A DNA stretch of 64,000 bases from positions 1,376,001-1,440,000 of the forward strand of contig CBDDDZ010000005.1 of the NCBI GenBank assembly GCA_965226795.1. The letters are read 5' to 3'. Numbering within the stretch: the stretch's first letter is position 1; the number at the start of each line of letters is the position of its first letter. Made by a program: the position numbers and the translations under genes. The notes beneath the pieces are model-generated. The model did not search any database. It saw only the letters and a list, made by a program, of their open reading frames with translations, and was not told where the DNA came from. Shown here piece after piece: positions 1 through 64,000 of this stretch. This DNA is from Candidatus Latescibacterota bacterium (GTDB lineage: Bacteria; Latescibacterota; UBA2968; GCA-2709665).

Positions 1-7
1 GAAGCAT

Positions 8-421
8 ATGTTTACGCCTTCGGTTACCCTGCAGTACCCGGAAGAGCGCTGGCAGATGCCGGAGCGGTCGCGCAACCAGTTGTTCAACGATATCGACGAC
101 TGTATAGGTTGCGATCAGTGTGCGCGCGCCTGTCCTGTGGATTGCATTTATATCGAATGCGAAAAGGCCGGTCCCGACGAGGATTTGGGTCTGACGTCCA
201 AGGGAACAAAGAAGCGGCTGAAGGTTCTGCGTTTTGACATCGACATGGGGCTTTGCTGTTATTGTGGTCTTTGTACGTATCCCTGCCCTACCGAATGTCT
301 TGTCATGACGCCCAATTATGAATCGTCGGTTTACGATCGGACGGATCTGATTTACCGCTACGCCCGTCCCTGGGACTACGTACAAAAGCCCACTGACGCC
401 GAGTCGGCGGAGCGTCACTAG
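8..421 (+). CDS. nuoI: NADH-quinone oxidoreductase subunit I (probably 5'-truncated by the window edge)
   Basis: Two 4Fe-4S motifs (CIGCDQCARACP, CCYCGLCTYPCP) and a VTLQYPEE motif. The frame is open back to the window start. Confidence 0.93.
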   Translation: MFTPSVTLQYPEERWQMPERSRNQLFNDIDDCIGCDQCARACPVDCIYIECEKAGPDEDLGLTSKGTKKRLKVLRFDIDMGLCCYCGLCTYPCPTECLVMTPNYESSVYDRTDLIYRYARPWDYVQKPTDAESAERH

Positions 422-531
422 ACCGCAGCGGCCCCGTTACTTCGAGGCGCAGGGAACATCGGAGGCCATTCCCGTGCAGACGAAGGCGGGCGTTTTCTGA
501 TGCCCTGGGGCTTCCACGATTTGGTTGTTAT

Positions 532-1047
532 ATGGAACTCTCGACGATTGTGTTTTATCTGTTTGCCGCCGTAACCGTGGGCTCTGCAGCAGCAGTCGTG
601 TTTGTGAGCCGGCTGATTTATGCGGTGTTTGCTCTGCTGTTTACGTTTTTCGGTGTTGCCGGTCTGTACGTCTTTCTCGATGCCGATTTCCTGGCAGGCG
701 CGCAGGTATTGATCTATGTAGGAGGAATCCTGATTCTGTTGCTTTTCGGTGTGATGTTGACCAACCGCATCTACGATTTGAATCTGCTGGCCGAACGGGT
801 GCAGTTTCTACCCAGCGTCGTTGTCGTCGGCGCTGGTTTCGCGCTGCTGGTTATGGTGATCGTGAAGACCTCGTGGCCGCTTTCCGAGGGTCCGGCGCCG
901 GCTTCCAGTACATCGGAAATTGGCAAGTCGCTCATGACAACCTACGTTCTGCCTTTCGAGGTGGCTGGCATGCTGTTGCTGGCGGCCCTGCTCGGGGCTT
1001 CGATGCTGGCCGGAAAGGGGAAGGGGGAGGAGGAAGGGGACTTATGA
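532..1047 (+). CDS. nuoJ: NADH-quinone oxidoreductase subunit J
   Basis: Hydrophobic, with QVLIYVGGILILLLFGVML and YVLPFE motifs; follows nuoI. Confidence 0.95.
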   Translation: MELSTIVFYLFAAVTVGSAAAVVFVSRLIYAVFALLFTFFGVAGLYVFLDADFLAGAQVLIYVGGILILLLFGVMLTNRIYDLNLLAERVQFLPSVVVVGAGFALLVMVIVKTSWPLSEGPAPASSTSEIGKSLMTTYVLPFEVAGMLLLAALLGASMLAGKGKGEEEGDL

Positions 1048-1349
1048 TTGGATTGGAACACTATCTGGTCGTGGGGGCCATTCTTTTCTGCCTGGGTATT
1101 CTGGCGGTTGCCACGCGTCGCAACGCGATTAGCATTCTGATGGGGGTGGAACTCATACTGAATGCCGCGAATCTGAATCTTGTCGCGTTTGCGCGGTTCT
1201 CCGATTCGGGATTGGAAGGGCAGGTTTTCGCCGTTTTCGTCATTGTCCTCGCGGCGGCGGAAGCGGCGGTTGCGCTGGCGATCGTTTTGAATATTTACCG
1301 CAATTATCAGATGGTCAACGTAGACAGACTGGACTCGTTGAGCGGATGA
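1044..1349 (+). CDS. nuoK: NADH-quinone oxidoreductase subunit K
   Basis: MIGLEHYL...RRNAISILMGVELILNAANLN...AAAEAAVALAI. ATG at 1044 overlaps the nuoJ stop (ATGA). Confidence 0.95.
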   Translation: MIGLEHYLVVGAILFCLGILAVATRRNAISILMGVELILNAANLNLVAFARFSDSGLEGQVFAVFVIVLAAAEAAVALAIVLNIYRNYQMVNVDRLDSLSG

Positions 1350-1366
1350 CGTCTCCGGGAGAGTAA

Positions 1367-3448
1367 ATGCCCTTAGATCTGCTTCTCATCCCTGTTCTAC
1401 CTCTTGCTGCCTTTGCCGTACAAACTTTCTGGGGAAGGCGCCTGCCTCGTGGGGGCGATTGGGTACCCCTTGCGGCTATTTCCATTGCGTTTCTTCTTTC
1501 CCTCCGGTATTTCATCCAGGCGCTTTCGGCCTACGATTCCGGCTGGCACCTTGAGCTCGATTCGTGGGTCTGGCTGGATTTGAGCGCCGCGACGATTACG
1601 GTTGGACTGCTGGTCGACAATTTGACTGCCGTCATGTTGATGGTTGTGACGGTCGTGAGCGGACTGGTGCACCTCTATTCGGTAGGCTATATGCACGGAG
1701 ACCCGCGTTATTCCCGGTTTTTCGGGTTTCTGGCGATTTTTTCGTTTTCGATGCTGGGCCTGGTTCTGGTCGACAATTTCCTGCTGCTTTATGTCTTCTG
1801 GGAGCTTGTCGGGCTCTCTTCCTATCTGCTGATCGGGTTCTGGTACGAAAAACCGGCGGCGGCGGCGGCATGCAAAAAAGCGTTTCTGGTGAACCGTGTG
1901 GGCGACCTCGGCTTTTTCGTAGGCATTATGATCGTGTTCTGGAAGGTCGGCGCTTTCGACTTCGCAAGTGTTTACGACGGGGTTGCCGCCGGGCGGCTTG
2001 GCGGGGGAATGCTGACGGTTGCGGGCCTGTGTCTGTTCTGCGGCGCGGTGGGCAAGTCGGCGCAGTTTCCGCTGCACGTCTGGTTGCCGGACGCTATGGA
2101 AGGTCCTACGCCCGTCAGTGCGCTGATCCATGCCGCTACCATGGTTGCCGCTGGCGTGTATTTGGTCACAAGGATGTTCCCGATCCTGACACCCGACGCG
2201 CTGGTGGTGATCGCTTACATCGGAGCGATTACGGCAATTCTGGGCGCAACCATCGCCGTGGCCCAGTACGACATCAAGCGTGTCCTAGCTTATTCGACCA
2301 TCAGCCAGCTGGGTTATATGATAATGGGTCTGGGCGTAGGCGCGTATGTGGCCGGATTTTTTCACCTGATGACCCACGCGGCTTTCAAGGCATGCCTCTT
2401 TCTCGGATCGGGCAGCGTGATCCATGCGGTTGAACATGCATTCCACCGGACACATAACGACAGCGACCCGCAGGATATGCGAAATATGGGAGGGCTGCGC
2501 GCGAAAATGCCGCTGACCTTTTGGACCTTTCTTGTTGCGACCGTGGCCCTGGCTGGCGTACCGCTAACGTCCGGATTTCTCAGCAAAGACGCAATTCTGG
2601 CCGCGGCGCTGGGATTCGGCGGATTCTCCCGTCCCGCGCATTTCCTGCTGCCCCTGTTCGGGTTTGCCGCCGGTGGTTTAACGGCCTTTTATATGTTCCG
2701 CCTGATCTTTCTCACGTTTTATGGAGAGCCGAGGGACAAGTCCCTTGTCAAATACGCCCACGAATCCCCGCGCGTGATGACCGTTCCGCTGATTGTACTG
2801 GCGGTGCTGAGTATCTGGATCTTTTATGCCTGGAACCCGCTGGGAGGAGAGGGCTGGTTTCACCATCTCGTGAAGGCCCCCGAAGCGGGGCTGCTTGCGG
2901 CTAAAGGCGAACCATTGTCGATTGGAACAACCGGAGTCGACGCTTATGCGGCTGGTACGTACAACGACGCGGCGCACGCAGCGCACTACCCGGCGATGAT
3001 CCTCTCTTTATTGATTGCCGGTGCGGGCATCTATACGGCCTATCGGCGGTACTTTAATCGGCGGGAGGAAATGATCGCGTTGGAGGAAGCATCGCTTCAG
3101 TCGGGTGGGTTCTTCCGCACGTTGAACCGGAAGTGGTATTTCGATGAAATATACGAAGCCACCTTTGTCCAATCCGTAATGGTCGGACGAACGGTGTTGA
3201 ATTGGTTCGACATTCACATTGTGGACGGTCTCGTGAATCTGTTGGCCACGGTGACCCGGGGTATTTCATTCATCGATCGATTGTTCGACGAATGGGTGGT
3301 CGATGGGCTCGTGAACGCCGTTGCCGGGGTGATCGGGTGGGCCGGCGCAGGGCTGAGACGTATTCAGACGGGCCGCCTACAGACCTATGTTGTTCTGGTG
3401 ATGGCAGGCATTCTGGTCCTGATGGTGATCCGACTGATGGTTGCTTGA
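1367..3448 (+). CDS. nuoL: NADH-quinone oxidoreductase subunit L
   Basis: GKSAQFPLHVWLPDAMEGPTPVSALIHAATMV and FHLMTHAAFKACLFL motifs. Confidence 0.97.
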   Translation: MPLDLLLIPVLPLAAFAVQTFWGRRLPRGGDWVPLAAISIAFLLSLRYFIQALSAYDSGWHLELDSWVWLDLSAATITVGLLVDNLTAVMLMVVTVVSGLVHLYSVGYMHGDPRYSRFFGFLAIFSFSMLGLVLVDNFLLLYVFWELVGLSSYLLIGFWYEKPAAAAACKKAFLVNRVGDLGFFVGIMIVFWKVGAFDFASVYDGVAAGRLGGGMLTVAGLCLFCGAVGKSAQFPLHVWLPDAMEGPTPVSALIHAATMVAAGVYLVTRMFPILTPDALVVIAYIGAITAILGATIAVAQYDIKRVLAYSTISQLGYMIMGLGVGAYVAGFFHLMTHAAFKACLFLGSGSVIHAVEHAFHRTHNDSDPQDMRNMGGLRAKMPLTFWTFLVATVALAGVPLTSGFLSKDAILAAALGFGGFSRPAHFLLPLFGFAAGGLTAFYMFRLIFLTFYGEPRDKSLVKYAHESPRVMTVPLIVLAVLSIWIFYAWNPLGGEGWFHHLVKAPEAGLLAAKGEPLSIGTTGVDAYAAGTYNDAAHAAHYPAMILSLLIAGAGIYTAYRRYFNRREEMIALEEASLQSGGFFRTLNRKWYFDEIYEATFVQSVMVGRTVLNWFDIHIVDGLVNLLATVTRGISFIDRLFDEWVVDGLVNAVAGVIGWAGAGLRRIQTGRLQTYVVLVMAGILVLMVIRLMVA

Positions 3449-3480
3449 AATCCGGAGATGATTCAACGGCTATCGCGGGT

Positions 3481-3646
3481 TCTTCATTTAAGACGCTCTA
3501 CGGGCGCTTGTTCAGGTTTGAGGGAAACCGGACTATTTTTTTGGTTCGGGCAGACGGATCCGCTACAAGTCTACGAGTTGAAGCACTGCGTCGCCCTCGC
3601 CCTTACGTATTACCGCGTAAAACACCTGCCGTTACCCGGCGCGTGA
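3481..3646 (+). pseudogene. Frameshifted C-terminal relic of a DUF1801 (YdhG-like) protein
   Basis: One frame reads SFKTLYGRLFRFEGNRTI. After the T7 run at 3536-3542 the next frame reads GQTDPLQVYELKHCVALALTYYRVKHLPLPGA. This resembles the DUF1801 C-terminus from memory; no N-terminal part is present. Confidence 0.6.
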
Positions 3647-3778
3647 GACGATTCGAAGCGTGCCCGCCTCAATGCGCGGCATCCCGGTCCCGTACAGGAG
3701 CCCGGAAATTTGCACAGGGCGGGGCTCCCTGCAGTCCGCCACATGCCATACGACTTTGATTGGGGAGGTAGCCGACAG

Positions 3779-5356
3779 ATGGCGCAATGGATTTTGACCC
3801 TTTTAACGTTTATTCCAGTGTTGGGTGCGGGGGTGATTCTGCTGTTGCCGGGCAGGGCGGTCGGTGCGATTCGCCGGGTTGCGCTGGCTTCGACCGGGCT
3901 CTGCCTTCTGCTGGCGATCTGGTTGTTTCAGGATTTCGATCGGACCTTACCCGATATGCAATACGAAGTGCGCCTACCCTGGATCGAGTCGTTCAACATC
4001 CAATATTATATGGGCATAGACGGCCTGAGTGTTTCGATGGTGCTGTTGACGGCGCTGCTGGGTTTCCTGTGCGTTCCCGCCTCCTGGACCATCAACCGTG
4101 GGGTGAAGGGATATTTCGCGCTGTTTCTACTGTTAGAGACAGGCATGCAGGGTGTGTTCGTGTCGCTCGATTTCTTCCTGTTCTACGTGTTCTGGGAAGT
4201 GATGCTGTTGCCGATGTATTTCCTGATCGGGATCTGGGGAGGGGCAAGAAAGGAATATGCTGCCATAAAGTTCTTTCTGTATACATTGACGGGGAGCGTT
4301 TTGTTATTGCTGGTGATGCTGGCGTTTTACTTCAATGTCGCCGATCCGGACACAGGGAAACATACGTTCAATATGCCGGTGATGATGGACCAGGCCAATC
4401 ATTCAGAATGGCTCCGCGCCGGGATGATATTCGGGTATTCGGCTCCGGTAGTGATCTGGATTGCCATGTTTATCGGTTTTGCCATCAAAGTGCCCCTGTT
4501 TCCATTTCACACCTGGCTTCCGGACGCCCACGTAGAAGCGCCTACGGCCATCAGCGTGATTCTGGCCGGGGTACTGTTAAAAATGGGCACATACGGTATT
4601 TTAAGGTTCAATTACCCGATGTTGCCCGATGTGACACGCGATTTCAGCTATTTTCTGGCCGTGATCGGGGTCATTAACATCATTTATGGCGCGCTTGTCG
4701 CAATGGCGCAGACAGATTTGAAGAGACTGGTGGCGTACTCCAGCATCAGTCATATGGGTTTTGTAATGCTTGGTATGTCGTCGTTTACGCCCCACGGTAT
4801 CAACGGGGCGGTATTTCAGATGTTCAACCACGGAACCATCACGGCGATGTTGTTTCTGCTCGTGGGCGTCATTTACGACCGGGCTCACCACCGGTATATT
4901 GTCTATCCCAACGATTACGAAGATCCGGATCTGCGTGGGAAACTGGGATTTGGCGGGCTGTGGTCGCACATGCCAGTGTACGGCAGTCTGACGATGGTGG
5001 CATACTTCGCCGCACTGGGATTGCCGGGGCTTTCAGGGTTTATCAGCGAAGCGCTATGCTTCCTGGGTGCATTCCAGGTCCATCAAACAATGACAATCCT
5101 GGGCACTCTGGGGGTGCTTTTGGGTGCGGCATACATGCTCTGGGCTTTTCAGCGTCTGTTCATGGGGCCGTTTAACGAAAGGTGGAGGGATCTGCCCGAG
5201 ATTAACGGTCGCGAGATCTTCAGCGTGGCGCCGCTGGCGGTCATCGTCATTGTTCTCGGCATTTATCCCGCACCAGTGCTGGACCTGCTGGCGGAGTCTC
5301 TCGGAGAACTCGTAAAGGATCTTAACGTGCCGGTTATGTCCGCGATGCAGCGCTAG
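3779..5356 (+). CDS. nuoM: NADH-quinone oxidoreductase subunit M
   Basis: FAIKVPLFPFHTWLPDAHVEAPT and AYSSISHMG motifs. GGAGG RBS precedes the ATG at 3779. Confidence 0.96.
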   Translation: MAQWILTLLTFIPVLGAGVILLLPGRAVGAIRRVALASTGLCLLLAIWLFQDFDRTLPDMQYEVRLPWIESFNIQYYMGIDGLSVSMVLLTALLGFLCVPASWTINRGVKGYFALFLLLETGMQGVFVSLDFFLFYVFWEVMLLPMYFLIGIWGGARKEYAAIKFFLYTLTGSVLLLLVMLAFYFNVADPDTGKHTFNMPVMMDQANHSEWLRAGMIFGYSAPVVIWIAMFIGFAIKVPLFPFHTWLPDAHVEAPTAISVILAGVLLKMGTYGILRFNYPMLPDVTRDFSYFLAVIGVINIIYGALVAMAQTDLKRLVAYSSISHMGFVMLGMSSFTPHGINGAVFQMFNHGTITAMLFLLVGVIYDRAHHRYIVYPNDYEDPDLRGKLGFGGLWSHMPVYGSLTMVAYFAALGLPGLSGFISEALCFLGAFQVHQTMTILGTLGVLLGAAYMLWAFQRLFMGPFNERWRDLPEINGREIFSVAPLAVIVIVLGIYPAPVLDLLAESLGELVKDLNVPVMSAMQR

Positions 5357-5360
5357 GTGC

Positions 5361-6959
5361 ATGACAGACAGTCCGATTTCCCCGGACTTCGGTGGGAACG
5401 GGCCCGTCACCGATGGGAGGAACGACCTTGTGGCCGAGGTCATTGGAAACGCGGTCGCAGTGAATCTCGACGGCCTGCAGTATATCTGGCCGGAGATCAT
5501 CATCACGGTTGCAATTCTTGGAATTGTGACCATCGATCTGATCCTGACCGGAAAGAAAAAGGCATTGTTGACGGGGCTGTCGCTTGTGGTACTTGTAGTA
5601 TGCCTGATTTCGATTGCCGGTTTGTACGACGAGGCACCCAGGTCGTTGTTTATGGGCATGATCGCTCTGGATGGTTTTGCCCTGTTCTTCAAGCTTCTGA
5701 TTGTGATCACAACCATCGTGGTCACACTGTTCGGCTTGCAGTCGCGGGACATCGACGCCGACCGGATCGGTGAATTCTACGCGCTCTTTCTTTCGGTCGC
5801 ACTTGGCGGCTTCCTGATGGCCGGTGCAACCAATTTGCTGATGATGTATCTTGCGCTCGAGTTGGTCAGTCTGCCGTCCTATGTGCTTGCTGGCTATCAG
5901 AAACGGGTGCGGCGATCCAACGAGGCGGCGCTGAAATATGTGGTATACGGCGGGGTGTCTTCAGGCATCATGCTGTATGGATTTTCCTTGATCTACGGAT
6001 TGACGGGGACGCTGGACATTTACGGGATTGCGGCTCGTCTGGGAACCACAGCGCCGTACGAACTGACGTTGTTTCTCGGTGCGACGCTCGCAATGGCAGG
6101 GTTTGGCTACAAGGTGGCTTCGGTCCCGTTTCATTTCTGGTGTCCTGACGTATATGAGGGCGCGCCTACACCCGTGACGGCGTTCTTCTCGGTCGCTCCC
6201 AAAGCGGTCGGTTTCGCTATGCTCGCGCGGTTCTTTTACGTGGGTCTATCCGCTTACGATGGCACTTCGGGTACGGGTACCACGCTGGGTGTGGCATGGC
6301 CGCAGTTGCTCGCCCTCATTTCAGCCTTTACGATGACGCTGGGCAATCTGACGGCCATCTGGCAGCGCAACCTGAAGAGACTGCTGGCGTACTCCAGTAT
6401 TGCCCACGCGGGATATATGATGATGGGCGTGGTGATGTTGTCGTCAGCGGGACTAAAGGCAGTGATGTTTTATACGGGCGCGTATCTGTTTATGAATCTG
6501 GGTGCGTTCCTGGTTGTTTTGCTTTTGGCCGAAAGCATCGGAAGTGAGGATATTGAGGATTACAGGGGCCTGGGTTGGCGGTCACCCTGGATCGCGCTTG
6601 CGATGTCTGCATTTCTTTTTTCGCTCACCGGATTGCCGCCGACGGCAGGGTTTGTAGGAAAGGTGTATCTGTTCGCCGCTGTGGTCGATGGTGGGCTCTA
6701 CTGGCTGGCTGTGGTGGGTGCGTTAAACAGCGCAGTTTCCTTGTATTATTATGCAAGGGTCGTGCGCGCAATGTACCTGGAGAAACCCACTTCAGATACA
6801 CCGGTCGTTATTTCCCGGTTCGCCACCGCCACCTTGGCGATGTTGTTTGTCGGAACCCTGCTGTTTGGCGTCTACTGGGCGCCGCTGGCCGATTTGGCTG
6901 AAACGTCGACCGCGATCTTTCTGAACGGAGATGGAGCAGTTCAGGCATTGATGCGGTAA
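5361..6959 (+). CDS. nuoN: NADH-quinone oxidoreductase subunit N
   Basis: EAALKY, PFHFWCPDVYEGAPTP and KRLLAYSSIAHAGY motifs. Confidence 0.96.
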   Translation: MTDSPISPDFGGNGPVTDGRNDLVAEVIGNAVAVNLDGLQYIWPEIIITVAILGIVTIDLILTGKKKALLTGLSLVVLVVCLISIAGLYDEAPRSLFMGMIALDGFALFFKLLIVITTIVVTLFGLQSRDIDADRIGEFYALFLSVALGGFLMAGATNLLMMYLALELVSLPSYVLAGYQKRVRRSNEAALKYVVYGGVSSGIMLYGFSLIYGLTGTLDIYGIAARLGTTAPYELTLFLGATLAMAGFGYKVASVPFHFWCPDVYEGAPTPVTAFFSVAPKAVGFAMLARFFYVGLSAYDGTSGTGTTLGVAWPQLLALISAFTMTLGNLTAIWQRNLKRLLAYSSIAHAGYMMMGVVMLSSAGLKAVMFYTGAYLFMNLGAFLVVLLLAESIGSEDIEDYRGLGWRSPWIALAMSAFLFSLTGLPPTAGFVGKVYLFAAVVDGGLYWLAVVGALNSAVSLYYYARVVRAMYLEKPTSDTPVVISRFATATLAMLFVGTLLFGVYWAPLADLAETSTAIFLNGDGAVQALMR

Positions 6960-7045
6960 ACGCATGTGCGGATCTGGCGAACGGCGCCAAAATGCGGCAA
7001 ATGGCATGGGACCCGATGCGGAAACGTTGTTTCGGGAAAGACATT

Positions 7046-7082
7046 ATAAAGGCCCCGCGGTGTTGCATCGCGGGGCCTTTAT
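7046..7082. terminator. Bidirectional stem-loop terminator between convergent nuoN and the PqqD-like gene
   Basis: Inverted repeat ATAAAGGCCCCGCGGTG-TTG-CATCGCGGGGCCTTTAT. Confidence 0.75.
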
Positions 7083-7105
7083 CCGTTGGGACGCGAACAA
7101 ATAAT

Positions 7106-7531
7106 CTACCTCCAGGCTTTTCCGCTGGCGCTTCTCTTCTTTTTCCGCAGGTCGTTTTTCTCAACCAGAAACCCGAGCAGATTTTTACGCCCGAGGGTTC
7201 TAAGGTAGCTCAAAAGAGAGATTTCAGCTTCCTTTGCATTGAGTTTGTGGGTTTCGCACAGGCGTTTTATCATTGCAGCCACCGTTGTGCGTCCGTCGCA
7301 CATCTCCCATACCTGAGTGCCGATTTCATCCAGTACCAGCGTTCGTTTTTCGGGTACCCAGAAGATTTTGGAAAGAATCTTAACTCTGGTGGTATCTGCA
7401 CGTCTCAGCGTGATGGTCACTTCGTCGTCTTTGTTCGTTTTCCATTCCAACTGGCTGTTCCGCGCTGGTTTGGAGTTGAACATCGCTTCTCGGCTGATCT
7501 TAGGCTGCCTTTTTGATGAAAACAGCGCCAT
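7106..7531 (-). CDS. Stand-alone PqqD-family / RiPP-recognition-element (RRE) protein
   Basis: LDEIGTQVWEMCDGRTTVAAMIKRL...SLLSYLRTLGRKNLL is the typical PqqD winged-helix pattern. Start chosen at MALFSS. Confidence 0.8.
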   Translation of the reverse strand: MALFSSKRQPKISREAMFNSKPARNSQLEWKTNKDDEVTITLRRADTTRVKILSKIFWVPEKRTLVLDEIGTQVWEMCDGRTTVAAMIKRLCETHKLNAKEAEISLLSYLRTLGRKNLLGFLVEKNDLRKKKRSASGKAWR

Positions 7532-7570
7532 TTGGCTTCCTGCGGTTAAGGGATACAGACGGGCCAACCG

Positions 7571-8539
7571 TCAGGTAATTCCACCATCCGCGACGGATTC
7601 ACGGTGGCAGACAACGGCGCGCCGGGCATTTTCAATATCCGGCGCGTCCTTCTGCCTCCTGTAGTAGGTGTGAACTGCGTATATTTTGTTCACGTCGTCA
7701 CAGGTCCAGACGCGGGCTTCCATATTCAAACGGGGTCTGGCATTCCAGAAAGGTAGAGGCATCAACAACCCCCGCCAGCGGCTCTTGGGTTTTCCGCGAA
7801 CGGTCAGACCAAAGTGTTCCCCGATGCTTGTCTCGTTAGAGTCCAGGCTGACGTGCCGCAGATTCTTGCGGAAGAATTCCTGGTACCAGTCCGACAGGGT
7901 GCGCTTTTTCAGGAGTACTTTGGCGAGGCTGAGCCGGTCGAACTGAAGAATATTCTGGCCGTGTTGAAAACAGAGCCGAAGGTGCCCGGATTTCAGGTCG
8001 TAGGTTTCCAGAGAGAACTGGGGGGGCGATGAACACACGAGATCGTAAAGGGCCCACGTTCGGTCTCCGTCCGGTGCCGTATCCCGAATTGAATTCAGAA
8101 TTCTACTGATATTGTCCCCGGCGTCCTCGTCAAGTTTCGTCCTGATTTTGACGAAAAAAAGCCGGTCTGACGCCGCGCTGTAGAACGCCAACGCGTGGAT
8201 TCGGTCCTCGGCTTGCCAGGCGAAAAAGACTGGCGAACAGGCATCGGGCAGTTCAAGCCAGCCCATGTCGAGAGCGCGTTCCACGTCGAGGCTTTTCTTT
8301 TCCTTGCGGGCGCTTTGGGCGAGTCCATCAACAAAGCGGTCCACAATTGGTGCGACTCGCGTGTCGCCGCGGGCATCCTTCCACTCGATGTCCAGCCTGG
8401 CCAGCGTGGGATCATCCAAGCGGACGCTGCCGGATTTGGAATCGCCGGTAATCTTGCCGGGATTCCACTCCAGAGGCACCTCGAGGGTCAGCCCGTGCCA
8501 TCCGAACAGGGACCAGTCTGAATAAAGTAAAGACTTCAC
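7571..8539 (-). CDS. Hypothetical protein (about 320 aa) co-oriented with the PqqD-like gene
   Basis: Long open frame with a GTG start at 8539 after an AAGGGG RBS. A TTGACA-N16-TATATT promoter lies at 8611-8584 on the minus strand. Confidence 0.8.
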   Translation of the reverse strand: MKSLLYSDWSLFGWHGLTLEVPLEWNPGKITGDSKSGSVRLDDPTLARLDIEWKDARGDTRVAPIVDRFVDGLAQSARKEKKSLDVERALDMGWLELPDACSPVFFAWQAEDRIHALAFYSAASDRLFFVKIRTKLDEDAGDNISRILNSIRDTAPDGDRTWALYDLVCSSPPQFSLETYDLKSGHLRLCFQHGQNILQFDRLSLAKVLLKKRTLSDWYQEFFRKNLRHVSLDSNETSIGEHFGLTVRGKPKSRWRGLLMPLPFWNARPRLNMEARVWTCDDVNKIYAVHTYYRRQKDAPDIENARRAVVCHRESVADGGIT

Positions 8540-8768
8540 GTAACGCCACCCCTTATCAAGAGGTTCGATGCGCCGAATGGATAAATATACGTAACCCGGC
8601 ACACCTGTCAAGCACTTTGTCATTCAACTAAGTATAGGTTTTGCAGGGATTTGCAATAGGTCTTTCTGACAGGATCGCATGGATTTCCAATTCGGCAGTG
8701 GTTTGCTTTAAGTAACGTATCGGACTCGTTTGCGGTGGGGCATTGTGCTGCGCCATACAAAACACGTG

Positions 8769-8797
8769 TTGACAAATGAACTAATGTTCACTATATT
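8769..8797 (+). promoter_or_regulatory. sigma70 promoter of lexA with a palindromic operator in the spacer
   Basis: TTGACA (8769-8774), 17-bp spacer, TATATT (8792-8797). The spacer holds TGAAC-TAAT-GTTCA (8777-8790). Confidence 0.85.
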
Positions 8798-8898
8798 CAA
8801 ATGAGCACGTCCTGTCGTTTGTGGCCTTTTTCGTACCGAACACGACTGGTTCTTTTTTGATTACTGCGGGAGGCTGTTGGTAATTCAGGAGATGCGCG

Positions 8899-9528
8899 AT
8901 GCGTCAGAAACTGACGGACAGACAGAGGGAAATTTACGAATTTATCGCCCGGACAATCCGAGATGGTGGCGCTCCCCCAACAATTCGGGAGACGATGAAC
9001 GCGTTCAACATCGCTTCCACCAACGGCGTGCGAACCACCCTGGCCGCCCTGGAGAAAAAGGGGTATATTCGGCGACGCCCCATGGTGTCCCGGGGAATAG
9101 AGCTTACGGACTATGTGGAGCGCGACATTCCAGGGGTAACCGAGTCGCGAGAGGTACCCGTTATTGGCCGGGTGGCTGCCGGGGAGCCCATCCTGGCAAC
9201 TGAAAACGTTGAGAGCACTGTGGCCGTGGACCGTTCCTTTTTGCCGTCGGAGGACGTTTTCGTTCTCCGTGTCAAGGGTGAGAGCATGCGCGATGCGGGC
9301 ATTCTTGACGGAGACTACGTGCTGGCAAGGCAGCAGGAAACGGCGAGTCCGGGTGAAATCGTTGTGGCGGTGATTGGGGAGGAGGCGACGGTGAAGCGGT
9401 ATTTCCCGGAGGCGGGGCGGGTAAGGCTCACCCCGGAAAACGAAGCGTTCGAAGCCATCGTGGTGCATCCGGGACGGGAAGAGTTCCGCATTGCAGGAAA
9501 AATTGTGGGCTTGATGCGTCGATTCTGA
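8899..9528 (+). CDS. lexA: SOS transcriptional repressor LexA
   Basis: N-terminal wHTH (LTDRQREIYEFI...PPTIRE), VAAG cleavage site, GESM catalytic Ser and ATVKR catalytic Lys. Confidence 0.97.
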   Translation: MRQKLTDRQREIYEFIARTIRDGGAPPTIRETMNAFNIASTNGVRTTLAALEKKGYIRRRPMVSRGIELTDYVERDIPGVTESREVPVIGRVAAGEPILATENVESTVAVDRSFLPSEDVFVLRVKGESMRDAGILDGDYVLARQQETASPGEIVVAVIGEEATVKRYFPEAGRVRLTPENEAFEAIVVHPGREEFRIAGKIVGLMRRF

Positions 9529-9556
9529 GGCAATACGCTAAGGTCCGAATATTCCG

Positions 9557-9586
9557 CCCCCTTGATTTTAGAGGGGGATTTTTTTT
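9557..9586 (+). terminator. Probable intrinsic terminator after lexA
   Basis: CCCCTT...AGAGGGG stem followed by a T8 tract. Confidence 0.5.
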
Positions 9587-9708
9587 GTGGTTGGGTCGAT
9601 TCCTAGCGCGTGGCGAGTATTGTTCACGGATATCACCGTTTCTCCGGCGGGATGCATCCGGGGAAATCAAACATTCTGGTGTCGTGTGTTGTTTTTTTCC
9701 GCTTTGCC

Positions 9709-10830
9709 TTATCCGGCTTGAACCAGCTTCCGAATAAAGCGTTTGCCAGGCAGCTGCGCCACAAGGCCGGCCAATTCCAGACTTAGTAGTACCGAGAGCG
9801 CGCTGGCGGCTGACATATCGGTACGGTCGGCAATGGCGTCGATGTGGGACGGCAGGTCGGCCGACAGGCTGTCAAAGACTTGACGTTCCGGATTCGAGAG
9901 TTCTGCGGGCGCTGCCGCGGGGTGCTGGTGGGTATATTGTAGCGGGAGTTGCGTCAGATGTGGACGAAGTTCATCCAGAATGTCCTCGACCGATTGTACC
10001 AGAACGGCGCCCTGCTTGATCAGCCGGTTTGTGCCACGGCTCCGGCCCGAATGAACCGGTCCGGGAATGGCGAAGACCTCCCGATTCTGTTCAAGAGCCA
10101 GCCGAGCAGTAATCAGCGCGCCACTGCGGTCACCTGCTTCGATAACCACCACTCCCAGGCTGAGTCCGCTGATGATTCTGTTGCGACGAGGAAAGTTGTG
10201 GGCTTCTGCGGATGCGCCCATCGGGAATTCGGATAGGGTGGCGCCGGTCTCGTTGATGGCGTGGAACAACTCTCTGTTCTGAGGAGGATACGGCCTGTCC
10301 AACCCGCTGCCCAGTACGGCGACGGTGTATCCACGTTCGGCAAGCGCTCCCCGGTGGGCATGGGTATCGATGCCGGTGGCCAGCCCGCTGACCACGGTAA
10401 TGCCGCACCGAACCAGTTCTCCCGAAATCTGATAGGCGATATCTCGCCCGTAGGACGTGAATGTACGGGATCCGACGATCGCGACGGTGGGAAGCGCACA
10501 TGTGTCGATGTTTCCAAGCACATAGAGGATGGGCGGTGGGGCGTAGGTTTGTCGAAGATAACCTGGATAGTCGGGGCTCTGCAGAGTCAACAGGTGAACA
10601 CGTGCGTCCTCGGCGCGTTGCAACTGTTCTTCAGCCCAGGACGGGTCGCGCGCCGTATGGATGGCGCCTGCAAGTTGGGGGCCGATTCCAGGCACGGCGC
10701 ACAGACGTGTGCGGGTTGCCCTTAAGACGGCTCCCGGGCTGCAAAAATGACGTAGCAATTCGGCAAACGCGACAGGTCCCAGTCCGGAGACCGAATGAAG
10801 CGTCAACCAGTCTAGTATATCGTTGGACAT
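9709..10830 (-). CDS. dprA: DNA-processing protein DprA
   Basis: VAIVGSR, VSGLATGID, FPRRNRIISGLS and SGALITA motifs, plus a C-terminal wHTH. Confidence 0.96.
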   Translation of the reverse strand: MSNDILDWLTLHSVSGLGPVAFAELLRHFCSPGAVLRATRTRLCAVPGIGPQLAGAIHTARDPSWAEEQLQRAEDARVHLLTLQSPDYPGYLRQTYAPPPILYVLGNIDTCALPTVAIVGSRTFTSYGRDIAYQISGELVRCGITVVSGLATGIDTHAHRGALAERGYTVAVLGSGLDRPYPPQNRELFHAINETGATLSEFPMGASAEAHNFPRRNRIISGLSLGVVVIEAGDRSGALITARLALEQNREVFAIPGPVHSGRSRGTNRLIKQGAVLVQSVEDILDELRPHLTQLPLQYTHQHPAAAPAELSNPERQVFDSLSADLPSHIDAIADRTDMSAASALSVLLSLELAGLVAQLPGKRFIRKLVQAG

Positions 10831-11072
10831 CGTATCCGGAAAAGCCCGGCGCTCCGCTATTCACTGGCGGCGGCCGTGTGTGGTGTTTGACAGGTTCAAT
10901 TAACCGGTATGCAAAACAAGTACCAGCAAAAAACCCCGGTATCGCGGAACAGAAGAAGCGGCGGAGTGAAAGGAGCTTTCAGATGCGGTATGGGGTTTGA
11001 AAGGAAATTGCAGGTATGATGGACCGAGGAAGTGCAGCGTTTGCCGGGGCCGGCCTTTTTGTCAGCGTCCGA

Positions 11073-12146
<1,074 letters not shown>

Positions 12147-12405
12147 TCAGGCTGGATCCGGTATTTCCCTCTGAGGAGCCATTAGCCTGCCGGATTCACC
12201 GGCGCCGTCTGGTGTCGACCTGTCGGTGTCAGAGTTGCTGTTGGTATTCCGGATCAGAAGGGTTTTTTAAATTGGAGTTTGACGATCTGCGCTTACAACC
12301 AGGTCTCGCAACGTATTGTGGCCTAACGAGACGCCTCAACCCTAGTTGCAGACATCGCGTCTCGATGCGGCTTCAATGTGAAACTCCGCTTGTAAAATGG
12401 AATTG

Positions 12406-12882
12406 TTACGAGAACTTCTCCTTCAGTCGATTTTCAACCGCAGGTGGCACGAACGCGGTTACATCGCCTCCAAAACGGGCGATTTCTCGAACAAGGGTGG
12501 AGTTGAGATACGCATAGTTCAGGCTGGGCATCAAAAAGAGAACCTCCAATCGGGGTTCCATCTGACGGTTGGCAACCGCCATTGAGATTTCCAACTCATA
12601 TTCGGTTGTGGTGCGCAGACTGCGCACAACGGTGAAGACGCCGCTCTTCCTGGCAAAGTCAACCAGCAATCCGCTGTACTTTGTGACTTCCACATTCGGG
12701 CAATGGGATGAGACTTCTTGAATCATGCATACACGTTCATCCGGCGAAAACAGCGGATCCTTCTCCGGATTCAGGCCCACGGCGACGATCAGCCGACTGC
12801 AGATTTTCGCCGTTCGTTCGATCAGGTCCAGGTGGCCGTACGTCAACGGATCGAAGGTGCCAGGATAGATCGCCACGGTCAT
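12406..12882 (-). CDS. coaD: Pantetheine-phosphate adenylyltransferase
   Basis: YPGTFDPLTYGHLDLIER and STLVREIA motifs. Confidence 0.95.
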   Translation of the reverse strand: MTVAIYPGTFDPLTYGHLDLIERTAKICSRLIVAVGLNPEKDPLFSPDERVCMIQEVSSHCPNVEVTKYSGLLVDFARKSGVFTVVRSLRTTTEYELEISMAVANRQMEPRLEVLFLMPSLNYAYLNSTLVREIARFGGDVTAFVPPAVENRLKEKFS

Positions 12883-13835
12883 ATTTGCTCCTTTGCGAGT
12901 CCCTTATATGCCAACCCGCCCGCGACGCTGAACGTAGACTGGCTGACCAGAAAACGCCGCTGTGAATCCGGGAGAGTCTCTGTCGTGCAGTTCGAAAAGG
13001 GTGCGAGGGTTTCGAGTTCGCGTCCCTGGAACATCTCAACGTGCTGCGCAAGGGTAGCAATCTGGTGATCCTCGCCACATAACAGAACCCGCCGAAAGTC
13101 GGATCTGCCTTGGTTGGAGTGGCGGCGTCTATCGAGCCAGCGACGCAGTGTGGCGGTGGTTTTTTCTGCGATCGGGTTTTGGCTTGAGTGCTCGACTGGT
13201 AACCCGTTAACCATGTTCGGGCTTTCAAGGCACACTGCCTCGGCCGAGACCAAATTGCCCGACTCGGCCGCCACAAAATAGAGCCAGGGATGTCCAGCCA
13301 TGATGGCTGCAACCCGGGATCCGGCTTCGTTTTGCGCCAGCAGACAGGCATAGAACAGACCCAGGGGCTCGGCTTCGAGCCGATACTGTCTCACGCGGAG
13401 GGGCGACAGTAATTCCGAACAGAATTCGAAAACCTCCTTGCGGATGGCAATCCAGAATGCTGTACGCCCGGCAGCAACGTAATCGACGACGTACCGGTTG
13501 GCGGGGTCGATCAGGGTCTGCGCTGCCTCCCAGATGACGTGTTCCTGTCGTTCTTCGGATGAAGCCAGTTCCAGCGGAGTCTTTTGTAAGTGGAAGAAAC
13601 CACCTCCCAGAGACAGGACGACCGCTCCCGGCGCGCCCTGTACCTGGGCAAATCCCTGCTGCAGGCCCTCCCTTAGCGATCGCCGAACCCGAGGTTGAAC
13701 AGGCCAACGGGGAAGGATGGGCGAGGTCAGCCGGCATTCGAAAAGGGCACAGAGGCGGTTTTTGGCCGAAGTGCGTTCCATACAGGCCAACCGCAGCATA
13801 TCACCATCGATATGAATCCCGGTCGCCCGCTTCAT
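12879..13835 (-). CDS. Divergent PilM-like (actin-fold) protein
   Basis: N-terminal GIHIDGDMLRL and C-terminal VLLCG and FSVAGGLA resemble PilM/FtsA-like motifs. Translationally coupled to comEA and coaD by 4-bp overlaps. Confidence 0.55.
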   Translation of the reverse strand: MKRATGIHIDGDMLRLACMERTSAKNRLCALFECRLTSPILPRWPVQPRVRRSLREGLQQGFAQVQGAPGAVVLSLGGGFFHLQKTPLELASSEERQEHVIWEAAQTLIDPANRYVVDYVAAGRTAFWIAIRKEVFEFCSELLSPLRVRQYRLEAEPLGLFYACLLAQNEAGSRVAAIMAGHPWLYFVAAESGNLVSAEAVCLESPNMVNGLPVEHSSQNPIAEKTTATLRRWLDRRRHSNQGRSDFRRVLLCGEDHQIATLAQHVEMFQGRELETLAPFSNCTTETLPDSQRRFLVSQSTFSVAGGLAYKGLAKEQI

Positions 13836-14239
13836 GGGCCGCTCACCGTTATTTTGGAACCCAGTCTTTCGAGTGTTTTTTGCCCAATCCCCTTTACTCT
13901 GGTCAGTTCATCCACGGACGTGAAAGGGCCTCGGCGATTGCGATCGTCCACAATTCGCCGGGCGATTTTGGGGCCGATGCCGGGCAGACGCATCAGTTGT
14001 CCTGCCGAGGCCCGGTTCAGATCGATGGGACCAGTTTCCTGCTCCACAGTTGCCGATTCCGCCGGATTGTCGGGTACGGGTACCGCGCCTTTTTGGACGT
14101 GAAAGTCCGGGAGGTCGCGGTCGCCATACCGTTCAATCAGATTGACTGCCCCGCCGATCAGCAATGCGGCAGTCAGACCCAGCAGAACAAACCGTTCTTT
14201 GCGATTGAACGAAAACATACGAACTCCGATTTTCATCAT
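13832..14239 (-). CDS. comEA: ComEA-family helix-hairpin-helix DNA-binding protein
   Basis: N-terminal TM anchor; IDLNRASAGQLMRLPGIGPKIA...FTSVDELTRVKGIG. Confidence 0.9.
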   Translation of the reverse strand: MMKIGVRMFSFNRKERFVLLGLTAALLIGGAVNLIERYGDRDLPDFHVQKGAVPVPDNPAESATVEQETGPIDLNRASAGQLMRLPGIGPKIARRIVDDRNRRGPFTSVDELTRVKGIGQKTLERLGSKITVSGP

Positions 14240-14275
14240 GGGACGCGGTCGAGAACGATCGGCGGAACCGTGATA

Positions 14276-17200
14276 TCAGTTAAAGCGAATTTCTCCCCAT
14301 ACTCTGAATTCCCAGACCCTGTTGTTAAGGTCGCGGAGCTTGTCCTTCCGATTTTCGTGCCGGAATCGGGTACCGCCCGTGAATTTGCTGCTGAACTGGT
14401 ATTGACCCGCCAGACTGGTGTGCCAGCGATCAACGCTCTGGCGGACAACGGCCTGATCGGTTTCTGTGGCTTCCGTGCTTCGGGGGATTTCCTTTTTCAG
14501 GCTGGTGTTTGTGCCGTACTCGAGGGTGAGGTCCAGGTTGCTCTGCAATTTTGTAAAGAATTTCGAACTCAGCGAATATCTGAGAGAAGCCGTAAATTGA
14601 GACTGTTCGGTAATAGTCGTTCCGATCAGCCGCTCCTCCAGAGTCGGCTGTGTGACAGTGCTGTCGGTGGCCACATTGCGCTGGTAACGGAGGTCGTTCT
14701 GTCGGCTGCGGTTTGTACTGAAATTCGTTGTCATTTGGTTCTTCCATCGGGCCTGCCACCTGATCAGCGGCTGGAACTCCGTTCTCCGCGTATCGTTTGT
14801 CAGGACGTTATCTTCCAGGCCGCCGTCGCCCCGAAAGATTCGATTTGACTTGTAATTGAAGGTGAGATTAGAACTCGTAAAAATCCACCTGAAGACAGGT
14901 AGCTCCCCAAGGCCCCGCCATGTCGCGGACAAATTGGGGAACACCAGTTTCTGTTCTTCCGTATTGGCGTTGCCAAAACTTCTGGTGTGATTAAACGTCA
15001 AATTGGTAGAGCCTCGAAAGCCGGCAGGCAGGCGGACACCGCCTTTGATTTCGGCATTGTCGGAGATGTTCCTGGTATTCACGCGTGTAACGCCTCCAGA
15101 TCCGTAACGAGGCGACATCGTCGTGTCGGTGAGGCCAAGTTGAAATTTAAACGCAGGTCGACGTCTCAGGCCAAAAAGATTAAACGCGCGATTACGAAAG
15201 GCGTTGACCTGTGCGGCGTCAAGCGCTCCGCCCAGCCTGCCAATGAGACGGATTACCGAAAATCCGGCCTGCTCTTTCGATGGACTTGCCAGAGGGCGAA
15301 AGAGACCTGGCAGGTTCAGGCTGAATCGAGCGCCGACGCGGCTGTTGTTGCCCACGGTGAGACCCCTGCGTTCGTTGCCTATGGAAGTCCGCTGGCCCCC
15401 GGTTTCAAGCCGCTCACGATAGCGAGAGGAGTAGTCGGTGTTAATGTTCAGCCATTTGGAAACGCGGGGTGTGAAGTTGAAGCCTACTTCCTGACTTCGC
15501 GTGGTTTCGCGGCCGAACTGTAGCCTGGCGAAATCGAATGAACTCCGGAGATCACGGTTCGCCGCGAGTGAATAGTTGGCGTTCAGGCTTCGAAAGGGAG
15601 TCAGTTTTACGACGAAACTCTCGTTGAGGCGAAAGGTTTCGTTCAATACAGCGATGACGTCCGATGTGTCGCCTTCAACGGCGGAAAAGGAGCGCCTGTT
15701 AATGCTCTTGCGATCAAAACGCAGGTTGTAGCGAAGGGTTGACGGAAGGTAGAAGAATTGGACTTCCTGAAAAAGGGAACCCGCACGCGGAATCCAATTG
15801 AGGATTTTTAATCCCTTTTGTTTGGGCCAGCTGACGTCATAGCTGAAGCTGCCGTTGAAGTTCTGCTCGTTGTTGGACCGGCGCCGCGTGATGGCGCCGC
15901 TGACCGAGTTGTTGGTCAGGAAATTCAGCGACGCGTTGATCCGGTCGAAAAAGAGCCGGGCGATCCAGCGAGAGTCTTTCGTCGCCCGACGTTTTCGCAG
16001 GGAAACATTGAACCGGGACGAGGCGCGGTTCGCTTTCTCTCTGGATTTCTGCTGATCGGTCAGGACGATGTCAGAACCCTGTCGAATACGGGGCACGGTC
16101 CCGTTGCGGAGGTAATTGAACCGCACCGGAACGACGGTGTTCCACCGATCGGGCAGGAATTTATTCAGATTGAACGAACCACCCAGGCTGACCTGGGTCG
16201 TTGAATTGCCCGTAGAGCGTCCCTGAAGATCCTGGAAGTCGCCGCTCCGGCGTTCCAGGTTCAGGCTCATGTTGCCCAGATCGGCAAGTGTGGTCTGGAC
16301 GTTCAATAACATGGATACGGCGTTTTTCTTTCGGATTCGATCGACACGAAGTTCATCCAGCCAGATTTCGTTTTCCCCCTCCAGAGGAAATTCTCCCATG
16401 TTTCTTACGCCGATCACAAACGACTTGATTTTTGAAAGCGCGGGGTTTCCCCGCACGGTATACGTAGCGCCATCCAGGTCTGCGCGTATCTGATTGGCTT
16501 GGCTGTCAAAATCGGCTATGATCTCTTCTGTTGGAAGGGAAAGCCGCAGCGTGTCGGACGCCTGGCCGATGGCCTTCAGGTCCGTAAGTTTTCCTTTGAT
16601 CTGCGACAGGACATCGAGTTCGATTTTAAAGGTATTTGTTTCTGGAGACCAGCCCCGATAGATGGGCTTCCTGTACTCGTAGAAGTTGAGCGTATCTTCA
16701 CTGATGGGTGAGAATCTTACGAAGAGTTCAATCGGACTGAAGTTACCGGCTGTAGAATCGGGCCCGGCGGGAAAGTTGGCCTCGTAAGTGGGTTGAGTGG
16801 GATTGCCGCCGTGAACGAACATGGTCATCAGACCGTATCGCGTGTAATTTTGCCCCTCCGTAAGAGTTCGCGAAGCCGACACGCTCTCGCCCGGAGAAAG
16901 GTCTTCAAATCGGAGAACGAGTGACCGTTCAAGGTGTTGTCTTCCCGTTTGCGGGTCGGTCTCCCGTTCGATGCCCGGCGGAAGTTCATATACCTGGTTG
17001 TCAGTACCGATTGTAGCCACTCTGAATTCCCCCGATTGCTGTCCTTCGGGGGGTTCTTCTTCGAGCCAGTCGCTTCCTACTGCGGCAAACGTGTAAATGT
17101 CGAGGGACGTCGTATCGTCGTGTTCGATCCAGATTCGTGCAAAATCAAATACGCCGGCGAAGGTCGTGTCAGGATTGCCCTCGACGGTGCGTGGGGCATT

Positions 17201-20200
17201 GTTGCCACGCAACGGGATGCGCAACAGTCTCCAGGGGCGGTCTGAAGGATCCGACCGGCTGCCCACAACGAGCGCGGAAGCTCCATCGTACTCGCCTGTG
17301 AACGCATTCCAGCCCCGGTCGGATGCCAGGTCGACGCTATAGCGCAGGTAATGGTTCCGGTTGTCCAGGATTCCGTTCTGGTTCAGGTCTTCGGAATCCG
17401 GTCTTTGTTCCCGTTCGGGATTGTTATTCTGGGTGCCATTCACGCCCGACGGATACCGGAAACGAAGGTTCTCCTGGTTGAGATCCACGTCCTTGAAATT
17501 GTCATCCGACGGGTCGTCGGGGACGGTGACACCGGGGTATATCAGGCGGAAGACGGAATCTTCCTGGGCGTCGGTCAGGCCGTCCAGGCCGATGTCTTCT
17601 TCCGGTATGGCCACATCATCGCCCGTAGGAAAGCCGGGCAGGGGGCGGTCTTCGGTGCGAAATTGCCCGGGCGGCGGCGGATTAAACGTTGCGTGGTCGA
17701 GTACCAGACTGGCTCGCTCGGAGATTTCACCGAGATCGATATGGAGCCGGCCCGAATTTCCCCTGATCCACAGCTCTATAAACTTGGATCGTGAGAAGTC
17801 CATGCCAAACAGGCAACTCGTAAGACCCGCCCAGGAGTTTTGCGGGAGGCCGCCGGCGGTGTTCCGCGAGGTCTCAGGAAAGCCGTTGGTGCGTTTCGGT
17901 TCGAATCGGATACTGAGAACATCGTCGACGATGCTGCTTTCCACGGGAATATCGTCTCGCCCCGGCTGTATGTCGTAGACGGAAATGCGGTCGCGGTCCA
18001 CCAGATTGTACCAGGTAAGGCGTCCCCTTGGCATCGAGAGTTGGAGGCCGTTCCGGGTCGGGGAGCTGCCGGTGGACCAGACGAATTTAAACGTGGAAAA
18101 CGACTTTCTGCTTTCGGCGCCTTCAAAATCGTCAATGTAAGCTACATTTTTCGTATTCGGGTTGGGCAGGCTCTGCGCGATTTCCATGTCGACGTTGAAT
18201 GCCGATGGCGCCTGAGTGGAGATAAACGGCAACTTGTTGGCGAAGTCGGTGAAGATCTGTGGCTTGAAGCGGAACCTGCCGTTCATATCCCAGATCAGGG
18301 AACGGGCCGGCTCTTCGCCCACGCGAACCCGTTGGTTGGTGGCGCTTTCGCTGCCGTAGAGCAGGCTCACTCCCACCATCGAAACGTTGTCCTTGAACGG
18401 GTGTTCCGCCCGGATGCCAATAAGGCTTTTTTGCCCGCCTCCGAAACCGAACTGGCTCTTGGATCCGTAATTGATTACCAGGTTGGCGGAAGGGTCGGCC
18501 GCAAGGTCTGCTGCCTCACCGACCAACTCTATTGAGCCGAATTGATAATCGATGTTGTAGTCTCGCCCACGTGTTAGCCGACGGTTGTTCAGCAGGACCT
18601 CCTCGCTGTTTTCAATCAGTCCAAAACCCAGATTGAATTTGGTGGCCCTGCTCTTCGATCGGATGCGCAGGAAATATTGACCTTTTTGGGCGCGTGTGGT
18701 GTTATTCGTGGTGTTGTAGATTTCGGGCACCCGGGCGTCGTCGGACAGCGCCTCTGCGCCCACACCGCGTTCACCAAATGGCTCCAGGTCGAGAAAAACC
18801 AGGTGGCCGGTGCGTAAATTGAGTCCCGGCAGGTTCGTGCCGCCGTCGATATCGATGAGGTTGTCCGGAGGAGAAGATTCCGAGGAGCCGTTGGTGTGTT
18901 TGTCCAGGGCGAAGATCTGGAGGTACGGGGTTCCACGCTGGTTGTCGACCGCCTCCTGACCGGGCACATCCCTGAGGATCTCCAATTCAAAGCCCTCCGG
19001 CTCGATGTCGCGGCTTCCCAGGTAATACACGTTTCGCCACGCCAGATCCCACGTTGGAAATTCCGGCCGTTGCTGTCGGGCGTGAATGAGTTTCAATCTG
19101 ATCCTGGCATCCGGATTTGAGGGATCCTGGATAAAATTCAGGTCGCCGAAAACCCGTCCGTCCGCCGTCCGGTATGCGACTGCAAGGGACTGACCACGGG
19201 GGACTGGTCCGCGGGTCAAAATTAGATATCCCCTGGCGTCGACCAGAAACTCGGAGCGGTCCATTTCGTGAAAAAACCCCTCTTCGATGCCGCCGCTCTG
19301 CGCGCCATTGTCGCTGGCATCGGGCTCTGGAACGGGTCCGGCGGTCCAGAAGGCAAAGGCGACCCCGCGTCCGGCGCGCTCCTCGATGTCGTTGCGATCG
19401 TTGAAGTCGTTCCGGAAAACTCGGACGGAGCCGATGTCCACGAGGTCCGGTCGGGTGGGTTCATCCGGAAAACTCTGTCGATACACGTGGTCGAGAAAAA
19501 AGTAGAGATTTTCTTCGTAGTCATAGTCTCGTATTCTATGTGCTATTTCCTCTGCCTGTCCCTGGAAGGATTTCCGGTTGCTGGCGCCCCTATCGTGGCT
19601 GGTGACCACCGTCACGTCCAATCCGCCCAGACGTCCGCGGCCCTTGATCCCGAACAGACCGCTTCGGTTGGATGAACTGAAGCCAACCAGACGGGTGCCG
19701 GGCAGGCTGAGGGAGGTCCTGCCGGCTTCAATCTCTTGTATAATGTCGTCTTCGTCTCCGTCGTAACGAAACTGAAGCGATTCGCTGATATCGGTCTGAC
19801 CGCGGCTGTCCTGTTGGAGGTTCAGCGTTATCCGGTCACCGATGGTGCCCTGCACGTTTAATTGGGATTCCTGCTCGAAATTGACGGTAAAGCCATCGGC
19901 TGCGCGTGCGCGAACGGTCTGAGCCTGTCCGCCAACGGTGGTATTCACGCCGGACAGATCGATGCGCCGGGATCCGGTAATTTTGATATTGGTGTCGCCT
20001 TCGCCGGTGATTACACTGAGCGCTTTGGGTACTTTGACAGGTATTTTGATATCCACCAGAGCGCTGCCCGTGCCCCGACGTTCCTTCGCCGGGAGGCTGA
20101 GCTTTTCTGTGGCCACGCCGTTAAAATCCGCATCGAATTTGTACGCGGACAGGCCCTTTAATGTAATCACCGCCGGTATGCCATGGACAACGTCTCCGGT

Positions 20201-20500
20201 GGCTCGATAAACCATCAGCGTACCGGTATCCGTGTCGAGCAGGCGGGTGACCGTCTGCGTGAACTGGCGCCGTTGTCGAAAGAGAGGCTGAAGGGCAGTG
20301 GAACTTGAGAAGGTTAGCTTGACTGGAGAGCGATGGAAGACGTGTGCGGGTGCCTTCCCGAAAGAGAGTTGAATACCCGGTTCGGCGCGGAGCGTGTCCG
20401 AGTCGGCCAGAAGACACGCGATGAGAATGCAAGCGAGGACCTTGGGCAGCGGGAGGGTCAATCCCCGTGGTGAATCTTTGAGGATGTATGGGGTCTGCAT
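14276..20500 (-). CDS. sprA: T9SS outer-membrane translocon SprA/Sov-like protein (2074 aa)
   Basis: YDGDEDDIIQEIEAG, GLFG, AYIDDFEG, LHIDLGEISE, EDIGLDG, EDLNQNG and EIWLDELRV motifs; beta-barrel C-terminus ending IRFN. Confidence 0.9.
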   Translation of the reverse strand: MQTPYILKDSPRGLTLPLPKVLACILIACLLADSDTLRAEPGIQLSFGKAPAHVFHRSPVKLTFSSSTALQPLFRQRRQFTQTVTRLLDTDTGTLMVYRATGDVVHGIPAVITLKGLSAYKFDADFNGVATEKLSLPAKERRGTGSALVDIKIPVKVPKALSVITGEGDTNIKITGSRRIDLSGVNTTVGGQAQTVRARAADGFTVNFEQESQLNVQGTIGDRITLNLQQDSRGQTDISESLQFRYDGDEDDIIQEIEAGRTSLSLPGTRLVGFSSSNRSGLFGIKGRGRLGGLDVTVVTSHDRGASNRKSFQGQAEEIAHRIRDYDYEENLYFFLDHVYRQSFPDEPTRPDLVDIGSVRVFRNDFNDRNDIEERAGRGVAFAFWTAGPVPEPDASDNGAQSGGIEEGFFHEMDRSEFLVDARGYLILTRGPVPRGQSLAVAYRTADGRVFGDLNFIQDPSNPDARIRLKLIHARQQRPEFPTWDLAWRNVYYLGSRDIEPEGFELEILRDVPGQEAVDNQRGTPYLQIFALDKHTNGSSESSPPDNLIDIDGGTNLPGLNLRTGHLVFLDLEPFGERGVGAEALSDDARVPEIYNTTNNTTRAQKGQYFLRIRSKSRATKFNLGFGLIENSEEVLLNNRRLTRGRDYNIDYQFGSIELVGEAADLAADPSANLVINYGSKSQFGFGGGQKSLIGIRAEHPFKDNVSMVGVSLLYGSESATNQRVRVGEEPARSLIWDMNGRFRFKPQIFTDFANKLPFISTQAPSAFNVDMEIAQSLPNPNTKNVAYIDDFEGAESRKSFSTFKFVWSTGSSPTRNGLQLSMPRGRLTWYNLVDRDRISVYDIQPGRDDIPVESSIVDDVLSIRFEPKRTNGFPETSRNTAGGLPQNSWAGLTSCLFGMDFSRSKFIELWIRGNSGRLHIDLGEISERASLVLDHATFNPPPPGQFRTEDRPLPGFPTGDDVAIPEEDIGLDGLTDAQEDSVFRLIYPGVTVPDDPSDDNFKDVDLNQENLRFRYPSGVNGTQNNNPEREQRPDSEDLNQNGILDNRNHYLRYSVDLASDRGWNAFTGEYDGASALVVGSRSDPSDRPWRLLRIPLRGNNAPRTVEGNPDTTFAGVFDFARIWIEHDDTTSLDIYTFAAVGSDWLEEEPPEGQQSGEFRVATIGTDNQVYELPPGIERETDPQTGRQHLERSLVLRFEDLSPGESVSASRTLTEGQNYTRYGLMTMFVHGGNPTQPTYEANFPAGPDSTAGNFSPIELFVRFSPISEDTLNFYEYRKPIYRGWSPETNTFKIELDVLSQIKGKLTDLKAIGQASDTLRLSLPTEEIIADFDSQANQIRADLDGATYTVRGNPALSKIKSFVIGVRNMGEFPLEGENEIWLDELRVDRIRKKNAVSMLLNVQTTLADLGNMSLNLERRSGDFQDLQGRSTGNSTTQVSLGGSFNLNKFLPDRWNTVVPVRFNYLRNGTVPRIRQGSDIVLTDQQKSREKANRASSRFNVSLRKRRATKDSRWIARLFFDRINASLNFLTNNSVSGAITRRRSNNEQNFNGSFSYDVSWPKQKGLKILNWIPRAGSLFQEVQFFYLPSTLRYNLRFDRKSINRRSFSAVEGDTSDVIAVLNETFRLNESFVVKLTPFRSLNANYSLAANRDLRSSFDFARLQFGRETTRSQEVGFNFTPRVSKWLNINTDYSSRYRERLETGGQRTSIGNERRGLTVGNNSRVGARFSLNLPGLFRPLASPSKEQAGFSVIRLIGRLGGALDAAQVNAFRNRAFNLFGLRRRPAFKFQLGLTDTTMSPRYGSGGVTRVNTRNISDNAEIKGGVRLPAGFRGSTNLTFNHTRSFGNANTEEQKLVFPNLSATWRGLGELPVFRWIFTSSNLTFNYKSNRIFRGDGGLEDNVLTNDTRRTEFQPLIRWQARWKNQMTTNFSTNRSRQNDLRYQRNVATDSTVTQPTLEERLIGTTITEQSQFTASLRYSLSSKFFTKLQSNLDLTLEYGTNTSLKKEIPRSTEATETDQAVVRQSVDRWHTSLAGQYQFSSKFTGGTRFRHENRKDKLRDLNNRVWEFRVWGEIRFN

Positions 20501-20784
20501 GCGTGAATTGGAATGTCGTATTCGGGGACGGGCCTACGCCTAGAGGTTGAGAGTTAGATTAATAATACCGAACCCTGTGTTAAAGATCAAGGGAAAACCG
20601 GAACCGGATGATCCACAAATAAAACAAACAGAAACAGTGAGTTAGGAAGAAGAATCCACATCCCGGATACTGTGGAGGGTTGAGAAAGGGCTTCCGTCGA
20701 AAAAAAAATCCCGTATATTCTGGCGTCTTCCGGTGCCAGTATCTTTAACTCTTTTGAAAACACGCGGTTCCACGGAGACTTGGC

Positions 20785-22083
20785 ATGGTGCTGTCCAGAT
20801 ATGTGCTCAAAGAGCATGTCGCGCCGTTTGTGTTCGGCTTCTCCGTCATCATGTTTCTTCTGGTAGTCGACCTGATTCTGCAGAAGATGGATCTAATGCT
20901 GGGTAAGGGAATTGCGCCGGGTGTTGTTCTGGAGCTGTTTCTGTTGAATACCGCGTGGATGATTGCCCTGGCAGTCCCAATGGCGGTACTCGTTGCCACA
21001 CTTATGGCCTTCGGACGACTGAGCGCCGATGGTGAGATTTCTGCCATGCAGGCGCTTGGCATCGGGGCCTTCCGCGTGATCTTGCCCGTTTTATTGGCTG
21101 GCATCACGCTGACACTCGGGCTGGTTATCTTCAATGACCGGGTTTTGCCGGAATTCAACTATCGGGCCCGGTTGCTGATGGGAGACATTCAGCGAAAGCG
21201 CCCCGCAGTCGCCCTGGAGGATCGGAGCGGTGTTTTTATTCAGGATTTCGCCAACTACAGGATTCTGATAGGTGATATCGACAGGCGGACTTCGATTCTC
21301 AGGGATGTCCTGATTTATAAATACGAACCGGGTGGGTATCCGGTATCCATAGCCGCCGAAACCGGCCGGATTCGAATTGATGCGGAAAGTGACGAAGCGC
21401 TGGTGACGCTGGAGAACGGAGAGTGGCATCGGGTGGATAAGACAGACCCGGATGTATACATAAAAGCCCGTTTCAAAAAAAAGAACCTGCGCCTTGGAGA
21501 AGCCGGCCGGCAGTTGATACGCACCATGTCGCACTACCGGACGGACAGAGAGATGGGACTGGACGTGATGATGGACCGGGTGAACGCTTATCAGCGGGAA
21601 GCGGCTGCCCTACAGGCCCAATCCGCTGACAGCGCAGGTGCCGCACTTAGACGTCTGCTTTTTGAGCCCGACACGGAACGCCGGTCCTTCCGTATGTTCG
21701 CGGATCTGGCCATGCAATTCCGAACCGACACCGAAATTCGACATCACAAACTCCGGCAGGCGGACCGTTACCGGGTTGAGATCCACAAAAAGCTCTCGAT
21801 TCCTGTTGCATGTATTGTCTTCATATTAATCGGCGCGCCGCTCGGCATCCGAGTGCGCGGGAGCAGCCCCGCTGTCGGGGCGGGAATCAGCATTGGGTTT
21901 TTTCTTCTGTGGTGGCTCTGTCTGGTCAGCGGGGAGACGCTGGCCGATCGCGGATACGTGCCGCCGTGGGTTGCCATGTGGAGCCCCAACTTTATCGTTC
22001 TCTCATGCGGCTCGTGGCTGGTATTCGGCACCCTGCTCGAGTGGCATTTCGGTCTGAGGAGGAGGAGTCCGTGCGTATCTTGA
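20785..22083 (+). CDS. lptF: LPS export ABC permease, LptF/LptG family (LptF)
   Basis: PMAVLVATLMAFGRLSADGEISAM and VEIHKKLSIPVAC motifs. Confidence 0.88.
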   Translation: MVLSRYVLKEHVAPFVFGFSVIMFLLVVDLILQKMDLMLGKGIAPGVVLELFLLNTAWMIALAVPMAVLVATLMAFGRLSADGEISAMQALGIGAFRVILPVLLAGITLTLGLVIFNDRVLPEFNYRARLLMGDIQRKRPAVALEDRSGVFIQDFANYRILIGDIDRRTSILRDVLIYKYEPGGYPVSIAAETGRIRIDAESDEALVTLENGEWHRVDKTDPDVYIKARFKKKNLRLGEAGRQLIRTMSHYRTDREMGLDVMMDRVNAYQREAAALQAQSADSAGAALRRLLFEPDTERRSFRMFADLAMQFRTDTEIRHHKLRQADRYRVEIHKKLSIPVACIVFILIGAPLGIRVRGSSPAVGAGISIGFFLLWWLCLVSGETLADRGYVPPWVAMWSPNFIVLSCGSWLVFGTLLEWHFGLRRRSPCVS

Positions 22084-23141
22084 GTCGATACGTACAGAAA
22101 CAGTTCTTGGAATACCTGGGGCTGTGTTTTTCAGGATTCTTGGCCGTTTTTGTCGTTGTGGACCTGGCTGGCCGACTCAGTGGCTTCATAGACAGGGGGG
22201 TGGGTGGTGGCACCATTTTCTCGTATTACACGCTCTCCATTCCCTATATGGGAATTCTGATTTTGCCCATGGCGATGTTGTTGGCCAGTCTTTTCTGTTT
22301 CGGCAACCTCGCACGCTTCGGCGAGCTTTCCGCAATGAAGTCCGCGGGAATCTCGCTAAACAGTATTGCGGCACCGGTTCTGGCAGCCGCTTTCCTGGTC
22401 TGTGCGGCATCGTTCTTCCTGACTGACCGGGTGATGCCGGGCGCAAACCGGAAACGTGCGGCTGTTGTCCAGGGCAAACGTCGAGCCGTCTTTGTACCGA
22501 TAGTGTCGCAGGTCGTCCTGCAGGACGTAAACGGGCAGATTCTCTCGGTAGGAACTTACTTCCGCAATGAAGAGCGTGGGACGCAGGTCACGCTGGACAG
22601 ATATGAAGGAATGCGTCTGGTTGAGAAATTGCGCGCTGAGGAGATGGAGTGGCAGGCCGGGAGATGGACGTTACGCAGGGGAGAAGTGCGGAGGTTTTCA
22701 ACGGACGGAGGAGAACTGGTGATCAAGTTTACGGCGATGCCTGCGCGAAGTATCACATTGAGGCCTGAAGATCTGGGCCGGGAGGTTCGCTCTGCGGATG
22801 AGATGAGTTTTTCCGAACTCACTGCGCTTATTGTGCGGAAGAAGCGAATGGGGGATGACGTTGTACGGGTGCAGGTCGCGCGTTACATGCGCCTTTCGTT
22901 TCCGTTTACCGGGTGCGTGATGGTGTTATTTGGCATTTGTCTTTCATCCCGAACCCAACGGGCGGACAAGCCTCTTCTCGTGGGTATCTGTCTGTTGATA
23001 TCGTTTGTGTATTATGGGTGCATTCAGGCAGGGCGGGTGTTGGGCTGGAACGGCATACTGCCACCATTTTGGAGCGCCTGGACGGCTAATATCCTGTTTT
23101 TTTGTCTGGGCGTCGGCTTGCTGGCCCGAACCCGGAGGTAG
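22071..23141 (+). CDS. lptG: LPS export ABC permease, LptF/LptG family (LptG)
   Basis: GTG start at 22071 after GGAGGAG; RILSRYV...LARFGELSAMKSAGISL...SAWTANILF. Confidence 0.85.
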   Translation: MRILSRYVQKQFLEYLGLCFSGFLAVFVVVDLAGRLSGFIDRGVGGGTIFSYYTLSIPYMGILILPMAMLLASLFCFGNLARFGELSAMKSAGISLNSIAAPVLAAAFLVCAASFFLTDRVMPGANRKRAAVVQGKRRAVFVPIVSQVVLQDVNGQILSVGTYFRNEERGTQVTLDRYEGMRLVEKLRAEEMEWQAGRWTLRRGEVRRFSTDGGELVIKFTAMPARSITLRPEDLGREVRSADEMSFSELTALIVRKKRMGDDVVRVQVARYMRLSFPFTGCVMVLFGICLSSRTQRADKPLLVGICLLISFVYYGCIQAGRVLGWNGILPPFWSAWTANILFFCLGVGLLARTRR

Positions 23142-23170
23142 AGGATTCAAGTCACTGGACACACAAATAC

Positions 23171-23197
23171 AAAAGGCGCATTGTCGATGCGCCCTTT
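23171..23197. terminator. Stem-loop between convergent lptG and the M23 gene
   Basis: AAAAGGCGCAT-TGTCG-ATGCGCCCTTT. Confidence 0.6.
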
Positions 23198-23220
23198 CCC
23201 AGGATTTCTGTTTGAAATCC

Positions 23221-24198
23221 TCATTGGAAACCGGAGAGACGATTTCGCCGGCTTTTTTGATTGTGAATGAATTTGCGAGGATTTACCGTAAGTTCTTTCT
23301 TCCCACTCTTCTTCGTCACGGAATAATGCAGATGCGGCGCCGTCGCACGTCCGGATCTGCCCATTCTGCCGATCACCTGCCCGCGTTTGACGATCTGCCC
23401 CTCCTGGAGCGATGGTTTCTTCAACAAATGGGCGTATAGTGTCCGGTAGTGCGGGGCGTGGTCGATGGATATAAACCACCCAAGGTGCCTGTCTTTGCCT
23501 ACAGATTCCACCCGACCATTGGCGGTGGCGAGAATTCGCGTGCCGGATCGCCCCGCGATGTCTATGCCTCTATGAAACTGCCTTTCGCCGGAAAAGGGAT
23601 TGGTTCGAGAGCCGAAGCCTGAAGAAATCCAGCAACCGGACTGAGGTGGTACCGGAAGTATGGAAGGCGTATGCAGACGGGTGATTTCGTTCTGGTCGAG
23701 GATGGAGGCAATTTGCTCGAAACTGGCTTCCAGAAAACGGGCCTCTCGCAAGAGTTGGTCCACGTCGGTATATGCTCTTGAAAGCCGCTTGCCGATGTCG
23801 TGAGTCACCCGGCCTTCCCATTCCGGCTCACCAGTATAATATCCGCCAACGCCCATTTTCCGCACGTCATCTCCCGGTTCGGCCAGATTGACCCAGGTTC
23901 GGAACAGACGGTCCATTTCTGTAAGGTCGTTTACGTTTCCCCGCAATCCTTCCACTTTTTGCTGCAGCCGGCTGACCTGGTGTTTGAGTACGGAATTTTC
24001 AGACGTCAGTGCCAGAAGTTTCGTCTCCTGATGCCGGTTTACAAAATACCCCAATGCGTAAAAGACGACAGCGAGGGTAAGGCACCCTAACAGCAACGCG
24101 GCCCCAAGCCCCCAAACGGTGGGGCGAGAGGCCCTGACTTGGCGCATCTGATCTCTATTGTTGGGTATGACCATTAGCGTCAGGTTTCTCTTCCACAT
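23221..24198 (-). CDS. M23-family peptidoglycan metallopeptidase with N-terminal TM and coiled coil
   Basis: HRGID, YAHL and PHLHY zinc motifs. Confidence 0.93.
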   Translation of the reverse strand: MWKRNLTLMVIPNNRDQMRQVRASRPTVWGLGAALLLGCLTLAVVFYALGYFVNRHQETKLLALTSENSVLKHQVSRLQQKVEGLRGNVNDLTEMDRLFRTWVNLAEPGDDVRKMGVGGYYTGEPEWEGRVTHDIGKRLSRAYTDVDQLLREARFLEASFEQIASILDQNEITRLHTPSILPVPPQSGCWISSGFGSRTNPFSGERQFHRGIDIAGRSGTRILATANGRVESVGKDRHLGWFISIDHAPHYRTLYAHLLKKPSLQEGQIVKRGQVIGRMGRSGRATAPHLHYSVTKKSGKKELTVNPRKFIHNQKSRRNRLSGFQ

Positions 24199-24534
24199 GG
24201 ACGGCGCCTTTCGTCAGTGGTTTGTACTGTTAAGAATCGACTGCTTCTGGCCATTAGCCGGCCAGCCCCAAATTAAGGACTTTTCCGAGTTTATGTCAAG
24301 GCAAAACTGGACAGATCTGAATCAGATGCAACACCAGCACCCGTGATTGCATGTACGAATCGAGGATGCCATTGGCAGCTTTGGAGCGGTCGAACTCCAG
24401 TAACGTCATACGGATCTTGTGTCTTCTCTACCCCTGGATAGGGATACGCACGTCGGCGACGTCAAGTGCAGAGTTCGATCCGCAACACGAAAAACCGACC
24501 GGCAGGCGGATATCAGCCAGCGCCGTGTTCTTCG

Positions 24535-25884
24535 CTACGCTGACTTGATGTGGTCGATTACCTCGGCCTTAAGCGCTTCTCTGAGCTGGGGGTGATCGAC
24601 GCAGAAGACACGTACGACCTTGGCCTGCGTTTCGAAATTTCCGATCAAATACTCCTTGAGCATGGAGACTTCCGGGTCATCGAACCGGAGAGGGTCGGCC
24701 TTGTCGACCGGAATGTGGGACCCAAAGTAGACATTCAGGTTAACTTCGGGGCTTTTTCCAAGGCGTGGAATATCGATCAGAATGTCGTCGCCGTTAAGTT
24801 TGAGCCCGGTCTTTGCACCAAATGTCTCGCACAACTCGATTTCGAGTTTCCGCCGGTCGGCCGGATGGTAATATAGCCTTTCAAGTTTGACGGTCAGGCC
24901 CTTTTCTCTCTCGTGAGGGAAGAAGATCCGCGCGACCTTGTGGAGTTTGCGGCGTTTCAGGCGCCCTATCATGCTGTTTCGTCGATCGATGCCCAACCGA
25001 TCCATTTCCAATTCCAGGCGATGAATAAGGTCGGCTTCCGTCGCCCGGTTGAAGTCGGCTTCTCCGAGACTGGAAGCGGGGTGGTGTAGCAGATCCTGGA
25101 CGCCACGCTTTAACATTGCGTTGGCCGACCGGACGGCATGGTGCCAATAGACGTTGCGATACATCAGATAACTGGTGAAAATGAGGGCTTCCACCGCAGA
25201 GACACCCTTGTAGGTGATTGCTGGCCGCTGTCCGTCCGGATCGCACGTGATCGATCCCAACAGGCGGTCCCGGTTGACAGATTCGCCAAAAGGCACTCCG
25301 CAATAGCGCGCATCTCTCAGAAGGTAGTCGATTTTGTCCGGGTCCAGTGTACCGCTCAGAATGTGCGCCAGGCGCAGGTCTTCATCAGGGATGGCCACGT
25401 TCCTGTTGCGATAGTCGATCACGTTGGCCACCCGAAGAGGGTCAGTTTCTGACCGTGCCAGGGCGCCGTTGACTTCCGTAGAGGGGTCCAGGATGATCTG
25501 TCTGCCCCGTTCCTCGTGGTCGGTGAAAAACATCTGCATTTCTTCGAGTACATGGCAGAATGGGTAGTGGCCGATGTCGTGCAGCAGGCTGGCCGCCAGC
25601 AGTACGCGTGCGTCTTCGATCGTGATGTCCAGCGGCGGGTCGGCCTGGAGGAGCTGGCGAAGAAACTGCCCGGAAATGTGAAAGACTCCCAAAGAGTGTT
25701 CAAAACGGGAATGGCGCGCGCCGGGATACACCAGAAGCACGTGGCCTAGCTGGGAGATATCACGCAGGCGTTGGAATTCCTCCGCGTCAACCAGCGGAAC
25801 CAGGTAATGGGGAATATGGATATGTCCCCAAATTGGATCCCGGATGGCCTTGCCCGTATCCAGAAACCGCAGGTCGATATGCAT
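24535..25884 (-). CDS. HD-domain phosphohydrolase (SAMHD1/YdhJ-like dNTPase family)
   Basis: IRDPIWG, FQRLRDISQLG, YPGARHSRFEHSLG, LLHDIGH, DPDKIDYLLRD and VYWHH motifs. Confidence 0.9.
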   Translation of the reverse strand: MHIDLRFLDTGKAIRDPIWGHIHIPHYLVPLVDAEEFQRLRDISQLGHVLLVYPGARHSRFEHSLGVFHISGQFLRQLLQADPPLDITIEDARVLLAASLLHDIGHYPFCHVLEEMQMFFTDHEERGRQIILDPSTEVNGALARSETDPLRVANVIDYRNRNVAIPDEDLRLAHILSGTLDPDKIDYLLRDARYCGVPFGESVNRDRLLGSITCDPDGQRPAITYKGVSAVEALIFTSYLMYRNVYWHHAVRSANAMLKRGVQDLLHHPASSLGEADFNRATEADLIHRLELEMDRLGIDRRNSMIGRLKRRKLHKVARIFFPHEREKGLTVKLERLYYHPADRRKLEIELCETFGAKTGLKLNGDDILIDIPRLGKSPEVNLNVYFGSHIPVDKADPLRFDDPEVSMLKEYLIGNFETQAKVVRVFCVDHPQLREALKAEVIDHIKSA

Positions 25885-26355
25885 AGAAAAAGCTCGGAAG
25901 GAGGCCGTTCAGTGGAAGGAGAACAGTTTTTCGCGATGCAGGCGGAAGCGTTTCTGCTTACCTTGTCTCGACCGTCCCGGCACCGACAATCTGGTGGCGT
26001 CTTTCTTGCTGAAAGAGATATTTTTTGGGCATGGATGAATGATGAGTTCTGGGATATGCAATTGGAAATAAACCCCGTGGCGGCGTTATTGAAACCTGCC
26101 GAGAAACACCGGCATAATGCCGGTGAGGAAAACGTTTCTTTCGTGTTCGGATTCTCCGAAATATCGGTATCGTGGGTTCGGATGTCAAGGCTCATGCCGG
26201 GAACGATTTCGAGCCTGGCATGGGCTTCCGAATCGCAAGACGGCACGAGCCGAAGGACAAGGGCAGGGGTGAACGCGTACTGACGTTGTCGCAACCCACC
26301 GGCAACACCGAACCCGAACTTTCCGGATGCAGACCGCGTTTCCGAGAGGCTGCCA

Positions 26356-27072
26356 ATGTGTTATTTAAAGGCGTGGTGGGATAGCCCGCTACGTCAGAGG
26401 CGTGTTGCGGTGATAGCTGAAATGTCAAGCGTGCTCGACGGAACGTTCGGCGGCGCAGCCCGGGACCGCAAACGTGTCCGGCCGGATGGTCTCGATGCGC
26501 TGATGCGGACCATCCTGTCACAGAATACGAATGACGAAAACAGAGACAGGGCTTATGACAGGATGCGCGCCCGATTTCCCGATTGGAGCGACGTGATTGC
26601 CGCAGACGCGGAGCACCTGAAGGAAGCTATCCGCGTGGCAGGGTTGGCGAATACGAAAGCCCCGAATATGCAGGCGTTCTTGCGTTGGTTGAAGCGCGAG
26701 CGGGGTAACTTGAACCTGGATTTCCTGCGGGATCTATCGAATCAGGCCGCGGTGGCCCTGTTGACCGAGCATCGAGGAATCGGGGTCAAAACGGCTTATA
26801 TCCTGCTGGCCTTTGCTTTTGATCGCGATCTGTGCGCAGTGGATACGCATGTGTATCGCATCCTGCGTCGGGTGGGCATTGTTTCAGAGCGATGCAGCCG
26901 AGAGAAAGCACACCTGGAACTCGCGCCTCTGATTCCAGGGGGCCAGGCCAGGGCCTTTCATATGAACTCGGTTGATTTTGGCAAGACCGTGTGCACGGCC
27001 AGGAATCCGTCCTGCGGCGTCTGTCCGATTTCCCATCTGTGCAGATACTATCACGAAACACAAGGCGGGTGA
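26356..27072 (+). CDS. Endonuclease III-like HhH-GPD DNA glycosylase (start uncertain)
   Basis: TILSQNT, GIGVKTA, VDTHVYR and the Fe-S motif CTARNPSCGVCPISHLC. Confidence 0.9.
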   Translation: MCYLKAWWDSPLRQRRVAVIAEMSSVLDGTFGGAARDRKRVRPDGLDALMRTILSQNTNDENRDRAYDRMRARFPDWSDVIAADAEHLKEAIRVAGLANTKAPNMQAFLRWLKRERGNLNLDFLRDLSNQAAVALLTEHRGIGVKTAYILLAFAFDRDLCAVDTHVYRILRRVGIVSERCSREKAHLELAPLIPGGQARAFHMNSVDFGKTVCTARNPSCGVCPISHLCRYYHETQGG

Positions 27073-27143
27073 GTTTGTATGGGAACCGGCCCGGATATTG
27101 TGGCCGGCATCCGGCTTCTCTGGTAGGGGCCGGCAGGTTCGTG

Positions 27144-28220
27144 TCAGTCGATTCTGATTCGCTGAAGATCGTACGAATTGACATTGTAGGGTTCGAAGGT
27201 ATCCTCGTCGCCGGGCGTATACACGGCAACATAAAGGTATTGATTGTTGTTGTCTATTGTGATGCCACGTTCCTTAAGGTTTCCGGCCGCAAGGAAATAG
27301 TTCTTCTCCAGCTTGGTTTGAGTATCGAATTCAACGATGAAAACACCCGCTTCATCAGCGTCTGTAGGCGCAACGAACAAACGACGCCCGTCCTGGCTCA
27401 GCGCAAGCCCCAGAGCAGGAGACTTGATTTCATATTTCCCCGTAAGCGTCAGATTGTCGGCACTGAATGCCCAGAGATCCTTTACGTGGCCACGGTCCTC
27501 AGGATCCGCCAGACCCAGGTAGAGGTGGTTGTTGAGAGGGCCCATTACAAAATCGTTGATCCTGGCTGAGAAACTGAAACGGGTCGAAGTGGTCTCTGTC
27601 GTTGGGAATTGACCTGAGGCGTCGTATTTCAGGATGTTGTTCCTGGCGGCAACAAAAAGCTTACGCTCGCCGTGATTCATCAGAAGTGCGCCGGATCGCA
27701 CGTTACCGCTGGTTTCGAGGTTGTCCACAATCGATACGGCAATCAGAAGCGGTTCGTCCAGCGAGGATACATAGACAATTGAGTCGGTTCCGCAGGCGAT
27801 GTGGGATATGTCATTCAGTGAGAAAGGAACCGTTTTCACAATGGCGAACGTGCTCAGATCGATTATTCTCAGGTTCGATTCGCCGTTCAATCCCACCACC
27901 AGGTGGCGTTGGTCCGGTGTGATGTCAAGGTCGATGGGGTGGGAACCCACATGGAGATTCCCTTCGACGACCATCTGCTTGCCAAGGTGGATGCGGAGAA
28001 TCCTGTTGTTCCCGTAGTCGGCCAGATAGAGAAATGGCTGGTGCGGATCCATTACCATATCCGAGATATTTACGCCGAGTTTCAGGATTTCGAAATCTTC
28101 GAATTCGTAGAAATGTTCCGGCTCTTCGTCGTCCAGATAAAGCGAGCAGCCCGACACACAAAGGAACATGCACAGTACAAGAAAAATGAACCGGCCGTGT
28201 GTTTTTCCGGTATGGCGCAT
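27144..28220 (-). CDS. YncE/YVTN-like beta-propeller lipoprotein
   Basis: Lipobox-like VSGC; repeated blades such as LYLADYGNNRI, VGSHPIDLDITPDQRHLVV and LALSQDGRRLFVA. Confidence 0.75.
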   Translation of the reverse strand: MRHTGKTHGRFIFLVLCMFLCVSGCSLYLDDEEPEHFYEFEDFEILKLGVNISDMVMDPHQPFLYLADYGNNRILRIHLGKQMVVEGNLHVGSHPIDLDITPDQRHLVVGLNGESNLRIIDLSTFAIVKTVPFSLNDISHIACGTDSIVYVSSLDEPLLIAVSIVDNLETSGNVRSGALLMNHGERKLFVAARNNILKYDASGQFPTTETTSTRFSFSARINDFVMGPLNNHLYLGLADPEDRGHVKDLWAFSADNLTLTGKYEIKSPALGLALSQDGRRLFVAPTDADEAGVFIVEFDTQTKLEKNYFLAAGNLKERGITIDNNNQYLYVAVYTPGDEDTFEPYNVNSYDLQRIRID

Positions 28221-28230
28221 GCCGGATCGC

Positions 28231-29202
28231 CTAAAGCGAGAAGACGTATGATGTGCTCAGCTCAATCAGATAGTCCGATGTCAGCTGGCTCTCGTTCACG
28301 TTTTGAATTACGACAATAGGCACACGGAATTCAACGCTGAGATTGTCCAGGATATTGACCCCCAATTCAGGTGAAAGATACAACCACTTCCCTCCCCGTT
28401 CTCTTGTAATCTGACCGAACTGGTAACGGTCCCGTGACGTAATCAGGTTTTTCAGACTCAGCCCGCCATAGAACGAGCCTTCCCCGGTGTACGCTACGGA
28501 GAGTGTGGTGTGCAGTTCGTTTCCGTATTTGTAGCCGTAAATGTTCTGTCTCGTGGTGATGCGGGTGAAGACACCGGCAGAGACGGTAAGGCTTTCAATA
28601 CGATGGAACATACCGATCGCGAAAATCGGGTCCACGCTTCCCGACCCGATCTGCAGATTGTCAGAGAAACGCTCGCCGTATTGATCTCTGGCATTTACGG
28701 ATCCGTTTGCCAGCTTCAATCCGATGCCGAGATTAAGACCGGAAAAGCCCGCTGCGAGCGGTACCGCGTAATTCAACATAGCCACTATATCGCCCAGTCC
28801 CGAGGCATGCCGAACATACTTTCCACCCTCATACTGGTTGTCGTTCTGTCCGCGCAACAGTACCTTTTCGTTGGCTACGGAACGGAAGGGCAGGGCGAGC
28901 GTCAGGCCGAAGCGTTCGGTAATGTCGTGCGAGGCAAATACGGTGGTCGTGGCATTATCCGTCCGTTCGCGATTGACGTTGGGTATGGCGCGGGAACCGT
29001 AGTGGGGGTCAGACAGGAATTCGTAGTCGTAGTGTACGCTGAGCGTCAGTTGATCCTTAACGGCCAGACTATTCTTCATCAGGCTCCCGCCCGGGAGTAC
29101 GGGGCGCCGTCAGCTGACGCCGCCTTGAGCATGGGCGGCGGGGGCCGTGACTATCTGCACTATAAGGAACAGGAAGAGACACCGGGCTGAGAACGGTCGC
29201 AT
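28231..29202 (-). CDS. Putative selenoprotein outer-membrane beta-barrel transporter (MetA-pathway/transporter-like), Sec at codon 31
   Basis: GAGGT RBS and ATG at 29202 give a signal peptide (MRPFSARCLFLFLIVQIVTAPAAHA|QGGVS). An in-frame TGA at 29112-29110 is followed by RRPVLPGGSL, running in frame into the ORF-track protein 28231..29079 (GLGD, LQIGSGSVD, terminal YVFSL). Hairpin CTCCC-GGGC-GGGAG starts 12 nt after the TGA. Confidence 0.75.
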
Positions 29203-29371
29203 GCGGGGTTACCTCAATCCGTAGGATATGGTCGTGAGGCGAGAGTCCGGATTTCTAGCGTTGAAATATACCTCACATGCGTCTGGATAGCAAGACGGAT
29301 TTTGTTTCGTGAGACTACATAGAGCCCAAATTTACAGATCTTTACATAACCCGCCGCCAAGCCGTTTTTTC

Positions 29372-29400
29372 TTGACACCACAGGGAGATTGGGCTATCTT
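29372..29400 (+). promoter_or_regulatory. sigma70 promoter of the tRNA-Arg/tRNA-His pair
   Basis: TTGACA (29372-29377), 17-bp spacer, TATCTT (29395-29400). Confidence 0.7.
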
Positions 29401-29444
29401 TCACGTTCGAATTCCAGTAGACAGCTTTGTGCGCCGGACTTGAG

Positions 29445-29518
<74 letters not shown>

Positions 29519-29535
29519 TTTTTGTGGCAGCTTGT

Positions 29536-29613
29536 GGTGGGTGTAGCTCAGATGGTTAGAGCGCCTGGTTGTGGCCCAGGAGGTCGGGGGTTCAAGTCCC
29601 CTCACTCACCCCA
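29536..29613 (+). tRNA. tRNA-His(GTG) with encoded G-1 and CCA
   Basis: Anticodon arm CCTGG-TTGTGGC-CCAGG, T-loop GTTCAAG, 3' end CACTCAC-C-CCA. Confidence 0.96.
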
Positions 29614-29690
29614 TTTTTCTTCCTCTATCTCTCGCCTTTGGCTCCAAATGGAAAATGGGGCCAAGGGTTTTTTAACGTCCGTAATTTCCC

Positions 29691-31046
29691 ATGATTGCAG
29701 TTGACTCCCCTCGAAATAGGCCTTCACGGGCTATCATTATCGGCCTGGATGGAACCCCCTGTAGTCTGATAAGTCGTTTCGTTTCCGACGGCCGGATGCC
29801 AAATTTCGCCGCCCTGATGCGCAGCGGAAGCCTGGGACAAATGGATTCGGTCTTGCCTACCGTGTCGTCCGTGGCCTGGGCGTCGCTGGTAACCGGGTGC
29901 AATCCCGGTAAGCACAATATCTATGGTTTCATCGATCGCGTGCCGAAGACCCATGAAATGTACATCCCCACGTCCAGAACAATGCGCGCCAGAACCTGGA
30001 CGGAGATTTTCAGCGGGATGGGAAAGCGTGTCTTTTCCATGGGTGTACCGACTACCTATCCGCCCAGGGCGGTTAACGGCATTCTGATTTCCGGGTTTCT
30101 TGCGCCGGATCTGAACAGGGGAACCTATCCTGCCGAGGTGGCGCGTCAGCTGTCTTCAATGGGGTATCGGATTGACATCGACGCGTGGCTTGCACGGAGG
30201 GACAGGGAGCGATTTCTGGACGACGTCTTCCAGGCCATGGAACGGCGGTTCGACGTGATGTTCCACTATATGGGCCAGGAACCGTGGGATCTGTTTGTCG
30301 CCCACGTTATAGATACGGACAGGTTACACCATTTTTTGTGGGGTCTGGCTGAAGACGGCAACGAGGCGTATCTGCCCTGGTTTCACCGGTTCTATGCCCG
30401 GGTGGACCGGGCCATCGGTGAGGTGGCGGACCGGCTTAACAACGACGTCCTGCTTATGGTTATATCCGACCATGGATTCTGCAAGTTGAAGTATGAAGTA
30501 CATTTGAATTACTGGTTGCGCCAGGCTGGTTATTTGCGTTTTCCGGGTAGAACGGCCAGGGGGCTTCGCGACCTGGCGCCGGACACACGGTGTTATTCGC
30601 TTTTGCCCGGGCGTTTTTATCTTGGTTTGCGAGGTCGTGAGCGTGGGGGGTGTGTGGAGCCGGGAGCTGAATACGAGGCGCTGAGACAGGACATCGCCGA
30701 CGGTCTGATGGAAATCCGGAATCCGGTTACGGGTGAACCGGTGATCCACAGGGTCTTCAAGCGCGAGGAACTCTATGCTGGCGATGCCTTTGACCAGGCG
30801 CCGGATATGGTGGCCATGCCGGCGGAAGGGTACGATTTGAAGGGAGGCTTTGATAAGGAGGAATTGATGGAACGCGGTCCTGTAAATGGCACCCATACCT
30901 TCTCAGACGCGATGTTTTTCATCAATCACAAGGTGGATTTATCACACGGGGTTCGACTGATCGACGTGTTTCCGACGCTCTTCGACGCCGTCGGTCTGGA
31001 TGTTCCAGCCGGCGTCGACGGGAGGTCCGTCGTTGCAACCGGGTGA
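29691..31046 (+). CDS. Alkaline-phosphatase-superfamily protein (type I phosphodiesterase/nucleotide pyrophosphatase)
   Basis: IIGLDG, SSVAWASLVTG.NPGKH, DRLHH, SDHGF and GTH metal-site motifs. Confidence 0.88.
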   Translation: MIAVDSPRNRPSRAIIIGLDGTPCSLISRFVSDGRMPNFAALMRSGSLGQMDSVLPTVSSVAWASLVTGCNPGKHNIYGFIDRVPKTHEMYIPTSRTMRARTWTEIFSGMGKRVFSMGVPTTYPPRAVNGILISGFLAPDLNRGTYPAEVARQLSSMGYRIDIDAWLARRDRERFLDDVFQAMERRFDVMFHYMGQEPWDLFVAHVIDTDRLHHFLWGLAEDGNEAYLPWFHRFYARVDRAIGEVADRLNNDVLLMVISDHGFCKLKYEVHLNYWLRQAGYLRFPGRTARGLRDLAPDTRCYSLLPGRFYLGLRGRERGGCVEPGAEYEALRQDIADGLMEIRNPVTGEPVIHRVFKREELYAGDAFDQAPDMVAMPAEGYDLKGGFDKEELMERGPVNGTHTFSDAMFFINHKVDLSHGVRLIDVFPTLFDAVGLDVPAGVDGRSVVATG

Positions 31047-31188
31047 ACTGAGGCGCGAGTGGACACACCAGCGGTGCTTTTGAATTAGCCGGAAGCGTGA
31101 AAGCGGCAGCGGTTTTTCGAGTGGAAGCGTGTGAGCGACTTGAAGCGGTTGCTCCAGCGGGAGCCGGGGTTTTCCTTTAGGAGGAGTT

Positions 31189-31788
31189 TTGACAGAAATA
31201 TTCCTGATTGTGGTTGGAATGGGTGTCTCGGCTGCTGTCGCCCAAGCCGATCGGGGCCATGTGCTGGACACGAGTGAAGAGAACATGAAACAAATTGCCA
31301 GCTCTCTCGGGGTACGGTGTACTCATTGCCACACTACGCGGATACCAGATGGAAAACCCGATTTCGAGGCGCCTTCTTTGTTCAAGCAGACAGCCGTCCA
31401 TATGAAGGTTCACTTTGTGGACGGGCTGAAGACAGCGGACGGAAAGACGCTGGACTGCATGTTCTGTCACCAGGGCAAAGCCCGTTTTCTTCCGCGGGAC
31501 CTTAAAGACGCCAAACCGTCCAATTTATCTGAGCGGCTGCCCCGGCGGGAGATTTTCCGGAAAATGAAAGCCATTGAGAAGGCGCTGGGGGTAAACTGTG
31601 AATTCTGCCACGTCAGGCGTGAAGACGGACGCCTTGTGCCAGAGCAGCCGACCAAACATAAGCTGATGGCGAAATTTATGATGGACCACTACGATGGATC
31701 ATTGATCACGTCAGACGGGACGACGGCCTCCTGCGTAACCTGCCACCTGGGTGGGGCGGAGTTTTTGCCCCGTTCAACCGGTGAATGA
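31189..31788 (+). CDS. Secreted tetraheme c-type cytochrome (PufC-like, duplicated diheme module)
   Basis: Four CxxCH motifs (CTHCH, CMFCH, CEFCH, CVTCH), a signal peptide and a TTG start after GGAGGAG. Confidence 0.85.
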   Translation: MTEIFLIVVGMGVSAAVAQADRGHVLDTSEENMKQIASSLGVRCTHCHTTRIPDGKPDFEAPSLFKQTAVHMKVHFVDGLKTADGKTLDCMFCHQGKARFLPRDLKDAKPSNLSERLPRREIFRKMKAIEKALGVNCEFCHVRREDGRLVPEQPTKHKLMAKFMMDHYDGSLITSDGTTASCVTCHLGGAEFLPRSTGE

Positions 31789-31807
31789 ACGCTTCGGGCC
31801 GGGACTA

Positions 31808-33686
31808 ATCGGGATAGGGGGGAGTCTTGCGACTCCGCCCCTCCCACACCACCGTGCGTACGGGTCCGTACACGGCGGTTCGACGGATTTAAGCGGTCAA
31901 GCCGGGCAGCAATGAAGGGAGCCCGAGCTTGTTGAAGAAGGCGTTGGTCAGGGCGATGGACAGCGCGGGGCTGTTGCTGAGCCGCCAGGGTCCGTGGGGG
32001 CTGCCGGCGGTCTGCGCCGCCAGGTCCTTACCGACGCCGTGGCGGCGCAACGCTGGAAAGCGAGTGCGCCCGCGTTTCCACTGCCGCCAGACGAAGGCGC
32101 GAAGCCGACGTCTGATCCATTGATCGAGGCGGCGCAAGACCGAAGGGGTCTCGCAGAAGCCGAAGTAGCCCCGCCACCCAACAAGGTAGCGGGACAACGC
32201 CGTGGTCAGGCGGGAAAGACCGACGCTGTTCGTGCCCCGCGTCAGCTCCCGGACCCGAGCCTTGAACCGGGCCACCGCCTGTCCAGCGATGCGCCGCCGG
32301 GGTGTCCGTCTCCCGGTAAAGCTGAAGCCCAGAAAGGATCGCGCCACCGGGCGGTCGACCGCGCTTTTGGCCACGTTGACCGTCAGCTTCAGGCGCCGGG
32401 CCAGGAAGTGGGTCACACTGGCCATCACCCGCACGCCCGCACGCCGGGACCGCACATAGATGTTACAGTCGTCGGCATAGCGGACGAAGCGGTGGCCACG
32501 CGTCTCCAGTTCCTTGTCCCAGACGTCCAGCATCAGGTTCGACAGCAGTGGCGACAGCGGGCCGCCCTGCGGCGTCCCCTTTGTCGTCGGGCTCACCAAG
32601 CCGCCGTCCAGCACGCCCGCGGTTATAGAAAACCACGGACCAGCTTGAGCAGACGCTTGTCGGCCACGCGCTTGGCCACCAGACCCATCAGGATGTCGTG
32701 GTTGACCCGGTCAAAGAATTTTTCCAGGTCAAGATCGACCACGATGGCGAACCCCGCGCCGATGTGCTCCTGCGCGCGCTGCACCGCCTGATGCGCCGAA
32801 CGGCCAGGCCTGAACCCGTAGCTCGCCTCCGAGAAACTCTCGTCCCACGCCTCCTGTAACACCTGCATCGCCGCCTGCTGGATGGAAGCGGTCCAACACC
32901 GTCGGCACGCCCAGCAGACGTGTGCCGCCAGACGCCTTCGGTATCTCCACGCGCCGCACCGGCTGCGGGATGTAGCTGCCGTCAAGGAGGCGTGACCTGA
33001 TCTCTTTCCAGTGGTCCTTCAGGTGGCCCACCAGCGCCTCGACACGCATCCCGTCCACGCCGGGCGCTCCCTTGTTGCGACGGACACGCTTCAGCGCCTT
33101 CCGCAAATTTCCGGGCTCGACCACCGCCTCCATCGACACGGCCAGCCCGGCCGCAGGGCGTTCGGGGGCGGCACGCGCCACACGCACTTCGGTCCCTTCA
33201 GCAACGGCGGCCCGGGCTTCACCCTTCGCCACCGGCGCCAAGGCCAGTTCCAACTGGGTTTTCTGCCGCCTGGTGCGCATAAGCGTGCCGTCCTACTTGT
33301 CCTGTCCATCGTTCGGGCCTTCGCCGGTCGCCCGGCTACTATGCCCTCTGCTGACCTCTGCGCCGCGGTCACGGCCTTTTCGAACCGCTCAGTCCGGGTT
33401 TTCCGGACACGACGCAGACCTCCCGAGGTAAGACCGATCGCCTTCAGCGCACACCCGCCGGATTTACCACCCCGGCCCTTGATGGCTTTGGACTTCGCGA
33501 TCATATGCTCGCTCGTCCCGCCGGGTAGGCCTCTTATCCGGTTCTTGTCCATCGGGTCGCGCCTTTGCTACGCGCTTCCTTCAGACATCCCCTCGCGACG
33601 ATGCCCTTGCGCTTCGCTAACCCTTCGCCGCCATCAGGCTGGGTAGAGGACTTCCACCTCCAAGCTGTCGATCATGCTCGGCACAC
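31808..33686 (-). mobile_element. Group II intron, bacterial class C (IIC), 1879 nt
   Basis: 5' end GTGTGCC at 33686. Short domain V GAACCGCCGTGTACGGACCCGTACGCACGGTGGTGT (31881-31846), domain VI and 3' end CCTATCCCGAT at 31808. Inserted 4 nt after a terminator stem. Confidence 0.93.
31889..33280 (-). pseudogene. ltrA: Group II intron reverse transcriptase/maturase, broken by two frameshifts
   Basis: Three consecutive frames: NKGAPGVDG...PTVLDRF / IQQA...SYGFRPGRS...DLEKFFD / GTPQGGPLSPLL...YADD. Extra C near 32884 and extra TA near 32624. Confidence 0.92.
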
Positions 33687-33690
33687 ATAA

Positions 33691-33726
33691 AAGAAGGGCC
33701 GGACGGCACGCCGTCCGGCCCTTCTT
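33691..33726. terminator. Intrinsic terminator of nrdJ (16-bp perfect stem); target of the IIC intron
   Basis: AAGAAGGGCCGGACGG-CACG-CCGTCCGGCCCTTCTT. Confidence 0.9.
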
Positions 33727-33745
33727 GATTATTGTATATCGGGTG

Positions 33746-36700
33746 CTACGAACAGCCGACTGAATTTCCACAATTCAGGCAGCGATAGCACGAACCGTTA
33801 CGAACCGTAATGTGACCGCAGGTATCGCAATAGGGGGCATCCCCCATCATTCGCGAGAGCTGATCGTCGGGGGCCACCGTTTGAGGATGTATATGCGCTT
33901 CCGTGTGGGACGACGACCCGTTGGAAGCATGCTGCGAACCGGCGACCGACGCGCCGTAGGATGCCGGAGTGGCTTTCGGGGTGGGGCCTGCCGGCGGTGA
34001 AGCGCCCCGCGTGTCGGGGCGGTCCGTGGGTGTACCAGGACTCTGTGTTGAAAATGACATCACTTCGGACTCCAGATCTTGGTGGTCGTTGATGTCGGAA
34101 GCGATATCTTCGGGTTTAACCTGTAGAAAGTCGGTCCGGCCGAGATATTCGTAGCCGAGGACCCGGAAGATGTAATCGACGACGGAGGTTGCGAATTTGA
34201 TATTCGGGTGGTCGACGGTTCCCCACGGCTCAAAACGGGTGAAGGTGAAACGGTCTACGAACTCTTCGAGAGGTACGCCGTGTTGCAGGCCCCAGGAGAT
34301 GGCAATGGCGAAGCAGTCCAGCATGGCGCGAAAAGGCGCACCTTCTTTGCTCATGTCGATAAAGATTTCGCCAAGTGTACCGTCTTCGTATTCACCCGTG
34401 CGCAAGAAGACCTTTTGACTGGCCACGCGGGCTTCCTGCGTAAAACCGATGCGTCGTTGCGGGAGCCGTCTTCTTGTGGGCCGGCTCACCACCGGAACCG
34501 GCGCTGGTGTTTTCTTTCCGGGCGCACACACCGCTGTATCCGTAAGCGATTCATCGGATTCGGTGGTTTCTGCTTCGGCGTCGGTTCTGGATGCGGTGCT
34601 GAGTGGCTGAGAGAGCTTCGAGCCGTCTCGATATATGGCTACAGCCTTTAACCCCAGATTCCACCCCCTGATGTATAGGTTTTCAATCTCCCCGGCGGTG
34701 GTTTCGCTGGGGACGTTTACGGTTTTGGAAATGGCTCCGCAGATAAACTTCTGGGCGGCGGACATCATGCCGAGGTGCGCCATGGGTGCTATAAAGCGTT
34801 TGCCATGTCTGCCGCATTTGTTGGCGCAGTCGAATATAGGCAGATGCTTATCTTTGAGATGGGGCGCGCCTTCGACGGTCATTTGGCCACAGATGAATTC
34901 GTTGGCTTCGTTGATTTGTGTTTCGGTAAAGCCGAGTTCGGCAAGTAGACTGAATCCGGGTGCTCTGTATTGTTCGGGGGAGAAACCCAGACGTTCCATC
35001 AGGCCTTCTCCCAGAATCCACGGGGTGAAGGCAAATTCCAGTTCAAGGACGCCGGGCAGCACGGCTTCCACCTTTTTCAGATCCGCGGGTCCGAAGCCTT
35101 TCGCCCTTAAGGATCCGGCGTTGACATGCGGCGCATCTTGCAGGGAGAGCCCGCCGCAGAGGTAGGTGAGAATATCCGCGATTTCGTCCGGGGAATAGCC
35201 GAGGCGCTCCAGGGCCTTGGGCACCGCGTGGTTGACGATTTTAAAATAACCGCCGCCGGCGAGCTTCTTGAATTTGACCAGGGCGAAGTCGGGTTCGATA
35301 CCGGTGGTGTCACAGTCCATCAGAAGGCCAATGGTTCCGGTGGGTGCTATCACCGTGGCCTGCGCATTACGATAGCCGTACTTTTCGCCCAGTTCAACCG
35401 CCAAGTCCCAATCTTCCTGGGCGGCGCGAAGAAGGTCGCGTGGGCATGCGTGGGCATCGATATTGTAAGCGGCATCCCGGTGCATGTTCATTACGTTGAG
35501 CATGGGGCCGCGGTTCTTCTCGAAGCCCGGAAAAGGACTCTTGTCGGCAGCCATGCGGGCCGACGTTACGTAGGCCTGTCCGCACATAATCGCAGTGATA
35601 GCGGCGCATATTGCCCTTGCTCCCGCGCTGTCGTAGGGTAACCCCTGTACCATCAGGAGAGTACCCAGGTTGGCATAGCCGAGGCCCAGGGGGCGGTAAT
35701 TATGGCTGTTCTGCGCGATCATTCGGGTGGGATAGGATGCGAAATCGACCAGAATTTCCTGGGCAATGAAAAAGATCCTGCAGGCGTAACGGAATCCATC
35801 GATGTCGAAGGTACCATCGTTTCTAAGGAACTTCATGAGGTTGACTGACGCGAGGTTGCATGCCGTGTCGTCGAGGAACATAAACTCCGAACACGGGTTG
35901 GATCCGTAGATGCGGTCGGTGTTGGCGCACGTGTGCCAGTGGTTGATGGTGGTGTCGTACTGCATCCCGGGGTCGGCGCAAGCCCAGGCGGCCGCCCCGA
36001 TTTGACCCATGAGATCGCGGGCTTTGTGCGTCTGGTAGACTTCGCCGGTTGTACGCAGCCGGGTGTGCCATTCGCCGTCGTCTTTGCAGGCCTGCATAAA
36101 TGCGTCGGTGACGCGCACCGAGTTGTTGGAGTTCTGTCCGGAAACGGTCTGGTAGGCCTCTCCATTGAAATCGGAACTGTAGCCGGCGGCCATTAGCGCG
36201 GCTACCTTCTTTTCTTCTTTCACTTTCCAATTGATGAAGTCGAGTATTTCCGGGTGGTCCATGTCCAGGCTGACCATTTTGGCGGCTCGCCGCGTCGTCC
36301 CGCCAGACTTGATTGCGCCTGCGCCCTTGTCCAGGACTTCAAGAAAGGACATCAGGCCCGATGAGACGCCTCCTCCGGAGAGCTTCTCCATTTTTCCGCG
36401 AATTTTGGAGAAGTTGGTACCGGTGCCCGATCCGTATTTGAAGAGTCGAACTTCGCTTTTCAGCAATTCAAAAATGTCCATTGTGTCGTCCTGGACGGAC
36501 TGGATGTAGCAGGCCGAACATTGGGGATAGGAATACGAGTCTTCGGTCTCCGATACGCAATTCCGGTCCCAATCCCAGTGCCAGTTGCCTCCGCTGCCTT
36601 GAATTCCGTATTCGTGGTACAGTCCGCAGTTGAACCACACCGGCGAGTTGAAAGCACCCATTTGATGCACGAGATGGTAGGCAAGTTCCGCTTCGAATGT

Positions 36701-37009
36701 ATCCGCGTCTTCGGTTGAGTCGAAATACCCACCCTGATCCTCTCCGGCCTTGCGAATGGTACGGGCCACCCGGTGCATCACCTGGCGCACGGAGGTTTCG
36801 TGTCCGGTTTCGGGCACGCCTCGTTTTCTGAAATATTTGGATACGACGATATCCGTTGCCAGTTGAGACCATTCGGCCGGGACTTCGGCATGGTCCATGC
36901 GAAAGACTTCTGACCCGTCGAGGTTGGAGATAACGGATGTTTTCTTTACATATTCGACCTGGTCCAGTGGATTTCGGCCGGGTGTGGTCTGCCTGCGTTC
37001 AAGCTTCAT
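33746..37009 (-). CDS. nrdJ: Vitamin B12-dependent (class II) ribonucleotide reductase
   Basis: FNSPVWFN, QCSAC, GGTTRRAAKM, SNPCSE and APTGTI motifs, a TSCPD region and a C-terminal Zn ribbon. Start MKLERR follows GGAGG. Confidence 0.97.
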   Translation of the reverse strand: MKLERRQTTPGRNPLDQVEYVKKTSVISNLDGSEVFRMDHAEVPAEWSQLATDIVVSKYFRKRGVPETGHETSVRQVMHRVARTIRKAGEDQGGYFDSTEDADTFEAELAYHLVHQMGAFNSPVWFNCGLYHEYGIQGSGGNWHWDWDRNCVSETEDSYSYPQCSACYIQSVQDDTMDIFELLKSEVRLFKYGSGTGTNFSKIRGKMEKLSGGGVSSGLMSFLEVLDKGAGAIKSGGTTRRAAKMVSLDMDHPEILDFINWKVKEEKKVAALMAAGYSSDFNGEAYQTVSGQNSNNSVRVTDAFMQACKDDGEWHTRLRTTGEVYQTHKARDLMGQIGAAAWACADPGMQYDTTINHWHTCANTDRIYGSNPCSEFMFLDDTACNLASVNLMKFLRNDGTFDIDGFRYACRIFFIAQEILVDFASYPTRMIAQNSHNYRPLGLGYANLGTLLMVQGLPYDSAGARAICAAITAIMCGQAYVTSARMAADKSPFPGFEKNRGPMLNVMNMHRDAAYNIDAHACPRDLLRAAQEDWDLAVELGEKYGYRNAQATVIAPTGTIGLLMDCDTTGIEPDFALVKFKKLAGGGYFKIVNHAVPKALERLGYSPDEIADILTYLCGGLSLQDAPHVNAGSLRAKGFGPADLKKVEAVLPGVLELEFAFTPWILGEGLMERLGFSPEQYRAPGFSLLAELGFTETQINEANEFICGQMTVEGAPHLKDKHLPIFDCANKCGRHGKRFIAPMAHLGMMSAAQKFICGAISKTVNVPSETTAGEIENLYIRGWNLGLKAVAIYRDGSKLSQPLSTASRTDAEAETTESDESLTDTAVCAPGKKTPAPVPVVSRPTRRRLPQRRIGFTQEARVASQKVFLRTGEYEDGTLGEIFIDMSKEGAPFRAMLDCFAIAISWGLQHGVPLEEFVDRFTFTRFEPWGTVDHPNIKFATSVVDYIFRVLGYEYLGRTDFLQVKPEDIASDINDHQDLESEVMSFSTQSPGTPTDRPDTRGASPPAGPTPKATPASYGASVAGSQHASNGSSSHTEAHIHPQTVAPDDQLSRMMGDAPYCDTCGHITVRNGSCYRCLNCGNSVGCS

Positions 37010-37217
37010 AGCGGGACTTCCTCCGGATTTCTGGAATTGATTTGAAATGGCAAAACGAAAAGAAACCTGCCTGGTTGAATTCACGAGACGTTTCGGGCCG
37101 AATGCTTCCTTCGCGGCCGAAACGTCGATACCGCAGGCAAAAAAACGAATGTTGAAGACGCATCTGAAGGGGAATGGTGCGTCCGGGTAACTTCGGTGAA
37201 AGGGGAGGGTATTTGGT

Positions 37218-37682
37218 TCAGTCGCCTGCTTGAGGGGAAGCCAGTTGCCGGAGTTCCTTTTCGAAGTCGCTCAGGTCTTTGAACTGTCTGTAGACCGATG
37301 CGAAACGGACGTAAGCGACCTGGTCGAGGTCTTTTAGCTCGTTAATTACCAATTCGCCGATAATGTTGGCCTCAACCTCCCGTTCGCCGGTGCCACTCAG
37401 CCTGGCTTCGATCCGGTCTGCGATCTCTTCGAGCCGGCCCATTGAGATGGGACGTTTGTTGCAGGCGAGATGCAACTTGGAAAAGAGCTTGCTTTTGTCG
37501 AAGGGTTCGCGTCGACCATCGGATTTAACGACCATCAGCGGCTTGTCTTCGATGGATTCGTAGGTTGTAAACCGCCGACCGCAATTCAGACATTCCCGGC
37601 GTCTGCGGATGGCCGTTGCCTCCTTGCTGGATCTGGAGTCTACGACCTTGTCCTCCACGATTCCACAGTAGGGACACCTCAT
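37218..37682 (-). CDS. nrdR: Transcriptional repressor NrdR
   Basis: MRCPYC...IRRRREC..C..RFTTYE, ATP cone, VAYVRFASVY. Confidence 0.98.
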   Translation of the reverse strand: MRCPYCGIVEDKVVDSRSSKEATAIRRRRECLNCGRRFTTYESIEDKPLMVVKSDGRREPFDKSKLFSKLHLACNKRPISMGRLEEIADRIEARLSGTGEREVEANIIGELVINELKDLDQVAYVRFASVYRQFKDLSDFEKELRQLASPQAGD

Positions 37683-37743
37683 GCGAGTTCTCCCGTAGCC
37701 TCACGGACGAGCGGGGATAGATAAAGGGTCCTCGGGTTGAAGG

Positions 37744-37794
37744 ACCCTATATTGTGGGGTAACATTATTATAATACAAAATATTGAGTTGTCAA
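37744..37794 (-). promoter_or_regulatory. nrdR-nrdJ promoter with two NrdR boxes
   Basis: Minus-strand TTGACA (37794-37789), 16-bp spacer, TATAAT (37772-37767). ATACAAAATATTGAGT (37773-37788) and ACCCTATATTGTGGGG (37744-37759) match the NrdR-box consensus acaCwAtATaTwGtgt. Confidence 0.85.
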
Positions 37795-38153
37795 GTGAAA
37801 ATATGCAGTTCGCGGCTAATAGTACACCTGGTTCCCACGGCACTACTTCCAAACTCAAATGATCGACCGTCTACGGGACACATCGCCGACTGAACAAAAG
37901 GCAATGTCGACTGTGGCCAAAGACACAGATTCTGCCCTTTGGGCGATTTCCATTCGGGTCCTGTTCCGCGATGATTCGAAACACATCGAGTACGATACGC
38001 AGCTGGCCGCAACGCAGAAGATTTCTCGGCATTCGGTCCCGAATCTGAAAACTCTGTGCGGAAGTTATCGGCTTGTGCGGTGGTCAGCGCACTTATTGAC
38101 GACTATCCTTACTCGCTCTTCGACCGCCCGCCGCCTTGCGGCGGACTCCCGCC

Positions 38154-40550
38154 TCAAGGCGAAGACACGTCGAGATTACGATCCTTGAAGATCAGCCTCG
38201 TGCCTGATACGGCCGAGTGCGATAGATAGACGCCGTCGGAACCCGTTCTAACGACAGCGCAAATCGCATCCGTGCCGAGATCGTCTGCGCCGTACGTCCG
38301 GTAGGATCCGTCGGAGATAACGATGTGGTCCGTGATGCCGCCATGCTCCACGACCAGGTAGGCCGTGCCTCCCGGTCCCTCGTTGGCTCCACGGCGAATC
38401 GTCACCCTGGGAGGGCGCGTACTTTGAAAGGGATAGAGCACCACCGGCAGGTCATCCACCCGACCGTCGTCGGAAGTCATCAGGTCCAGGGAAGCCCACC
38501 TGATGGGCTGTCGGCCGGGAGACGCGATACCGCCAAGATGCGCCATACCCGTTCCTTGCCGGATGCCCACTTTGCTCGAGGTCGCCACGACAAGACCGGG
38601 CGCTTTGGTAGATAACACGGCCGAACCGCCCCGCTGCAGCGGCGTGGGGGAATGCAGCATAAACGAAGCTTTTCTGCCGCCCGTGGTGGAGGAGAAGGCA
38701 TCGAATACAACGAAATAGGGATTGGTTTCGGGCGCAGGCTCCACGGGCTTCAGGAAAAGAAAATGCCGGCGATGAAAAACGCCCAATGAACGATAACCGT
38801 CATGCTCCGCGGAAAAGTAGTCCATGCCGGCCTGGTTGCTCCATAAGGGTTTCTCGCCTACCGCAATCTTGCGGTCCAGGTTCCTGTCGTCTATCACGAG
38901 CATATTGTGGGCTTTGGAAGTCTTGTACCACGGGCCGTGGAGCGGGTCGTCGTAGCTGACGCCGATGCCGGCGTCGACAGCCAGCGCCTTCCCATAGGCG
39001 AAAAGTTCAAAGCTGAGGATATCGGGATGTGAATGCCCGCCGCCATACTCACCGTAGTTGATGACCAGGTAAGGACTGTTTCGGGTCCAATCCATGCGCA
39101 TCACGGCGAAACCCGACGGTCTGAAATCGATTGACGTTCCGGACGGCGGCTCGACGACGTCGTCGATGCTGGCGCCGAGCAGGTTTTTGGCCACCCAGAG
39201 CATGTCCGGCCGTTTGAAGGCGCGGCCGCCATCGATAAAGACGTTGCGGTCGAACCGTCCCCGGCCGCCATCGTTTACAGCAGGCGGGGTGCCCAGGGGA
39301 CTGATCAGATACATCCAGTGGTTCAGGGTGCGTTCGAGTGTCGGGCGAAGAGCAGCCGCCCGGTCATCGTTGCCGCCGAAACGCTTAAGAAGGTAGGCCA
39401 GATTCCGTGGGTCGCGATAAACGATATTGGAATAGCTGGAAGGGCAACGCTCCGAATGGCATCCGTCTTCGTAAAAGTCCTTTGATAGGTGCTCTTCTAT
39501 TCGATAAACACCCTGGGAGACCCACTGATCGGCCTCCTTGAATTCGGGGAGGTTGAGGCCCAACTCGGCCAGAGCGTAGGAACCCATCACCTGCCAGTTG
39601 CCCGGCCGGTACCCCTGCTTTTCCAGTTCGTACAGCCAGCGCGCTGATCCCAGGAAGTTCTTCAGGATTCTCTCGTGGGTCCGCAACGAAAGCCGGCTGC
39701 GGTTGAGACGGTAGAATTCCAGAAATACGCGATTCCGGCGCGATCCGAGTCCGAGTTCGTACCAGACCGGGTCCAGGTTCGCGTGGCCACCCACGACGTC
39801 GTCCCGTTGCTCGTACCACTGATTGAAGAGTTCGTCGAAGGCATCCAGGTACTTCGTGTCTCGCGTGCCCAGGTACGCCCACAGAAGGGGCCCCGACCAA
39901 CCCCAGTAGTGAAACCCGTATTTACCGCTTCTGCCGTAATCCGCGTTGAAATCCACGACCGGACCGTGCTGGATAGTTACCCCGCCCCATCCTGTGATGT
40001 TGTGGGCGACCACGCGGTCTGCGGCCGCCGTATAGTTTCTCGTGCTGAAGTACCTGTACGCCTCTTCGATTGTGTAGTAGGGGATGCCGGTATTGATATA
40101 GGGGAATCCGGGATGGGCGTCCCAGTACGCCCCCCACGCTTCGTAGGCTGCGGCGTAATCGCCCTGGTCAACGGCGCGTCTGACGTCCTCGAGCCCGGCA
40201 CGGTCCACGTCCATCGCGGCAAAGAAGTCCGGATCGCTGATGTGCTTGATCTGTTGATCCAGGTAGACGGGATCTTCGCGGAGGTCGGTATTCGCCTCAC
40301 TGAACGCATTTGAAAATAGAATGAAGTCACTGAAACCGACCCTTCCGTCGAGGTCCATATCGAAACGGGCGTCGAACGTGCTGTCGGTCCGGGAGGTTCC
40401 GAAGTTCCGGGCAAAGGCGACGAAATCTTCGAAGCCCACGTGGCCGTCTTCGGTGAAGTCCCCGGGCACACCCGAATAGGCAACGGAGGACGCCAGGATG
40501 ACGACCAGTAACGGTCCAAGACGCTTCCATGGCAGGACTCGAGGTGTCAT
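38154..40550 (-). CDS. Secreted heparinase II/III-like polysaccharide lyase with N-terminal dockerin/EF-hand-like module
   Basis: Signal peptide; duplicated GDFTEDGHVGFEDF / FDMDLDGRVGFSDF; NWQ, DGCHSE, GHSHPDILSF and AHNML motifs. Confidence 0.85.
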   Translation of the reverse strand: MTPRVLPWKRLGPLLVVILASSVAYSGVPGDFTEDGHVGFEDFVAFARNFGTSRTDSTFDARFDMDLDGRVGFSDFILFSNAFSEANTDLREDPVYLDQQIKHISDPDFFAAMDVDRAGLEDVRRAVDQGDYAAAYEAWGAYWDAHPGFPYINTGIPYYTIEEAYRYFSTRNYTAAADRVVAHNITGWGGVTIQHGPVVDFNADYGRSGKYGFHYWGWSGPLLWAYLGTRDTKYLDAFDELFNQWYEQRDDVVGGHANLDPVWYELGLGSRRNRVFLEFYRLNRSRLSLRTHERILKNFLGSARWLYELEKQGYRPGNWQVMGSYALAELGLNLPEFKEADQWVSQGVYRIEEHLSKDFYEDGCHSERCPSSYSNIVYRDPRNLAYLLKRFGGNDDRAAALRPTLERTLNHWMYLISPLGTPPAVNDGGRGRFDRNVFIDGGRAFKRPDMLWVAKNLLGASIDDVVEPPSGTSIDFRPSGFAVMRMDWTRNSPYLVINYGEYGGGHSHPDILSFELFAYGKALAVDAGIGVSYDDPLHGPWYKTSKAHNMLVIDDRNLDRKIAVGEKPLWSNQAGMDYFSAEHDGYRSLGVFHRRHFLFLKPVEPAPETNPYFVVFDAFSSTTGGRKASFMLHSPTPLQRGGSAVLSTKAPGLVVATSSKVGIRQGTGMAHLGGIASPGRQPIRWASLDLMTSDDGRVDDLPVVLYPFQSTRPPRVTIRRGANEGPGGTAYLVVEHGGITDHIVISDGSYRTYGADDLGTDAICAVVRTGSDGVYLSHSAVSGTRLIFKDRNLDVSSP

Positions 40551-40631
40551 CAATTGCACCTGTGGAAAGCCACGAGGGATCTGAATCGGATGTACGGGCG
40601 AAGCAGGGTAGAGGAGTGTATGAAGTCACCG

Positions 40632-41864
40632 TCAAGGCGACGGAGCGGCTTTCTTCTCGAAAACCGCGTTCCAGTCGATGCGCCCCGTGAACTGCATTGC
40701 CGCAAACAGGGTGGCAATGCACAACATGGTAATGGCGAGGCCGGTATAGCCTGAAAAGAAAAAGGTGTAGGAGAAAAGCACCAGATAGACGAACTGGCCC
40801 ACGCCGATTTCGACGAAGGCCAGGCGCGTGCCCAGGACCAATCGCATGTAAGATGTGACCAGGAAAATCGAGACCGCGGAGGCGAGTACAAACGCGTAGT
40901 GGATGAGCATGTGGTCGACCAGATAGGCCAGCAACAGGTGGAAGCTGAAGTAGGCGGCCCCGATGAAGAAGTAGTGCATCGGGTGCAGGTCGATGCGGCG
41001 CACGGTGGTAAAAATGAAGAGCAGGAAGAAGAACAGGAACAGGGAGATCGGGGCCGCGAATACGACCTGCCTGACCCAGGGGCCGGGGTTGAGCCGGGCG
41101 GGCATGATCATCCCCAGATCGACACCGGTGAGGAGATGATCGTAACGCCACTTCAGGGTCCAGGCGTCGCCGTCTCGGGTCTTGGAGATGGGGGATACGC
41201 TGTCCGCGGGAAAGTCGACGGCGGCGAAATCAGTGCGCATCACCAGTTCGAAGTCCGACACCTGGTTGACATCACGGCCAAAACTGTAGCGCCACTGGTC
41301 CAGTCCCTGGGAGCGGTAGGACACATGGACGGGAAGTTCCTGGCCGGGCGCAAGATCGACCGGTTGGACCAGATGGCCGGCGCGGATCGGGACGTCGGCG
41401 ATGCGTCGGCTGTCTACGCTCAACGAAATATCGTCGTACACGGCGCGTTGGGCGGGCATTTCCAGATCGAAGTACAGGCTCAGGCTGTGGTCGGTGGGGT
41501 TGGACACGGTGTACCAGGCGGCGAATTGGACATGGTATGTGGAATACCATAACAAGCCCTTTCGACGGTGCTCAAGAGACAGGTCGACTTCAATGCGGCT
41601 GGCTTCCAGGCTCAGGAAGTGCTTTTCGTCTACCGTGCGCGAGATCGACTCGCCCCCGGTGCCGGGTTCAATACGGGTGACGCGATCCAGCCAGTAGATT
41701 TGCGGGGCTTGCTGGGTGTGGGCCGTACCCCAGATTCGTCCCACGGTGTCTTTGAGCTTGTCGTCCTGTCTCAGGGTACGCAGGTGGATGGTCTGGCCCA
41801 GAATGAGCCAGGCGACAGCGACGCACAAATAGATGAATCCGATAACGGCGATGCGTTGGACCAT
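40632..41864 (-). CDS. CreD-like inner membrane protein
   Basis: N-terminal TM, a soluble domain, then about 5-6 C-terminal TMs with LHPMHYFFIGAAYFSFHLLLAYL, resembling the CreD HPxQY motif. Confidence 0.7.
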   Translation of the reverse strand: MVQRIAVIGFIYLCVAVAWLILGQTIHLRTLRQDDKLKDTVGRIWGTAHTQQAPQIYWLDRVTRIEPGTGGESISRTVDEKHFLSLEASRIEVDLSLEHRRKGLLWYSTYHVQFAAWYTVSNPTDHSLSLYFDLEMPAQRAVYDDISLSVDSRRIADVPIRAGHLVQPVDLAPGQELPVHVSYRSQGLDQWRYSFGRDVNQVSDFELVMRTDFAAVDFPADSVSPISKTRDGDAWTLKWRYDHLLTGVDLGMIMPARLNPGPWVRQVVFAAPISLFLFFFLLFIFTTVRRIDLHPMHYFFIGAAYFSFHLLLAYLVDHMLIHYAFVLASAVSIFLVTSYMRLVLGTRLAFVEIGVGQFVYLVLFSYTFFFSGYTGLAITMLCIATLFAAMQFTGRIDWNAVFEKKAAPSP

Positions 41865-42030
41865 AAAACCTCCCGCATTAAGAGACGATAGAGGACTTTA
41901 TGTTGAACGCATCGCGTGAACCGGAGTTCCGTGGATACCTGCCGGGTGCTGTCCGCTGATTATGAAGTCGCCCATGGCGTATACCAAAGTTCACGAGAGT
42001 TTTCATTGGGCCGATGCTCTGCATCCCGTT

Positions 42031-44880
42031 TTACAGGTAATGCGATAGACGCAGATACAGATACCTGCCCATGAAGTCGTAGGTACTGGCATCCGAGGTG
42101 CCGAGAAAGCCGTTGAATATCACCGCCGGAGCCTGGTTGAAGACGTTGTTGATTCCGACCGTCAGTACGGAGGCTCCCATCCGCGTTCCCAGTCTGTAGG
42201 ATCCGTACAGACCGAGAGTGCTGTTTGAACTGACCTTGCGGCTCACGGGCGTTTCTGACACGTCCGCGCGATACAGGCCCTTGCAATCGTCTTTTTCGCA
42301 TTCCAGAAAGCCGCCGACGTACTGCCAGTTCAGGCCGAACGAGGCGCGCGGCTGCCTCAGACCGACCGACGCCGAGTGCCGCCACCTGGGAAATACGCCC
42401 AAATCGTAGAACCCTTTGCCCTTTACCAATTCCAGCCCGTTTGCCGACGGCACCAGTTGATCGAATTTCAGGAGCATGTTGGTCTCCATGCGAGCGGTAA
42501 AGAAGCCAATCCGGGAATCGGCCGTGTAATCCAATTCGATGTCCAGCCCGCTGGTCTCGGTTTCGCCCACGTTGGCGCCTTGCGAAAAGATGGTCGTAAT
42601 CAGCTTCGTGCTGGGGTCTCGCACGATTTGATTGCAGTAGGACGGCGCGTCCTGCGAATAGCAGTTGCTCAAGATGAGTCCGGCGGACAGGGCCCCGATC
42701 ACGTCCTCGATTTTATTGGCATAATAGCTGATGGCTATATCCAGGTTGTCGGCAAAATCCGGCTGGTAAACCAGACCGGCCGTAATCATGGCGGCGGTCT
42801 CCGGATCGAGGTCGGTAGAGCCGCCCACCCTGGCTCTCAGCTGCGCCCGTGAGTCCTGGAAATCGGCCGGCACGCCCGCGGCCGCGCAATTTCTCTGCTG
42901 CTCAGCCGTCAACGTCCGGGGACTGCCCGCTTCGTCGACCACGCTGCAAGGATCGCTTACCAGCGGGAAGGCATCACTCTGGCCGAGGAACATCTCGGCG
43001 ATGCCGGGCGCTCGAAACGCGTTTGATATCGTTGCCCGGAGCGTCAGCCCGCGGGGAAGTTCGCAACGGGCGCCTGCCTCGTACGTAAAGCCGGTACCAA
43101 AGGTATCGTAATCGAATGCCCGGCCCGCTGCCGTCAGATCCAATCCAAAGGCGTCCGCTCGATAAACCGGCATAGAGGTCTCACCGTAAAGGGCCTTCAC
43201 CGAATAGGCGCCTTCCGTGGCTTCTTCCTTGCTTCCGGTGGTATTGCCTGACTCGGTTATCGGATCCGGAATATAGGCACCCGCCTCCCAGCGTGCGGAT
43301 ACGCCCGCGGCCACGGCAAGGGGGCCGGCCGACAGTTCGGCGATCTGCCCGGTCAGGTTCCATTGGAGGATCTTCTGCCTGGAGTGGCCCGTGGCGATAC
43401 CCGTATACTGGATGTAGTCCAGCATTTCCTGCGTAATGGTACCGGCGCCGTGCAGCAGATCGAGCGGGACGCAGTCGCCGATGGCGACGCATTCCGCGTC
43501 GGGCCCCAGCGCATGGGCGACGTTGCTGTGGATGAATCGGCCCTCGTTGATATTCGTGCCCCCGCTGCGGCCGTACGAATACGACAAATCGGTGTCGAAA
43601 CCCGCCAGCGGATATTCCAGGCCCAGGACGATGCGATAGGTGTTGATATCCTGAAGGGAATTGCGGTTGCCCGCTTCGACGAACCGGCGGCGGACGTCGT
43701 AAAATTCGCGGCCGAATTCATTGTATATGTTCGTAGGCGATATGGAGAGACCCTCACTGAAAATAAAAAGGGGGGTCGGTGCGAGCTTCTGATCGGATTG
43801 CCGGTTGGTGTACGAAACCTCGAAGAAACTCTTCGCCCGTGGGGCGAATTCATAAGAACCGCTGAGAAAGGTCGTGTATCGGGTCTGCGGCGTGTAGAGG
43901 TAATTTTCAGGCTGGTAATTATACAGGTCTCCGCTGCCGTCCGAAGAATTGCCCGCCCAGTTGAACGGGCGCCATCCTGCGTTGGGTTCGCGGTGGTAGT
44001 CGCTGGCGCTTTCACCGGCAGCCGCAGCCAGGGCCTGCCACGCCGCGTTGCCGGGCGCGCCCGTTTGGTCGATGATGTGGCCATCGGGGGTGGCCGAACT
44101 GCCGCTGGTGGCGTAGGTGCCGTCGTTCTTTTCCCAGTCGTACGTCTTGTCCTCCGTACTGAAGGGCCGGTTGCCGGTCCAGACGGGCTTCCGGTTGTGA
44201 TAGCCGGCCGAAAACAGGACGCTGCCCTTTTCGCTCTTCAGACCGGCGGTCACGCTGATATCGAGCGATTCGCCGTCGCCCTCACCCGAGGCACCCTGGT
44301 AGAATTCGATTTCAAGCCCCTCGGTTTCAGACCTCGTGATGATATTGACAACGCCCCCGACCGCGTCCGAACCGTACACCGCCGACGCGCCGTCCTTGAG
44401 CACTTCGACCCGTTCAACGGCGGAGACGGGAATGGCGTTGAGATCGACCGAGGAATTTGCGCCGGTGCCGCCCGGCACGAAGCGGCGTCCGTTGAGCAGA
44501 ACCAGGGTTCGATGAGAACCCAGCCCGCGGAGGCTGATGCGCGTGGAGCCATCTCCCCCGTTGTTGGCCTGTGTATTGATGGCATTGGACTGGACGGTAA
44601 GGGTCTGCAACACGTCTCCGATGGACGCCAGGCCCCGCACCTTGATTTCATCCCGCGACAGGACCACGACGGGGGCCGGCGTAAGGTTTTCATCGTTTTT
44701 GATCCGCGAGCCGGTCACGGTAATGGCTTCCATCTCGTAGACGATGTCCTCTTCTTCTTCGGTCTCTTCGACTTCTTCAGCATTCTCGACATCTTCGGCG
44801 GGCGCCTGGGTAACGCACGCGGCACCGATGAGAATGAAAAGGAAAACCGCAATCCGGAGGAAGGGGAATCTGACGCACAT
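42031..44880 (-). CDS. TonB-dependent outer-membrane receptor
   Basis: Signal peptide after an AGGAG RBS; ITVTGSRI, RTLVLLNGRR, VERVEVLKDGASAVYGSDAVGGVVNII, LDPETA and GINNVFNQ..YD..GRY.Y. Confidence 0.95.
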   Translation of the reverse strand: MCVRFPFLRIAVFLFILIGAACVTQAPAEDVENAEEVEETEEEEDIVYEMEAITVTGSRIKNDENLTPAPVVVLSRDEIKVRGLASIGDVLQTLTVQSNAINTQANNGGDGSTRISLRGLGSHRTLVLLNGRRFVPGGTGANSSVDLNAIPVSAVERVEVLKDGASAVYGSDAVGGVVNIITRSETEGLEIEFYQGASGEGDGESLDISVTAGLKSEKGSVLFSAGYHNRKPVWTGNRPFSTEDKTYDWEKNDGTYATSGSSATPDGHIIDQTGAPGNAAWQALAAAAGESASDYHREPNAGWRPFNWAGNSSDGSGDLYNYQPENYLYTPQTRYTTFLSGSYEFAPRAKSFFEVSYTNRQSDQKLAPTPLFIFSEGLSISPTNIYNEFGREFYDVRRRFVEAGNRNSLQDINTYRIVLGLEYPLAGFDTDLSYSYGRSGGTNINEGRFIHSNVAHALGPDAECVAIGDCVPLDLLHGAGTITQEMLDYIQYTGIATGHSRQKILQWNLTGQIAELSAGPLAVAAGVSARWEAGAYIPDPITESGNTTGSKEEATEGAYSVKALYGETSMPVYRADAFGLDLTAAGRAFDYDTFGTGFTYEAGARCELPRGLTLRATISNAFRAPGIAEMFLGQSDAFPLVSDPCSVVDEAGSPRTLTAEQQRNCAAAGVPADFQDSRAQLRARVGGSTDLDPETAAMITAGLVYQPDFADNLDIAISYYANKIEDVIGALSAGLILSNCYSQDAPSYCNQIVRDPSTKLITTIFSQGANVGETETSGLDIELDYTADSRIGFFTARMETNMLLKFDQLVPSANGLELVKGKGFYDLGVFPRWRHSASVGLRQPRASFGLNWQYVGGFLECEKDDCKGLYRADVSETPVSRKVSSNSTLGLYGSYRLGTRMGASVLTVGINNVFNQAPAVIFNGFLGTSDASTYDFMGRYLYLRLSHYL

Positions 44881-45317
44881 GATGGCAATCTCCTGTGATG
44901 GTACGGCGGAAGACGGAGACCCGGCGATACGAGCGTGCAGGGGGACTTCTGAGCCTTTTTGAGTCGGCCCTTTGGCCGAGAACTCGCACGGCCACTTACG
45001 ATTTTCTAAAAAAGTGTCGCAAAATATAACACATCGAATCAAATTGCTGCAAGATGTTTTGATAATCGTATATAGCCAGCCGAGACATCCGCGACGATCA
45101 TGAGGAGTCGGCGAGGCATCGGGATTGAGATCCGCCTACCGGATCACTCTTTAGGCGAACGATGGCAACTCCGCTGAACCCATCGCGGGCGTTCATGCGA
45201 TACGTGTTGTGTTTTTCACGTGCCCTTCGTAATTTAACGCCCTCCGTCTCACTTACTTACGTAAAAAGCGACGGCCGTTATAATGTGGAGGATGGCGATG
45301 ATAAGACGTTTCCGGCG

Positions 45318-45959
45318 ATGGATGTGGATAGCGACCGGCCGCCGCCGCCGCGGCCACTGATAATGCTGCTGGCAGCGGGCCTGTTCGCCGCCTGCGGTAA
45401 CGACACGGTATCCGAGGAAGCCTCACAGGATTTAACCGATATCAGCCGGATTGAGGATCTCAAGGCGGTTTTTAACCAGGACGCGGGCGTCCCTCGTCTC
45501 ATTTTGCTTCTTTCCCCCACGTGACCGGTCTGCCAGGCAGGCGCCAGTTGGGTGCAGGAAGAGATTCTGGGAAAGAACGCCGGTGCAAACGTAAAGGTTT
45601 ACGCGGTCTGGCTGCCGATAATTTCCAGTGACGCCCGGTCGGCGTGGAAAAAGAGCCTGCTTCCAGACTCGAGGGTGATGCATTTTTGGGACGGGCAGCG
45701 CGTTACGGGGCGATGGTTCGCACGGCAGGCGTGGTATGGGAAGAACGTGGACATCGCGTGGGATATCTATATCCTGTTCGGCCCGGAAGCACGATGGGAC
45801 GGGTCGCCGGGCCCGCTGATCAGCTGGGGAGAAACGGTCGTGGACGCACGCGAGCAACTCAGACTGGATTTTCAGTCACTTCTGGGTGGAAAGGGAGGAG
45901 GGGAAACAATTGTGCGAAAAACCCCGCTGGACGGAATGGCGGGTACAGAAAAACGGTAG
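45318..45959 (+). CDS. Putative UxxC thioredoxin-like selenoprotein, probably a lipoprotein (start uncertain)
   Basis: ORFs 45162..45524 and 45552..45959 are in the same frame and separated only by TGA at 45522-45524, giving RLILLLSPT-U-PVC-QAGASWVQ. Lipobox-like LFAAC upstream; hairpin GCGCC-AGTTG-GGTGC at +17 to +31. Confidence 0.85.
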
Positions 45960-45987
45960 GTGTCGGTCCTGAATGGTGGTCGGGAGG

Positions 45988-46029
45988 AAAAAACAAAGGG
46001 GAGTCGAGAAACCGACTCCCCTTTGTTTT

Positions 46030-46030
<1 letters not shown>
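45988..46030. terminator. Bidirectional intrinsic terminator between the UxxC gene and tRNA-fMet
   Basis: AAAAACAAAGGGGAGTCG-AGAAAC-CGACTCCCCTTTGTTTTT. Confidence 0.9.
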
Positions 46031-46106
<76 letters not shown>

Positions 46107-46153
46107 ACCATCAATGTCCGGTATACTGAAATCTATCAATCCAACGCGTTTTG

Positions 46154-47443
46154 TCAAGCGATTTCTTGGGTTTTGTCCTGTTTGTTCCGGTCAGGTTTCT
46201 GTTTGACGATCCTGACCGTGGTAATGCGTTGCCCAACCACTTCCTCCACCCACAGTGTGAGGTTTTCGAACACGAAGGTCTCGTCGGGACCCGGAACGCG
46301 ACCCAGATGGTTGTATATGAAGCCGCCCAGGGTTTCATATCCGTCGCGCGGCAGTTCGATATTCAGGATGAGATTGAGGTCGGCTATATCGAGCCGCGCG
46401 TCGGCCACCAGCACGCGCCCGTCTTCGTCCCATTGAAACAGCTGCTCTTCCTGGTCGTATTCGTCGTGGATTTCGCCGACGATCTCTTCGATTAAATCCT
46501 CGAGCGTGACCAGTCCGGACGTGCCGCCGAATTCATTGATGACAATCGCCATGTGCACCTTATTGGTGTTGAACTCTCGCATCAACTCCGCGATTTTCTT
46601 GTTTTCCGGTACGAAATACGGCTTGCGCATAGCGCCCTCGGGCGTCCAGGCCTGTCCCGTGCTTAGAAGTTCGAGCAGATCCTTGGCGTAAACCACACCT
46701 TCGATATGGTCCACGCGCTCGCGGTAGATGGGAATGCGCGAATGCCGCTTCTGCTGAATCAGGGCCAGAATATCCTCGGGTTTGGAGGAGATTTCGGCGC
46801 ACGCCATGTCGATGCGCGGTACCATCACTTCCTTCACCGTCGTTTCGCCGAACTCGAAAATGCCGGCGATCATGTCCCGTTCTTCCTCTTCTATGGTTCC
46901 TTCCTCGGTCTCGGTTTCCACGATCTGCCGCAGTTCCTCCTCCTTGATGGCCCTGGTATCGGTTTCGCTGACAAAAAGGCTCCGTGTTTTCTGCAGGAGC
47001 AGTGCTGGAGCCAGAAGCAGCACATATAGTGGGTAGTAGATGGCAATCAGGTGAGGCGGCGGTCGGTCGGATCCCTCTTCGCGCCTGTAGAAAGAGATTG
47101 CATTGTCAATCAGCAGAGAAATCAGCACGAACACGGCGATGCTCAGCAGATCTCGCAGAAATGGCCAAGCGAAATCGTTCAGCACGGATCTGGCGAGAAA
47201 TGCGAATGCAAGCCCGCCCATCGCGATTGACAGCGATTGGCCAAACGTGACCGTCACGCCCAGGGCGTATCTTGGTCTGTACATCGACAGCAGCAGGTTC
47301 GCGCGGGGGACGGCTTCGTCGCGGAGGCGTTCAAGCGTGGCCCGGGATATCGTGCTGCCGATTGCGCCCACCCGAGCAATCAGAGCGGTGACGAGCAGAG
47401 ACCCACCCACGACAAGTGCTGCCAACCATTCGGAGTCATCCAA
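46154..47443 (-). CDS. Hemolysin-family CNNM/CBS/CorC-HlyC protein
   Basis: N-terminal TMs; VKEVMVPRID, HSRIPIY, EFGGTSGLVTLEDLIEEIVGEIHDEYD and YETLGG. Confidence 0.92.
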   Translation of the reverse strand: MDDSEWLAALVVGGSLLVTALIARVGAIGSTISRATLERLRDEAVPRANLLLSMYRPRYALGVTVTFGQSLSIAMGGLAFAFLARSVLNDFAWPFLRDLLSIAVFVLISLLIDNAISFYRREEGSDRPPPHLIAIYYPLYVLLLAPALLLQKTRSLFVSETDTRAIKEEELRQIVETETEEGTIEEEERDMIAGIFEFGETTVKEVMVPRIDMACAEISSKPEDILALIQQKRHSRIPIYRERVDHIEGVVYAKDLLELLSTGQAWTPEGAMRKPYFVPENKKIAELMREFNTNKVHMAIVINEFGGTSGLVTLEDLIEEIVGEIHDEYDQEEQLFQWDEDGRVLVADARLDIADLNLILNIELPRDGYETLGGFIYNHLGRVPGPDETFVFENLTLWVEEVVGQRITTVRIVKQKPDRNKQDKTQEIA

Positions 47444-47450
47444 AATGGAT

Positions 47451-47903
47451 TCACGCTCCTTTCAGGTGTATGCCTGCTCGAAACCGGGCCAAATACTCGC
47501 GTTCCATGCGTCGCATGGAAGCGCTGGACCGGGGAGAGTCGTGGCGGTACCCGAGCAGATGGAGGGTGCCGTGTATGGCAAGCCACGCTATTTCGTCGGA
47601 CAGGCACCGGGAAGCTTCGCGGGCCTGTACCTGGGCTCTATCCACGGAAATGTAGATTTCACCCAGATCGTCGCATTCGGGATGGACTGGATCCGCCAGA
47701 TCGAAGGAAAGAACATCCGTCGGCACAAACGCCCCCTTGAACTCCCCGTTCAGGCGGCAAAGCGCCGCGTCGTCGGCCAGAACCAGAGTGACAGTTCCGT
47801 CCGTGCGGTGATCCTCGAGGACACTGTCAAGCAGGAAGTCGAGGTTCGTCGGGTCGAACGCTACCGGAAGCGGCGCCGCTTGTTCAATGCGGACCCGGGT
47901 CAC
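47451..47903 (-). CDS. ybeY: rRNA maturation endoribonuclease YbeY
   Basis: PTDVLSF, LGEIYIS and HGTLHLLGYRH motifs. GTG start after GGAGG overlaps the upstream stop. Confidence 0.92.
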   Translation of the reverse strand: MTRVRIEQAAPLPVAFDPTNLDFLLDSVLEDHRTDGTVTLVLADDAALCRLNGEFKGAFVPTDVLSFDLADPVHPECDDLGEIYISVDRAQVQAREASRCLSDEIAWLAIHGTLHLLGYRHDSPRSSASMRRMEREYLARFRAGIHLKGA

Positions 47904-50212
47904 AGAACCTCCTTCCTGCGCCTGGATTGAACCCGCTTCTGTTCGTGCTGCCACGGATAGGCAACGCGGCTGTGCCAGGTGGCCTCGAGAATGGGCAGAA
48001 ATGCTTCCTGAATTTGCGTCAGGTCTCTGAGCGTCAGGTCGCATTCGTCCAACTCTCCGGCAGTAAACCTTCCCTTCACGAGCGCTTGAACCATGTCACG
48101 GGTTTTTTCGGGGGAGATGGCGTCGAGGCTGCGTATTGCGGATTCCACCGCGTCGGCCAGGCTGACGATGCCGGCCTCGCTGGTCTGAGGCCTCGGACCC
48201 GGGTACCGGAAATCGGCGTCGCGTACCTCGTGCGGGGCGCTGCGTTCCAAGGCACTCTTTTTGAAACTCGCGATTTCGCTGGTACCGTGATGCTGGGATA
48301 TCATGTCGATGATGACGCGCGGCAGACCTTCCTCTTCGGCCATTCTGACGCCGTCCTTCACATGGGAGATCAGAATCAGGGCGCTTAGACGAGGCTGGAG
48401 TTCATCGTGCGGATTCACGCCTTTCTGGTTTTCGATAAAATAGTGGGGTCGGATCATTTTGCCGATGTCATGGTAGTAGCAGCCCACCCGCGCCAGCAGG
48501 GCGTTGGCTCCGATAACTTCAGCGGCCGCCTCCGAAAGCCTGGCCATAATGATACTGTGACTGTACGTGCCGGGCGCCCGAATGGCCAGGTTTCGCAAGA
48601 GCGGCCGGTTCAGATCCGAGAGTTCCAGCAGTGTATAGGTTGTGACAACGCTGAATGCGCTTTCGAAGATGGGGAGGAGGCCGATGGTTAGAACCGAGGA
48701 TGCACAGGCCGTGAAGGTACCCAGCACAAGGTCCCACCTGACCTTCTGGATGAATTCTCCAAAACTGGAATAGCTGAACAACAGGGTGGAAGTGGCAAGG
48801 GTGGAGATAAGATAAGCGCCGACAAGGAAGGCGATGGACCGGTAGAAAAAGTCGCTTCGACGGTGGACCGGGCGCACTGAGTACGCTCCCGCGGCCCCCG
48901 TAATCATGTAGATCAGTCCAAACGAAAGGCTTCCCACGATGCTCGCGCACAGCGTGGCGCAGACGAACGACACGACCAGTCCGACTTCGGTGTCGAAGAG
49001 TACGGTAGCCAGCATCACTGAAAGCGCAACCGGCACCAATAGGGGTGTGACCGACGACACGGTCGCCGCGTACGACGCGACCAGGCACGGCATGATGACC
49101 AGGATGCCAAAGAGGACAAGATTGGACGTTGACGCGAAAACCGAGGGGCGGGAAACCTGAAGAAACACGAATAAGATGGTAACCAGCAAGGCGCTGACAG
49201 CGGCCTGCGCGCCGACCTGGAGATGATACAGATAGGGGATCCTGTCGATCGCCCTGTTCAAGTGGACGGCCAGAGAACGCAACTGGTCCATGTGTTCGGA
49301 GGTCACGCGGTCGTGTTTGTCAACGATGCGCTCGCCTCCCAGAACGGTTCCCTTATAGGGCGAGACCCTTGCGGCTGTCTCGTCCCTTCGCAGCTCGGTT
49401 TCTTCCGCGCTGTAGGTGAGATTGGGCGTTAGAAATACCACGACAAGCTCGTATACGGTCTTTATTTCCGCAGGCGTTCCCTGCGGAAACCGCGTGTCGA
49501 TTTCATCCTGCAGGCTCCGCTCATACCACTCCATGCCGCGGATCGGAGCTGCCGAAACGCGTCGCTCCATGTCGCCCTGGACGAGGAGCACCTCCTTCAT
49601 GTCGTTTCCAAGTACTTCCGAGTCCTGGTTCAATACGCCAGCCGCATAACTGGAAACGAGAAGCTCGCGTACCGTCGTACGAAGTTTTTCGAATCCGGTG
49701 GGGTAGTTGGCCGCCTGATTGATGAGAAAGCGAAGACTGGCCTGAGATACCGACCCGATTTCCGAATGCCCCTGTTGAAGTTGGTAAACCACCGAATCCG
49801 GAACGGCGGAGACGCTCAACGCATGCAGATCTTCAAAGAATCCGTCTAGAGCGCCTTGCCGATCGGACGCCACCTCCGCGTCCAGGACCAGGATCGGAAG
49901 AACGTCGCTGCGTGCTGCTTCCACTTCACGGCTATATTCGGTTTCGCTCTTGAGTACTTTGAAGTTTTCCGGAGCGATCACTTCATAGGGTGCGATCGTG
50001 CCCTCACTGAAGGCACTGTGTTCATGGTTTCTTCTGGCAATCGGGAAGAAATACGTCAGCAGGGCAACCAGAGTGAACATCAGCCCCACCCGCAACAGAA
50101 CTCTGATACGCAAACGCAGCTTGCGCTGGGATAGCGCCCCGCGGTCGGCGCCGTCGGCATCCGATTCCACGAGTCCTGTGTGCAGGAGTATACGTCGGAG
50201 ACTACGCATCAT
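47900..50212 (-). CDS. 7TM-HDIG phosphodiesterase (PgpH-like)
   Basis: Extracellular domain, multiple TMs, APGTYSHS, YYHDIGK, HHGTS, FRYPGPRP and LADAVE. Confidence 0.9.
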   Translation of the reverse strand: MMRSLRRILLHTGLVESDADGADRGALSQRKLRLRIRVLLRVGLMFTLVALLTYFFPIARRNHEHSAFSEGTIAPYEVIAPENFKVLKSETEYSREVEAARSDVLPILVLDAEVASDRQGALDGFFEDLHALSVSAVPDSVVYQLQQGHSEIGSVSQASLRFLINQAANYPTGFEKLRTTVRELLVSSYAAGVLNQDSEVLGNDMKEVLLVQGDMERRVSAAPIRGMEWYERSLQDEIDTRFPQGTPAEIKTVYELVVVFLTPNLTYSAEETELRRDETAARVSPYKGTVLGGERIVDKHDRVTSEHMDQLRSLAVHLNRAIDRIPYLYHLQVGAQAAVSALLVTILFVFLQVSRPSVFASTSNLVLFGILVIMPCLVASYAATVSSVTPLLVPVALSVMLATVLFDTEVGLVVSFVCATLCASIVGSLSFGLIYMITGAAGAYSVRPVHRRSDFFYRSIAFLVGAYLISTLATSTLLFSYSSFGEFIQKVRWDLVLGTFTACASSVLTIGLLPIFESAFSVVTTYTLLELSDLNRPLLRNLAIRAPGTYSHSIIMARLSEAAAEVIGANALLARVGCYYHDIGKMIRPHYFIENQKGVNPHDELQPRLSALILISHVKDGVRMAEEEGLPRVIIDMISQHHGTSEIASFKKSALERSAPHEVRDADFRYPGPRPQTSEAGIVSLADAVESAIRSLDAISPEKTRDMVQALVKGRFTAGELDECDLTLRDLTQIQEAFLPILEATWHSRVAYPWQHEQKRVQSRRRKEVL

Positions 50213-50234
50213 CGAGTACGTTACCCTTTACATT

Positions 50235-51251
50235 TCACTGCTGTCCCGCGTCTTCGTTAAGCCCGGGTGTACCCGTTGCCTGAAGCCGTCTTTCACTTTC
50301 ATAACGGTCGTACGCGGAGATAATCTTCCGGACCAGCGGGTGGCGCACGACATCCTGTTCGGTGAAATAGACGAACCGGACGGCCTCGATATGCGAGAGG
50401 ATCTGTTGACCATGCACAAGCCCGGACACATGGTCGGGTGGCAGGTCGATCTGGGTGACATCGCCGTTGACGACGGCCTTTGAGTTGGCCCCCAGTCGCG
50501 TGAGAAACATCTTCATTTGGCTGATGGTCGTGTTCTGTGCCTCATCCAGAATTACAATGGCGTTGTTGAGCGTACGACCCCGCATGAATGCAAGTGGAGC
50601 GATTTCCAGTGTCCGATTTTCGAGCAGATGTTGCATATGCTCACTGGGAATCATGTCCCTCAGCGCATCGTAAAGCGGCCGCAGATATGGGTCGACCTTT
50701 TCCTGAATGTCGCCCGGTAGAAATCCCAGGTTCTCTCCTGCTTCCACCGCCGGACGGGTCAGAACGATCCTCGAAACCTCTTTGCGCTGCAGAGCGGCGG
50801 CGGCACAGGCGACGGCGAGGTAGGTCTTGCCTGTCCCGGCGGGGCCGATGCCGAAAACGATATCGAAATTCTCGATTCCGGTCACATATTGTTGCTGGGC
50901 CGCCGAACGGGGCCGAATCACGCATTTCTGGGTGACGAGAACGGTCTTTGCGGCTTCGGATGGACCGTTGCCGGGGGTTTTTCCACCTGACACGTCTGGT
51001 CGCTCGGGCGTGCCACCGCGCCGCAGGCACGAGACCATCTCTTCCAGCAGGCCGGAAACATGCCGGACTTTGTAGGCGGGGCCTGTGATCGTGACGGTTT
51101 CGCCCCGGGCCGTAACGTGTACGCCGTAACGGGCTTCAAGCGCCAGGAGGTTGACGTCGTTGTGACCGTACAGGGTAAGGGGATCGACGCCCTGGATTGA
51201 TAGCTGATGAGATAAGGTTGGATTTCTCAATCGGTTAAGTCTTTTCCCCAA
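50235..51251 (-). CDS. phoH: PhoH-family ATPase (start uncertain, possibly TTG at 51230)
   Basis: GPAGTGKTYLA, RPAVEAGE.LGFLPG, MRGRTL, DEAQN and GD.TQIDLP motifs. Confidence 0.94.
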   Translation of the reverse strand: MGKRLNRLRNPTLSHQLSIQGVDPLTLYGHNDVNLLALEARYGVHVTARGETVTITGPAYKVRHVSGLLEEMVSCLRRGGTPERPDVSGGKTPGNGPSEAAKTVLVTQKCVIRPRSAAQQQYVTGIENFDIVFGIGPAGTGKTYLAVACAAAALQRKEVSRIVLTRPAVEAGENLGFLPGDIQEKVDPYLRPLYDALRDMIPSEHMQHLLENRTLEIAPLAFMRGRTLNNAIVILDEAQNTTISQMKMFLTRLGANSKAVVNGDVTQIDLPPDHVSGLVHGQQILSHIEAVRFVYFTEQDVVRHPLVRKIISAYDRYESERRLQATGTPGLNEDAGQQ

Positions 51252-51253
51252 AC

Positions 51254-51299
51254 AAAAAAAGCCCTCGTTCCGGCCAGACTCCGGGAACGAGAGCTTTTC
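51254..51299 (-). terminator. Intrinsic terminator after the LysM gene
   Basis: Minus strand GCTCTCGTTCC...GGAACGAGGGC followed by T7. Confidence 0.75.
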
Positions 51300-51385
51300 A
51301 GTAGCCTTATTCGTGGTGTGAGTCGCTTTCCATTTTCTGAGGACGCAAATCTCTGTAGTTCGGAGCCGTGGAGTCCAGTGAGCGA

Positions 51386-52237
51386 TCAGTTTTCAGGAAC
51401 GTCGATGACCTGTGCCGGGAAGATCAGGTTCGGATCCCTGATCTGAGATTTGTTCGCCCGATAAATGCGGTGCCATTTCGACGGGTCGTTGTACATCATG
51501 CCGGCAATGCTTGTGAGCGTATGGCCCTGCAGGACGAGATGCCGGCCTCTATCTACGCCAAATGGAATCTGAAGAACCCAATTGGGGTAGATGAGATCGG
51601 GATGCTTGATCTTGTCTCGGTTTTCGAGGTAGATGCGGGGCCAGAGGTAGGCGTTGTCGTAGATTTCCTCGCTTCTGGCGATTTTCCAGAGGTTGTCGTT
51701 CCGGAGCACCGTGTAGTCTTTGATTTTCTTCGCGGGCATCCGGGCGGCGATTCTCTCGATCAGTTGCACAATGGTCTTCAGCTTCATCTTCGCTTTGGGA
51801 AGGTGGCGGATGTTGTTTTGTTTGAGGCCCTCGACCTCTTCGGAAATCGAGTCGAAATGATCTCGCTGGTCGAATAGATCGGCGTCGGGAAGATTCATCA
51901 GGGCCCTCAGCTGGCCCTCGATACGATCCAGTGCGGCCATGTAGGCGTCGATGCAAGCTTGATCGGTACAGCCAACCAGGTCCAGGAGATCCTGCATCGT
52001 GCCTGCAATCTGCTCTTCCAAACCGGTGATCTGCTGTGCGACCATGTCTCCCGCGTCTTTACACTCCTGCACTTTCTGCTTGATTTCCTGGACGTTTTGC
52101 TGTACGCCCGCAAGTTGCATTTCGTACTCTTCGTAGGTCATGCCGTCTTCCGACTGGGCAAAGGCGGCCAGCGGAACCAGAGCCAACGCTAGCGCGGTGC
52201 AGACGAGTGAAAACCCGAGGTGTCTACGATTCTTCAC
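51386..52237 (-). CDS. Secreted coiled-coil protein with two LysM domains
   Basis: Signal peptide; YTVLRNDNLWKIA...PDLIYPNWVL and HLVLQGHTLTSIA...PNLIFPAQVI. Confidence 0.9.
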   Translation of the reverse strand: MKNRRHLGFSLVCTALALALVPLAAFAQSEDGMTYEEYEMQLAGVQQNVQEIKQKVQECKDAGDMVAQQITGLEEQIAGTMQDLLDLVGCTDQACIDAYMAALDRIEGQLRALMNLPDADLFDQRDHFDSISEEVEGLKQNNIRHLPKAKMKLKTIVQLIERIAARMPAKKIKDYTVLRNDNLWKIARSEEIYDNAYLWPRIYLENRDKIKHPDLIYPNWVLQIPFGVDRGRHLVLQGHTLTSIAGMMYNDPSKWHRIYRANKSQIRDPNLIFPAQVIDVPEN

Positions 52238-52253
52238 AGGAAACTCCTTTCCA

Positions 52254-52529
52254 TTACGGATTCAGGGCGTTCTGCACGGCGTCCCTATCGGCGGTCAATC
52301 TTTGAAGCTCTTGTTTCTTTTCGGCCAGCGTGCGTTCCATTTCAGCCCGTTTCTGCCGGCAGGCATCCAGTTCCGCTTCGGCAGCCCGCGCGTTGTTCCT
52401 GGCCTCTTCCAGCATCTGAAGATCTTCTTCCGAGGCCATTGCAATACAGCCCGACAGAAGGGGAAGCAAGAACAGCGCCAGCACCACGCCAAATCCCGTG
52501 AAACGATCCATCAAATTGCGCTTAGCCAT
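52254..52529 (-). CDS. Small coiled-coil lipoprotein
   Basis: Lipobox LSGC, an AGGAG RBS and a coiled-coil body; directly upstream of the LysM gene. Confidence 0.8.
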   Translation of the reverse strand: MAKRNLMDRFTGFGVVLALFLLPLLSGCIAMASEEDLQMLEEARNNARAAEAELDACRQKRAEMERTLAEKKQELQRLTADRDAVQNALNP

Positions 52530-52743
52530 CGATGTCTCCTTAGGGACACGTGTCCATGCGTTGAACGAACGTCGAATTGACAGACAAACTGAAAACGGCG
52601 ACTAACGATTGACGCATTCTGAAAAACGCGCGAAAACACCGTCTTTCCAAGTTGCATTTAGTGCCACCAAATTACTATAAGAATGGGCTAAAGTCAAGAA
52701 AAAAATCTACATGATCGCTTGCGTTGCAGCGTGTATACGGCGT

Positions 52744-54540
52744 TCAGGGATGGGACGATTCGGCGCCCAGCAACCGGATTCCGAGTTCTCTCAACTGGTC
52801 TGTGTCGACCGCCGACGGAGCGCCGTCCATCAAGGAGGCGGCATTGTTGGTTTTCGGGAAGGCGATCACATCGCGGATGTAATCCCGGCCCGCCATAAGG
52901 GCGACCAGGCGATCGTACCCGAAGGCGATCCCCCCGTGGGGAGGCGCGCCATAACGGAAGGCATCCAGGAGAAACCCGAATTTGTCTTCCGCCTCTGCCG
53001 TAGAAATGTCCAGAAGGTCGAACATTTTTTCCTGTATCTCCCTGCGGTGGATACGAATGCTGCCGCCGGCTATTTCATTCCCGTTAAGCACCAGGTCGTA
53101 GGCCCGCGCACGCACGCCTGACGGGTCGGTGGCCATTTTCTGCAGGTCTTCGTCCACGGGGGAGGTGAACGGGTGGTGGCACGCCGCATACCGTTTCTCG
53201 CGCGCATCCCACTCCACCAGGGGGAAATGGGTAACCCACCCGAAGCTGAAACGATTGCGGTCAAGCAGGTTCAGGAGTCTCGCCAACTTCAGGCGCAGAT
53301 TGCCGAGTACGTCGGCCACGATAGCGGGCTGGTCTGCCGCAAACAGCAGCAGATCGCCGGGCTCGGCGTGAAGGGCCTGCCGCAGAAGGACCTGCGCCTG
53401 TTCCGGGAAGTATTTGACGATCGCTGATTCCATCCCGCGATCGGTGACCCTGATCCATGCGAGCCCCTTGGCGCCCAAACCGCTCACGAAAACGCCCAGG
53501 TCGTCTATCTGTTTGCGCGAGAACCTACCACAGCCTTTGGCATTGATGCCTCGAACCTGACCTCCCGCGGAAAGGACACTCTTGAACACCTGGAACTCCG
53601 AGGCTTCGGCGGCCGCGGCCAAGTCGACGAGTTCCAACCCGAAACGAGTATCCGGTTTATCGGAACCGTAGGTGTCGATCGCCTCCTTGTGGGTGAGGCG
53701 TGGAAAGGGCCGAGGCAGGTCGATATCCAGGATTTCCTTGAATAGGTTGGCGGTAAGCCGTTCGGCTGCGCCCATTACGTCTTCTTCATTGACAAATGAC
53801 ATTTCGATGTCGATTTGGGTGAATTCCGGTTGCCGGTCCCCGCGGAGATCCTCATCTCTGAAACAGCGCACGATCTGGAAATAACGGTCGAACCCTGCCA
53901 CCATGATGAGCTGTTTATAGGTTTGGGGGGATTGTGGCAGGGCGTAGAAATGGCCGGGGTTGACCCGGCTGGGCACCAGATAGTCACGCGCGCCTTCCGG
54001 CGTACTCTTCATGAGAAACGGGGTCTCGACCTCGATGAAGCCGCTGTCGGAAAGGTATCGCCGCGTGGCTTGTGATATGCGGTGCCGCAGCAGGATGTCG
54101 GATTGCAGGTCGGGGCGGCGGAGGTCGAGGTAACGATGGCGCAGGCGGACCTCCTCGTTGGCATCCGACCCCGCTTCGATGAGAAAGGGCGGAGTTTCGG
54201 ACTCGTTCAGGATTTTCAGTTCGGATGCCTCGATGTCGATTTCGCCCGTTGACAGGTTGGGATTCGCCATGCCTTCCGGCCGGGATTCCACCCTTCCTTT
54301 TACGGCCATCACGAATTCGTTCCTAATGGCTTCCGCCTTACTGTGTACCTCTGGATTCAAGTCGGGCCGAAAGACAACCTGTGTGAGCCCGTTTCGATCG
54401 CGCAGATCCGTGAAAATCACACCGCCGTGATCTCTGCGTTTAGCGACCCAGCCCATCAGGGTGACCTGGCTGCCGATATCCTGGGCGCGAAGATCGCCGC
54501 AGGTGTGCGTGCGTTTCCAGTCGCCGAGGGATTCCGCCAT
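52744..54540 (-). CDS. aspS: Aspartate--tRNA ligase (likely non-discriminating)
   Basis: RRDHGG, STPEGARDYLVP, ALPQSPQ, FRDEDLR and PPHGGIAFG motifs. Confidence 0.97.
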   Translation of the reverse strand: MAESLGDWKRTHTCGDLRAQDIGSQVTLMGWVAKRRDHGGVIFTDLRDRNGLTQVVFRPDLNPEVHSKAEAIRNEFVMAVKGRVESRPEGMANPNLSTGEIDIEASELKILNESETPPFLIEAGSDANEEVRLRHRYLDLRRPDLQSDILLRHRISQATRRYLSDSGFIEVETPFLMKSTPEGARDYLVPSRVNPGHFYALPQSPQTYKQLIMVAGFDRYFQIVRCFRDEDLRGDRQPEFTQIDIEMSFVNEEDVMGAAERLTANLFKEILDIDLPRPFPRLTHKEAIDTYGSDKPDTRFGLELVDLAAAAEASEFQVFKSVLSAGGQVRGINAKGCGRFSRKQIDDLGVFVSGLGAKGLAWIRVTDRGMESAIVKYFPEQAQVLLRQALHAEPGDLLLFAADQPAIVADVLGNLRLKLARLLNLLDRNRFSFGWVTHFPLVEWDAREKRYAACHHPFTSPVDEDLQKMATDPSGVRARAYDLVLNGNEIAGGSIRIHRREIQEKMFDLLDISTAEAEDKFGFLLDAFRYGAPPHGGIAFGYDRLVALMAGRDYIRDVIAFPKTNNAASLMDGAPSAVDTDQLRELGIRLLGAESSHP

Positions 54541-54617
54541 ATTTTTGGCTCCGGTAAGGGGACGAATCGAGTCGCGAGGATGCCGGCAGGGCGTCCCCGC
54601 ATACCGAATCTTGGGCG

Positions 54618-55901
54618 TTAACGCTTTGTTTTTATGTGTTCCAAGAGTTTATTGACGTTGTCGGACGGCAGGACGGTCTGTGCGCCTGTTTTCAGGTTCT
54701 TCAGCACAACGGTTTCCGACCGTACTTCGTCGGGGCCGATGATGGTTACAAACGGAATCCCTTTACGGTGCGCATATTTCAGCTGGCGGTCAAGTCGCTG
54801 GCCGGGCTTCAGACCGAGTTCGACGGTAAGCCCGTGGGATCGGGCCAACCGCGCAAATCCGGCGGCGTGTTCGGCCGTGTCTTCAGAAAAAACCGTTACC
54901 AGCAAGTCGGCGATGGGAGCGGTTGCATCGGCAAGCAAATCCGATTCTTTCAGCAGTTCTGTAATTGCCATGTCGCCAACCGCGAAGCCAACGCCGGGGA
55001 CCGGCCTTTTGCCACCCACCTGAAGGGTCAGATTGTCGTACCTCCCGCCGCCGAACAAGGCGCGCCTGAGAGAGTCTTTCGCCCAGGCTTCAAATACGAT
55101 ACCGGTGTAGTAATCGAACCCACGCACGATTTTCAGGTCGGGTTCCACGTATTGGGATACGTTGTTTTCTTCAAGCAGCCTGATGACGCGTTCGAGCCTC
55201 GGCGAAAAACGGGGGTCTTTGCTCTCCAGTGTCTTTACGAGCCCGTCGACTTGATCGGAGTTCAGGCCTAGACTTTCCAGGCCGGCGCTGAATTTCCCGA
55301 AGGGTATCTTGTCGATCCGGTCGACAATGGAGAACAGCGGCCGGATCTGCCCGGAGGAAAGGCCCAGGGAGCGAATGAGGTGAGATTCAAGGCCTTGCCG
55401 ATCGTTGAGCCTCACCACCACCTGATCGGGAGACAGTCCGAAGATCTTGAAGAGTTCACAGGCGATTGTAATTATTTCCACGTCGGCATAGAGGGTATCG
55501 CTTCCCAGCAGATCGATGTTCCATTGAAAGAACGACCGTCCCCTGCCGCGCTGCGGGCGTTCGTACCGGTAGAAACGTCCGTAGGACTGCCAGCGCAGAG
55601 GAAAGACAAGCCGGTCCTCCTGTTGGGCCACCATGCGGGCGAGGGTGGGCGTAAGCTCGGGTCGAAGCACCAGGGCTTTCCCGTCGCGGCTGGACAACGA
55701 GAACGTCTGACGGCCCACGATTTCCTCGCTGGTTTTGCCCAGGTAGAGGTCCATGTATTCCAGGATCGGGCCCTCGTATTCCTGGTAGCCGAAACCGGCG
55801 CCGAGTGCGATACACTTTTCACCGAGCCACTTCTGACGTGCCCAGTCTTCAGGGTAGAAATCCCTGACTCCTTTGACGCGAGGAATGAGTTCAGCCGCCA
55901 T
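54618..55901 (-). CDS. hisS: Histidine--tRNA ligase
   Basis: KGVRDFYP, LRPELT, RYERPQ.GR, VRGFDYYTG and GGGRYD motifs. Confidence 0.96.
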   Translation of the reverse strand: MAAELIPRVKGVRDFYPEDWARQKWLGEKCIALGAGFGYQEYEGPILEYMDLYLGKTSEEIVGRQTFSLSSRDGKALVLRPELTPTLARMVAQQEDRLVFPLRWQSYGRFYRYERPQRGRGRSFFQWNIDLLGSDTLYADVEIITIACELFKIFGLSPDQVVVRLNDRQGLESHLIRSLGLSSGQIRPLFSIVDRIDKIPFGKFSAGLESLGLNSDQVDGLVKTLESKDPRFSPRLERVIRLLEENNVSQYVEPDLKIVRGFDYYTGIVFEAWAKDSLRRALFGGGRYDNLTLQVGGKRPVPGVGFAVGDMAITELLKESDLLADATAPIADLLVTVFSEDTAEHAAGFARLARSHGLTVELGLKPGQRLDRQLKYAHRKGIPFVTIIGPDEVRSETVVLKNLKTGAQTVLPSDNVNKLLEHIKTKR

Positions 55902-55951
55902 GATATTCCAATTTCAAGTGGGTAAGCCCTTGATTTTCAGCCAAATCGAAA

Positions 55952-55980
55952 AATATACACGCAAGTTGACTCGATGTCAA
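55952..55980 (-). promoter_or_regulatory. sigma70 promoter of hisS-aspS
   Basis: Minus-strand TTGACA (55980-55975), 17-bp spacer, TATATT (55957-55952). Confidence 0.7.
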
Positions 55981-55986
55981 GATTTA

Positions 55987-57270
55987 TCAGGTTTCCGGTC
56001 GAAATGCCGCTTCGAGATGCCGAATCTGAGGCGAATTGCTCTCAAAATCCACGGCGGCGACGTCGAATCGCGGAGCCATTTTAGGGGTAGGGTGGCGTTG
56101 GAGATATGCCCTTGCGACCCGAACGATCTGACGTTGTTTTTCGAGGGTCACGCGGGTTTCAGGTGGGCCGAAGCCCTTTACGGCGGCGGTTTTTACTTCG
56201 ACAAACGCGAGAGTACGGCCCCTCGATGCGATCAGGTCGATTTCTCCCCCCGCCGCCCGGTAATTTCGACGCAGGATCCGGTAGCCCGTTCTTGTAAGCA
56301 GGGCGGCCGCCGCGTTCTCTCCCCGCTTGCCGGACCAGGAAAGACGGGTCTGTGCATTCTCGGTACGGCGGGAACGGCCAGCCACGTCCGCGGTCGGCAC
56401 CGCATCGCGAGACGGGGCGCCGACCGCGGATTCCGGAGCGACGGGGGCCGTCGCGTCCCGGGATCTCCCGGCGAGATCGCTGACATTTTCGGTGCGTGAG
56501 GCGGAGGGCACCCCTTTGAAGGATCTACGGTGGATCCGGCATGGGCCGTATATTCTGAGAGCCCGCCGATGGTCCGTGCTGCCGTACCCCTTGTGGCGGG
56601 CGAATCCGTATTCCGGAAATTCGTTATGAAAGGCAACCATCTTGCGGTCTCTGGTAACTTTGGCGAGGATGGATGCGGCCGCAATGGAGAGGGCAGCTGC
56701 GTCGCCGTCGATCACGGCGGATTCGGGAAAGGGGCTTCCCGGAACGCCTGGGCCGTCCACCAGGACCCGGTCGGGTGGCACGCCGAGCCGTCTGATGGCG
56801 CGTCGCATGGCCAGGTACGTGGCCTGCAGGATATTGAGGCGGTCGATTTCCTCCGCCGTTGCCTCGCCGATGCCATGGGCGACAGCGGCTTCTTTGATCC
56901 GCACGTAAAGGCTCTCCCGCCTGAGAGGAGTGAGCACCTTGGAGTCGTTCAGACCCGGGATCAGGATCTCCCGCGGAAAGATCACCGCGGCGGCTACGAC
57001 CGGACCGGCCAACGGCCCTCGTCCGGCTTCGTCGACGCCGGCGATGCGGGAAAGGCCGCGCGCGTATAACCGGTTTTCCAGGGCCCGCATTTTCTCCAGG
57101 CGTGCGCGTTCGGCCGCGATGGATTTTCGGCGTCGACGCTCTTTGAGAGCCAGACTGCGCACGCCGGCGCGAGGATCGGCATCCAGGACATCCAGAAGGG
57201 CGACATCGACGTCCTCCGGGCATCGGAGGAGTTCGCGGATCTCGGAAATCGTTAAATTGGACAGGTCCAT
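55987..57270 (-). CDS. rnhB: Ribonuclease HII fused to a YraN (UPF0102) nuclease domain
   Basis: GVDEAGRGPLAGPV, DSK, SIAAASILAKV and KGYG, then a linker, then G..GE..AA, GY.IL.RNYR...GEIDLIA...FVEVK and RFDV, all in one frame. Confidence 0.92.
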   Translation of the reverse strand: MDLSNLTISEIRELLRCPEDVDVALLDVLDADPRAGVRSLALKERRRRKSIAAERARLEKMRALENRLYARGLSRIAGVDEAGRGPLAGPVVAAAVIFPREILIPGLNDSKVLTPLRRESLYVRIKEAAVAHGIGEATAEEIDRLNILQATYLAMRRAIRRLGVPPDRVLVDGPGVPGSPFPESAVIDGDAAALSIAAASILAKVTRDRKMVAFHNEFPEYGFARHKGYGSTDHRRALRIYGPCRIHRRSFKGVPSASRTENVSDLAGRSRDATAPVAPESAVGAPSRDAVPTADVAGRSRRTENAQTRLSWSGKRGENAAAALLTRTGYRILRRNYRAAGGEIDLIASRGRTLAFVEVKTAAVKGFGPPETRVTLEKQRQIVRVARAYLQRHPTPKMAPRFDVAAVDFESNSPQIRHLEAAFRPET

Positions 57271-57536
57271 GGGTATAGTGCATCTGCCTGGCGTTACGAG
57301 CTCATGGAGCCGTGGAGCGTGGTATGCTACCCGGCGTGAACGTCTCACGCCGGATTCCATTCTTTTATTAGTTGAATTATGGTCGAATGCCAGTGAACAT
57401 GCAAGAAAAAGCGGCCTGGCCGATGCCAACGGCGCGACGAGTCCCAAAACTCGCCCGAATCCGAAGGACATCCGGGACGGGCCCTGGTGGATCCTGCGGT
57501 GTTGCGGCACTCGTTGCGCTCCCGTTTCCCAGGGTT

Positions 57537-59366
57537 GAGTCCCCTCCGAAAACGGGGGTTATAAAAGCCTGATGTAAGTGGTCAGGGTTGGGTATTGTGA
57601 TTTAGCGTGTGGCGACGATATAACGTGTAGGTGCGGCATATCAACTCAGGGTCAACCGAAGTTGCTCAGGGCGTATGGTAAGGAGGTTTTTCGCACGAAA
57701 ACCCCTCTTATGCGGGGAGCATCGGGGGTGTTGTGAGGTAGTTCTTGATCCGAACCAGGTTGACCCATAAGCCACGACAGTGCGCCCACAATTGGTGTGG
57801 CCTCAGTCCGCGATAGCGCGTCTTGCCATTTTGGGTATAATAGCTCAACTGGAAGATGCTGGCTTCGACATTGTTGCGTCGGTTTCTGATGTGGTCAGGC
57901 AGGGCTTCAATCTGTTTGCGTTTGAGGTAATTGTCGATGTGCTGTTCTTTAAAGTATCGGGGTTTGCCATCCACGATGATTTTGTATTTTCCCGGTTTGT
58001 ATTCTTGGGCTATGTGAACCTCTCCGGTTTGTTGATCAATGACGGTGACGCCGTCTTCTGTGCGTTCATAAATGAAACGTCCTGGGGTTCCTTGCAGGCC
58101 ACTGTAATAGAATTGCTTTTGCATACTCGGCGTTGGATTGATCATTATAGGCCCCATCCATTGACACTTCCAAGACGTCACCCACCACCTGTTGCGTCCG
58201 CTCGATGGCCGCTTGGACAAACGCATTGTCGGGCGTCGTCGCGGGTTTGACGTCAACGTCCGTGATCAAATTGAGGCCGTCCTCACCACAGGTCTCGGTG
58301 AGGTTGACACTGTATCCTTTCACCTTGTCCTTCCCTTTCCTGCCTGCCTGCGCCGGATGCTCGGCAGACAGGCGAAAGGCCGCATCTTCATCATCGGCAG
58401 ACTGCAAGGAGGATGAGGAGATCTCTTCAGGAGGCTTCGGAAGCACCTGTTTAGAGGACGATAAAACGGTATATTGATCCCCCATAACACGCACGATCAG
58501 ACCATAGTGACCGCTGTCTTTGTCGGTATAGGTCGCTTGAAGCCTGCTCAATAACTGCCCGCATTCCTGCAGCTTCTCACACTTTTCAACGCGGGTGAGA
58601 CCATAGACAACCTGATGGGGCTTCACCTTGAGCAATCCGTCCAATACCTGCCGATTTTTTGTCGATAATCGTCGCTTTTGGTCCTTGTCCAACGACCCCC
58701 AGAACGCTTGTAAGCAACTTACCACCAACTGCAACCGACAACACAGGGCAATGTTCGAGCCGATCAACTTACTGTCCATTCGGATGTGCTGACCCAATAC
58801 ACCAAAGGCGTTGGCCTGCGTCTTTGTTAAGCTGGAAAAGGTCTCTCCAATCAGATCTCGACCGGCTTCGAGTTGATCCGCATACAAGGCCTGCTTGAAC
58901 AGATAATACGTGGACTCCGCAGGCACTTCATCGGATAGATTCATCAACCCCAATGCCCGCATCACCAGAATGTTGAACCGACAATGCTCGAATAGTTGGG
59001 CATCGCTCCACCCAAAGCCCTCCTTCAAGATCATCATCGACACCAGCTGACGAATCGGCGCATTGGGGCGGCCTTGGTTGGGATCAAACAACACCGAAAA
59101 CACATCCTCATCTATCTTTGAGGTGATGTGCCGGTAAAACAGATTATGCCACGACTTCGGATCATTCAACTGGTCCTGCTTGCGCCTCTTGAAATGCGAC
59201 TCGAAGACCGAAAACAGATCCGGTTGGCTGCATGACGCGCTTCTCGAAAACATCGATACTGTACCCTCGCTTTTTCCTTTATACATCCGCAACTTTGAAA
59301 CCTCTTCTCACTTGGAATGTAGTACTTTTTCCTCAATAAGTAAACTCGACTTTTCGGAGTGGGCTC
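57537..59366 (-). mobile_element. Insertion sequence (IS5/IS1182-like DDE), 1830 bp
   Basis: TIRs GAGTCCCCTCCGAAAA (57537-57552) and TTTTCGGAGTGGGCTC (59351-59366), matching at 14 of 16 positions. Direct repeat AGGGTT at 57531-57536 and 59367-59372. Confidence 0.9.
57708..59253 (-). pseudogene. Transposase with a frameshift near 58118
   Basis: GRPNAPIR..., RMDSKLIGSNI, KGYSVNLTETC and MDGAY in one frame; FYYSGLQG...RRNNVEASIFQ...KTRYRG in another. Confidence 0.85.
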
Positions 59367-59588
59367 AGGGTTAAATCCGCAGAAGGGTCAGGACCACGTG
59401 TGCGTCCCGAAAAGTTGAATTCCGAAAGGTATTTTATATATATTGAGATATCGTCGCCTGTTCGCGAGATACACGGATCTTTTCGGATGGGCTCTCGCGT
59501 CGTCTCCGATAGCGAACAACCCCGCTTCATATGGAACCCGTGTGGGCGTCGGTACCTCCCGAAGGTGCCAACATAAGAGGAAACGGTA

Positions 59589-61355
59589 GTGGAACCTCGT
59601 TCCAGAAACGTCAATTTTCGAAAGCTGCTGCGGTTCGCCCGCCCCTACGCAACGCGTCTGGCGACAGCGCTGGGCCTGACCGTCCTGCTGGCGTTTCTGG
59701 AAATGGCGCCGCCGCTGATTACCATGTATATCGTGGACGAGGTTATCGTAGTGGGCAGGTGGGAAATGCTGGAGGCGGCACTGGCGTTACTGATCCTCAC
59801 ACCGGCGCTCGCCGCGGGCCTGCGCGTGGCGAACGCATTTACGTTTTCGTACGTCTCCAACCGTTTGATCATGAATGTCCGCCTGACGTTATACGAGCAT
59901 GTATTCCGGCTTTCCCTTGGGTACCACGATGAAATGGGTACTGGAAAAGTAATGTCAAGGATGATGGGGGATGTCGCAACGGTGCAGCAGATGGTCTCGA
60001 TGCAAATGCTGCGCGTGATAACGGATTTCGTATCGATCATCGCGGCGGTGGCGATCTGTTATGGGCTGAACTGGAAGCTGGCGCTCCTGATGACCGTTCT
60101 GATTCCCCTGTACATTGTCAACTACAGGATTTTCGTAGGGCCGATACGCGTTTCAAGCCGGGGGTGGCGGCGGAAAATGGACGATGTGTCCGTGGGTCTG
60201 CAGGAGAGGCTGAGCGGGGCAAGGCTGGTGAAGGCGTATGGGCGGGAAAGACGCGAGGACCGGGCGTTCGCGTCGGAAACAAGGGAAAGCCTGACGTTCG
60301 CGATGCAGACACAGACGCACCGGGCTTCGGCGAATGCCGGCTTCTGGGTTGTGTCGGGGCTGCGCAATACTCTGATATTCTGTCTGGGCTGTTATTTTGT
60401 GATTCAGGGGGAGATGACGTACGGCGCCGTTATGGCGTTCCTGTCGTACGCAATGCGTGTATTCCAGCCGATACTGAATCTGATGAACGTTGGCATTCGG
60501 TTCGAACAGATGATGGTATCCGTGGATCGGATCTATGAAGTGCTGGACCATCCGGTTGCAATCCGCGACGCTGAACGCGCGGTGGATCTTCCCCCGGTCC
60601 GGGGGCAGGTCGTTTTCGACCGCGTCCGGTTCGAGTACAATGCCGGTGAACCCGTGTTGAAAAACATCTGCCTCGACGTAAAGCCCGGTCAGATGGTGGC
60701 GCTGGTGGGGCATACCGGATGCGGAAAGTCCACGCTGACCAGCCTGTTGATGCGCTATTACGACGTTTCGGAAGGCGTCATCACGGTGGACGGCCACGAT
60801 ATTCGTGATGTCCGGGTGAAATCCCTTCGGAAACAGGTAGGCCAGGTGCTGCAGGACTCGGTACTGTTTAACATGACATTGCGCGAGAATCTCTGTTACG
60901 GCAATTCCCAGGTATCGGACCGGGAATTAATAGACGCCGCGAGGGTCGGCGAAATCCACGAGTTCGCCATGCGAACGCGGGATGGATATGATTCAAAGGT
61001 GGGAGACGACGGTATCAAGCTATCGGTGGGAGAAAAACAGCGGCTCTCCATTGCCCGGGCGGTGCTGACCGATCCGGCGATAATGATTCTGGACGAGGCC
61101 ACCTCGGCGCTGGATTCGCTCTCCGAAGCCCTGATACAGAAAGCAATGGCCAACGTCCTGAAGGGACGGACGTCCTTCGTCATTGCGCACCGACTGTCTA
61201 CAGTTGTGAATGCCGATCTGATCCTGGTCATGGACCAGGGTGAAATCGTCGAACGCGGCAACCACGAGTCATTGATGCAGATCCGGAACGGGAAATACAA
61301 ATGCCTCATCGACCGGCAATTTGCGGGCAGTGCGGCGCAGGACGCCACGGGTTGA
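59589..61355 (+). CDS. ABC exporter, fused TMD-NBD subunit 1
   Basis: TM domain; GHTGCGKST, LSVGEKQR, ILDEATS and IAHRLST. Confidence 0.93.
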   Translation: MEPRSRNVNFRKLLRFARPYATRLATALGLTVLLAFLEMAPPLITMYIVDEVIVVGRWEMLEAALALLILTPALAAGLRVANAFTFSYVSNRLIMNVRLTLYEHVFRLSLGYHDEMGTGKVMSRMMGDVATVQQMVSMQMLRVITDFVSIIAAVAICYGLNWKLALLMTVLIPLYIVNYRIFVGPIRVSSRGWRRKMDDVSVGLQERLSGARLVKAYGRERREDRAFASETRESLTFAMQTQTHRASANAGFWVVSGLRNTLIFCLGCYFVIQGEMTYGAVMAFLSYAMRVFQPILNLMNVGIRFEQMMVSVDRIYEVLDHPVAIRDAERAVDLPPVRGQVVFDRVRFEYNAGEPVLKNICLDVKPGQMVALVGHTGCGKSTLTSLLMRYYDVSEGVITVDGHDIRDVRVKSLRKQVGQVLQDSVLFNMTLRENLCYGNSQVSDRELIDAARVGEIHEFAMRTRDGYDSKVGDDGIKLSVGEKQRLSIARAVLTDPAIMILDEATSALDSLSEALIQKAMANVLKGRTSFVIAHRLSTVVNADLILVMDQGEIVERGNHESLMQIRNGKYKCLIDRQFAGSAAQDATG

Positions 61356-61404
61356 GAAGCGCAGTGGCCGCGCAATGCCAAGTGAGGCGCGGCAGGGGCG
61401 TACC

Positions 61405-63327
61405 ATGAACTCCAATATCGCTCGATTCGTCAGGATTTATGTACGGCCGTTCCGGTTTCGCGTTGCACTGGTAATGGGGCTGGCCGGTATATCGGGCTCG
61501 TATTTTTATGTTCTCGGATTCATAACCAAAACAACGGTCGACGATGTACTGCAGATCCGGCCCGAAACCAAGGAGGCGTCCGCGGGCGGCGCGATTACCG
61601 GCCCGCCTGCAGCTTCGGAAAACAACCGTTCGGTGCGGGACCCGGAACGGATCCTGCCACACGGCTGGGAGGTCGAACGTCCGGCGGCGACGAAAAGCCG
61701 GACCGAAAAAATCAGATGGCTCTGGGTGGTGTTTGCCCTGTACCTGACAGTGCGGTTCGTGTTCGCGGCAATGACCTGGATATTCAACTACAATATCGCT
61801 TTTGTGGGTAACCGAATTGTGTATCGCGTGCGGCTCGATCTGCACCAGAAGGTACAGAAGCTGCAAATGACTTTCTTCGACAGGAAGCAGACCGGCAAGA
61901 TTATGTCACGCATACTGGACGATGTTCAACTGTTGGAAAACGAGGTAACCACGACCTTTGTAGAAGCATTCGGCCATTTGGCCAAGATCCTGATCGGCAT
62001 TGTCGTCCTGCTGCTGATAAACGTGGAACTCGCGGCGTTGTCTCTTCTGGCACTTCCCCTTTACGCAATTACCTATAAGTTGTTTCAACGGCCGATTACG
62101 GAGACTTTCGCCCGGATGCGGGAAGCCTATTCGGACACGTACGGGATTCTGGAGGAACGGGTTCGAGGCATCCGGGTGGTCTATTCATTTGCGAAAGAAC
62201 GGCGCGAAAGCAGGATGTTCTTTAAACGCCTGGTCTCCATATTCCGGCTTTCGGTGCGCAATTCAATGCTGAACGCGAGTCTTCGCGCCGCCTGCGCGTC
62301 CATAAGCGCTGTGGCCGTTGCGCTCATTTTCTACTGGGGCGTGCTGATGGTTCGGAGTGGCGGCCTGACGGTGGGCGAACTGATATTTTTCAATATGTCG
62401 GTTTCCAATCTGTTTATGCCGCTTGTGGCACTGACCAACGTGAATATGGTTTTCCGGCAGATGGCGGTCGTCGTCTCGAGGGTATTCGAAGTCCTCGACG
62501 AGGAAATCTTGATCCAGGATCGGCCGGACGCGGTTCGGTTGAAGCGGGTCCACGGAAGGGTGGCGTTTCGGAACGTCTGGTTCCGGTACACCACCCAGGG
62601 AGAAGAAGTAATAAAGGGGCTGACTTTCTCAGTCATGCCAGGCATGTCCGTGGCGGTAGTCGGTCCTTCGGGAGCGGGCAAAAGCACGTTGCTGAGCCTG
62701 TTGCTGAGGCTCTATGAACCGACAAAGGGAAGCATTCTGCTGGACGACTACGACCTTCGGGACATACGCCTTTCGAGCATCCGCCGTCACATCAGCATGG
62801 TGCCGCAGGAACCGGTGCTATTCTCCGGTACGATCTCCCAGAATATCGTTTACGGCCGGGATGGCGCATCGCCGGAGCAGATTATGGAAGCTGCCAGGCG
62901 CGCGGAGTTGCACGATTTTATTATGAGTCTGCCGGAAAAATACGAGTCTAGGGTCGAAGAGGGCGGCAGCAACCTGTCCGGCGGCCAGAAGCAGCGTATG
63001 GCGCTTGCGATGGCGATATTGACCGATCCTGCCATCCTGGTTCTGGACGATACGACGTCCGCGCTGGACGCAGGCACCGAGGCCCGAATACAGGAGACCC
63101 TCGACCAGGTGATGGACGGCCGCACGACCTTCGTAATCACACACCGTATATCAACGGCGATTCGCGCAGACCTGATTCTCGTGCTGGACAACGGACGGAT
63201 GGCGGGCTGGGGAACACACGAGGCGTTGATGTCTGAGGATGGGGTGTACAGGCGGTTGTGCCTCCAGCAGCAGCTGAGAGCACAGCCCGATGGCGCGTCG
63301 GAGAACGTCTTCCGGCCGGAAGGGTAG
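61405..63327 (+). CDS. ABC exporter, fused TMD-NBD subunit 2
   Basis: GPSGAGKST, LSGGQKQR, degenerate Walker B LDDTTS and ITHR. Confidence 0.93.
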   Translation: MNSNIARFVRIYVRPFRFRVALVMGLAGISGSYFYVLGFITKTTVDDVLQIRPETKEASAGGAITGPPAASENNRSVRDPERILPHGWEVERPAATKSRTEKIRWLWVVFALYLTVRFVFAAMTWIFNYNIAFVGNRIVYRVRLDLHQKVQKLQMTFFDRKQTGKIMSRILDDVQLLENEVTTTFVEAFGHLAKILIGIVVLLLINVELAALSLLALPLYAITYKLFQRPITETFARMREAYSDTYGILEERVRGIRVVYSFAKERRESRMFFKRLVSIFRLSVRNSMLNASLRAACASISAVAVALIFYWGVLMVRSGGLTVGELIFFNMSVSNLFMPLVALTNVNMVFRQMAVVVSRVFEVLDEEILIQDRPDAVRLKRVHGRVAFRNVWFRYTTQGEEVIKGLTFSVMPGMSVAVVGPSGAGKSTLLSLLLRLYEPTKGSILLDDYDLRDIRLSSIRRHISMVPQEPVLFSGTISQNIVYGRDGASPEQIMEAARRAELHDFIMSLPEKYESRVEEGGSNLSGGQKQRMALAMAILTDPAILVLDDTTSALDAGTEARIQETLDQVMDGRTTFVITHRISTAIRADLILVLDNGRMAGWGTHEALMSEDGVYRRLCLQQQLRAQPDGASENVFRPEG

Positions 63328-63407
63328 GCAGGCAGGCACGGCTGATACGACGGGCGGATTGGAGACGCGACGGCAACGATACCTGGCAGCTTCGCGCCCG
63401 CGCTCCT

Positions 63408-63974
63408 TCACCCGGCTTCGGATTCCACGTGACTGAGAAGGGTTTCGTCTTCGCCGCTGTACTTCTTGATGCAGAGATCGCAGTCAGGGCATGGCCGATT
63501 GTAACAATTCTTATGTACCCGGATGGGATACTGATGCTGGAAAGCGTCGCCGCAGCGCCTGGAACAGAAAATGAATCGGTCCTGGTAACTGCCGAATGCG
63601 GCGTAGACGACGATAACTTCCTCTTCGGTCTGTTCCAGGTTCTTTTCACACCAACTGCAAATGCCGGCCTGCACACGTGCGCGGGCGGCGCGTTTCTTCT
63701 CGATTTCCTCGTCCGACCACACATATTCGATGTGCTGCACGTTATCTTTGCTGACTTTCGCGCGCACAACGCCGTCGGTAATGCCCAGGATATAGTCACC
63801 CTGAGTGTCGAAAGTGGTGCCGCATTCGATGTCGTGCCCGGTTTTAAGGTGTATGATGGACTTGCCCTCTTCCGGCGAAATGAAAGAAAACCAGCCGCAG
63901 CTTGCGCAGACACTGGTGAAGAGAAACTGCCGCGCCTTATTGCCGCACGACGGACAACGGCCTTCCTCCATCAT
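63408..63974 (-). CDS. Cys-rich putative multi-zinc-binding hypothetical protein (may extend past the window end)
   Basis: CPSC, CASC, CSWC, FCSRRC and CYNRPCPDCDLC. The frame is open to the window edge. Confidence 0.75.
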   Translation of the reverse strand: MMEEGRCPSCGNKARQFLFTSVCASCGWFSFISPEEGKSIIHLKTGHDIECGTTFDTQGDYILGITDGVVRAKVSKDNVQHIEYVWSDEEIEKKRAARARVQAGICSWCEKNLEQTEEEVIVVYAAFGSYQDRFIFCSRRCGDAFQHQYPIRVHKNCYNRPCPDCDLCIKKYSGEDETLLSHVESEAG

Positions 63975-64000
63975 ACGGATGTCGTGGAGCGTGGTTTTGG

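Follow-up and report, generated by a model that had tools for sequence, protein, structure and literature searches.

The window, that is, the whole 64,000-nucleotide stretch of Candidatus Latescibacterota DNA that was analysed, carries on its minus strand a reading frame that runs from an ATG at 29202 to a TAG ending at 28231 and comprises 323 residues with a single internal TGA. The read-through product begins MRPFS...AHA-QGGVS-[TGA]-RRPVLPGGSLM, and for this frame the list of open reading frames gives only the 282-aa piece from an ATG at 29079. The ATG of a second gene, at 28220, lies 10 bp downstream and opens a β-propeller protein with a lipobox-like VSG-C25. The start codon, the GAGGT, the TGA, the hairpin, the internal ATG and the gap to the propeller gene, all placed by an earlier note on this DNA, were reproduced in the sequence. 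The features are as follows (Sec, selenocysteine).

28231..29202, minus strand: full gene of the predicted Sec-containing outer-membrane β-barrel, 323 aa with U31; model pLDDT 90.5, Z 25.9 to 4RL8
29128..29202, minus strand: predicted signal peptide, residues 1-25 (AHA before, Q after the cut), assigned by eye; homologous loci also have a hydrophobic leader before the site
29211..29215, minus strand: RBS-like GAGGT, 8 nt before ATG 29202
29265..29293, minus strand: sigma-70-like promoter match TTGCTA-17-TATATT, 9/12, a consensus match only
29110..29112, minus strand: in-frame TGA, putative Sec31 = mature residue 6; TGA in 101/101 loci; aligns with the first Cys of CC/CxC/CxxxxC homologs
29084..29097, minus strand: predicted SECIS hairpin CUCCC-GGGC-GGGAG, 5-bp stem, N-GG-N loop; covariation; -8.1 kcal/mol; spacing as in selD
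29077..29079, minus strand: internal ATG used by gene callers, truncated 282-aa product; the position is Leu in many homologs
28969..29001, minus strand: barrel loop L1, residues 68-78, predicted propeller contact (structure model and co-fold)
28819..28869, minus strand: barrel loop L2, residues 112-128 (LRGQ...YxGG), main predicted propeller contact (co-fold)
27144..28220, minus strand: β-propeller lipoprotein, predicted lid; 358 aa, lipobox Cys25 followed by an acidic patch

Contigs from RNA libraries span both genes (X7 26966-29248, X12 26705-29208), the region 37928-39900 being nearly uncovered, which is only a hint of transcription of both genes; the contig ends at 29248, 29226 and 29208, near the promoter match, are a weak hint as well.

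To follow the codon through relatives, 112 loci were examined, of which 110 had a match and 101 reached the codon. All 101 carry TGA at the site, at a GC content of 30-62%; a conserved TGA at residue 31 was one of the outcomes for which the earlier note had proposed a test. The loci are redundant, with 82 distinct DNAs among them, of which 45 remain at <90% and 17 at <70% protein identity. The TGA is retained down to ~30% protein identity. Among 401 Marinisomatota genomes, 26 close matches were found with one TGA inside each (26/26), and a motif search placed 25 of the 26 TGAs at the barrel codon. In the bacterium's own phylum (168 genomes) TGA copies occur in 18 genomes, with two copies in all 15 of the genus; the second copy of the present genome, a paralog, lies at C5:838429. 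The named relatives are Latescibacterota/Gemmatimonadota MAGs and one Marinimicrobia MAG, and some sequencing runs containing the stretch carry the label sponge metagenome. Where the contigs of four sequencing runs span the codon, they list no deviating letter, and they confirm the TGA.

The database proteins are mostly ~280 aa long, and among the full-length ones five read W and two Ser at the site. One W entry (P0028) shares its leader with a TGA locus (L067), therefore W at this position is probably a gene-caller reading. A Trp reading of the TGA was considered and rejected, since the W database entries match TGA loci and the neighbouring propeller gene ends on TGA. The two close full-length homologs with Ser, together with a few distant ones with E, A or P at the site, indicate that Sec is dispensable in some branches.

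The hairpin starts 12 nt after the UGA, its loop 17 nt after, and it overlies the codons L-P-G-G-S. Set against the bSECIS constraints in the accessible part of PMC13188914 (a 3-9 nt loop, a 4-16 bp stem, a G in the first two loop positions, 16-37 nt spacing, MFE <= -7.5 and an N1-G-G-N2 pairing pattern), it agrees in all four constraints compared (4-nt loop, 5 bp, G, 17 nt, -8.1 kcal/mol). Its stability gave no signal relative to shuffled sequences (z -0.5 and -0.95), and in a 43-nt context the minimum-energy fold is an alternative pairing. As the hairpin energy by itself is not unusual, it is covariation that supports the SECIS, and because the hairpin overlies conserved codons, covariation was tested at synonymous sites only (56 variable fourfold columns, 1540 pairs, 45 representatives). 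The two top-ranking pairs of the 1540 both belong to the hairpin, namely the Pro3-Gly3 pair closing the GG loop, complementary in 96% of the 45 representatives, and the Leu3-Gly3 stem pair, complementary in 91%; background complementarity has a mean of 29% (sd 9%) and the next best pair reaches 59%, relatedness inflating such counts for control pairs equally. In the 82 distinct sequences the stem pair occurs as C-G 44, U-A 26, U-G 7, A-U 3 and G-C 2 times, with no mismatch. The earlier note had pointed out that bacterial SECIS elements lie about this far from the UGA, and had proposed to test whether homologs keep the hairpin.

The genome, which is 95.9% complete, contains the whole set of selA, selB, selC and selD whose presence the earlier note had proposed to check: selA and selB adjoin the tRNA-Sec gene on contig C5, and selD, itself with a TGA, is on contig C4. 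A scan of 146,598 TGAs of the genome for a hairpin like this one left 155 candidates, 21 of them in plausible reading frames, and these candidates include the barrel gene, its paralog at C5:838429 and selD, the hairpin loop of which also lies 17 nt from the UGA. SelA was present in 24 of 26 Marinisomatota genomes with the TGA barrel, compared to 304 of 401 in the background, and in 17 of 18 such genomes of the own phylum, compared to 131 of 168, a weak test because the background is already 76-78%. Three TGA genomes lack selA; all of them have a TGA-containing selD and two have tRNA-Sec. In one 1.6-Mb assembly with the TGA barrel (G526) selA, selB and tRNA-Sec are absent and the TGA-containing selD is present.

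Judged from the conserved TGA, the covarying hairpin, the Sec machinery and the correspondence between Sec and Cys described below, the barrel TGA very likely encodes Sec, and the gene a selenoprotein, as the earlier note had suggested. It is very unlikely that translation really stops at the TGA, that the codon is read as Trp or that its letters are a sequencing error, with the barrel made from the internal ATG or the gene dead. Databases do hold the 282-aa form, some entries have W at the site and the hairpin alone is not unusually stable; against this, the TGA is kept over the wide range of identity given above, homologs often have Leu in place of the internal Met, a barrel without a leader would not be exportable, P0028 has the leader of L067, the TGA that ends the propeller gene makes TGA a normal stop here, and the contigs of the sequencing runs confirm the letters.

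The mature barrel was modelled as a protein of 298 aa with 12 strands at a pLDDT of 90.5, mature residues 1-10 having a pLDDT of 66. Its best fold match is the COG4313 channel Pput2725 (PDB 4RL8; Z 25.9, 2.4 A, 255 residues aligned, 11% identity), followed by FapF (PDB 5O65; Z 23.8) and subsequently by autotransporter barrels. In Pput2725 roughly 14 N-terminal residues enter at the periplasmic side and fill the lumen, according to the part of PMC4493636 that was available. Since the aligned range is 12..296 of the model and 1..268 of 4RL8, so that model residue 12 equals 4RL8 residue 1, model residues 12-25 correspond to this in-lumen N-terminus, and the Sec at mature residue 6 would, by this comparison, extend the N-terminal plug in or at the lumen. 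The Pfam PF13557 (Phenol_MetA_deg) score of the barrel is 19.8 with a cut-off of 22, therefore we call it COG4313-like and not a formal member; several relatives pass. For the characterised COG4313 channels the link is to hydrophobic solutes and not to metals, SphA being tied to sphingosine uptake (PMC4493636, available part).

A profile search with the barrel yielded 2025 representatives at E<=0.001, of which the best 150 were taken, 148 of them new. Among these 148 (of the best 150 of 2025) the N-terminal motifs were CC in 63, CxC in 12, CxxxxC in 9, CxxC in 4, CxxxC in 3 and a single Cys in 6, with none in 51, mostly truncated, sequences. With the site masked, a Cys was found within two residues of the Sec position in 95 of the 103 distant representatives that reach the site (again of the best 150 of 2025), the tolerance of two residues being used as the masked column itself aligned as an insert. 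This count is preferred to an earlier 40/44 for hand-picked rows, since it covers all 148 representatives, and it shows that Cys homologs, which the earlier note had suggested looking for, do exist among the distant relatives; among close (>30%) homologs no Cys was seen at the site. In a pairwise alignment with a CC-type relative, U31 meets the first Cys of the pair, gap-free and six residues before a shared Pro.

A second Cys after the Sec is absent in 42 of 45 Sec-type barrels, and thus one Sec stands for the Cys pair of the relatives. The earlier note had proposed, by inference, that the Sec acts as a metal/metalloid ligand or redox gate in uptake; the same absence weakens an intramolecular redox gate. 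Cys-pair motifs as such are typical of metal or redox sites. In a rough midpoint-rooted FastTree tree of 151 rows, from which representatives <250 aa were dropped and no direction of change was read, all 20 Sec rows, both Ser rows and the 9 thioredoxin fusions fall in one clade (0.947) without Cys-motif rows.

Of 101 loci, 80 have the propeller behind the barrel; 8 end too early, which leaves 80 of 93 informative ones, and the 13 informative loci without this propeller comprise 11 of the paralog branch together with L124 and L042. In Marinisomatota the propeller stands behind the barrel in 26/26 loci. It is a 7-bladed propeller of the lactonase/SGL type (Pfam and Atlas); the label YncE-like given in the earlier note holds at the level of the fold and not at that of the family model NF052280 (E 0.015, 14.1 bits with a cut-off of 400). 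The post-TGA part of the barrel, which leaves out the Sec and the five residues before it, was co-folded with the mature propeller alongside three controls. The score was 0.71, compared to 0.00 for the best control, with at least 81% of contacts agreeing between runs and a partner pLDDT of at least 86; among reference pairs, 116 of 157 solved and 2 of 215 mismatched ones attain the mark applied, figures that are only roughly valid with own alignments.

The predicted contacts join the long barrel loops L1 and L2 with the conserved propeller motifs TDADxxG, LAAGN and PGD, and conservation of the interface columns is above average in both proteins (barrel 0.78 vs 0.63, propeller 0.77 vs 0.58). 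By the usual barrel topology L1 and L2 are extracellular, and the propeller is predicted to cap the outer loops of the barrel as a lid. Synteny and co-folding uphold the two-gene module that the earlier note had put forward, and a physical complex of barrel and propeller is, on the models, probable. The pass in co-folding could still come from mere likeness to BtuG-type complexes; no BtuG chain was found among the 22 PDB matches of the propeller profile. The lipid Cys of the propeller is followed by an acidic patch (in 30 of 31 rows at least two of the ten residues after it are D/E), which resembles, without matching, the general Bacteroidetes lipoprotein export signal as described in the available part of PMC5080379.

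Thiol-oxidoreductase genes recur around the barrel. In 22 of 101 loci the gene directly upstream encodes a CxxC TlpA; these loci include the paralog of this genome and not the copy in the window, upstream of which there are tRNA genes; of the 35 representatives with enough upstream DNA only 10 have TlpA adjacent. L124 is a single ORF composed of a signal peptide, the TGA, the barrel and a C-terminal thioredoxin (CHTC), and 9 further representatives, N-terminally short, are barrel-thioredoxin fusions. As the C-terminus of the barrel lies periplasmic, the fused thioredoxin would sit beside the plug. In addition, the TGA barrel of locus L173 is followed by a lipoprotein gene and two TlpA genes, and on a Manganitrophus plasmid the gene of a CxxxxC-type barrel, a propeller lipoprotein gene and a TlpA gene are consecutive. 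Among 14 distant loci annotated with Pfam, DUF3179 adjoins 4 and TlpA 2. Mer/HMA genes are near 3 of these 14, two of the three barrels being without an N-terminal Cys motif, and one CC-type relative sits among merT, merB and a CopZ-type gene; beside the Sec-type copies, whose neighbourhoods were read by eye, no metal genes were seen. Fusion to thioredoxin and proximity to TlpA suggest that the Sec site would be reset by a redox reaction. This thioredoxin/TlpA link, the paralog and the Cys-pair homologs go beyond what the earlier note had seen.

We favour, with a probability of roughly 0.5, a lidded importer or scavenger that would capture a soft metal, a metalloid or a thiol-reactive solute on the plug Sec and subsequently import it. 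SelB would read the UGA as Sec, and cleavage of the signal peptide would leave the Sec as residue 6, in or at the lumen. The surface propeller lipoprotein would gather the solute, with which the plug selenolate would bind or react, a single selenolate taking over the job that a Cys pair may do in the Cys-type relatives. Finally, periplasmic TlpA or thioredoxin would reduce the Se-adduct, so that the cargo is released and the site reset. A more specific version, which we put forward only tentatively, is a TonB-independent lidded 12-stranded importer in which cargo is held covalently on the Sec and released by a thioredoxin-type reaction, so that reducing power would drive uptake; the cargo might then, just as tentatively, be Cu, Hg, As, Se itself or another soft metal or metalloid.

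The same fusions and TlpA adjacency would fit a redox conduit without transport, in which the plug Sec relays electrons from periplasmic TlpA or thioredoxin to peroxides, disulfides or polysulfides that reach the surface, and the propeller serves as a substrate-presenting cap. DUF3179, the neighbour of Cys-type relatives in 4 of the 14 distant loci, is itself a listed selenoprotein family (PMC13188914), and most selenoproteins are likely redox-active according to the accessible part of that paper. We nevertheless consider a conduit unlikely, since 42 of the 45 Sec-type barrels have no resolving Cys, TlpA is not adjacent in most representatives and the fold is that of solute and peptide channels.

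An export or anchoring pore dedicated to the partner lipoprotein, FapF- or Slam-like and with the plug Sec gating or assisting, is rather improbable. FapF is the second-best fold match, and the lipoprotein paired with the barrel differs between branches (this propeller, an NHL propeller or DUF3179). With the acidic patch, however, if it acts like the general export signal that it resembles, the propeller would need no pore of its own; moreover, co-folding predicts that a folded domain caps conserved loops of the barrel, and directly behind the thioredoxin-fused L124 there is no lipoprotein gene on the same strand.

Still less probable is a channel of the ordinary COG4313 type that takes up a hydrophobic or amphipathic organic compound and has the Sec as an oxidation-sensitive plug gate. 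It would agree with the best structural match and with TcpY, whose substrate is chlorophenol, and SphA, tied to sphingosine uptake in the sources as far as available. On the other hand, no catabolic genes are conserved nearby, the invariant columns of the barrel include many charged residues, and the Cys-pair motif of the relatives is of the metal or redox type.

The barrel very likely represents an unlisted selenoprotein family in a known fold, and two other outer-membrane barrel selenoproteins are already listed. No entry of COG4313/PF13557 type is present in the PMC13188914 table of 119 prokaryotic selenoprotein families (2026), which covers the Haft and Tolstoy 2025 families. No NCBIfam 20.0 model matches the barrel, nor any of 73 aligned members bar one weak unrelated match, a term search of the deep-Sep and BSepDB main texts gave no porin or barrel selenoprotein (BSepDB, in the part available, searches known families only), and literature searches found no description of the barrel family. 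The new family spans two phyla, the sponge-associated Latescibacterota and the marine Marinisomatota, and most of its database entries are cut at the TGA. Its Sec marks the functional residue of a large uncharacterised group of 'transporter' barrels tipped with CC, CxC or CxxxxC and suggests redox or soft-metal chemistry within a pore of the outer membrane, the Cys-type relatives offering a tractable way into barrel function.

Among known systems, a predicted Sec in an outer-membrane barrel is also listed for GSU2204 MtrB/PioB (NF041027) and the FCYXU TonB-dependent receptor (NF049945) (PMC13188914), families different from this barrel. The earlier note had cited Geobacter ExtI as a Sec-containing porin. 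This precedent does not stand: in the available part of PMC5877670 ExtI is an outer-membrane channel tied to selenium biology (selenite reduction) and classed with OprO/P porins, while the selenoprotein of the ext cluster is the cytochrome ExtKL/MccSep; ExtI is absent from the 119-family table of PMC13188914, and the barrel has no OprO/P-type Pfam or NCBIfam match and no neighbours of the ext-cytochrome type. FapF, a plugged polypeptide secretion channel in the available part of PMC5557850, shares the fold and a short helical plug (helix 13-18 in the barrel model), but the barrel has neither its periplasmic coiled coil nor an amyloid operon and carries a Sec in the plug region. Compared to Pput2725, SphA and TcpY, the barrel has an N-terminus 11 residues longer, which carries the Sec, a conserved lipoprotein partner and a link to thiol oxidoreductases.

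The copper importer OprC (CxxxM-HxM), which is TonB-dependent, has a thiol-based soft-metal site in an outer-membrane importer, as we propose here, but its site mixes Cys, Met and His, and neither Sec nor a lipoprotein lid is noted in the part of its description that was available. As for the lid, BtuG is likewise a β-propeller, and its barrel BtuB, like SusC, is TonB-dependent with 22 strands, whereas the present barrel has 12 strands in a 298-aa model and is without a plug domain of that kind. In the BtuB-BtuG and SusC-SusD systems of Bacteroides the surface lipoprotein caps the outer face of the barrel (10.1101/2022.11.17.516869, available part), the arrangement that co-folding predicts here. 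A lipoprotein lid on a small non-TonB barrel would, if true, extend the principle of the lidded transporter.

The genome containing the window carries a second copy of the Sec-type barrel gene, which shares 55% identity with the window barrel and has the same TGA and hairpin:
contig C5, 836382-839314 (locus L010, 4382-7314), barrel paralog and the genes preceding it.
Those upstream genes encode a propeller protein with NHL repeats and a TlpA of the CxxC type, and a second barrel copy was found in 15/15 genomes of the genus.

The TGA/hairpin scan of the same genome yielded further candidate selenoprotein genes:
C2:435839
C3:28214
C3:20738
C4:882826
C5:1052168
By eye, three of these were labelled as redoxin-like genes with RGTW-U-RRSRRQL, one as a thioredoxin-fold gene with GHN-U-PTC and one as a YIYP-U-PAD protein. 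As selA was found in 304 of the 401 Marinisomatota and 131 of the 168 Latescibacterota genomes searched, both phyla are broadly Sec-using.

In many Marinisomatota loci, the barrel operon is adjoined by a divergent gene:
L024 and L061-L121, on the upstream side of the barrel, divergently oriented FG-GAP/UnbV-ASPIC gene carrying a Por secretion tail.
This assignment comes from a domain scan of one member, and the neighbour cluster holding the gene (46 loci) also merges other tail-bearing proteins.

Two other features of the window were labelled by eye:
31189-31788, plus strand, multiheme cytochrome c: a small protein that looks exported and has four CxxCH motifs.
31889-33280, minus strand, fragmented group II intron reverse-transcriptase gene.
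The former is conserved among relatives within the genus. Within the latter, RNA-library contigs from three runs of a single study lack 1241 nt and run from 31907 straight on to 33149 through 24 letters of different sequence; they perhaps derive from an ORF-less intron copy elsewhere.

Among Cys-type relatives and their surroundings we noted:
L129:7119-8016, upstream of the Manganitrophus barrel, two small His/Cys-rich exported-looking proteins.
L167:4637-5548 (genome G297), CC-type barrel with an in-frame TAG in the first strand region.
The Manganitrophus barrel itself has a His-rich loop, and its two small neighbours had no match in the Pfam scan. For the TAG-broken barrel, a pseudogene or an error in the assembly is the probable explanation. 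At four loci (L162, L164, L166 and L169) the partner of the CC/CxC-type barrel is not a propeller but a DUF3179 gene, DUF3179 being a listed selenoprotein family.
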